Source: Parasynechococcus marenigrum WH 8102
GTDB taxonomy: Bacteria > Cyanobacteriota > Cyanobacteriia > PCC-6307 > Cyanobiaceae
Length of the DNA: 32,000 bases
Direction of reading: 5' to 3'
NCBI RefSeq assembly: GCF_000195975.1
Contig: NC_005070.1
Location: 1,350,001 to 1,382,000, forward strand
The translations under genes and the position numbers were made by a program. A model generated the notes under the pieces. That model saw only the letters and a program-made list of their open reading frames with translations, did no database searches and was not told where the DNA came from. Positions 1-32,000 of the stretch are shown here, piece after piece; position 1 is the stretch's first letter, and each line of letters starts with the position of its first letter.

Positions 1-300
1 CAGAGCCTTGACAAGGGCAGGCACCGCTTCGGCGTAAACCGCTCGGTACTGATCTTCCTCGTAGCTGGCCGTGGTCGGAGCCATGGCAATCAACACACCA
101 TCAAGGTCGTCGATAACACTGAAGTCAGCAGCGGAATCACCAGCACGGAGAATGCGGGGATGGTCGACTAGATCGCACAGCTCAGCCAGACGAGCCGGGC
201 CCGTTGTAGTACCCATCAGCTCGTAGCCCTGTGCGCGCAAGTGGAGGGCAACAGCTGAACCGACGTAACCACAGCCCACCACTCCGAACCGACCTGACAT
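1..300 (-). CDS. NAD(P)-binding Rossmann-fold protein, N-terminal part (gene continues past the left window edge)
   Basis: Absent from the ORF track because it is open at the edge. Reverse-strand ATG at 298-300 gives MSGRFGVVGCGYVGSAVALHLRAQGYELMGTTTGPARLAELCDLVDHPRILRAGD..., with a GxGxxG motif at the N-terminus and no stop down to base 1. Confidence 0.6.
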   Translation of the reverse strand, partial: MSGRFGVVGCGYVGSAVALHLRAQGYELMGTTTGPARLAELCDLVDHPRILRAGDSAADFSVIDDLDGVLIAMAPTTASYEEDQYRAVYAEAVPALVKAL

Positions 301-381
301 AAATTTGCCGCCTGTGTTCACACAACGTAACGATTCATGGGTCGATGTGTTGTGAGATCCGCTGCAGTCTCTGTTTTTGGC

Positions 382-735
382 TCAAAACAGCAGTTGCAGT
401 AGCCCCAGCGTGACCAGGGCCAGTGCAACGGCAACAGCCAGCCCCCCCAGCAGCAGAACAACACCCGCCACCAGACCGATCCGCGCTGCCGTTCGGGGAA
501 ACAGGAGATAAAAGCTGAGGCCGAATGCCACGGGCCACAGCGGTGGTAGAAGAACGCAAACGGCCGTGAGCAGGGTTAATCGACGGCGACGGCTGCGATC
601 CTGTTCCTGGGACAGCTGAATCCGCTGGTTCTTTCGATCGAGTTCCGCCTGTTCCTCGTCGCTTAGCCAGCGACCCCGTTGGCGGGCGGCCTCAAGATCC
701 TGTGCCGGATTGTTCGGGATGGATCCCTCAGTCAT
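382..735 (-). CDS. hypothetical membrane protein (117 aa)
   Basis: Charged N-terminal half ending in RSRRRR, then hydrophobic helices (LTLLTAVCVLLPPLWPVAFGLSFYLLF; IGLVAGVVLLLGGLAVAVALALVTLGLL). No family recognised. Confidence 0.5.
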   Translation of the reverse strand: MTEGSIPNNPAQDLEAARQRGRWLSDEEQAELDRKNQRIQLSQEQDRSRRRRLTLLTAVCVLLPPLWPVAFGLSFYLLFPRTAARIGLVAGVVLLLGGLAVAVALALVTLGLLQLLF

Positions 736-764
736 GGCGTCAGCCTAGGAAGCCCTGACAACGC

Positions 765-1157
765 CTACAGCCCATTGAGTTGTTGGAACAGGGAACGACG
801 GTCCTGCTCCAACTCAATCTGAATAATGCGCGCCACCGCCTGAGGATCACTGAGAACCGCGTCATGGGTGAAACGCAGCGTGCGCAGATGGCGACTGAGC
901 AGACGATCACGGTTGTAATCCTTGTCGCGACGTTTGGTTTTGTTGTGGCGAGCCCCGTCAATTTCCACATTCAGCAGCCCATGGGGGGAGATCACCAGCA
1001 GATCCAGGGTGCGACGGGTGCCAGTTGCACCCTCGGGGATGCAGATATGCATTTCAAAACTGAACAGAAGTCCGGCAGCTTCGAGGGCTTCACACAGCCG
1101 CATATGACCCTCTGACTGAAGATCAACCCCCTTGAACCTCTGCCCCCACTCAGCCAT
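765..1157 (-). CDS. DUF559 / Vsr-like endonuclease-fold domain protein (130 aa)
   Basis: LDLLVISPHGLLNVEIDGARHNKTKRRDKDYNRDRLLSRHLRTLRFTHDAV fits the DUF559 pattern (D..(I/V)E(I/V)DG..H ... D..R...L ... RF) as I remember it. Confidence 0.6.
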   Translation of the reverse strand: MAEWGQRFKGVDLQSEGHMRLCEALEAAGLLFSFEMHICIPEGATGTRRTLDLLVISPHGLLNVEIDGARHNKTKRRDKDYNRDRLLSRHLRTLRFTHDAVLSDPQAVARIIQIELEQDRRSLFQQLNGL

Positions 1158-1166
1158 GCCCGAGGT

Positions 1167-1463
1167 TCAGCGGTTCACCAGGCGTGCATGCAGCGCACAC
1201 ACCTTGGCCGCCTTGGCAGGTGGCGCCTGACAGAGAGCACCCAGCTCCTGGATCAGCTGCTGAAACAAGCCAACGTCCGCTCCGGGCAGAGACGAAAGCG
1301 CAGACAAGAAGCCAACCATCGCCACCATCACCCTCCGATCCGATCTTGAGACAAGATTAAGACCCTGAAGCTGGAGGGTTGCCCTGAGGCTGATCCCCCT
1401 CATCCAGCTGAACCACTTGCCATCACCGCTTCGACGCGCTCGGTGTTGAGCACGCCTTGGCAA
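1167..1463 (-). CDS. hypothetical protein, start uncertain (98 aa maximum; possibly the 53-aa MVAMVGFLSALSS... form)
   Basis: ORF ends 9 nt upstream of the DUF559 start on the same strand. The N-terminal part is R-rich and may not be coding. Confidence 0.25.
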   Translation of the reverse strand: MPRRAQHRARRSGDGKWFSWMRGISLRATLQLQGLNLVSRSDRRVMVAMVGFLSALSSLPGADVGLFQQLIQELGALCQAPPAKAAKVCALHARLVNR

Positions 1464-1729
1464 TCAAGAATCAGATCAAACAGAGGTGCTAAGCCGGGGA
1501 GATGCATTGTCCCCATTCAGGCGACATCAGGCCAACAACACATCCCCCAACTGAGGGATTTTGAACTCAACCGGTGGTCTCAGGCCTGGGATGCGAGCAC
1601 GGAGAGCGCTGCTAACACCGCAACAGAGACGACGATGAACGACAGACCCATTGCTATTTCATTGCTGCGCTTGATGTTCTGATAACTGCGCATGGCCCGA
1701 TCGCGTGGATCGCCAAGCTAAGGGCGTAG

Positions 1730-1954
1730 TCACAAACCCAACGAATGGGTCAATAGATCTTGATGTCGACGAGACGTTTCTTCATGTCCAAGAGAACAGG
1801 GACCTGACTCCAGCTCAATCCACTCCAGGATCAACCCATGCAGGCGAGCCAGTGCACTCCGCTGTTCCAACGAGCCAGCGGGTGTGTACTTGAAATCCAT
1901 GAACGCCCGGTCAGCCAGCGGACGTTGTTGCAGGCAACGATCCTGAATCGACAT
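1730..1954 (-). CDS. hypothetical protein (74 aa from MSIQDR...)
   Basis: The internal ATG at 1952-1954 overlaps the stop of the upstream 33-aa ORF (TGATG). Third-position GC is high for about the first 50 codons and drops at the C-terminus, so the 3' end is uncertain. Confidence 0.35.
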   Translation of the reverse strand: MSIQDRCLQQRPLADRAFMDFKYTPAGSLEQRSALARLHGLILEWIELESGPCSLGHEETSRRHQDLLTHSLGL

Positions 1955-2055
1955 CAACTTTGCGGCTGCCCCGAACCGGACAGGCGCGAGATCCAAAGCA
2001 CCATGCTGGCGGCAGAAAAGGCGCCAAAAATCGTGAGAAGCAGCTGCGTAGACAT
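1954..2055 (-). CDS. tiny single-TM peptide (33 aa, MSTQLLLTIFGAFSAASMVLWISRLSGSGQPQS)
   Basis: Below the 60-aa cut-off of the ORF track. One hydrophobic helix. Its stop overlaps the ATG of the next ORF (TGATG), which suggests translational coupling. Confidence 0.3.
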   Translation of the reverse strand: MSTQLLLTIFGAFSAASMVLWISRLSGSGQPQS

Positions 2056-2286
2056 CTCGCTGAGGCGCGCTTTCAGCGCAACCGAAAACTTCGTCACAAA
2101 ACTACATGCGCTGATCCTGATGTGTGGGCACGTCCATCAATCGAGCGCGAACAGCCGTGCGCGAGCAGCATCACCAATCGCCGATGTGTCATGTTGAAGG
2201 GGTGAAACAGGTCTGATCAGGCCTGTGAGCTGAGCAACCCTGATAACGCAGGCGAGCGAGAACCTGATAACCCTGTTTTGAACACA

Positions 2287-2421
2287 ATGAAGAAACACAC
2301 CGCACGGCGTGCCTCAAACTTGGCTGCGCGCAAGATTGCGACCCCGAAGAACCCTCCATCCAACCAGCACAAAAACTCTTCCCAACTGATCAGCTGGGAA
2401 GAGGTCATCGGCAAGCGCTGA
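2287..2421 (+). CDS. small basic protein (44 aa, MKKHTARRASNLAARKIATPKNPPSNQHKNSSQLISWEEVIGKR)
   Basis: Below the ORF-track cut-off. ATG start, convergent with the RRM gene, and its stop lies inside the shared hairpin at 2417-2451. Confidence 0.3.
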   Translation: MKKHTARRASNLAARKIATPKNPPSNQHKNSSQLISWEEVIGKR

Positions 2422-2451
2422 ACCGAGCTGAAATCAGCGGCGGGGTTCAGC
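2417..2451. terminator. hairpin between convergent genes (possible bidirectional terminator)
   Basis: GCTGAACC (2417-2424) pairs with GGTTCAGC (2444-2451), with an inner GCTG/CAGC stem. It overlaps both stop codons. There is no clear U-tract. Confidence 0.3.
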
Positions 2452-2691
2452 CTGACGAACTGTGATCCCGCGTCCCATCCACTCGACGTCCTGCAGGTCG
2501 TCGATGGCGGACTTTTCATCCGCAGCATTGGCGAGGTCGACAAAGGCAAAGCCACGCTTTCGGCCGGTCTCCCGATCCAAAGGCAGCGAACACTTGCTGA
2601 CCTCGCCGTACTGGCTGAACAGATGAACGAGGTCTTCTCTCTCAGCGTCCCAGGAGAGATTGCCAATGAAAATCGTCAAAAAAAGGGCCAA
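2434..2691 (-). CDS. rbp: RRM-type RNA-binding protein (cyanobacterial Rbp family)
   Basis: RNP2-like IFIGNLS and RNP1-like KRGFAFVDL motifs. The track start at 2691 is TTG. An in-frame TTG at 2679 would give the typical MTIFIGNLS N-terminus, so the true start is probably 2679. Confidence 0.9.
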   Translation of the reverse strand: MALFLTIFIGNLSWDAEREDLVHLFSQYGEVSKCSLPLDRETGRKRGFAFVDLANAADEKSAIDDLQDVEWMGRGITVRQAEPRR

Positions 2692-2737
2692 AACCGTACT
2701 AACTCACCATCGCATACAGCCGAACCTTGGATGCCAC

Positions 2738-2929
2738 TCATCCAGCAGGCTCCGCAGGCGGTGGCAGTGACAGAACGAATGTCAGCAGAGCTGAAGCAAG
2801 ACGTGCGTCGCCCTCAAGTACTAAGAGACGGTGCACGTCCATCGCTTGACCAAGGTCCGGCGTCGCCGATCCGTTGATCAGACCACGCGCTTTGCTGCGG
2901 GCGATGACGTGCTGGAGCGACATGGTCAT
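2738..2929 (-). CDS. hypothetical protein (63 aa from MTMSLQHVIARSKARG...)
   Basis: ATG at 2927-2929 lies within the 72-aa TTG-started track ORF. It sits between repeat copy 1 and rbp on the same strand. No family recognised. Confidence 0.3.
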   Translation of the reverse strand: MTMSLQHVIARSKARGLINGSATPDLGQAMDVHRLLVLEGDARLASALLTFVLSLPPPAEPAG

Positions 2930-3008
2930 GACTCCAAGCTGGCTTATCTGAACCAAAGCCCTTCAGGTCTTCCACATTGCAGCGGTATTGGGCCAAAACC
3001 AGGCATGG

Positions 3009-3471
3009 GCACGCCATTTCCAACATCGGTGGGCACTGCCCCAGAGGCAATGCGCCTTAACACCGATTGCCGGATGTGCTCCACGCGACCAACACTGTGG
3101 TCATCGAGATCGGAGGTGCCCATGACGGCCGACACTCCACCTGAGCAACACCCAGAAGCTGCCTGACTGACTCGGCCCCTGCTCCAACAGTTTCCACCCA
3201 TCCGTAAGGCTCGTCCTTTGGCAGGCATTCCTTGAGCGCCACGTCAATCGACACTCCATTGCACCGTCCTCAGGTGCCCAGGAGTCCACAAGCCTTCACA
3301 CCTGGACCCCATGGCCCCAGGCGCCATCCAGCCAGACGCTTTGACCGTTTCTTCAGTCCCTTTGCTTGAGGTTCCAACTCCCTGAAGCATTACTGATCAG
3401 GTCGATTGCTATGCACAAACGAGCGAGATAGGCCGTCCTTCCCATCCGGGAGGGGCGGCCTTCCCCTTGTT
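3009..3471. repeat. Direct repeat R, copy 1 (463 bp)
   Basis: Base-by-base comparison with 7149-7611 gives 461/463 identical with no indels. Mismatches are at 3030 and 3035 only. Identity ends abruptly at 3008 and 3472. Confidence 0.97.
3430..3471 (+). terminator. plus-strand hairpin plus T-rich tail at the right end of R copy 1
   Basis: 14-bp stem (3430-3443 with 3448-3461), loop ATCC, tail TTCCCCTTGTT. Two stem pairs are T-G on the plus strand, which are G-U wobbles in plus-strand RNA but A-C mismatches in minus-strand RNA. Confidence 0.45.
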
Positions 3472-3560
3472 GGGTGCATGGATCAGATCAATAGAAGGCC
3501 TGTTGTTTGGCGCTTTTCGATCCTTGGACTGTTCACCCTGGATGTAGTTGCAGCTAAGCC

Positions 3561-3755
3561 ATGGGTGGATTGAGTGGCACCAAATCAGACGACTTCATCA
3601 ACGCCGCCAAAGCACGTGCTGAGGCCGCCATTCAGGACAACCAGCCGAAGCTGACCAAGCTGGAAAAAGCTTTCCGCCATGCCGCCCTGCGGCGCCGGGC
3701 CCAGGATGCGCGCAGGGCTGCTGACGACCATCGCGCTAAACCCAACACCCATTAA
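3561..3755 (+). CDS. small charged hypothetical protein (64 aa) upstream of ocp
   Basis: ATG ORF MGGLSGTKSDDFINAAKARAEAAIQDNQPKLTKLEKAFRHAALRRRAQDARRAADDHRAKPNTH. Same strand as ocp, 91 nt upstream. Predicted helical and charged. No family recognised. Confidence 0.45.
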   Translation: MGGLSGTKSDDFINAAKARAEAAIQDNQPKLTKLEKAFRHAALRRRAQDARRAADDHRAKPNTH

Positions 3756-3846
3756 CAGATCAGAGCGACATCCGCAGGCCCTGAGCCCAATCCAGCTAAA
3801 ACTCGAAACATAGTGTTACGGTTCGTACGCTCTGTGTCCCCTGCGG

Positions 3847-4803
3847 ATGTTCACGCTCGACAAAGCTCGTCAGATCTTCCCAGACACGCTGAGCGCTGCA
3901 GCCGTCCCGGCCATCACAGCCCGCTTCAAGCTGCTGAGCGCAGAGGACCAGTTGGCACTGATCTGGTTTGCTTATCTGGAAATGGGCCGGACCATCACCG
4001 TGGCGGCACCGGGTGCGGCCCGCATGGCGCTGGCACAGCCGACGCTGGATGAAATCCAGGCGATGAGCTTTGACGAGCAGACCAAGGTGATGTGCGACCT
4101 GGCTGGCAAGATCAACAGCCCGATTTCGGCGCGCTACGCCTACTGGTCGGTGAATGTGAAGCTGTGCTTCTGGTACGAGCTGGGCGAATTCATGCGCCAG
4201 GGCAAGGTGGCTCCGATTCCTCAGGGGTACAGGTTGTCCGCCAACGCCAACTCAGTTCTGGAGGCCGTCAAAAAAGTTGAGCAGGGCCAACAGATCACTT
4301 TGCTGCGCAACTTCGTGGTGGACATGGGCTACGACCCCGATGTGGACGACAGCCAGGTGGTCACCGAGCCGATCGTGGCCCCGACACCGGTTGATCAGCG
4401 CGAAGAGATCCTGATCCCCGGCGTGCTGAATCAGACCATCCTCAGCTACATGCAGCTGCTCAATGCCAACGACTTTGATCAACTGATCGATCTGTTTCTC
4501 AACGATGGTGCTCTGCAGCCCCCCTTCCAGCGTCCCATTGTCGGCCGCGACGCCATCCTGAAATTCTTCAAGCGGGATTGTCAGAACCTGAAGTTGATGC
4601 CCCAGGGCGGTTATGGCGAGCCGACCGAAGGTGGCTTCAACCAGATCAAGGTCACCGGCAAGGTGCAGACCCCCTGGTTCGGTCGTGAGGTGGGCATGAA
4701 CGTGGCTTGGCGCTTCCTGCTGGATGAAAACGACAAGATCTATTTCGTGGCCATCGACTTGCTGGCATCACCAGCCGAGTTGCTCAAGCTGGGTGGCAAA
4801 TGA
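3847..4803 (+). CDS. ocp: orange carotenoid protein (OCP)
   Basis: 318 aa, collinear with Synechocystis OCP as I remember it: ...AEDQLALIWFAYLEMGRTITVAAPGAA..., ...QITLLRNFVVDMG..., and NTF2-like C-terminal domain DGALQPPFQRPIVGRDAILKFF...VTGKVQTPWFG...NVAWRFLL...FVAIDLLASP. Confidence 0.97.
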   Translation: MFTLDKARQIFPDTLSAAAVPAITARFKLLSAEDQLALIWFAYLEMGRTITVAAPGAARMALAQPTLDEIQAMSFDEQTKVMCDLAGKINSPISARYAYWSVNVKLCFWYELGEFMRQGKVAPIPQGYRLSANANSVLEAVKKVEQGQQITLLRNFVVDMGYDPDVDDSQVVTEPIVAPTPVDQREEILIPGVLNQTILSYMQLLNANDFDQLIDLFLNDGALQPPFQRPIVGRDAILKFFKRDCQNLKLMPQGGYGEPTEGGFNQIKVTGKVQTPWFGREVGMNVAWRFLLDENDKIYFVAIDLLASPAELLKLGGK

Positions 4804-5527
4804 GTTCAGCCCTCAGGCCCTCAAAGGGTTGGCTCTGGCTGGTCTGATTGGATCAGCCTGGCTGCTCTCCCTGGGCCTGAGCTACACCCTGCCACTTGAT
4901 CAGACGCCTGGGCTGTTGATTGGCAGCTTGATTCTGCTCAGAGCATTTCTGCACACCGGGCTGTTCATCGTTGCCCACGATTCCATGCACGCCAGTCTGG
5001 TTCCGGGTCATCCCGGATTGAACCGCTGGATCGGCAAAGTGTATTTGTTGGTGTATGCAGGCTTGTCTTATGAGCGTTGTTCCCGCAACCACAGACGTCA
5101 TCACCTGGCACCGGAGACGTTCCAGGATCCTGACTACCAACGTTGCACCAATAACAACATCCTAGATTGGTATGTTCACTTCATGGGCAACTATCTGGGC
5201 ATGCGGCAACTGTTAAATCTAAGCTGTCTTTGGCTGGCGCTAATCATTCTCAACGGTTCTGATCTCCCTGCTCAGATCATGCATCTGCTGTTGTTCAGCG
5301 TTCTGCCGTTGATCATCAGTTCCTGTCAATTGTTTCTAGTGGGAACCTGGTTACCCCACCGACGTGGGGCCACGACACGACCGGGCGTGACAACGCGCAG
5401 CCTGGCTTTGCATCCAGCCCTCTCTTTCGCAGCTTGTTACAACTTTGGCTATCATCGTGAACATCATGAATCGCCTTCCACACCCTGGTTTCAGCTGCCA
5501 CAACTTCGAAATGAATCATTCACTTGA
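4724..5527 (+). CDS. crtW: beta-carotene ketolase CrtW
   Basis: Three His boxes typical of CrtW (HDSMHAS, HRRHH, HREHHESP) and hydrophobic segments. The ATG at 4724 overlaps ocp by 80 nt. An in-frame GTG at 4793 (11-nt overlap) is an alternative start. Confidence 0.9.
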   Translation: MKTTRSISWPSTCWHHQPSCSSWVANEFSPQALKGLALAGLIGSAWLLSLGLSYTLPLDQTPGLLIGSLILLRAFLHTGLFIVAHDSMHASLVPGHPGLNRWIGKVYLLVYAGLSYERCSRNHRRHHLAPETFQDPDYQRCTNNNILDWYVHFMGNYLGMRQLLNLSCLWLALIILNGSDLPAQIMHLLLFSVLPLIISSCQLFLVGTWLPHRRGATTRPGVTTRSLALHPALSFAACYNFGYHREHHESPSTPWFQLPQLRNESFT

Positions 5528-5572
5528 CCATTTCTGATCAACGCTGATTTCCTCCTCACCGCTTTCCCCTTC

Positions 5573-5893
5573 ATGTCGGCAACAGACTGGACATCCGAAG
5601 AACAGACCGTTGCCCGCACTGCATTCGAGCTCGGCAAACAGCGTTCAATCACGGCTTTGATTTCAACACTGCAGGAGCAATCCAGCACGCTTGATACACC
5701 GGAATCGGTCTGGAAGCTACATGACCACCTCAGTACTGAGCGCTATCTTTATGAAGGGCGCGCTGAGTTCGACGAAGGCAATGTGTTGTTCGTGTTAGCC
5801 GACATGATCAAACAACGTTTGATCGCGTTGGATGATCTGCAGGGATTGGATCAAACCAAAGTGAGCAAAGTCAAAGCAATGTCGATGTTCTGA
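5573..5893 (+). CDS. frp: fluorescence recovery protein (FRP)
   Basis: 106 aa. W-S/T-x-x-E...A...F, VWKLHDHLSTERY and FVLADMIKQRLI...KVSKVKA align with Synechocystis Slr1964 (LWKLHDFLSAKRH ... FVFAQLLKEGLV ... KQSKIKA) from memory. Position after ocp-crtW matches the operon known in marine Synechococcus. Confidence 0.88.
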   Translation: MSATDWTSEEQTVARTAFELGKQRSITALISTLQEQSSTLDTPESVWKLHDHLSTERYLYEGRAEFDEGNVLFVLADMIKQRLIALDDLQGLDQTKVSKVKAMSMF

Positions 5894-5917
5894 TCGTACG
5901 CAGAATGTGATCAGAAC
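5887..5917. terminator. hairpin between convergent frp and GT2
   Basis: GTTCTGATC (5887-5895) pairs with GATCAGAAC (5909-5917) around a 13-nt loop. It overlaps the frp stop. No strong U-tract. Confidence 0.3.
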
Positions 5918-5929
5918 CACTTGGGAACT

Positions 5930-7135
5930 TCAACGAAGTGAGCGTCCCTTCCAGGTCCACCCCTGACCGGTGAAGGTCCGCCAAACCGACACGGGCCCGA
6001 TGGTGCCGACAATCAACCCTCCAGCACCCATCAGCCACCAGTAATCGATGGGCAGCTGAAATTCCCGTCTGGTCCACAGACGCAGGATTAACTGCTGAAG
6101 AACAGCGATTGAGGCGGCAGCCAGCAGAGCCAGCCACCACCACTGAGCGATCGGGAGAACCAACAACAATCCAATCGCAACGGGAATCAGCAACCAGGGC
6201 AGGCTGAACATCAGCACCACCACGCCGGCAGCAGCCAGTGCTTTGCCGGGATCGCGATCCAGTCCCAGGCACCAGTTTTTGGTCCAGCCTTCCCACAACG
6301 CGGCCAGATCGGCGTACATGCGCAGATCAACGGCATCAAGACCCAGCAGGTAGCGCAAGCGATGACCGCCCGTCTTGATCCTGCGCGCCAAGGCCAGATC
6401 CTCCACCACTTCTGCCGCCAGTGCACGGTGCCCACCGATCCGTTCATAAACACTGCGGCGGAAGAGCATGAATGGTCCAGCAGCGAAGGCGACGTCGGAG
6501 TCGGGATCATTGGCGGCTTCGATCGGAAAACCCAGCCCCAGCAGGCTGGCCATGATCGGTTGCACCATCCATTCGGCCAGGCAGTCACAGGTGAGTCGTG
6601 GCGCCAGGCTCAACAGATCCGCCTGATCCGCGATCGCCTGAGCCAGTGATCGCCGGATGGCATCGGCTTGCAGCTGCACATCGGCATCGATGAACAGCAC
6701 CCAGTCGCTGCGCACCTGCTCCATGGCCCGGGTGCACGCCCAGTTCTTGCCCACCCAGCGCTCAGAGGCCGGACGGGGACCGGCCGGCAGCACACTGAAC
6801 CCCGCCGTGGACTGCGGGTGGCGGGCAGCACAGGCCACCGCCAGCTCCGCCGTGGAATCAGTTGAGTCGTCATCCACCACCAACACCTCCCAATCCACGC
6901 AGGGGGGCTGGCCGTTGAGCACGCTGGCCAGGCAAGCGCCGATGTTGCCGGCTTCGTTGTAAGCCGGAATCACCACCGTGAGGGAGGTCTGGGGCACAGG
7001 CACGTCCGCCGCAGCCTGCAATTGCGGCGCCAGTTCGAACACCCGCCAGAGGCCGACCTGCAGGATCAGCAGGCCAATGCAGGAGGCCATGGCGGTGGCC
7101 AGCAACCCCAGCGCAACGATCACCAGTGGATCCAA
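5930..7135 (-). CDS. membrane-anchored family 2 glycosyltransferase (CrtQ/CruC/CruG-like architecture)
   Basis: 401 aa. N-terminal TM helix, GT-A motifs VVIPAYNE, VVDDDSTDST, FIDADV, then GKNWAC, LLSLAPR, EDLALARR, LWEGWTKNW, several C-terminal TM helices and a TWKGRSL C-terminus. The start is TTG at 7135, with alternatives GTG 7123 and ATG 7090. Confidence 0.85.
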   Translation of the reverse strand: MDPLVIVALGLLATAMASCIGLLILQVGLWRVFELAPQLQAAADVPVPQTSLTVVIPAYNEAGNIGACLASVLNGQPPCVDWEVLVVDDDSTDSTAELAVACAARHPQSTAGFSVLPAGPRPASERWVGKNWACTRAMEQVRSDWVLFIDADVQLQADAIRRSLAQAIADQADLLSLAPRLTCDCLAEWMVQPIMASLLGLGFPIEAANDPDSDVAFAAGPFMLFRRSVYERIGGHRALAAEVVEDLALARRIKTGGHRLRYLLGLDAVDLRMYADLAALWEGWTKNWCLGLDRDPGKALAAAGVVVLMFSLPWLLIPVAIGLLLVLPIAQWWWLALLAAASIAVLQQLILRLWTRREFQLPIDYWWLMGAGGLIVGTIGPVSVWRTFTGQGWTWKGRSLR

Positions 7136-7148
7136 AGGCGGTCGGCAA

Positions 7149-7611
7149 GCACGCCATTTCCAACATCGGCGGGCGCTGCCCCAGAGGCAATGCGCCTTAA
7201 CACCGATTGCCGGATGTGCTCCACGCGACCAACACTGTGGTCATCGAGATCGGAGGTGCCCATGACGGCCGACACTCCACCTGAGCAACACCCAGAAGCT
7301 GCCTGACTGACTCGGCCCCTGCTCCAACAGTTTCCACCCATCCGTAAGGCTCGTCCTTTGGCAGGCATTCCTTGAGCGCCACGTCAATCGACACTCCATT
7401 GCACCGTCCTCAGGTGCCCAGGAGTCCACAAGCCTTCACACCTGGACCCCATGGCCCCAGGCGCCATCCAGCCAGACGCTTTGACCGTTTCTTCAGTCCC
7501 TTTGCTTGAGGTTCCAACTCCCTGAAGCATTACTGATCAGGTCGATTGCTATGCACAAACGAGCGAGATAGGCCGTCCTTCCCATCCGGGAGGGGCGGCC
7601 TTCCCCTTGTT
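7149..7611. repeat. Direct repeat R, copy 2 (463 bp)
   Basis: Identical to 3009-3471 apart from 7170 (C versus T) and 7175 (G versus A), at an offset of exactly 4140 bp. It begins 13 nt upstream of the GT2 TTG start. Confidence 0.97.
7570..7611 (+). terminator. plus-strand hairpin plus T-rich tail at the right end of R copy 2
   Basis: Same sequence as 3430-3471. Confidence 0.45.
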
Positions 7612-7815
7612 CATCTGGTGCAATTCAGCTGTGGAGCTGATGTTTACCGAACGCAATCAATGATTTGCCGGATTGCAGCGGCTCACATATGTTTTTTGGG
7701 TGAAGAGAAGCGCAGACGACAGATTCCACATCGCGGTGCAAGCCTTGGCTGCCTGATTGCACCCTGATCAGTCCACGGCGTTGACTTCACACAACCGTGA
7801 TTCCGGAGACGATCC

Positions 7816-7980
7816 ATGACATCAGCCTCTGTGGTGACCACGCGCGATGGAGACACCGTGCGCATGTTTCAGGGCGTGGATGGTCCTTTTTACCGCGCCT
7901 GCAACGGCAACCGCTGCGTAAACTGCCGAGACCTTGTGATCGCCCTCGAGCATCTCAAGGTCTGGCGTCAGAAGCTCTGA
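7816..7980 (+). CDS. small hypothetical protein (54 aa, MTSASVVTTRDGDTVRMFQGVDGPFYRACNGNRCVNCRDLVIALEHLKVWRQKL)
   Basis: Below the track cut-off. ATG start, GC-rich third positions, C-x4-C-x2-C motif. The listed ORFs 7683-7865, 7797-7994 and 7822-8037 overlap it: two are antisense and one is on the same strand in another frame. Confidence 0.45.
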   Translation: MTSASVVTTRDGDTVRMFQGVDGPFYRACNGNRCVNCRDLVIALEHLKVWRQKL

Positions 7981-8009
7981 GAGATCAACAGTGAACAAGC
8001 GCGGACGAA

Positions 8010-8246
8010 CTACTTCTGGCGCTTGAAGGTGTAACAACCACCGTGGTAGCCGGTGAAGGGCTGGGCATAGGTGGTGAGCTCCCAGCCCTGTTCCCCCAGC
8101 TCATTCATCAACCCCACCAGGGTCACATCGCGCTGGGGGTGGCTGCGGGAAATGATCTGACGATCATCCAGCCATAACTCTTCGATCTCACCGGTCCACG
8201 ACTTACCGCGGGGCACAAAGCGGAGCTGGGTGTATTCCCACTTCAT
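8010..8246 (-). CDS. DUF4177-like small protein (78 aa)
   Basis: The internal ATG at 8244-8246 of the 138-aa track ORF gives MKWEYTQLRF...LMNELGEQGWELTTY..., which is the WEY...LN.LG.EGWEL pattern of DUF4177. The upstream extension is R/C/H-rich and unlikely to be coding. Confidence 0.6.
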   Translation of the reverse strand: MKWEYTQLRFVPRGKSWTGEIEELWLDDRQIISRSHPQRDVTLVGLMNELGEQGWELTTYAQPFTGYHGGCYTFKRQK

Positions 8247-8269
8247 CGCGGACCGGGAGGGGCAGTGGA

Positions 8270-8521
8270 TCAAAGCACGCCGAGGGGGCCCTTCTTCTTC
8301 TTGCAGTAGCCGGCACCGATGTTCATCCAACCGGCCTTGCAGGCCTGGCCATTGGTGGGAGCCACCTCGTAATACACAGGAGACACACAGGTGGTGCCGA
8401 GGGTGTTGACGTAGCCAGCCGGGCACTGATCAAAACCGGGGGCCTTGGGGATCTCCTTCTGCGCCAGGGCAGCGGAGGGAGCCACCAGCAAAGGAAGCAG
8501 AGCAAGAAGAACGGAGCGCAT
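8270..8521 (-). CDS. small secreted Cys-rich protein (83 aa)
   Basis: The internal ATG at 8519-8521 gives a signal peptide MRSVLLALLPLLVAPSAALA-QK, followed by 4 Cys and a KKKK tail. Confidence 0.6.
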   Translation of the reverse strand: MRSVLLALLPLLVAPSAALAQKEIPKAPGFDQCPAGYVNTLGTTCVSPVYYEVAPTNGQACKAGWMNIGAGYCKKKKGPLGVL

Positions 8522-8639
8522 CAGTCGAAAGCTGCTAGAGCACATCAAGGTATTAGGCGAATCCGTAGCAATCGAAAGCCGTCCGCCCGACAAGTGTGCA
8601 AAGGATCCGACAGAGTGCCGGCATTTCAGGCACCTACCC

Positions 8640-8942
8640 ATGACCACGCCCAACCGCGATCAGGTGCTGGCAGCCTCCGCCGGTTGGGTGGCCGTGCTGC
8701 TCAATGTGGTGCCCGGACTCGGGGCCGGCTACCTCTACCAACGCCGCTGGCGGGCCTACTGGATCACCTCTGCTGTGGCCACCGCCTGGTTCGTGGCCGG
8801 TGCCGTCCTGGCTCAGGATGCGGATGCTGCTGCCGAAGCGCAGAACCAACTTGTGGGGTTGATCGGCCTGCTGGTGCTGGCGGGGGTGACCGCCACCGAA
8901 GCCGGCCTCAGGCTGAAGCAGGTGCGTCAGTCACTCTCCTGA
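8640..8942 (+). CDS. hypothetical membrane protein (100 aa)
   Basis: The internal ATG at 8640 gives MTTPNRDQVLAASAGWVAVLLNVVPGLGAGYLYQRRW... with three hydrophobic segments. The upstream part of the track ORF overlaps the divergent gene. Confidence 0.55.
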   Translation: MTTPNRDQVLAASAGWVAVLLNVVPGLGAGYLYQRRWRAYWITSAVATAWFVAGAVLAQDADAAAEAQNQLVGLIGLLVLAGVTATEAGLRLKQVRQSLS

Positions 8943-8948
8943 TCTGAG

Positions 8949-9113
8949 TCAATCGGGTAAGCGTTCAACGGCGACGTGCATGAAGCGCTTGACCATGGCG
9001 ATCGGCCAGCCCTCACGCTGCAGCTCCTCAGCGATCTGATCGATCTGATTGGCAATCTCCTCAGCCACCAGCTCCTCAAGCAAGTGGTTGGAGTGCTGGG
9101 TGGATGCAGTCAT
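8949..9113 (-). CDS. small hypothetical protein (54 aa, MTASTQHSNHLLEELVAEEIANQIDQIAEELQREGWPIAMVKRFMHVAVERLPD)
   Basis: Below the track cut-off. ATG start, helical acidic sequence, convergent with 8640-8942 (6-nt gap). Confidence 0.45.
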   Translation of the reverse strand: MTASTQHSNHLLEELVAEEIANQIDQIAEELQREGWPIAMVKRFMHVAVERLPD

Positions 9114-9227
9114 GGCAAGCGAGATCTTCTACGGGGCTAACCCATCCCTGCCGAGCGGCGCCACTGCAACATCCGTGACGAATGCAATCTCAGTGAAGAC
9201 GTACGGTTTCTTCACTATGGAGGTGCC

Positions 9228-9524
9228 ATGGAGAGGATGGTCTGGGCATTGGTGCTGATGGTTGGTCCAGAAGCGGCCCTGGCGGAAGCCAGGTTTGAGT
9301 GGACGGAGACCACCAGCAAGGAATGCAGGGCCTACTTCCAGCAGGCCTACATCGACCAGGCCCGGGCACTGCCGCCGAAAGGCATGGGACGTGACTACTG
9401 CGGTTGCGTGAAGGACGCACTGGCCACCAACCCAGCCGCGGCGGATGTCACCCAGATGTGTTCACTGATGGTGAATTCCAGATTTCAAACAGCATCACAA
9501 CAGGTAAACACCTCAGACAACTGA
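9228..9524 (+). CDS. hypothetical secreted protein (98 aa)
   Basis: Signal-like MERMVWALVLMVGPEAALAEA, then 4 Cys. No family recognised. Confidence 0.5.
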   Translation: MERMVWALVLMVGPEAALAEARFEWTETTSKECRAYFQQAYIDQARALPPKGMGRDYCGCVKDALATNPAAADVTQMCSLMVNSRFQTASQQVNTSDN

Positions 9525-9742
9525 GCTGGCATTCGACTCACGGATTGGGATAACACAGGCAGCCAATCTGAAGCTGTGTCTGATCACGATCAACCCAGCC
9601 CAATCCGTTTCCACAGTTCCATTCACGACGATCAACCCTGTGAATGCCTGAGCTGCCGCAATCTGCGTGCTGCAATTCAACGCAACGCTGTTGCACAGCC
9701 AATGCAGTTGCGTCGGCGTTGAACCGTTGGCAGGGTGAAGGC

Positions 9743-9904
9743 ATGAAGCACTCCTCTCTGCTGCAGCGACTCGGCACCTATCTGCTGGGGTTGGTGGACG
9801 AATACTGGGCCATGAGGCGACCCTGGCAGTACGGCAACAAACAGCCCCAGTGCGGCTTGCAATGCGATGGCGATCATTGCCAGCGCAGCGACGAAGCTAT
9901 TTGA
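9743..9904 (+). CDS. small Cys-rich hypothetical protein (53 aa, MKHSSLLQRLGTYLLGLVDEYW...CGLQCDGDHCQRSDEAI)
   Basis: Internal ATG of track ORF 9644-9904, preceded by GAAGG. Third-position GC is higher than in the overlapping minus-strand ORFs. It conflicts with 9538-9777(-) and 9677-9988(-), and only one of these can be real. Confidence 0.3.
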   Translation: MKHSSLLQRLGTYLLGLVDEYWAMRRPWQYGNKQPQCGLQCDGDHCQRSDEAI

Positions 9905-9915
9905 ATCGCAAGAAC

Positions 9916-9956
9916 AGAAAAAGGGGGGCGGCCGCTGGTGTGAGAGGGCGGCCGCC
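9916..9956 (-). terminator. GC-only hairpin with T-run on the minus strand
   Basis: GGCGGCCGC (9927-9935) pairs with GCGGCCGCC (9948-9956). Each arm contains a GCGGCCGC palindrome. The minus-strand RNA would continue CCCC-UUUUU-CUGUUCU. Confidence 0.3.
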
Positions 9957-10052
9957 AGAGAGCCAACTTCCCGATCAGCTCCGCGCATGTTTTAACCGCG
10001 GCTTAAAGCAGCAGCTGTTGGAATGGATACATCGTCGCTCCATCGAAGCTGC

Positions 10053-10370
10053 ATGAATCATTCGGCTCTGGTTCTTGTTCTGTTGAGTTCACTCCTCCAG
10101 GGGGTCGCTCAGGCCAACACCACGTCAAGAGAGCAGCAGTCGGTGATCGCACGCTGGACCGGTGAAAACATCTGCAAGATGGGCACCGAACGGTTCTACG
10201 CACTGCCAGAGGACGACGTCCGCAAGCTTTTTGAAAGCCAGACGTCCATGCGGTACAACGACATCCCTTTGACCCCAAGCGAATCAGAACGCAACAGAAT
10301 CACGTCTCAACTCACCGGTTACATCTCTGCCGTGTGCCCAAAAGAACTGGAAAATTATCGGAAACGATGA
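10053..10370 (+). CDS. hypothetical secreted protein (105 aa)
   Basis: The internal ATG at 10053 gives signal peptide MNHSALVLVLLSSLLQGVAQA. The mature part has 2 Cys. No family recognised. Confidence 0.55.
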   Translation: MNHSALVLVLLSSLLQGVAQANTTSREQQSVIARWTGENICKMGTERFYALPEDDVRKLFESQTSMRYNDIPLTPSESERNRITSQLTGYISAVCPKELENYRKR

Positions 10371-10422
10371 TCCGCTCCACGTTGATGCGTGATAGTCAGT
10401 CCAGAGCAATTCAGGTGCTGAA

Positions 10423-10593
10423 CTACTCGTCTTGCTGGTCCGCGTCCAGACCAAGGCAGGCCTGCTTGTCGACCTGACACAACAACTGCATCAGGTTCTG
10501 GCGATCCACGGCAGAAAGTTCCCCACTGGTTTCCCACTTCAAGCAGGTGCGTCGCTGACAGCTTCCTGTGTGGCCCTTAAGAACTTCAAACAT
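10423..10593 (-). CDS. small hypothetical protein (56 aa, MFEVLKGHTGSCQRRTCLKWETSGELSAVDRQNLMQLLCQVDKQACLGLDADQQDE)
   Basis: Below the track cut-off. A strong Shine-Dalgarno AAGGAGG lies 7 nt upstream of the ATG. The listed ORFs 10355-10537(-) and 10432-10620(+) are other frames of the same DNA. Confidence 0.5.
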   Translation of the reverse strand: MFEVLKGHTGSCQRRTCLKWETSGELSAVDRQNLMQLLCQVDKQACLGLDADQQDE

Positions 10594-10700
10594 GGCAGCC
10601 TCCTTTGGCTGATGTTTTGACTCCTACGCCAAAACAACACAACGAATCAAGAGCATGAATACCCATCAATGTGCAGTGTGTCGGCTCCGGAGCCAGCCCG

Positions 10701-10919
10701 TCAGGAGTTGTGAAGTTGCAGGAGAAGTTTGGCCGCCAGGCCTCTGGACAGGCGACGGTTCACCAACAAATCACAGATCCAATCAAACAGAGGCGGTGCA
10801 TCATCCACCTGGGCCAAACGCTGTTCGAGCTCTTTCAGTTCCTGAACGTGCCTACAGCCCCGCAAAGCATCGATCAGGGTGTCCTCGGTCGGCTTGCCAG
10901 ACATTGGGGTTCCGACCAT
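10701..10919 (-). CDS. hypothetical protein (72 aa, or 67 aa from MSGKPTED...)
   Basis: Clean helical sequence ...LIDALRGCRHVQELKELEQRLAQVDDAPPLFDWICDLLVNRRL.... Divergent from the GNAT gene. Confidence 0.45.
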   Translation of the reverse strand: MVGTPMSGKPTEDTLIDALRGCRHVQELKELEQRLAQVDDAPPLFDWICDLLVNRRLSRGLAAKLLLQLHNS

Positions 10920-11046
10920 CTCGGTCCTGTTGCACCTTCATGATTGCTACGTCATGGAGGTGCTGTTTGTCACCAGATGGGGGTAGGGCCACAGGCCTGA
11001 ATCGGTTGATGCTCAAACTGCGATGCCTTGATCGAAGACCGCACCC

Positions 11047-11937
11047 ATGACGGCATCACTGGAGATCAGACCCTTTCAGGAGACGGACCTGGACTTCGTC
11101 AGGCAACTGGCACGTCAGGAGGATTTTGCTCCTGGCATTGGGGACATCGCGATTTATGCCAACACGGCGAATCAAGGGGTATGGCTGGCCTGGCAGGGCG
11201 ATATGCCCGTGGGATGCATCGCTGCCGTGAAATACAACCTTGATTACGGCTTCATGGGTCTGTTTGTGGTGCACCCCGACCATCGCGGCGGTGGAGTGGG
11301 CAGGCAGCTCTGGGATCACGCTCTGGCATTACTCGCAGATGTGACGTGCATCGGCCTGGAAGCCGCACCATCAATGGTGGAGTTCTACCAACGTCAGGGC
11401 TTCCGAAAGGATTCGATCACCACGCGCAGGCAACATCTGCGCCTTGAAGAGTCATCGCAACACCCCACACGGCGATTGCTGCATCGCAACGACATCACGA
11501 TTGTTCCGCTCAAGGCCATCTCACTGGATGCGGTGCAGGCCTATGACGAACGTCATGAAATCAGCCCGCGGCCCCACTTCCTCCAACAGTGGCTGAATCA
11601 CCAGGCTGGTGATGTCTTCGTCGCCATGGACGGCAGCCATCAGTGCCATGGCTATGTCCGCATCCGTCCATGCCTGCTGCCCATTGGCCAAGGCTGGAGA
11701 ATCGGTCCATTGCTGGCAGAAGAGCCCGGGATCGCATCCTTGCTGCTGAGCAACGCCATGGATCGGCACAAAGGAATCATTCTCATCGACACCCCAGGCC
11801 ATAACCGATCAGCCCGAACCGTTGCAGGGGCTAAAGGATTTCGGCGAATGGGGGCAACCCATCGGATGTACAAAGGCGACCTTGACAATGGCCACGACCA
11901 GAACATCTACGGCCTGGCTTGCCTGGAATTGGGCTGA
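11047..11937 (+). CDS. GNAT-family N-acetyltransferase with C-terminal extension domain
   Basis: The acetyl-CoA binding core LFVVHPDHRGGGVGRQLWDHAL...FYQRQGF (Q/R-x-x-G-x-G/A motif) lies in the first 125 aa, followed by a second domain of about 170 aa (YitH-like layout). Confidence 0.85.
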   Translation: MTASLEIRPFQETDLDFVRQLARQEDFAPGIGDIAIYANTANQGVWLAWQGDMPVGCIAAVKYNLDYGFMGLFVVHPDHRGGGVGRQLWDHALALLADVTCIGLEAAPSMVEFYQRQGFRKDSITTRRQHLRLEESSQHPTRRLLHRNDITIVPLKAISLDAVQAYDERHEISPRPHFLQQWLNHQAGDVFVAMDGSHQCHGYVRIRPCLLPIGQGWRIGPLLAEEPGIASLLLSNAMDRHKGIILIDTPGHNRSARTVAGAKGFRRMGATHRMYKGDLDNGHDQNIYGLACLELG

Positions 11938-11948
11938 GGCACGGTGAA

Positions 11949-12635
11949 TCAAATCTGAACCATGCCGCAACGCATTCCCTTCAACACAGCCTGCACTCTG
12001 TTGTTCACCTCCAGCGTGCGCAACAGGCGCTTGGTGTAGGTGCGAGCGGTTTCTTCCGTCACCACAAGATCTTCAGCAATGTCGCGATCGGACATGCCGC
12101 GGGCAAGCCGATCCAACACCTCATATTCGCGGGGTGTGAGCCTCGGGCAGCTCAGGTAGGGAAGCTCATCGGACCGCAACGATGGGCTGCGGTAGGAGTG
12201 ATGTCCCATCACCGCCAACACAGCCGCTTCCAGGGGTTTGCGGTCTTCGATGATGTCGGCTTCAGCGACAACAGCTTCCAGCCAGGGCGCGCTGTCGTAT
12301 CCCACCGGGATGGCATCACTCAAAGCGAGCACAACAACCTTCAGATCCGGTTGGAGCTCACGTGCTTTGCGCACCAGCTCGAAGCCGTTACCGCGCTCCA
12401 GTAAATCCGTGCAAAGGAGAAACTCGAATGTGTCTTGTTTTAGGTAATCCAAGCAGGACACTTCATCGGTCACGGCACAACCGATCTGGGCACGTTCAGT
12501 CAGACTTTCACAGAAGCAACGCAGGAAAAAACGACCCTTCATCGCCAAGGCAATCTTTCCGGTCATCGCAACAGACAACAACGGCTCGTCGTTCAGCGTC
12601 TTTGGTTGCTGTTGGAGATATGGCGTCAGATCCAT
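11949..12635 (-). CDS. LuxR/FixJ-type HTH regulator with atypical receiver-like N-terminal domain
   Basis: The C-terminus LTPREYEVLDRLARGMSDRDIAEDLVVTEETARTYTKRLLRTLEVNNRVQAV is a LuxR-type HTH. The N-terminal domain keeps a candidate acceptor Asp (LLCTDL) but lacks the acidic DD pair (KIALAMKGRF). Confidence 0.85.
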   Translation of the reverse strand: MDLTPYLQQQPKTLNDEPLLSVAMTGKIALAMKGRFFLRCFCESLTERAQIGCAVTDEVSCLDYLKQDTFEFLLCTDLLERGNGFELVRKARELQPDLKVVVLALSDAIPVGYDSAPWLEAVVAEADIIEDRKPLEAAVLAVMGHHSYRSPSLRSDELPYLSCPRLTPREYEVLDRLARGMSDRDIAEDLVVTEETARTYTKRLLRTLEVNNRVQAVLKGMRCGMVQI

Positions 12636-12698
12636 GCCCAGAGCTGCTCCCTTCGCCCATCCTTGCCAGGCCGAGGAAGCATTCCGGAAACGCCGTTG

Positions 12699-12917
12699 TC
12701 AGTCGTCATAGACGCGGCATTCAGGGGCGTCTGGGTTGAGATCGCAATGCACCTCAAGCGAGGTGGGATCTTTGTGATCACCGGGGTGATGGCTGCGGTA
12801 GGTCTCAAGGCCTTCGAGTTCCGTGGCGTAGTGACGCACCTTGGCCTGATCGCCACTGGCTTCCGCTCGCGCCAACTGCTCACGGTCCTTGGCGATGTGG
12901 GTTTCGATCGTGTCCAT
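12699..12917 (-). CDS. cp12: CP12 (Calvin-cycle GAPDH/PRK regulator), variant without N-terminal Cys pair
   Basis: The internal ATG at 12915-12917 of the 169-aa track ORF gives 72 aa ending HCDLNPDAPECRVYDD, the CP12 C-terminal C-x7-C-(R/K)-x-YDD signature. The protein has only these two Cys. Confidence 0.85.
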   Translation of the reverse strand: MDTIETHIAKDREQLARAEASGDQAKVRHYATELEGLETYRSHHPGDHKDPTSLEVHCDLNPDAPECRVYDD

Positions 12918-13064
12918 CCAGGATTCAACAACTCCGGTGCATCCAACCTCCACACAGCCCCAGCTCACTACCCCCATCCGGGGACAGCAGAACTGTCCCC
13001 AAATGGGAGGCGATGGAATACAACCAGCCAGCGCACACTGACGCCACCAAAACGACGCTGCAGC

Positions 13065-13292
13065 ATGACCACAGCAAGCCTGAGCATCGGTGAACTTGAA
13101 GCGAACTATGCGCTGTACTGCAAAGCCCTGAAGATCCTGATCCGACAAGGCAAAAGCAGTGCGGAATTGCATCGCACCATCTGCTGGCATCGCCTCGGTT
13201 TGCTTCACCGATCACTGCCTCGGCAGTACAAGTCGCCCGAGCGACTGATGTTGATGATTCAGGCCGATCTTTCCAACAATGGCTCTGTTTAG
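13065..13292 (+). CDS. hypothetical protein (75 aa, MTTASLSIGELEANYALYCKALKILIRQGKSSAELHRTICWHRLG...)
   Basis: Internal ATG of the 228-aa track ORF. Only this C-terminal part looks coding, because the upstream part is antisense to CP12. Confidence 0.4.
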   Translation: MTTASLSIGELEANYALYCKALKILIRQGKSSAELHRTICWHRLGLLHRSLPRQYKSPERLMLMIQADLSNNGSV

Positions 13293-13729
13293 GAGTCGTT
13301 GTTCAGATGGAACTCAACGACGCCGGCGCTTGATGATGGCTGGCTTCAACGGACAGGCCAAGGCATGAAACGGTTGATGCTTGCCTTCCAGGATCATGGT
13401 GCCGATCGGATAGGCGTGGGCGAGTTCGAGCTTCATGGGTTGGGTATCTCGCAGGATCAACGTCCTGCTACAGGCTCACGATGCCTCGCGGCTGAGTGAT
13501 CGACTACCCCAATTCGGGGACAAGTGGATCAAAACCAGTCCACCTGGAGGATCTGGATTCCCGGGAAATCATTACGACTCGCGATGACGTGACGGCTTCC
13601 TCCCCAAACGCCATGAAATCGAAATCAACCAAATCACAAACACCAGAAGTGCCAGCATCGAGGGGCATTCAGATCAGTTCATAAATAATCTGGTAGGGAT
13701 ATGGCCCAAACGATTCCGACAGGACCAGA

Positions 13730-15130
13730 TCAACAAGCGACCTGAGGTTCCGATAAACGTGTGCGGACCCAACCCAGTTTTCGCTCGATTTCCTGAATCA
13801 TCAAGCCAGCCAGATCCTTTCCTGTAGCGGTTTCAATGCCCTCCAATCCAGGACTTGAATTCACCTCCAACAGAAGCGGGCCTCGCTCGGAGCGAATGAT
13901 GTCAACGCCGGCCACATCCAACCCGAGGGCACGGGTCGCCGACACAGCCAATTTGCGTTCTTCCGGGCGGATGCGCACAGCCTGGGCCGACCCTCCTTGA
14001 TGAATGTTGGAGCGGAAATCTCCGACCGCAGCCGTCCGTTCAATCGCTGAAACAACTTTTCCTCCGATCACGAAACAACGCAGATCCTTGCCGCCGGCTT
14101 CCTTGATGAACTCCTGCACCAGAAGATTGGCATTCAGGCTTTTCATGGCGTTGATCACACTTTCCGCCGCTTTCTGAGTCTCAGCCAACACAACTCCACG
14201 CCCCTGGGCCCCCTCCAGCAGCTTGAGGATCAACGGGGCACCACCAACCATTTTGATCAGGTCCTTGGTGTCGAGAGGTGAGCTGGCAAAGCCAGTCACC
14301 GGCATGTTCAGGCCATGCCGCACAAACAACTGGGAAGCCAGAAGCTTGTCGCGTGAGCGCTTGATCGGTTCTGCGGCATTGAGCACGCTGATGCCCATCG
14401 CCTCGAACTGGCGCGTGATCGCACAGCCGTAGAACGTGACACTGGGGCGAATCCGCGGAATCACCGCATTGATGCGCTCAAGCACATTGCCTCCCCGGTA
14501 GTGCATCTCAGGATTCTGAGGATCCAACCGCATGTAGCACTGCTTGACATTGAGGAACTCCATGCGGTGGCCCCGTTCTTCTCCGGCCTCCAGAAGACGG
14601 CGGTTGCTGTAAAGCTCTGGGTCCGAGGCCAGCAGGGCGATCCGCAGGCCATTGCGCTCCGTGCGCAGAGGGGCGTACATCGCCTCGAGCTGGTCCTGAC
14701 GGAGATCGCCGAGTTGATGGCTGCCCTCAGGATCCACCAACACGCGCCCCACCATGGCTTCACGGCCGAGCAGCATGCGATAGCCCATCGCATCGCGATT
14801 GGTGAGAGTCAGCTCAATCGGCCAGCTCTCTTCACCGAGCACCAGCTGTTCACGAATCACGTAGCGCGTTTCGGTGATGCCACTGGTGTTGCGCACACCG
14901 CGTTGTTCCAGCACAGGCGACTCACGGCGGATCACCACGGAACGATCGTTCTGAAGCGGATGCACTTCAAAACTGATCCACCGAGCTTCATCGCGCTGAA
15001 ACGGCACGATGTTGAAGGCATGCAATGAGGATGTTGCTGCGCCGGAATCAACCCGGGCCTTGATTGCCGGCAGGCCAAGCCCTGGCAAGGAGCACCACTC
15101 CTCACTGCCGACAATGATTTTTCTGGTCAA
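13730..15130 (-). CDS. rimK: RimK-type ATP-grasp ligase fused to an N-terminal retropepsin-like (ATP-dependent zinc protease, DUF785-type) domain
   Basis: 466 aa. The N-terminus EEWCSLPGLGLPAIKARVDSGAATSSLHA...ISFEVHP matches the RimK-associated protease domain. The C-terminal 300 aa has ATP-grasp motifs (LILKLLEGAQGRGVVL, LLVQEFIKEAGGKDLRCFVIGGKVV, FRSNIHQGG, AGVDIIRSERGPLLLEVNSSPGLEGIE). The start codon is TTG. Confidence 0.9.
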   Translation of the reverse strand: MTRKIIVGSEEWCSLPGLGLPAIKARVDSGAATSSLHAFNIVPFQRDEARWISFEVHPLQNDRSVVIRRESPVLEQRGVRNTSGITETRYVIREQLVLGEESWPIELTLTNRDAMGYRMLLGREAMVGRVLVDPEGSHQLGDLRQDQLEAMYAPLRTERNGLRIALLASDPELYSNRRLLEAGEERGHRMEFLNVKQCYMRLDPQNPEMHYRGGNVLERINAVIPRIRPSVTFYGCAITRQFEAMGISVLNAAEPIKRSRDKLLASQLFVRHGLNMPVTGFASSPLDTKDLIKMVGGAPLILKLLEGAQGRGVVLAETQKAAESVINAMKSLNANLLVQEFIKEAGGKDLRCFVIGGKVVSAIERTAAVGDFRSNIHQGGSAQAVRIRPEERKLAVSATRALGLDVAGVDIIRSERGPLLLEVNSSPGLEGIETATGKDLAGLMIQEIERKLGWVRTRLSEPQVAC

Positions 15131-15204
15131 GGCCGCGAACGGTCCTTATCGAAAGAGACAGAAAATCTATGTCTCGTTCAGGTGTGCACAGCACCTACCA
15201 GCCC

Positions 15205-15912
15205 TCAATCAAGCGGATCGATCAAGCCATAGAGCAGGGCGGTGACGGCCATCTGGGTGCGGTCGCGGGCACCGAGCTTGTCCATGGCATTGCCCACATG
15301 GGTTTTCACCGTTTCCAGGGAGATGCCCAGCAGATCAGCGATGGCATTGCTCTTGAGGCCACGGGCCACCGCTGCCGCCACATCCAGCTCGCGCTGGGTG
15401 AGCTCCTCCACCAACGGCGGCAGATCAGGCTGCGGTGCTGCCGCCGCCAGCCGGCGGATCTCCGCGGGGTAATAGACGCCACCATCAGCGAGGGTGTGCA
15501 GGGCACCGATCAGATCACCACGGCCCGTGCCCAGGCTTGATTTGAAGATCACCCCATCGGCGAAGGCATCCAGCGCCTCCCGCACCAGGGCCTTGGTTTC
15601 CCGCTCCAACACGATCAGCAGCTGACAGGTGGGCAGCTCCGCCTTCACTCGTTTGAGCAACACCGGGCCGTAGCCGGTTTCCAGATCCGAACTGCAGATC
15701 AGCAGATCCGGCTGGGTGCGCAGCACCAGCTCAAGACCTTCGTCTTCTGTGGTGGCGGCACCCACCAGGGACGGCTTGATTGGTTCAGCAATCGCTAGGG
15801 CGCTGAGGGTGAGCCGATCACCGAACACCAGCACGAGGCGCCGGTGTTCGAGCAGCTCGGCGGCCTGGGCGATCGCCTCCTGGGTGGTGCGGGAATCGAG
15901 CCGGAGTTCCAT
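15205..15912 (-). CDS. LuxR/FixJ-type HTH regulator with atypical receiver domain
   Basis: C-terminal LTQRELDVAAAVARGLKSNAIADLLGISLETVKTHVGNAMDKLGARDRTQ. The receiver-like domain has GD in place of DD (LVLVFGDRL), a candidate acceptor Asp (LLICSSDLETG) and a conserved Lys (VIFKS). Its ATG is 3 nt downstream of the DUF411 stop. Confidence 0.85.
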   Translation of the reverse strand: MELRLDSRTTQEAIAQAAELLEHRRLVLVFGDRLTLSALAIAEPIKPSLVGAATTEDEGLELVLRTQPDLLICSSDLETGYGPVLLKRVKAELPTCQLLIVLERETKALVREALDAFADGVIFKSSLGTGRGDLIGALHTLADGGVYYPAEIRRLAAAAPQPDLPPLVEELTQRELDVAAAVARGLKSNAIADLLGISLETVKTHVGNAMDKLGARDRTQMAVTALLYGLIDPLD

Positions 15913-15915
15913 GGC

Positions 15916-16419
15916 TCAGTAGCGATCAAACACGGTTGTTGATCCGTCGTGGGCAATGGCCATCACCGCAACCGGATCCGCCGTCCTCCCCTTCACCTCC
16001 ATGCCGGGGGAACCGATCGGCATCCCCGGCACCGCCATGCCACGGATGTCGGGCCGTTCGGCCAGCAGGCGTTGGATCGATGATGCCGGCACATGGCCTT
16101 CGATCACATAGCCCTCAACGATGGCGGTGTGGCATGAGGCCTGGTCCGGCGCGATGCCATTGGCCTGCTTCACACGATCCATGTCGTCGTTGACCTGATC
16201 GTTGATGCGAAATCCCGCTGCCGCGATGTGCTCGCCCCACTGGGTGCAACAGCCGCAACTGGCTGAGCGATAGATCGTCATGGCTGGACCTGTCGCCTCG
16301 GACGTGGCCGGCATCACGGACGGGCCCTTGGCATCACCATGGGCCTGCACCAACGCAGGCGCACAAAGCAGCAGGGCCGCCAACACAGCGCCACAGGGAG
16401 CCAAGGTCGTCCACGCCAT
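15916..16419 (-). CDS. DUF411 metal-binding periplasmic protein
   Basis: Signal peptide, then IYRSASCGCCTQW...SCHTAIVEGYVIEGHVPASSIQRLL...GMAVPGMPIGSPGME, the conserved DUF411 (CopG-like) pattern. Confidence 0.8.
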   Translation of the reverse strand: MAWTTLAPCGAVLAALLLCAPALVQAHGDAKGPSVMPATSEATGPAMTIYRSASCGCCTQWGEHIAAAGFRINDQVNDDMDRVKQANGIAPDQASCHTAIVEGYVIEGHVPASSIQRLLAERPDIRGMAVPGMPIGSPGMEVKGRTADPVAVMAIAHDGSTTVFDRY

Positions 16420-16489
16420 CCCTGATTAACCGCAGTATCAACGCAATTCTCGCGAACGCTGCACGGGTGACAACGGGGAATGGACGGAG

Positions 16490-16539
16490 TCCCTCAACTG
16501 AGGGATGGAGAGAGACTTCAAGCCCCCTCAATCGAGGGA
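16490..16539. promoter_or_regulatory. pair of 7-2-7 palindromes (candidate operator sites)
   Basis: TCCCTCA-AC-TGAGGGA (16490-16505, perfect inverted repeat) and CCCCTCA-AT-CGAGGGA (16524-16539), centres 34 bp apart, in the divergent region between the DUF411-LuxR operon and the DUF429-like gene. Confidence 0.4.
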
Positions 16540-16593
16540 GCGAAAGCTCACGGCAGCCTGCGGATTGCTCTCTTGACCATCCTCGACACACAA

Positions 16594-17442
16594 ATGCCAA
16601 AGGAGCCCGAGGGAAACCAACCCACACCAGTACAAGTCCTCGGCATCGATGCCGCCTGGACGGCCCATAACCCCAGTGGTGTGGCCCTTGTGCAACGAGC
16701 TGCTGATGGATGGCAATGCCTGGCCCTTGCCCCCAGCTACGACAGCTTCCTTGCCATCGCCGCTGGAGAACCATGGGATCAGGGCCGAAAAGCCCAGGGC
16801 AGTGAACCCGATCCCGAAGCGCTGCTGGAGGCCTGCCATCAATTGGCGGGGCAACCCGTGGACTGCGTGTCGGTCGACATGCCGCTGGCAACGACTCCCA
16901 TCACCAGCCGTCGCGCCGCAGACACCGCCATCGCCAGCCTCTTCGGGCCGAAGGGCTGCGCCGTACACAGTCCCTCCGCGTTGCGTCCCGGTGCGATCGC
17001 CGATCAACTGCGCGAACGCTTCGCCGAACTCGGCGTTGCCCTGCACACCACAACTCCAGCTCGCCAAGGGCCGGCCCTGATCGAGTGTTACCCCCATGTG
17101 GCCCTGCTGGCCTTGCTCAATCGCAACTACCGTGTGCCCTACAAGGTGAGCCGCTCAGCCCTGTACTGGAAGGCGGAGCGGCCTCCGGTTGCTGAACGGG
17201 TCAGGCGTCTGCTGGCGGAATTCACCGCCATCCACCAGGCCCTCAGCCAGCGCATCAGTGCCATCCCGCTCACCCTGCCCCAACCCCGCGAGGTGACCAC
17301 GCTCTCATCGCTCAAGCCCGTGGAAGACATGCTCGATGCCCTGATCTGCGCCTGGATCGGCATCGAACACCTCGAAGGCCGAACTTTTGGCCTGGGTGAT
17401 ACCACTGCTGCCATCTGGTTGCCTGCAAACCTGATGGGTTGA
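16594..17442 (+). CDS. DUF429-like (RNase H-fold) protein
   Basis: Starting at ATG 16594 gives MPKEPEGNQPTPVQVLGIDAAWT...DCVSVDMPL...ECYPHVALLAL...YKVSRS..., which resembles DUF429 from memory. The track start at 16480 adds 38 codons of low third-position GC that contain the palindromes. Confidence 0.6.
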   Translation: MPKEPEGNQPTPVQVLGIDAAWTAHNPSGVALVQRAADGWQCLALAPSYDSFLAIAAGEPWDQGRKAQGSEPDPEALLEACHQLAGQPVDCVSVDMPLATTPITSRRAADTAIASLFGPKGCAVHSPSALRPGAIADQLRERFAELGVALHTTTPARQGPALIECYPHVALLALLNRNYRVPYKVSRSALYWKAERPPVAERVRRLLAEFTAIHQALSQRISAIPLTLPQPREVTTLSSLKPVEDMLDALICAWIGIEHLEGRTFGLGDTTAAIWLPANLMG

Positions 17443-17460
17443 GCAGACAATGGAGGCGAG

Positions 17461-17904
17461 GTGGCAACTCCTCTCCGCCACCACCAACAAACCATGATCA
17501 GCGCCCTGCTCAACATCCTCTGGGTTGTGCTCGGAGGCTTCGTGATGGCCGTGGGCTGGTGGCTGGCAGGGCTGCTGTGCGCGATCACGCTAATCGGGCT
17601 GCCCTGGGCGCGCTCCTGCTTTGTGATCGGCAGGTTCTCGCTCTGGCCGTTCGGGCAGGAAGCCGTGAACCGCGAGGAATTGAGCGGACGCGGTGATCTG
17701 GGCACCGGTCCGCTGGGGCTCATCGGCAACGTACTCTGGTTTCTGGTGGCCGGCTGGTGGTTGGCGATCGGCCACCTCAGCTCCGCCCTCGCCTGCTTCG
17801 TGAGCATCGTGGGCATTCCCTTCGGGATTCAGCACATCAAGCTGGCCTTGATCGCGTTGAAACCCGTGGGCATGACGGTCGTGCCGGTGCGGTCGGCGGG
17901 CTGA
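17461..17904 (+). CDS. yccF: YccF-family inner membrane protein (DUF307 x2)
   Basis: LLNILWVVLGGFVMAVGWWLAGLLCAITLIGLPWARSCF...GNVLWFLVAGWWLAIGHLSSALACFVSIVGIPFGIQHIKLALIALKPVG is collinear with E. coli YccF as I remember it. The likely start is ATG 17494 (MISALLN...). Confidence 0.8.
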   Translation: MATPLRHHQQTMISALLNILWVVLGGFVMAVGWWLAGLLCAITLIGLPWARSCFVIGRFSLWPFGQEAVNREELSGRGDLGTGPLGLIGNVLWFLVAGWWLAIGHLSSALACFVSIVGIPFGIQHIKLALIALKPVGMTVVPVRSAG

Positions 17905-17910
17905 ATGGCC

Positions 17911-18519
17911 TCAATCCAGCGATGGCGGCGTGAAGGTGTCGGCCACCGCCACGATCCAACGGGCAGCAGCAGCCGCCACCTGTTCCTTGGTGACGTTGAA
18001 CTCCAGGTCGTGGCCCTCGGCGAGCAGATCGGGAATGATCGTTTGCCAGGCCATGCCGGCGGCACTGGCGTTGAGATCACCGATCAGCACAAAAGCCTTG
18101 GCAGCACCGGTCACCGCAGCGGTGTACTCGGCATTGGCCGACACCTTGCTGCGATACCAGTCGCTCACCTGATCACGCTGGGCCTTGCTCAGAAACGGCG
18201 GTGCCCCCACCAGATAGGCATCAAGCACCAGCATCGGGCTGGGCACGCTCTGGCCGGGATGCTTGAGCGCAAACCAGGCCTGGCCGATTGAGGCCGCATC
18301 GGGCCAATGGCAGAGGATCGCGGCGTCCTGACTGTCGAGTGAACGCTGCGCCGCCAGCGCATCAATGCGTTCGAGCAATTCCGGACCAGTGACCGGCGGC
18401 TCGGTGCGGGAGTGTTCAGCCCGGGCTTCATTGATCGCCTCAGCCACCGCCGCTTCGTTCTGCCCCAACTGCTGCAGAGCCCGCTTGAGGTTGGCATCGG
18501 CATCGGCGGGACTGGTCAA
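17911..18519 (-). CDS. hypothetical protein (202 aa)
   Basis: Clean Ala/Asp-rich ORF with high third-position GC. Convergent with yccF (6-nt gap). No family recognised. Confidence 0.55.
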   Translation of the reverse strand: MTSPADADANLKRALQQLGQNEAAVAEAINEARAEHSRTEPPVTGPELLERIDALAAQRSLDSQDAAILCHWPDAASIGQAWFALKHPGQSVPSPMLVLDAYLVGAPPFLSKAQRDQVSDWYRSKVSANAEYTAAVTGAAKAFVLIGDLNASAAGMAWQTIIPDLLAEGHDLEFNVTKEQVAAAAARWIVAVADTFTPPSLD

Positions 18520-18549
18520 GGGTGATCGCGCAGGGGTGAATCCACGATG

Positions 18550-18954
18550 TCATTGATGATCATCTCGTCGTCGCAGGCGAGCCCCATCCCACGACGCTGT
18601 CGACAGGATGTCTCTCAGCTGATCAAGAACAGCTTGCTTTTGATCATTCCAAGCCCCCTGCTTCACAGTGATCAGATACTCATGTTGAACGCCAGTTCCC
18701 CTGATGCGTGAAGCTGCAATCGCCAGGTCGTCGTAACCAAGTGGGAAAGCAGCATCGGGAGACAACCCGAGAATGCCCTCAGAAACGAACAGAAGAAAAT
18801 CAAACAGCACCGGGCTGAAGTATTCGTCGTCCGGATTCAGGTCACCGCACGACACCATCTGGTCTCTGGTCTGCGGCGTATAGGTCACAAACGAGAAGCA
18901 CAACGGATGGCCCGTGTCCTGCAGGTACAAACCTCTGAAACGCTGGCGACTCAT
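18550..18954 (-). CDS. hypothetical protein (134 aa)
   Basis: Its start overlaps the stop of the upstream 81-aa ORF (ATGA at 18951-18954). No family recognised. Confidence 0.55.
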   Translation of the reverse strand: MSRQRFRGLYLQDTGHPLCFSFVTYTPQTRDQMVSCGDLNPDDEYFSPVLFDFLLFVSEGILGLSPDAAFPLGYDDLAIAASRIRGTGVQHEYLITVKQGAWNDQKQAVLDQLRDILSTASWDGARLRRRDDHQ

Positions 18955-19196
18955 CGGTGGGATTCCGGATTCATGCCAGGCCTTTGAGCCACATCACTGC
19001 TGGCGGGCTGCTTCATCACGTCAGGGCCAAGGTTGAGATCAGGCTTCAGCCGCAGCGCCATCCACAGAAGCATGGCGGCACACTCCTCATCTGTGGGGCC
19101 GTAGTCGTATTGCCAATCCTTCACAGTCGCCACGAGCTCCTGCTGGGCATGGCGAATGAATTCATCAGTCCATTCCTGCATCCCCTTGCCCTCCAC
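18951..19196 (-). CDS. hypothetical protein (81 aa; may start at MQEWTDEF...)
   Basis: Translationally coupled to 18550-18954. No family recognised. Confidence 0.5.
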   Translation of the reverse strand: MEGKGMQEWTDEFIRHAQQELVATVKDWQYDYGPTDEECAAMLLWMALRLKPDLNLGPDVMKQPASSDVAQRPGMNPESHR

Positions 19197-19231
19197 TCAG
19201 CGCAAGGCATCAGCGCAAAGCAGACGCCATC

Positions 19232-19504
19232 TCAATCTTGATCAAGCTCGTCCTCTGGGACATAGAAGGGTTCATCCATTCCGGGCTCATTGTTCTGCAG
19301 AACAAAATCTTTCAAACAATCATCGCTTTCAAACACAAACAGATCGTCCTGTTCAGGATGCACACCCTGCATCTCGGGATGGCGATTCACAAGACGCGTG
19401 ATCTTGCGGCGCTCCCGCACAAATCCCGATCCCTTTTCAACCAGATAAACCAACAAAGCCAGGTCGACCAACACAAGAGTGACCATTTCCAATATCTGCA
19501 TCAA
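19232..19504 (-). CDS. hypothetical protein with N-terminal TM helix and acidic tail (90 aa)
   Basis: MMQILEMVTLVLVDLALLVYLV, then RERRK, then an acidic C-terminus ...EPFYVPEDELDQD. It lies in a stretch that is visibly more AT-rich than its surroundings. Confidence 0.5.
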   Translation of the reverse strand: MMQILEMVTLVLVDLALLVYLVEKGSGFVRERRKITRLVNRHPEMQGVHPEQDDLFVFESDDCLKDFVLQNNEPGMDEPFYVPEDELDQD

Positions 19505-19593
19505 GCGCGAACCATCACTGAAATGACCCTAGCGAGAGAGCCATGAATGGCACTCAGCACAAACGCCTGAAACCACAACAAACAACTACCGGC

Positions 19594-21237
19594 TCAACGT
19601 GAACCCGCGAACCAGGGCCAGCGCAGACCCGCCGCCTCCAGGGGATTCATCACCAGTTTGTTGAGGGCCCGGCCGAGCACCACCTGCGGTTCATCCGGGC
19701 GAACCGGAATCACCCGGTGTTCGCCGGAGACTGTTCCGCGCACAACCCCGCGCCGCAGCAGCGAATTGGCCGCCTCCAGCCCGCACACATAGGCCCGCTC
19801 CTGACAAAGGCCCTTGGCGCCATGCTCCCGCTCCCCCATGCGCACCCAGTCGCCGGCGCACACCACCGTCGCAAGCGATGTCTCCAGCGGCGGGCGTTGC
19901 TGAAAGCTGCCGGGAGAAAACAACGACACCGATCCCGGATAACGCCGCACCTCCTGATCCACCACCTGCGCATGGCGGAAGGCCGGTTGCACCTGCGGCA
20001 GCAACTGCTGCATCAAGGCATCAACGATCTCCTGATCGCTCTGCTCAGCAATGGCACTGGCGTTGTAGAAGTCGCTGGCGATCACTGACCCCTGCACCGC
20101 CTGATCCCCCCACAGGGCCTGCTCGTTGTCGGCCTGCAGTTGATCCAGCATGAAGAAGGTGGCGCCGGCCCCCTTCAAGGCCGCGAAACGGGAGAAGACA
20201 TTGGCGGGATCGTCAACGGCAATGGAGCGATCCAGCCACAGCCGCACCGACACCACATCGATCGCGCCGAGTCCACCAGCCCGCGCCAGCTCCGGTGCCA
20301 AGGCAGCGCACTCCGCCGATCTGGCCATCAGAGACCCCATGCCTCGGGCCCCCACCGCCAGCACCACGGCATCCACGTCGTCGATCAAACCCGTCTCGCC
20401 TGTCGCCAGCGATCGCGTTTCCAGCGAGTCAGTGGCACCGGTGGGGGAGACGTTCAAACGTGAAGCAAACGTGCCGCCCAGGACCTGCAGCTGATGCGAA
20501 TCGCAAAGACGGCGGCTCAGGGGGGCAAGCAGTTGCTCACCGATGCTCTTGCACTTGATCCAGCGCACATCAAAGGAATCCTGGTGCGCCAGGGCGTAGT
20601 AGTAGAGCAGCTCCATCGTCACCGCCGCCGACAGCTCCTCCGGTGGCTTGAACAGTCCCACCAGCAGGATCGGCCGCAGGAACTCGTTGATCATCCGCTC
20701 GCTGATCCGCAGTTGCCGGAACAGCGTGAGCGCATCAAGGGCGTCGTAGCGCTCATACACCGCAGGGCTGCGGTTCAGATCGAGCATTGCCACCAGCAGT
20801 CCGGCGATGCTGAGTCGATCGGCTACCGGCAGGCGCTTGAAATTGTTGATCGTGGCGAAGGCCTGCCCCAGCGGACTGGGCAACTGCGGGCCATCACCAA
20901 ATACCGGTGCCGTGGCCTCCAACCCCTGGGGCGACCAGAAGGCACTGCTGGTGAACGGGGTGAACACATCGCTCAGCCCGAGTTCGTCGCAGAGCGCATT
21001 GATGTTGGGGTAATCCCGCCAGAACCCGCGGGTGCCGGCTTCAAACGGCTTACCGCTGGCGGTGGTCAGCGGCGTGCTGCCGGTGGGATCCGCCAGGCCA
21101 TCCACAAGGGTGACGCGCACCCCGGCTTCACAGAGCGCTTTGGCGGCACCCCATCCGCCCCAGCCGGCACCAACCACCACCACATGCGAAGGGTTGGCCG
21201 CCGATTGCTGCTGCACCGCCATCCCTGACCCCGCCAC
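19594..21237 (-). CDS. FAD-dependent oxidoreductase, phytoene-desaturase/amine-oxidase superfamily
   Basis: The N-terminus VVVVGAGWGGWGAAKALCEAGVRVTLVDG is an FAD/NAD dinucleotide-binding motif. 547 aa, with the C-terminal CAGDW... motif typical of the PDS/CrtI-like fold. Confidence 0.85.
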   Translation of the reverse strand: MAGSGMAVQQQSAANPSHVVVVGAGWGGWGAAKALCEAGVRVTLVDGLADPTGSTPLTTASGKPFEAGTRGFWRDYPNINALCDELGLSDVFTPFTSSAFWSPQGLEATAPVFGDGPQLPSPLGQAFATINNFKRLPVADRLSIAGLLVAMLDLNRSPAVYERYDALDALTLFRQLRISERMINEFLRPILLVGLFKPPEELSAAVTMELLYYYALAHQDSFDVRWIKCKSIGEQLLAPLSRRLCDSHQLQVLGGTFASRLNVSPTGATDSLETRSLATGETGLIDDVDAVVLAVGARGMGSLMARSAECAALAPELARAGGLGAIDVVSVRLWLDRSIAVDDPANVFSRFAALKGAGATFFMLDQLQADNEQALWGDQAVQGSVIASDFYNASAIAEQSDQEIVDALMQQLLPQVQPAFRHAQVVDQEVRRYPGSVSLFSPGSFQQRPPLETSLATVVCAGDWVRMGEREHGAKGLCQERAYVCGLEAANSLLRRGVVRGTVSGEHRVIPVRPDEPQVVLGRALNKLVMNPLEAAGLRWPWFAGSR

Positions 21238-21293
21238 CGCTGAAGGCCGACAAGCTAGGCAGGGTTCACCCTGGCCCCGAAGCCGCTGCCCTG

Positions 21294-23048
21294 ATGTTGC
21301 GTGCCCTGCTGCTGATCCTCGGCCTCTGCATCAGCAGCACCAGCGCAGCCGCCGCACCGGTGAGCCGCGACGACCCGGAATCCGCCGATCCCGGCCAAGC
21401 CGCCATCTCCACCGCCGCAGGTGATGCGGTGGTCGTTACCGCCAACCCCCGAGCCAGCCGGGCAGCTGTGGCAGTACTTAAGGCCGGTGGTTCGGCAGTG
21501 GATGCCCTGGTGAGCGCCCAGGCGGTGCTGGCCGTGGTGGAACCGCAGAGTTCCGGCCTGGCCGGTGGTGGTTTTCTGATGCACTGGGATGCCCGGCAGC
21601 AACAGCTGCAGGTGCTCGATGGCCGTGAGGTCGCCCCCCTGAGCAGCCGTCCGGACGATCTGCTGCAGCCCTCCGGCGAACCGCTGCCCTGGCGCGAGGC
21701 CACCAGCCGCCCGCAGGCCATCGGTGTGCCTGGCACCGTGGCTCTGCTCTGGGACGTCCATCAACAGCACGGTCGCCTGCCCTGGGCCACCACGTTGCAG
21801 CCGGCCATCCGTCTTGCCCGTGATGGGTTCCGCCCCAGCCCCCGCCTGCGCCGTTCCATCGGCATCGCCCAACGCATCGGCGTGGACCACAGCCCGGCGT
21901 TTCAGGCGCTGTATCTGCCCGGCGGCCAACCGCCTCCGGCCAACCGGCCCTTCCGCAATCCGGCCCTGGCCCGCACCCTGGAGCTTCTGGCCAAGGACGG
22001 CGGTCCGTCCTTTTACAACGGCGAACTGGCCCAGCAGATCCTTGCCGGGATGGCTGCCCTGCAGACCGACCAGCCCGACTTCCGCGGCTGGAGCCCTGCC
22101 GATCTGGCTGGGTACGCCGTGGTTCAGCGCTCACCGCTCTGCCACCGGCTGCGCAGCTACCGGCTCTGCACGGTGCCGCCACCAAGCAGCGGCGGGCTGG
22201 CGGTGTTGCAAACCCTGGCACTGCTGAACCAGAGCAACGCATTAAGCGGCCCTGCCGATCCGCAGACCTGGCGGCTGCTGGCGCGAGCCCAGGCCTGGGC
22301 CGATGCCGATCGCCTCTACTGGGTGCACGACCCCAAGGATGGGGCCATTCCGACAGGCCCCTTGCTGGATCCCGTCTACATCCAGTCCCGCGCCATTGCC
22401 CTGCAGACCTCCCCCGCGGCTCGCCCGACTCCGGGGCTGCCCCCTGGCCTGGCGGCCTACCCCTACGCGCTGCCGGAGCAAAGCCGCGAACAGGGCACCA
22501 CCCATCTGGCGATCGTCGATGGCGAGGGAAACCTCGCTGCTTACACCAGCTCGGTGGAAACGGTCTTCGGCAGCCGCCATCTCGTGGCGGGAATGGTGCT
22601 GAACAACCAGCTCACCGACTTCGCCTTCCGCCCCAGCATCAACGGCCAGCCAGTGGCAAACCGGCGCCGGCCCGGTCGTCGGCCGGTGTCGTCGATGGCT
22701 CCGATGATCGTGTTCGAGCGGGGGCAACCGCTGCTGTCGGTCGGCAGTCCCGGCGGACGCAGCATCCCCCACGTGCTCAGCCGCGTGCTGCTGGCCTCCC
22801 TGATCTGGCGTGAGCCACCGGCACGGGCCGTCGGGCTGCCGCATCTGTCGCGGCGCCGCAATGGATTGGTGCTGGAACAGGATCCGCCCCTCCCCTGGCC
22901 CGTTGCCCTCGACCAACTCACTCCCGGTGATCAACCGATCCGTAGCCAACGCCTGGGCAGCGGCACCGCCCTGCTGCAGAAGATCAACGGTCGCTGGCAC
23001 GGAGCAGCCGACCCCCGCCGGGAGGGCACGGCCCTGTCAGCTGACTGA
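21294..23048 (+). CDS. ggt: gamma-glutamyltranspeptidase
   Basis: Signal peptide, GGGFLMHWD, autoprocessing and nucleophile site EQGTTHLAIVDGEGNLAAYTSSVETVFGS, PGRRPVSSMAPMIVF and GSPGGRSI motifs. Confidence 0.92.
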   Translation: MLRALLLILGLCISSTSAAAAPVSRDDPESADPGQAAISTAAGDAVVVTANPRASRAAVAVLKAGGSAVDALVSAQAVLAVVEPQSSGLAGGGFLMHWDARQQQLQVLDGREVAPLSSRPDDLLQPSGEPLPWREATSRPQAIGVPGTVALLWDVHQQHGRLPWATTLQPAIRLARDGFRPSPRLRRSIGIAQRIGVDHSPAFQALYLPGGQPPPANRPFRNPALARTLELLAKDGGPSFYNGELAQQILAGMAALQTDQPDFRGWSPADLAGYAVVQRSPLCHRLRSYRLCTVPPPSSGGLAVLQTLALLNQSNALSGPADPQTWRLLARAQAWADADRLYWVHDPKDGAIPTGPLLDPVYIQSRAIALQTSPAARPTPGLPPGLAAYPYALPEQSREQGTTHLAIVDGEGNLAAYTSSVETVFGSRHLVAGMVLNNQLTDFAFRPSINGQPVANRRRPGRRPVSSMAPMIVFERGQPLLSVGSPGGRSIPHVLSRVLLASLIWREPPARAVGLPHLSRRRNGLVLEQDPPLPWPVALDQLTPGDQPIRSQRLGSGTALLQKINGRWHGAADPRREGTALSAD

Positions 23049-23087
23049 CGAATCCCAGCAGGATGGTGTTCCAAATGTGCGCTGCTG

Positions 23088-23285
23088 ATGAAGAGCTTCG
23101 AGGACACGGACCCACGGCCCTACGACCGCCACCGCTACCGGGTGCAGTTCCGCGATGGCTCGTTCAAGGACACCGGCAGCTACGCCGAAGCCACCGATCT
23201 CTGGTACTCAAGTCGGATCAAGCCACGGGTGATTGAGGTTCTGCCCGCCACCAAACCATCCCGCCCGCGTGGCGGCTTCGGCTGA
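23088..23285 (+). CDS. small hypothetical protein (65 aa)
   Basis: MKSFEDTDPRPYDRHRYRVQFRDGSFKDTGSYAEATDLWYSSRIKPRVIEVL.... ATG start 40 nt after the ggt stop. Confidence 0.5.
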   Translation: MKSFEDTDPRPYDRHRYRVQFRDGSFKDTGSYAEATDLWYSSRIKPRVIEVLPATKPSRPRGGFG

Positions 23286-23289
23286 CGCT

Positions 23290-23454
23290 TCAGTCGAGCG
23301 AAAACTCTCCGCGAAGAGCTCGCGCATCCTGAATGCGCTGCTCCTTTGCCAAAAGACGCAGCCGCGTGTTGAGCCAGAAGCGCAACCGATCGGACAACAC
23401 CGACTTGTTCAGCAGCGCATCCGAAGGCTCAGGTTCACCGAAGGGAATCGTCAC
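23290..23454 (-). CDS. small hypothetical protein (54 aa, GTG start, VTIPFGEPEPSDALLNKSVLSDRLRFWLNTRLRLLAKEQRIQDARALRGEFSLD)
   Basis: Below the track cut-off. The GTG overlaps the DUF427 stop (GTGA), suggesting coupling. Confidence 0.35.
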   Translation of the reverse strand: MTIPFGEPEPSDALLNKSVLSDRLRFWLNTRLRLLAKEQRIQDARALRGEFSLD

Positions 23455-23735
23455 TGCAGCTCCACCCCTTTGCCCCGGTAGAAGGCGAAGCGTTCACGGA
23501 TCGATTCCGCGTCTGGCTTGGGGGTGTCGTAAGCCCAAACGGCGTTGCGGATCACCTGATCGCCAACCACCACATCCCAGTAGCGAGCCGTGCCTTTCCA
23601 TCCACAGACCGTGGTGTGATCGGACGCTCGGAACAACCCCTCTGCCATGGCAGAGCGGGGGAAATAGGGGTTCCCATCCACCATCACGATGTCGTCGCTG
23701 TCAGCCAGCACCGTGCCGTTAAAGATCGCCTGCAT
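23451..23735 (-). CDS. DUF427 domain protein (94 aa)
   Basis: FNGTVLADSDDIVMVDGNPYFP...TTVCGWKGTARYWDVVVGDQVIRNAVWAYDTP fits the DUF427 pattern (NG..IA.S....EGN.YFP...C.WKG.A.YY). Confidence 0.75.
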   Translation of the reverse strand: MQAIFNGTVLADSDDIVMVDGNPYFPRSAMAEGLFRASDHTTVCGWKGTARYWDVVVGDQVIRNAVWAYDTPKPDAESIRERFAFYRGKGVELQ

Positions 23736-23785
23736 GATCTGGCGCAGTTCGTCGTCGGTCGCAGGCTAGAAAATCTGTACCGGAA

Positions 23786-24001
23786 TCAGTTGTATTCCCC
23801 AGGCGTCTCCTGCTTGGACACCGTCACCCGCCCCACCCTGTTGCCGGAGAACCGCAGCAATTCATCCCCGCTGAAGGAGTAGCCCAGCCCGCCGGCGATC
23901 TTGGCGACATCATCGGCTGTTGATGCCGCCAGCACTGACTGCTTCAGGGCTTCGTCGTCCTGCAGACGCAGCAGGAAGCCTTTCAGTTGATCGAGAGCCA
24001 T
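23786..24001 (-). CDS. Nif11-like N-terminal domain peptide (71 aa)
   Basis: The internal ATG at 23999-24001 gives MALDQLKGFLLRLQDDEALKQSVLAASTADDVAKIAGGLGYSFSGDELL, matching the Nif11 leader-type domain (compare the prochlorosin leader MSEEQLKAF..K...D..L...L......V..IAK.AGF.I...DL). It is followed by a 22-aa tail, RFSGNRVGRVTVSKQETPGEYN. Confidence 0.7.
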   Translation of the reverse strand: MALDQLKGFLLRLQDDEALKQSVLAASTADDVAKIAGGLGYSFSGDELLRFSGNRVGRVTVSKQETPGEYN

Positions 24002-24041
24002 CGCCCGCCTCAGCGAAGGGGCGTGAACCGTAAACGACGGC

Positions 24042-24218
24042 TCAGGACGCGATCGACAGGTCCGAACCGTCATCGATCTGCAAGTGAGTCGTCAGACAAG
24101 TGGTGACACAGGTCTGGTCATGGATGTCGCAGGCACTGATGCAGACGAAATACTCATCGAGAGCTTGCCACCGTTCGCCGATGGATTGGTGTTGATGTTC
24201 CTGCTTGAGTGAGTACAT
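24042..24218 (-). CDS. small 4-Cys peptide (58 aa, ...FVCISACDIHDQTCVTTCL...)
   Basis: Below the track cut-off. ATG start, stop 40 nt upstream of the Nif11 ATG on the same strand. C-x3-C-x6-C-x3-C motif. Confidence 0.45.
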   Translation of the reverse strand: MYSLKQEHQHQSIGERWQALDEYFVCISACDIHDQTCVTTCLTTHLQIDDGSDLSIAS

Positions 24219-24395
24219 CTGATTCTTGCGAGTGCGACACCTTTACGAGCAGCTTTGATGGCTCGTCAATAAAAACATTGCGGAGAATAAAATACTTAGG
24301 GGAATAATCTCAGGAAGAAATACTTATCCGGATCGTGAACAAGCCTTGCCGCCGGTTGTCATCTGGGCGACAAACCACAAGAGTGAAATCAGCGC

Positions 24396-24569
24396 ATGGA
24401 CGAGGTCATGGAATTCAAAAGCCGCATCTTTGCCAACTCACAAGGTCAAACAATCGACGCCGTTGGCAACGGCCGGTACCTGGTCTGCCATCAGACCAGC
24501 TGCGTCATGGTGAAAGGCTGGCGCCAGGCCCAGATCGCCTTGAAACGCCAGGAGTCACCGATGGCATGA
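24396..24569 (+). CDS. small hypothetical protein (57 aa, MDEVMEFKSRIFANSQGQTIDAVGNGRYLVCHQTSCVMVKGWRQAQIALKRQESPMA)
   Basis: Below the track cut-off. Divergent from the 4-Cys peptide across an AT-rich spacer. The listed 128-aa ORF 24335-24721 is another frame and is R/P-rich. Confidence 0.4.
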   Translation: MDEVMEFKSRIFANSQGQTIDAVGNGRYLVCHQTSCVMVKGWRQAQIALKRQESPMA

Positions 24570-24603
24570 AGCAGGGCGAGCCCCCCCCTCCGGACGTCTG
24601 GCC

Positions 24604-24816
24604 TCAGAGGGTCTGCCAGGTGCTGGTGAGCCACTGGGGAGCAACGCTCCACCAGACTGCGACAGCTACAAAAATGGCCATCAATCCAATGAGGCTGGTG
24701 ATCAGCGTTTCTTCGCGCTGAGCATTGGACGTGACTTTTCTGACTTTTCCCAAGGATCGATCGGTCTCTGCTGCTGGTGTAGGTCGGCAGAAACCGATCG
24801 TCATCGGTGAAAACAC
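24604..24816 (-). CDS. hypothetical tail-anchored membrane protein (70 aa maximum)
   Basis: C-terminal helix LITSLIGLMAIFVAVAVWWSV. Start uncertain (alternative MTIGF...). Confidence 0.35.
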   Translation of the reverse strand: MFSPMTIGFCRPTPAAETDRSLGKVRKVTSNAQREETLITSLIGLMAIFVAVAVWWSVAPQWLTSTWQTL

Positions 24817-25154
24817 CGACCGTTCAATAGACGCCGAAGACGTCAGAGGAAGTCGAAGTTGTCCTCATCATCCTCATATTCATTGGACTGAATCCACAAA
24901 GCCGCCACAGGAAAGATCAAACATCCCGCAAGAAGAATTTCCATCGATCAAAAAAGCTTTGAACAATAAAAACCCAAATTGACTGCTTCAAGGATATCGG
25001 TAACAACGGCCCCCTTAATCACTCAACATGGTTGCGGATGATTCAAACCCTCCCGATTAGCAGATTCACTTAAACGGCCTGCAACGAATCAACCGATACG
25101 TTTTTATGATCGATCAAAACAGATAATTGAAATGTCTTTTCAACGCTTCAACCG

Positions 25155-25232
25155 ATGGAACTGTTTGCACTGGCCATCATCGTTGGCATCAGCGGAGGCC
25201 TTGCCGCCCGCTTGACCCCACGCAAAGGCTGA
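25155..25232 (+). CDS. tiny single-TM peptide (25 aa, MELFALAIIVGISGGLAARLTPRKG)
   Basis: Below the track cut-off. First of two tandem mini-ORFs following an AT-rich stretch. Confidence 0.25.
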   Translation: MELFALAIIVGISGGLAARLTPRKG

Positions 25233-25235
25233 ACC

Positions 25236-25310
25236 ATGTACACCCTCACCGCTGCCCTTGTGACTGCTGGGTTGATTGGCTTGTTCAGTCCAATCATTGC
25301 CCTGTTCTGA
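25236..25310 (+). CDS. tiny single-TM peptide (24 aa, MYTLTAALVTAGLIGLFSPIIALF)
   Basis: Starts 3 nt after the stop of the preceding mini-ORF. Confidence 0.25.
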   Translation: MYTLTAALVTAGLIGLFSPIIALF

Positions 25311-25336
25311 GTCATCCACATTCAGCAAAGAAAGGT

Positions 25337-25580
25337 TTAAAACCGTCCTTGCACAAGGCGAAAGTCCCAATCCGTGAATGGGGCTCGCAGCTTCACCAAC
25401 TCCTGATAAGCGGGGCTTTTGTAAAAATCGATGCCGTCCTGGAGGGTTTTGCCCTTGCAGGCCGTCACCACCGTCAAGCCCCCCATCACCTTCCACCAGC
25501 AAGGTATTGCGCTGGCGAACGAGATACTCGCAGCCCCACTCCTCCATCAAGGCATCCGCTTTTTCGATGTAGCCCTTCAT
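25337..25580 (-). pseudogene. DUF1330-like gene interrupted by a frameshift at a G6 run
   Basis: Frame a reads MKGYIEKADALMEEWGCEYLVRQRNTLLVEGDGG. The adjacent frame reads LTVVTACKGKTLQDGIDFYKSPAYQELVKLRAPFTDWDFRLVQGRF*. Joined, they match the DUF1330 pattern (YGG.YLVR...LEG...VV.EF......Y.SP.Y.....R). The frames switch at the C6/G6 run at 25479-25484. Confidence 0.55.
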
Positions 25581-25622
25581 GGCTGGGTCGGCCTTGGTCG
25601 TTCCCTCTTCATCGCTGGCCAG

Positions 25623-26011
25623 TCACCGGTGCCTTAGCCAGCGAAAGCTGGGCACTGCTCCTGCAGTGGACCGAGTGAGCGCCAACAACAACGCACCAAT
25701 CAGGGCCAGATTCATGAAGAAGCCGCTATCCACTGGAAAGGTGTGAAAAATCAGTGTGGTGGGCACGAGAAACACCAGCAGCAGCGACGACCCAAGCCGG
25801 GTGTTCTCTCCGAATACAAAACGACCGATCCGAAGATCAAACAGGTGATGGCACCGGCCAGGAGACATCCAGCCAAGGGTTCGGCAATCCCTTTTGAAGC
25901 GATCACATCAACCGTTCCGCTGAAATCCGTCAGTTTTCCGGGAACGGCTTTGACAAACAACGCGGCCATCAAAACGCGACCGAGCCAATCGAGCAGGATC
26001 TGAGGGGTCAT
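25623..26011 (-). pseudogene. DoxX-family membrane protein interrupted by a frameshift at a T4 run
   Basis: MTPQILLDWLGRVLMAALFVKAVPGKL...LAGAITCLIFGSVV (frame 1) continues as FVFGENTRLGSSLLLVFLVPTTLIFH...LIGALLLAL (second frame, track ORF 25623-25868). The switch is at the A4/T4 run at 25818-25821. One extra T would restore a single 129-aa ORF. Confidence 0.55.
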
Positions 26012-26214
26012 GTCCAGTTTTTCCAGATAAAACGCTCGTCCCAATCTCCCCTGACGGCCCGGATGAATGCATCCTCCGACTCATCGGTCATGAAGCAATA
26101 CGCAATCACCTTGTTGTCGTCGTCTTTGATCGCCAGAACATTATCCGCCGGTGGAGACGTGGCTGACGAGAAAATTTTGCCGTCTCTCAGGATGAAGCGA
26201 TGCATCGTCTTCAA
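26008..26214 (-). CDS. hypothetical protein (68 aa; may start at MHRFILRDG...)
   Basis: Its stop overlaps the DoxX ATG (ATGA at 26008-26011). The N-terminus is similar to that of 29775-29987. Confidence 0.55.
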   Translation of the reverse strand: MKTMHRFILRDGKIFSSATSPPADNVLAIKDDDNKVIAYCFMTDESEDAFIRAVRGDWDERFIWKNWT

Positions 26215-26623
26215 ACAGGGATTTCTTCAACCTAGCCACGCAAATCGAACGTGAATGTGACGACACAAACCAAAGTATTCGTCAGGGCGCCCTGTCAGAG
26301 CTGGACAACGCGATACCGGGGCACTAAGACATAAATGTCGTCACCACGACACAGCGTTCACTTCGCATTCCGCGGAGCGCAGCTCGACTCAGGCCATGGA
26401 ACGGGGGTCTGGGCTTGCTTCCTTTGGCTGCGATGACAACCATGGTTTGGAACGGATCAGCTTTTGGCCCTCAGGATCGTGAGGCCGCCAAACGTGAGGC
26501 GCTGGTACGGCGTCTTGAGTCAGCCTTAGCAGGTCCTGATGGGCAGCACTCGGCCCAATACCGCGGCACGGCATACCTGCGCCGAAACGGCTTTTCGGCT
26601 GTGCGCTAACCGATCAGGCCGAA

Positions 26624-28345
26624 GTGATGCTTTCAATAGCATCAGCGGATCGCTGGTCTGACCCCATGCCCACCACCGCGACAACGTTTGAAGAGTTCAG
26701 GCAGCGGGTCGACTACTCGCTGCTACAAGCCCTGAAGCCTGATCCTGAGGCGACATCGGACGGCAACGACCACCGCCCCAGGCCAGTGTTCTCAGGCCAC
26801 TGGGTGCCCGTGAGGCCAACACCCATTCCAGAACCGAAATATGTCGCCCACAGTTTCATTCTGTTCGCGGAACTTGGGATCAGTGATGACCTCGCCCACA
26901 ACAGCGACTTCACCCGACTGTTTTCTGGCGATGCCTCGGTCGCAGCCGAACCGATGCACTCCTGGGGATGGGCCACCGGCTATGCCCTGTCGATCTACGG
27001 CACCGAATACATCCAGCAGTGTCCTTTCGGCACGGGCAACGGCTATGGCGACGGCCGTGCGATGTCGATCGTTGAAGGTGTTTTTGAGGGGCAGCGCTGG
27101 GAGATGCAACTGAAGGGCGGCGGACCGACCCCCTACTGCCGTGGCGCCGATGGCCGGGCCGTGCTCCGCTCCAGCGTCCGCGAATTCCTGGCCCAGGAGT
27201 TCATGCATGCCCTTGGCGTTCCCACCTCCCGTTCGCTCACCCTGTATCGATCTGAAGCCGAAACGGTGCGACGCCCCTGGTACTCCGACCACTCGCGCTC
27301 CTTTGATCCAGACGTGATGGTCGACAACCAGGCCGCCATCAGCACCCGGGTGGCGCCGTCGTTTCTACGGGTGGGGCAGATCGAACTGTTTGCTCGCCGC
27401 GCTCGCGACAACGCTCACCCCAACGCCCACGACGAGCTGCGGCTGATTGTGCAGCACCTGATCGACCGCAATTACCGCGCTGAGATTGATGCAACGCTGC
27501 CCTTCCATCAGCAGGTGCTTGAGCTGGCGCGACTGTTCCGCGGTCGACTCACCGCCTTGGTCGCCAACTGGATGCGGGTCGGCTACTGCCAGGGCAACTT
27601 CAACAGCGACAACTGCGCCGCCGGCGGTTACACCCTCGACTACGGCCCCTTCGGCTTCTGCGAATTGTTTGATCCACGCTTCCAACCCTGGACCGGTGGT
27701 GGGGCCCACTTCTCCTTTTTCAACCAGCCGGCAGCAGCGGAGGCCAACTACCGGATGTTCTGGAGATCCCTGCGCACCCTGCTGGAGGGAGATGACGCTG
27801 CCCAGCGCGAGCTCGATCAACTGAACGAAGGGTTTGCCGTGGCGATGCAGCAGCAACTGGAGGCGATGTGGGCCAGCAAGCTGGCGCTCCCTGCTTACGA
27901 CGAAACCCTGGTGACAGAACTGTTGCAGCTGTTGGTTGCCGCCAAAGCCGATTACACCAAGGCGTTCCGCCTGCTCTCAACCATTCCCGACCATGTCGCC
28001 GAGCTGCATCCGAGCTTCTACCTGCCCAGTTCGGAAGACCTGGATCAACGCTGGCAGACCTGGCTGCAACGCTGGCGTGAGCGAATCACGGCCAACGGCG
28101 ATCTGGAGGAGACATCAGCTGCCATGCGTCGCGTGAACCCGGCCATCACCTGGCGGGAATGGCTGATCGCCCCGGCTTATCAACAGGCGGAGCAGGGTGA
28201 TAACAGCCTGGTGCTGGAACTGCAGACCCTGTTCAGCAGCCCCTACAGCGCCCCATCCACAGAGCTGGCGGCCCGCTACGACCAGCTCAGGCCGCAGCAG
28301 TTCTTCAGCGCCGGCGGCATCGCTCACTACAGCTGTTCCTCCTGA
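26624..28345 (+). CDS. selO: SelO/YdiU-family protein adenylyltransferase (UPF0061)
   Basis: GNGYGDGRAMSIVE, LKGGGPTPYCRGADGRAVLRSSVREFLAQEFMHALGVPTSRSL, GYCQGNFNSDNCAAGGYTLDYGPFGF and INPAITWREW motifs. The track start is GTG at 26624, with ATG alternatives at 26627 and 26666 (MPTTATTFEEF...). Confidence 0.9.
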   Translation: MMLSIASADRWSDPMPTTATTFEEFRQRVDYSLLQALKPDPEATSDGNDHRPRPVFSGHWVPVRPTPIPEPKYVAHSFILFAELGISDDLAHNSDFTRLFSGDASVAAEPMHSWGWATGYALSIYGTEYIQQCPFGTGNGYGDGRAMSIVEGVFEGQRWEMQLKGGGPTPYCRGADGRAVLRSSVREFLAQEFMHALGVPTSRSLTLYRSEAETVRRPWYSDHSRSFDPDVMVDNQAAISTRVAPSFLRVGQIELFARRARDNAHPNAHDELRLIVQHLIDRNYRAEIDATLPFHQQVLELARLFRGRLTALVANWMRVGYCQGNFNSDNCAAGGYTLDYGPFGFCELFDPRFQPWTGGGAHFSFFNQPAAAEANYRMFWRSLRTLLEGDDAAQRELDQLNEGFAVAMQQQLEAMWASKLALPAYDETLVTELLQLLVAAKADYTKAFRLLSTIPDHVAELHPSFYLPSSEDLDQRWQTWLQRWRERITANGDLEETSAAMRRVNPAITWREWLIAPAYQQAEQGDNSLVLELQTLFSSPYSAPSTELAARYDQLRPQQFFSAGGIAHYSCSS

Positions 28346-28385
28346 ACATGACAGCGTGTGTGCGCCCTCGTCACGGCAACGGCTG

Positions 28386-28838
28386 ATGACCGCCAGCTCC
28401 ATCCAGCCCCAGCAGACGCTTCAGAGCAACCCGGTTCAGGGCGTGTGGAGCCTGGTGTCGTACGTCGTGGAGGTGCAGGAGAACAGTGAAACCTTCGCGC
28501 CGATGGGAGACCATCCCACCGGGTATGTGATCTTCACGGCCGAAGGGCGGTTGTCCTTCACCCTTTCAGCCCAGGGGCGCCAACCCGGCTCCACAGCTGA
28601 GGAGCGATCCGATCTGCTCAACAGCATGATTGCTTACACCGGCAGCTATCGGCTCGAGGGGGATCGCTGGATCACCCAGGTGGATGTGGCCTGGAATCCC
28701 TCCTGGGTTGGCACGGAACAAACCCGGTTTTACCGGGTGGAGAACGACCAGCTGATCGTCAGCACCCCTTGGCGGGTGATGCCCAACTGGCCGGAGAAGG
28801 GGATGACCCGCAGCATCGTGCGCTTTCAACGCTGTTGA
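28386..28838 (+). CDS. lipocalin-like domain protein (150 aa)
   Basis: The internal ATG at 28386 gives ...GVWSLVSYVVEVQENSETFAPMGDHPTGYVIFTAEGRLSF...IAYTGSYRLEGDRWITQVDVAWNPSWVGTEQTRFYRVENDQLIV, the lipocalin-like (PF13924-type) pattern from memory. Confidence 0.65.
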   Translation: MTASSIQPQQTLQSNPVQGVWSLVSYVVEVQENSETFAPMGDHPTGYVIFTAEGRLSFTLSAQGRQPGSTAEERSDLLNSMIAYTGSYRLEGDRWITQVDVAWNPSWVGTEQTRFYRVENDQLIVSTPWRVMPNWPEKGMTRSIVRFQRC

Positions 28839-28855
28839 TCGAGTCGCGCTGTTCC

Positions 28856-29359
28856 ATGCACGAGGCCATCCTCGACTTCTGGTTTGAACAGTGCCGTCCT
28901 TGGCAGTGGTTTCGCCGCAGCGAGACGTTCGATCAGGAGGTTCGCCAGCGGTTTGGTGCGTTGGTGGAGCAGGCCCTCGCTGGCGGTCTGCAGAGTTGGG
29001 AGGCGCAGCCGTCATCGTGTCTGGCGCTGGTGCTGCTGCTGGATCAATTCAGCCGTCAGATCTGGCGGGGCGAGCCCAGAGCCTTTGCCGGCGATCAACA
29101 GGCGCTGCGGCTGAGCCAGCGGGCCCTCGCGCTGGGTTGGATTGCGATGGAACCGCAACGGGCCAGGCGCCAGTTCTGGCTCATGCCGATGCTGCACAGC
29201 GAAACCCCCGCTGTGGTGCAGCAGGCGATCCCGCTGCTGCAGATCCATGTGGACCAGGCCACGGCAGACCTGGCACAACGCAACCTGGAACAACTGCAGC
29301 GCTTCGGGCGCTATCCCTGGCGGGACGAGGCCCGACGAACTGAGCAGAATCACCCCTGA
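28856..29359 (+). CDS. DUF924 family protein
   Basis: The internal ATG at 28856 gives ILDFWF...WF...FDQEVRQRFG...LALVLLLDQFSRQIWRGEPRAFAGD...MPMLHSE...QRFGRYPWRDE, the DUF924 signature. Confidence 0.8.
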   Translation: MHEAILDFWFEQCRPWQWFRRSETFDQEVRQRFGALVEQALAGGLQSWEAQPSSCLALVLLLDQFSRQIWRGEPRAFAGDQQALRLSQRALALGWIAMEPQRARRQFWLMPMLHSETPAVVQQAIPLLQIHVDQATADLAQRNLEQLQRFGRYPWRDEARRTEQNHP

Positions 29360-29401
29360 CGGCCCAGACCGCCCCTGCTAGAACCAGTATGGCTGTACTA
29401 A

Positions 29402-29710
29402 ATGCATGGCATGGCCCTGGCGAGCAAAGACGCACCGCCGTTCCTTGGCTTCAAGGCTGGAGACCTGGTGCTCGTTGAACCGCTCTCAGCCGACACCGCT
29501 GCAGACGCCGACTGGTGGATGGGCTGGATCATCCATGTGGATGGAGGAGCACGAGATCCGCGCGTGCCGACGTTGTTCCAGGTCGCTGACTGCGATACAG
29601 GCCATGTGCGCTGGATCAGCGCCGATGAAGCGACCCGGCTGGTCCTGAGCGGCCTGGAAACCAGCAACGTTGTGGACTTCACGTCGAAGCGGCGCAAGCG
29701 CTTGTCGTGA
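29402..29710 (+). CDS. conserved cyanobacterial hypothetical protein (DUF3104-like)
   Basis: DWWMGWIIHVDGGARDPRVPTLFQVADCDTGHVRWISADE resembles the DUF3104 core as I remember it. Confidence 0.55.
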   Translation: MHGMALASKDAPPFLGFKAGDLVLVEPLSADTAADADWWMGWIIHVDGGARDPRVPTLFQVADCDTGHVRWISADEATRLVLSGLETSNVVDFTSKRRKRLS

Positions 29711-29774
29711 GGCCTGAACAAACAGATCAGCCCCCTGTATTCACATGCTTTGATGAGGATGATTTGACATCGAG

Positions 29775-29987
29775 ATGGCAAGATTTTTACTGCGAGATGG
29801 CAACATGATTCATGCCAATATCGATCCCTGCACGTTGGACACGTACAGTTACAAAGATGGACAGGGCAATGACATCAATGCCCTGTTATCTGTAAAAGCA
29901 GAACGTCAACTTCTGAAGACAATCCCGATGCCATCGCTACCCATCCAGGCGCGCATGCAGCTGGCCATGACCCGCATCAGCGCCTGA
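29775..29987 (+). CDS. hypothetical protein (70 aa)
   Basis: The N-terminus MARFLLRDGNMIHANIDP...YKDG is similar to that of 26008-26214. The local sequence is more AT-rich than its surroundings. Confidence 0.45.
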   Translation: MARFLLRDGNMIHANIDPCTLDTYSYKDGQGNDINALLSVKAERQLLKTIPMPSLPIQARMQLAMTRISA

Positions 29988-29996
29988 GGATGGGAA

Positions 29997-30482
29997 TCAC
30001 TTGATCCACTCCGTGGTCGGTAGCCCCTCCACAGAAGCCACCATCACCCAAACCACCGTTGGGGTGTCTCCTTTGTTTTCCACGTAGTGCGGCTCTGAGG
30101 CACCTTCAATGAAGCTCTCGCCAGGCTTGAACACACTGCTCACCTCACGGCCATCCGGCTGCACACGGGTGTTTAGCAGCTCACCGGAATCGGTGGCCTG
30201 CACATAAACCAACATCGGTGCAGGGTGGGTGTGCAGTGGGATCTTGCCCCCCGCAGGGAGCTCAACACGGAACAGACGCAACTCCGGCTTGCCCTCGGGA
30301 TACGTCAAATCGCTGCCATTGAGGGTCTGGCTGCCGCTGAAGATCGCCTCGATCTTGGCGTCCGTCGATGCAGCGTCCGATGATGCCTGATCACCGGAGC
30401 TTGTTGGCTCCCCGGCGCAACCAACAACACCAAGCATCAACAGGGCAGAGGCTGCCATCGAAGGAAGAGCTGTTTTCAGCAT
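29997..30482 (-). CDS. cupin-domain lipoprotein
   Basis: Lipobox LLMLGVVGC after a signal peptide. Cupin core GGKIPLHTHPAPMLVYVQ...GESFIEGASEPHYVENKG. Confidence 0.75.
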   Translation of the reverse strand: MLKTALPSMAASALLMLGVVGCAGEPTSSGDQASSDAASTDAKIEAIFSGSQTLNGSDLTYPEGKPELRLFRVELPAGGKIPLHTHPAPMLVYVQATDSGELLNTRVQPDGREVSSVFKPGESFIEGASEPHYVENKGDTPTVVWVMVASVEGLPTTEWIK

Positions 30483-30526
30483 GTGCCGGATCAGGGAGGG
30501 TGATGCCGGCAGTGTGCCGCGAATTC

Positions 30527-30754
30527 TCAGGCCACCCAGCGATCTGCATCCATGATCCGTTTGATCAACAGCCCAAGCCGCTTGACCTCGCTGAAATTCA
30601 CGTCCTTCACCGCCTGATCGAGACCGCTGTCGATCCAGGCCCCATCACGTTTTTCGTAAACCGTGAAGTCCTGATCCAGGCCGTCACGCCTGATGCAGTA
30701 GGTCACACCATCGTCATGGAGAAAGTCGGCGGAATGCAGCTGCAGAGCCATCAA
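30527..30754 (-). CDS. hypothetical protein (75 aa)
   Basis: MMALQLHSADFLHDDGVTYCIRRDGLDQDFTVYEKRDGAWIDSGLDQAVKDVNFSEVKRL.... Divergent from the P450. No family recognised. Confidence 0.45.
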   Translation of the reverse strand: MMALQLHSADFLHDDGVTYCIRRDGLDQDFTVYEKRDGAWIDSGLDQAVKDVNFSEVKRLGLLIKRIMDADRWVA

Positions 30755-30814
30755 TCGGTGACATCACTCCAGCGATGTTGGCAATAGCTTGCTTGCAACC
30801 ACGCATCTGGATCC

Positions 30815-32000
30815 ATGACGGCCGCACCCTTGCCCAGTACCGGTGCGGTGACAGGCCTCGGCGAAACCCTGGCCTTTTTCCGGGATCCGTCCTTCAGCCA
30901 ACGCCGCTTCAGTGAGCTGGGAGATGTGTTCGAGACCAAACTGCTGGCCCAGAGCATCGTGTTCATCCGCGGCGAACGCGCTATCGGTGATCTGCTGAAG
31001 CAGGAAGACTGCCTTCAAGGCTGGTGGCCAGACAGCGTGCGGCAACTGCTGGGCAGCAAGTCGTTGGCCAACCGCAGCGGTGCAGACCACAAAGCGCGTC
31101 GCCGGGTGGTGGGTCAGCTGTTCTCCAGTGCAGCCCTGAGCCGCTACACCCCAGCCATCGAAGCCCTGGTCAACGACCTTGCCAACGAGCTGCAACAAGC
31201 AGAGGGCCCAATCCCCCTGGCTGCACGGATGCGGCGCTTTGCCTTTTCAGTGATCGCCACCACGGTGCTGGGGCTTGAGGCCGAGAACCGCGATGCGCTT
31301 TTCGCCGATTTCGAGATCTGGACCCGCGCCCTGTTTTCCATCCCCCTTGCCTTGCCAGGAACACCCTTCGCGCGGGCCCTTGCCGCACGGCAACGGTTGC
31401 TGGCTCGGCTGAAGACCGTGCTGCAAACCAACAACAACAGGCAACAGGGCGGCCTTGATCTGCTCAGCGGCGGATTGGATGAAGCGGGGCTCCCGCTGGA
31501 TGACGATGACCTTGTTGAACAACTGCTGCTGCTGCTGTTCGCTGGCTACGAGACCACGGCATCGTCATTGAGCTGCCTGTTTCGGGCCCTGCTGCTCAAC
31601 CCAGAGGTGGAACAGTGGCTCATGCAAGATCTGAACAACCACGAACGCCCGTCGAGGCTGGATGCCACTGTCCTTGAGGTGATGCGCATGACGCCACCGG
31701 TGGGCGGTTTTTTCCGGCAGAACACCCAGTCGATCGAGCTGGCCGATGTGGCGATTCCCCAGGGAAGGGTGATTCAGGTGGTGCTGAGCTCATCGAGCAC
31801 CACAAACCAGATCGACTTGGAAACCTTCCGGCCCCAGCGTCATCTGGATGGATCGTTCCAACAGACCCTGCTTCCCTTCGGCGGCGGTGAACGGGTCTGC
31901 CTGGGTAAGGCCCTGGCGGAACTGGAAATCCGCTTGATGGCGATGGGACTGTTGCAGCGCGTTCAGCTGCATCTCGAGCCCGATCAGGATCTCAACCTGC
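30815..32000 (+). CDS. cytochrome P450 (CYP120-like), C-terminus beyond the right window edge
   Basis: Absent from the ORF track because it is open at the edge. My manual translation from ATG 30815 found no stop through 32000. It shows I-helix FAGYETT, K-helix EVMR and heme loop FGGGERVCLGKALAELE. Confidence 0.85.
   Translation, partial: MTAAPLPSTGAVTGLGETLAFFRDPSFSQRRFSELGDVFETKLLAQSIVFIRGERAIGDLLKQEDCLQGWWPDSVRQLLGSKSLANRSGADHKARRRVVGQLFSSAALSRYTPAIEALVNDLANELQQAEGPIPLAARMRRFAFSVIATTVLGLEAENRDALFADFEIWTRALFSIPLALPGTPFARALAARQRLLARLKTVLQTNNNRQQGGLDLLSGGLDEAGLPLDDDDLVEQLLLLLFAGYETTASSLSCLFRALLLNPEVEQWLMQDLNNHERPSRLDATVLEVMRMTPPVGGFFRQNTQSIELADVAIPQGRVIQVVLSSSSTTNQIDLETFRPQRHLDGSFQQTLLPFGGGERVCLGKALAELEIRLMAMGLLQRVQLHLEPDQDLNL

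Follow-up and report, generated by a model that had tools for sequence, protein, structure and literature searches.

A repeat of 463 nt, hereafter R, occurs twice in the window, the 32,000-nt stretch of the Parasynechococcus marenigrum WH 8102 genome analysed here, and each copy is assigned, with a probability of about 0.9, to a complete gene for Yfr103 consisting of a promoter, a structured RNA of ~ 365 nt and a terminator. Yfr103 is an RNA family that has already been described and named and for which transcript maps have been published, and the assignment is an annotation and not a discovery. The two identical yfr103 genes are placed at 3103–3471 and 7243–7611 and the parts of their promoters are assigned.

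The two copies (3009–3471 and 7149–7611), which a first-pass annotation of the same DNA had described as essentially identical, can be aligned gap-free with 461 of 463 positions identical, and the similarity breaks off sharply at either border. Both mismatches, at repeat positions 22 and 27 (3030/7170 and 3035/7175, corresponding to -73 and -68), lie upstream of the +1 position, and the two RNAs are therefore identical.

Assignment to Yfr103 and anatomy of the gene

Seven paralogous ncRNAs of 290–328 nt, named Yfr103, have been described in Synechococcus CC9605 (Hou et al. 2016, Sci Rep 6:35470; PMC5069720), where the family is attributed to Voigt et al. 2014. The sections of that paper dealing with Yfr103 rank its paralogues with the most abundant transcripts in marine Synechococcus and in low-light Prochlorococcus. 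In a Red Sea sample the seven CC9605 paralogues account for 55.2% of primary-transcript reads from Synechococcus, and the function of Yfr103 is termed “enigmatic”. Homologues are named there in WH8102, WH7803, RCC307 and CC9902 and in the low-light Prochlorococcus strains SS120, NATL1A/2A, MIT9303 and MIT9313. An imperfect palindrome at -29 to -58 and a -10 element (Fig. S3c) are reported upstream of yfr103, and seven transcription start sites in NC_007516.1 are given in Table S2: +1038850, -523498, +745088, -2396316, -520624, +946997 and +1437033.

A search with window positions 7243–7611 returned seven matches (E 8e-63 to 5e-19) in G218, a genome of the same genus whose coordinates match CC9605. 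All seven begin at query position 1, at 946997(+), 523498(-), 1038850(+), 520624(-), 745088(+), 1437033(+) and 2396316(-), and coincide exactly, in coordinate and strand, with the published start sites. R is thus identified as the yfr103 gene, with A7243 and A3103 as the +1 equivalents; the start sites in the window and the 3′ end are carried over from CC9605 by homology and are to be read as predictions. The main reading of the first-pass annotation, a plus-strand ncRNA antisense to GT2 and ending at a hairpin, is borne out by this alignment, in which R matches the seven mapped CC9605 transcripts from repeat position 95 onwards on the strand that had been proposed.

R resembles the published family in its homology to all seven CC9605 paralogues from the mapped +1 to the terminator, in the palindrome, the -10 box and the multi-copy habit, and in its taxonomic range of marine Synechococcus and low-light Prochlorococcus, WH8102 itself being among the published carriers. 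It differs in being a long variant (~ 365 nt versus the published 290–328 nt) with an extra hairpin at about 7530–7590 in its 3′ third, and its two copies are identical in the RNA and flank ocp. The features of the unit are given below; coordinates in copy 1 are those of copy 2 minus 4140.

7149–7185, plus strand: putative upstream promoter block of copy 2 (-94 to -58), from the family alignment consensus; both mismatches between the copies (7170, 7175) fall inside it
7186–7211, plus strand: imperfect palindrome GGCAAT-N14-ATTGCC (-57 to -32), a candidate transcription-factor site read from the sequence, kept in Synechococcus and Prochlorococcus copies and in agreement with the palindrome of PMC5069720
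7231–7236, plus strand: -10 element AACACT (-12 to -7), family pattern nAnAnT, from the alignment and its position relative to the mapped start site
7243–7611, plus strand: yfr103 RNA of copy 2, +1 equivalent A7243, ~ 360–369 nt, from the seven G218 matches and the covariation-supported structure
7252–7256, plus strand: Shine-Dalgarno-like GGAGG, 5 nt before the ATG, present in nearly all copies with a 2–12-nt spacer
7262–7306, plus strand: mini-ORF MTADTPPEQHPEAA, 14 codons and TGA, kept in 171 of 173 distinct 5′ regions
7570–7611, plus strand: intrinsic-terminator-like hairpin of 14 bp (7570–7583 with 7588–7601, loop ATCC) and T-rich tail, from sequence, folding and compensatory changes
3009–3102, plus strand: promoter of copy 1 (upstream block, palindrome 3046–3071, -10 element 3091–3096), equal to 7149–7242 except at 3030 and 3035
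3103–3471, plus strand: yfr103 RNA of copy 1, 100% identical to copy 2 (Shine-Dalgarno 3112–3116, mini-ORF 3122–3166, hairpin 3430–3461)

The first 94 nt of R, comprising the upstream block, the palindrome and the -10 box, would serve as a promoter module for the plus-strand RNA itself. Transcription would start at A7243 (A3103 in copy 1), yield a multi-helix RNA of 360–369 nt and terminate at 7570–7611, where a GC-rich hairpin is followed by a T-rich tail. The block at 7149–7185, whose consensus GCACGCC..TCCCAC.ATCGG is conserved among marine Synechococcus copies, is a presumptive promoter element, and the palindrome at -57 to -32, which together with the -10 box is also present upstream of the Prochlorococcus copies, probably binds a regulator. 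Published Yfr103 transcripts fall ~ 41 nt short of where the terminator alignment ends, perhaps through processing or because read coverage declines at the hairpin; the RNA may accordingly finish at the foot of the hairpin or have a processed 3′ end.

The motif GCAAT-N14-ATTGC occurs three times in the genome, twice as the R promoters. The third exact occurrence, the sole one that does not belong to an R promoter, lies at 7653–7676, 42 nt past copy 2. A regulon defined by the yfr103 palindrome was considered and rejected, as this one extra site compares with about two expected by chance and is not palindromic in the related genomes G009 or G021. Further downstream of copy 2, at 7780–7860 on the plus strand, lies a conserved stretch common to G009 and G021 that ends in GGAG-N7-ATGACATCAGC.. 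and is likely, from its sequence, to be the start of a small plus-strand gene.

R was also searched for protein-coding content and for known RNA classes. Three mutually overlapping minus-strand ORFs of 62–94 aa, in three frames, span its left two thirds (2944–3228, 3057–3254 and 3101–3289 in copy 1; 7120–7368, 7197–7394 and 7241–7429 in copy 2), and no ORF of at least 60 aa was found in the right-hand third. Pfam searches with nine ORF translations from R returned no family, the one match being a conotoxin at chance level (E 0.097). The earlier judgement that R holds no credible ORF was upheld by these results, and the proposal that R is a fragment of an ordinary protein gene, for which a profile search had been suggested as a check, was rejected: beyond the lack of a Pfam family, variable parts of R carry 1–2-nt indels and only the 14-codon mini-ORF is kept in frame. 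The first-pass annotation had matched R by eye to no RNase P RNA, tmRNA, 6S RNA or riboswitch. Likewise, no family was assigned to R by Rfam, RNase P RNA, 6S RNA and riboswitches included, in a scan of all 32,000 nt at gathering score or of 7000–7800 at E up to 10, and ARAGORN reported neither a tRNA nor a tmRNA. Elsewhere in the window, Rfam identified a glutamine-II riboswitch aptamer at 26352–26413 on the plus strand (RF01704, E 3.6e-12, scoring 59.5 bits where the gathering score is 33).

RNA structure and the transcribed strand

The family alignment displays sharp borders common to the copies, one where R begins and one just past the hairpin tail, and near-invariant blocks that alternate with variable stretches carrying 1- and 2-nt indels, which is the pattern of an RNA gene and not of a protein gene. 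Raw column mutual information was swamped by subfamily signal and useless for defining helices; it was replaced by RNAalifold and controlled pair counting. RNAalifold on 62 sequences with less than 93% pairwise identity gave 41 pairs, and a 42-pair version was counted with controls. In the 42-pair model, 98.4% of cells across the 62 sequences are paired. Fifteen pairs are changed on both sides, compared to 6.3 in shuffled alignments (0 of 500 shuffles reach 15), and 89 cells carry such changes, compared to at most 11 when the partners are slid by 1–3 columns. By this model, built here, R has a strongly conserved secondary structure, a feature also published for Yfr103. Compensatory change in the 62-sequence alignment backs four helices, all on the plus strand:

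pair 18:26, plus strand: small hairpin with the start codon in its loop (CG in 47, UA in 12)
alignment columns 116–123/153–160, plus strand: hairpin, compensatory change
alignment columns 188–192/217–221, plus strand: GCACC/GGUGC helix, compensatory change
7570–7601, plus strand: terminator helix, 7 of 12 modelled pairs covarying among 62 homologues

Three further long-range helices are predicted (GAAGC/GCUUC, CCUG/CAGG and CCA/UGG). They join invariant segments and hence lie beyond the reach of covariation. Prochlorococcus copies retain the GAAG/CUUC part, and pair 58:288 is mismatched in four of them.

The 14-bp stem with loop ATCC and two T-G pairs, as first described, can be read directly from the sequence, the T-G pairs being 7576:7595 and 7579:7592. 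Folded as RNA, the plus strand of the hairpin reaches -33.9 kcal/mol (z -4.98, with 0 of 200 shuffles as good) and the minus strand -25.9 (z -2.53); folding of the whole RNA is better than shuffles on the plus strand (z -2.5) and not on the minus strand (z -1.15). The two wobble positions are U-G in 51 and 48 of the 62 homologues, and this conservation confirms the plus strand. The covariation analysis that had been proposed for homologues of R finds the hairpin conserved, with compensatory changes in the 7 pairs listed above.

The conserved short reading frame

Yfr103 may be a dual-purpose RNA, with a ribosome-binding site and a conserved ORF of 13–14 codons at its 5′ end. Among 173 distinct 5′ regions gathered by sequence pattern and BLAST, 171 contain GGAGG followed by an in-frame start codon and an ORF of 9–14 codons; in the BLAST-found subset the mini-ORF is kept in 81 of 83. 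The start codon is ATG in 160 copies, TTG in 9 and GTG in 2, and the length is 13–14 codons in 159 and 9–11 codons in 12. The encoded peptide is acidic, with the consensus M-T-A/D-D-T-P-P-E/Q-Q/H-x-x-E-A-x and the core D-T-P-P-E. The mini-ORF is also kept in copies from Prochlorococcus and Cyanobium. Prochlorococcus peptides include MDDTPPEYAVEAS (TTG start), MVDTPPEYLREAN and MIDTPPEYQIEAN, and their ORFs carry synonymous changes (ACT/ACG/ACA, CCA/CCG, CCT/CCA) and end in TGA or TAA.

Spacing between the Shine-Dalgarno sequence and the start codon takes every value from 2 to 12 nt, whereas the distance from the start to the Thr codon is only 3, 9 or 12 nt, and start-like triplets are in frame in 172 cases versus 10 out of frame. 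This combination of free and fixed spacing, together with the excess of in-frame triplets, looks like selection for initiation and frame. Exceptions were observed in individual copies: Yfr103b of CC9605 carries a 1-nt deletion that shifts the frame into a 27-codon ORF, and in the full copy at genome positions 1849509–1849929 the start codon is replaced by ATA. No literature match was obtained for the mini-ORF peptide strings, and the passages on Yfr103 in PMC5069720 mention no ORF. The conserved mini-ORF, for which no published mention was found, is a new lead of this analysis.

Translation of the mini-ORF is plausible from these sequence patterns, at a shade under an even chance. Its final codons and stop lie inside predicted long-range helices (GAAG with CUUC, CU with AG), so that a translating ribosome would open the folded core. 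We tentatively propose, somewhat short of even odds, a translation-gated dual-function RNA in which Yfr103 is translated into an acidic peptide of 13–14 residues and passage of the ribosome opens the long-range helices. The abundance of the RNA and the rigid conservation of its core would fit a protein- or ribosome-binding RNA better than an sRNA that base-pairs through a short seed.

Among the alternatives, the one that survives best refines the main explanation without excluding it, and holds that Yfr103 is primarily a tiny mRNA for the 13–14-aa acidic peptide, its 3′ part being a stabilising or regulatory UTR. The near-universal GGAGG and start codon, the restricted start-to-Thr distance with its excess of in-frame triplets, and the persistence of the ORF in BLAST-derived Prochlorococcus copies, with synonymous changes and both stops, are what such an mRNA would display. 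Third codon positions, however, do not as a rule vary the most, the closing codons of the ORF and its stop overlap RNA helices, and the 300-nt 3′ part is more conserved than a UTR would need; the peptide strings also left no trace in the literature search. In addition, stops occur in the hypervariable codons 9–11 in ~ 7% of copies, and a subfamily including highly expressed CC9605 paralogues replaces the DTPP core with MRDDGPTEQ.. while the RNA pairing is kept, and the peptide consequently seems less constrained than the RNA. On balance this alternative is possible and mildly disfavoured.

Structured RNAs that also encode a small peptide include SgrS/SgrT, RNAIII/hld and SR1/SR1P. If translated, Yfr103 would resemble these dual-function RNAs in being a structured, abundant RNA with a short ORF behind a ribosome-binding site, and it differs from them in that its ORF is far shorter (13–14 codons) and lies at the extreme 5′ end. 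Yfr103 is similar to tmRNA (ssrA) in combining structured RNA with a short internal frame, here ending in ..EAA, and is nevertheless not a member, since ARAGORN found no tRNA-like domain, the ORF has its own Shine-Dalgarno sequence and AUG, and the C-terminal residues vary (A, D, S, R, N). With 6S RNA and the CsrB-type sponges it shares high abundance, conserved structure and the lack of an obvious short seed; unlike these, it has no Rfam match and no array of repeated GGA-loop motifs.

Distribution, the ocp cassette and the origin of the identical copies

The genome searched, a single contig of 2,434,428 bp, holds four full yfr103 copies, namely the two R copies and two more, and isolated 3′ modules were detected at two other sites (genome coordinates):

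1531745–1532212, minus strand: further full copy, ~ 72% identity to R
1849509–1849929, plus strand: further full copy, ~ 72% identity to R
346749–346815, minus strand: isolated 3′ module (conserved ATGCACAAACGAGCGAG-like stretch and hairpin), rest of yfr103 absent
1853178–1853286, plus strand: isolated 3′ module (ATGCACAAACGAGCGAG-like stretch and hairpin), 3.3 kb downstream of a full copy

The module at 1853178–1853286 directly follows plus-strand ORFs of 462 and 298 aa and may now be their terminator. A lone 5′ module was seen in G218 (contig C1, 1172110–1172176, minus strand), where positions +2 to +67, covering the Shine-Dalgarno sequence and the start region of the mini-ORF, are present and the rest of the RNA is absent.

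Within the genus, 34 of 36 genomes carry 1–12 matches at 66–93% identity, and in the organism's own taxonomic family 238 of 395 genomes match, one genus having none among 93. No match was found in a sample of 24 other cyanobacterial families, nor in phage genomes by distant blastn. Seven of the matches listed are on contigs of bins labelled Rubripirellula, Salipiger, Klebsiella or “proteobacterium”, and these are most likely mis-binned Synechococcus contigs.

In the window, the two R copies bracket an ocp-crtW-frp cassette. The same cassette lies between two yfr103 copies in G033, a different species (C1:196000–210000; copies at 6134–6596 and 8857–9281 of that stretch), which are identical to each other (434/434) and ~ 82% identical to the R copies. 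That paired copies match within each genome and yet differ from one genome to the next argues for gene conversion or repeated recombination between neighbouring paralogues. The near-identity of the R copies is therefore most likely the product of gene conversion or recent recombination between neighbouring paralogues, and not of mobility. G009, ~ 86% identical in the flanks, has ORF64-ocp-crtW-frp-GT2 with the copy-2 gene only, and G021 lacks ocp-crtW-frp. In these strains without copy 1 the corresponding site is ~ 60–70 nt long (G021, contig C31, ~ 12440–12490; G009, 7406–7469). At the G021 site a decayed yfr103-terminator-like hairpin, AGCCGTCTTTCC..GGAAGAG, was detected, a remnant that suggests loss of copy 1 in G021 and not its gain in WH 8102.

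The position of copy 1 raises the question of an action in cis, in which read-through of the terminator from the strong yfr103 promoter would reach ORF64-ocp-crtW-frp 90 nt downstream. Same-strand orientation, close spacing (3471 to 3561) and the order yfr103 then ocp in several other strains speak for such coupling, which is nonetheless improbable, given that the 14-bp GC-rich hairpin is a strong terminator and most ocp loci in the genus have no adjoining yfr103. Only 4 of 15 ocp-bearing same-genus genomes have a copy within 1.5 kb of ocp, and a conserved functional link between yfr103 and ocp was rejected on this count.

Still less probable, and strongly disfavoured, is the view that the ocp-crtW-frp cassette was moved by R acting as a mobile or recombination element, either MITE-like or as an attachment site. 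The ocp cassette does lie between direct, near-identical copies in WH 8102, G221 and G033, and isolated 3′ fragments occur elsewhere in the genome. Against mobility, the first 12 kb of the window contain no inverted repeats of at least 40 nt, many copies occupy syntenic positions in different species, nothing was matched in phage genomes, the scarcity of yfr103 near ocp (the 4 of 15 genomes above) is at odds with a carrier of the cassette, and the G021 remnant points to loss and not insertion. No recombinase lies between the full copy and its 3′ fragment (1849509–1853286): the 3.3-kb interval holds the 462-aa and 298-aa ORFs and nothing integrase-like, as judged without a family-library search, and the idea of an integration site, prompted by 3′ fragments downstream of full copies, was dropped. 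The isolated 3′ fragments are better read as decayed paralogues than as integration sites. Three papers on Synechococcus genomic islands and tycheposons (PMC7522525, PMC3877281 and PMC8995045) do not mention R or yfr103.

The weakest alternative, raised in the first-pass annotation, takes R for a shared 5′ leader or promoter of the minus-strand genes adjoining it on the left (GT2, with its start at 7135, and the small 63-aa ORF near 2929). The distances on which it was founded are correct (13 nt to the GT2 TTG in copy 2, ~ 80 nt to the ATG in copy 1), and it can be dismissed nearly outright, as the left flanks of more than 70 homologous copies bear no relation to one another, transcription has been mapped to start on the plus strand, U-G pairs in the helices would become A-C on the minus strand and the minus-strand fold is no better than shuffles. 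With R only 13 nt from its start, the GT2 promoter must overlap R or lie beyond it.

Assignment of R to yfr103 thus leaves two identical RNA genes around a photoprotection cassette, a clean example of concerted evolution among RNA gene paralogues. The palindromic candidate operator, found throughout the family, offers a testable handle for finding the yfr103 regulator. Yfr103 still matters: according to the Yfr103 sections of PMC5069720, its seven paralogues accounted for 55% of Synechococcus primary-transcript reads in the Red Sea sample, and no Rfam model matched it. Hitherto regarded as non-coding, it is reported to be the most abundant transcript that marine picocyanobacteria make in the field. 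The conserved mini-ORF with its ribosome-binding site asks whether Yfr103 is truly non-coding.
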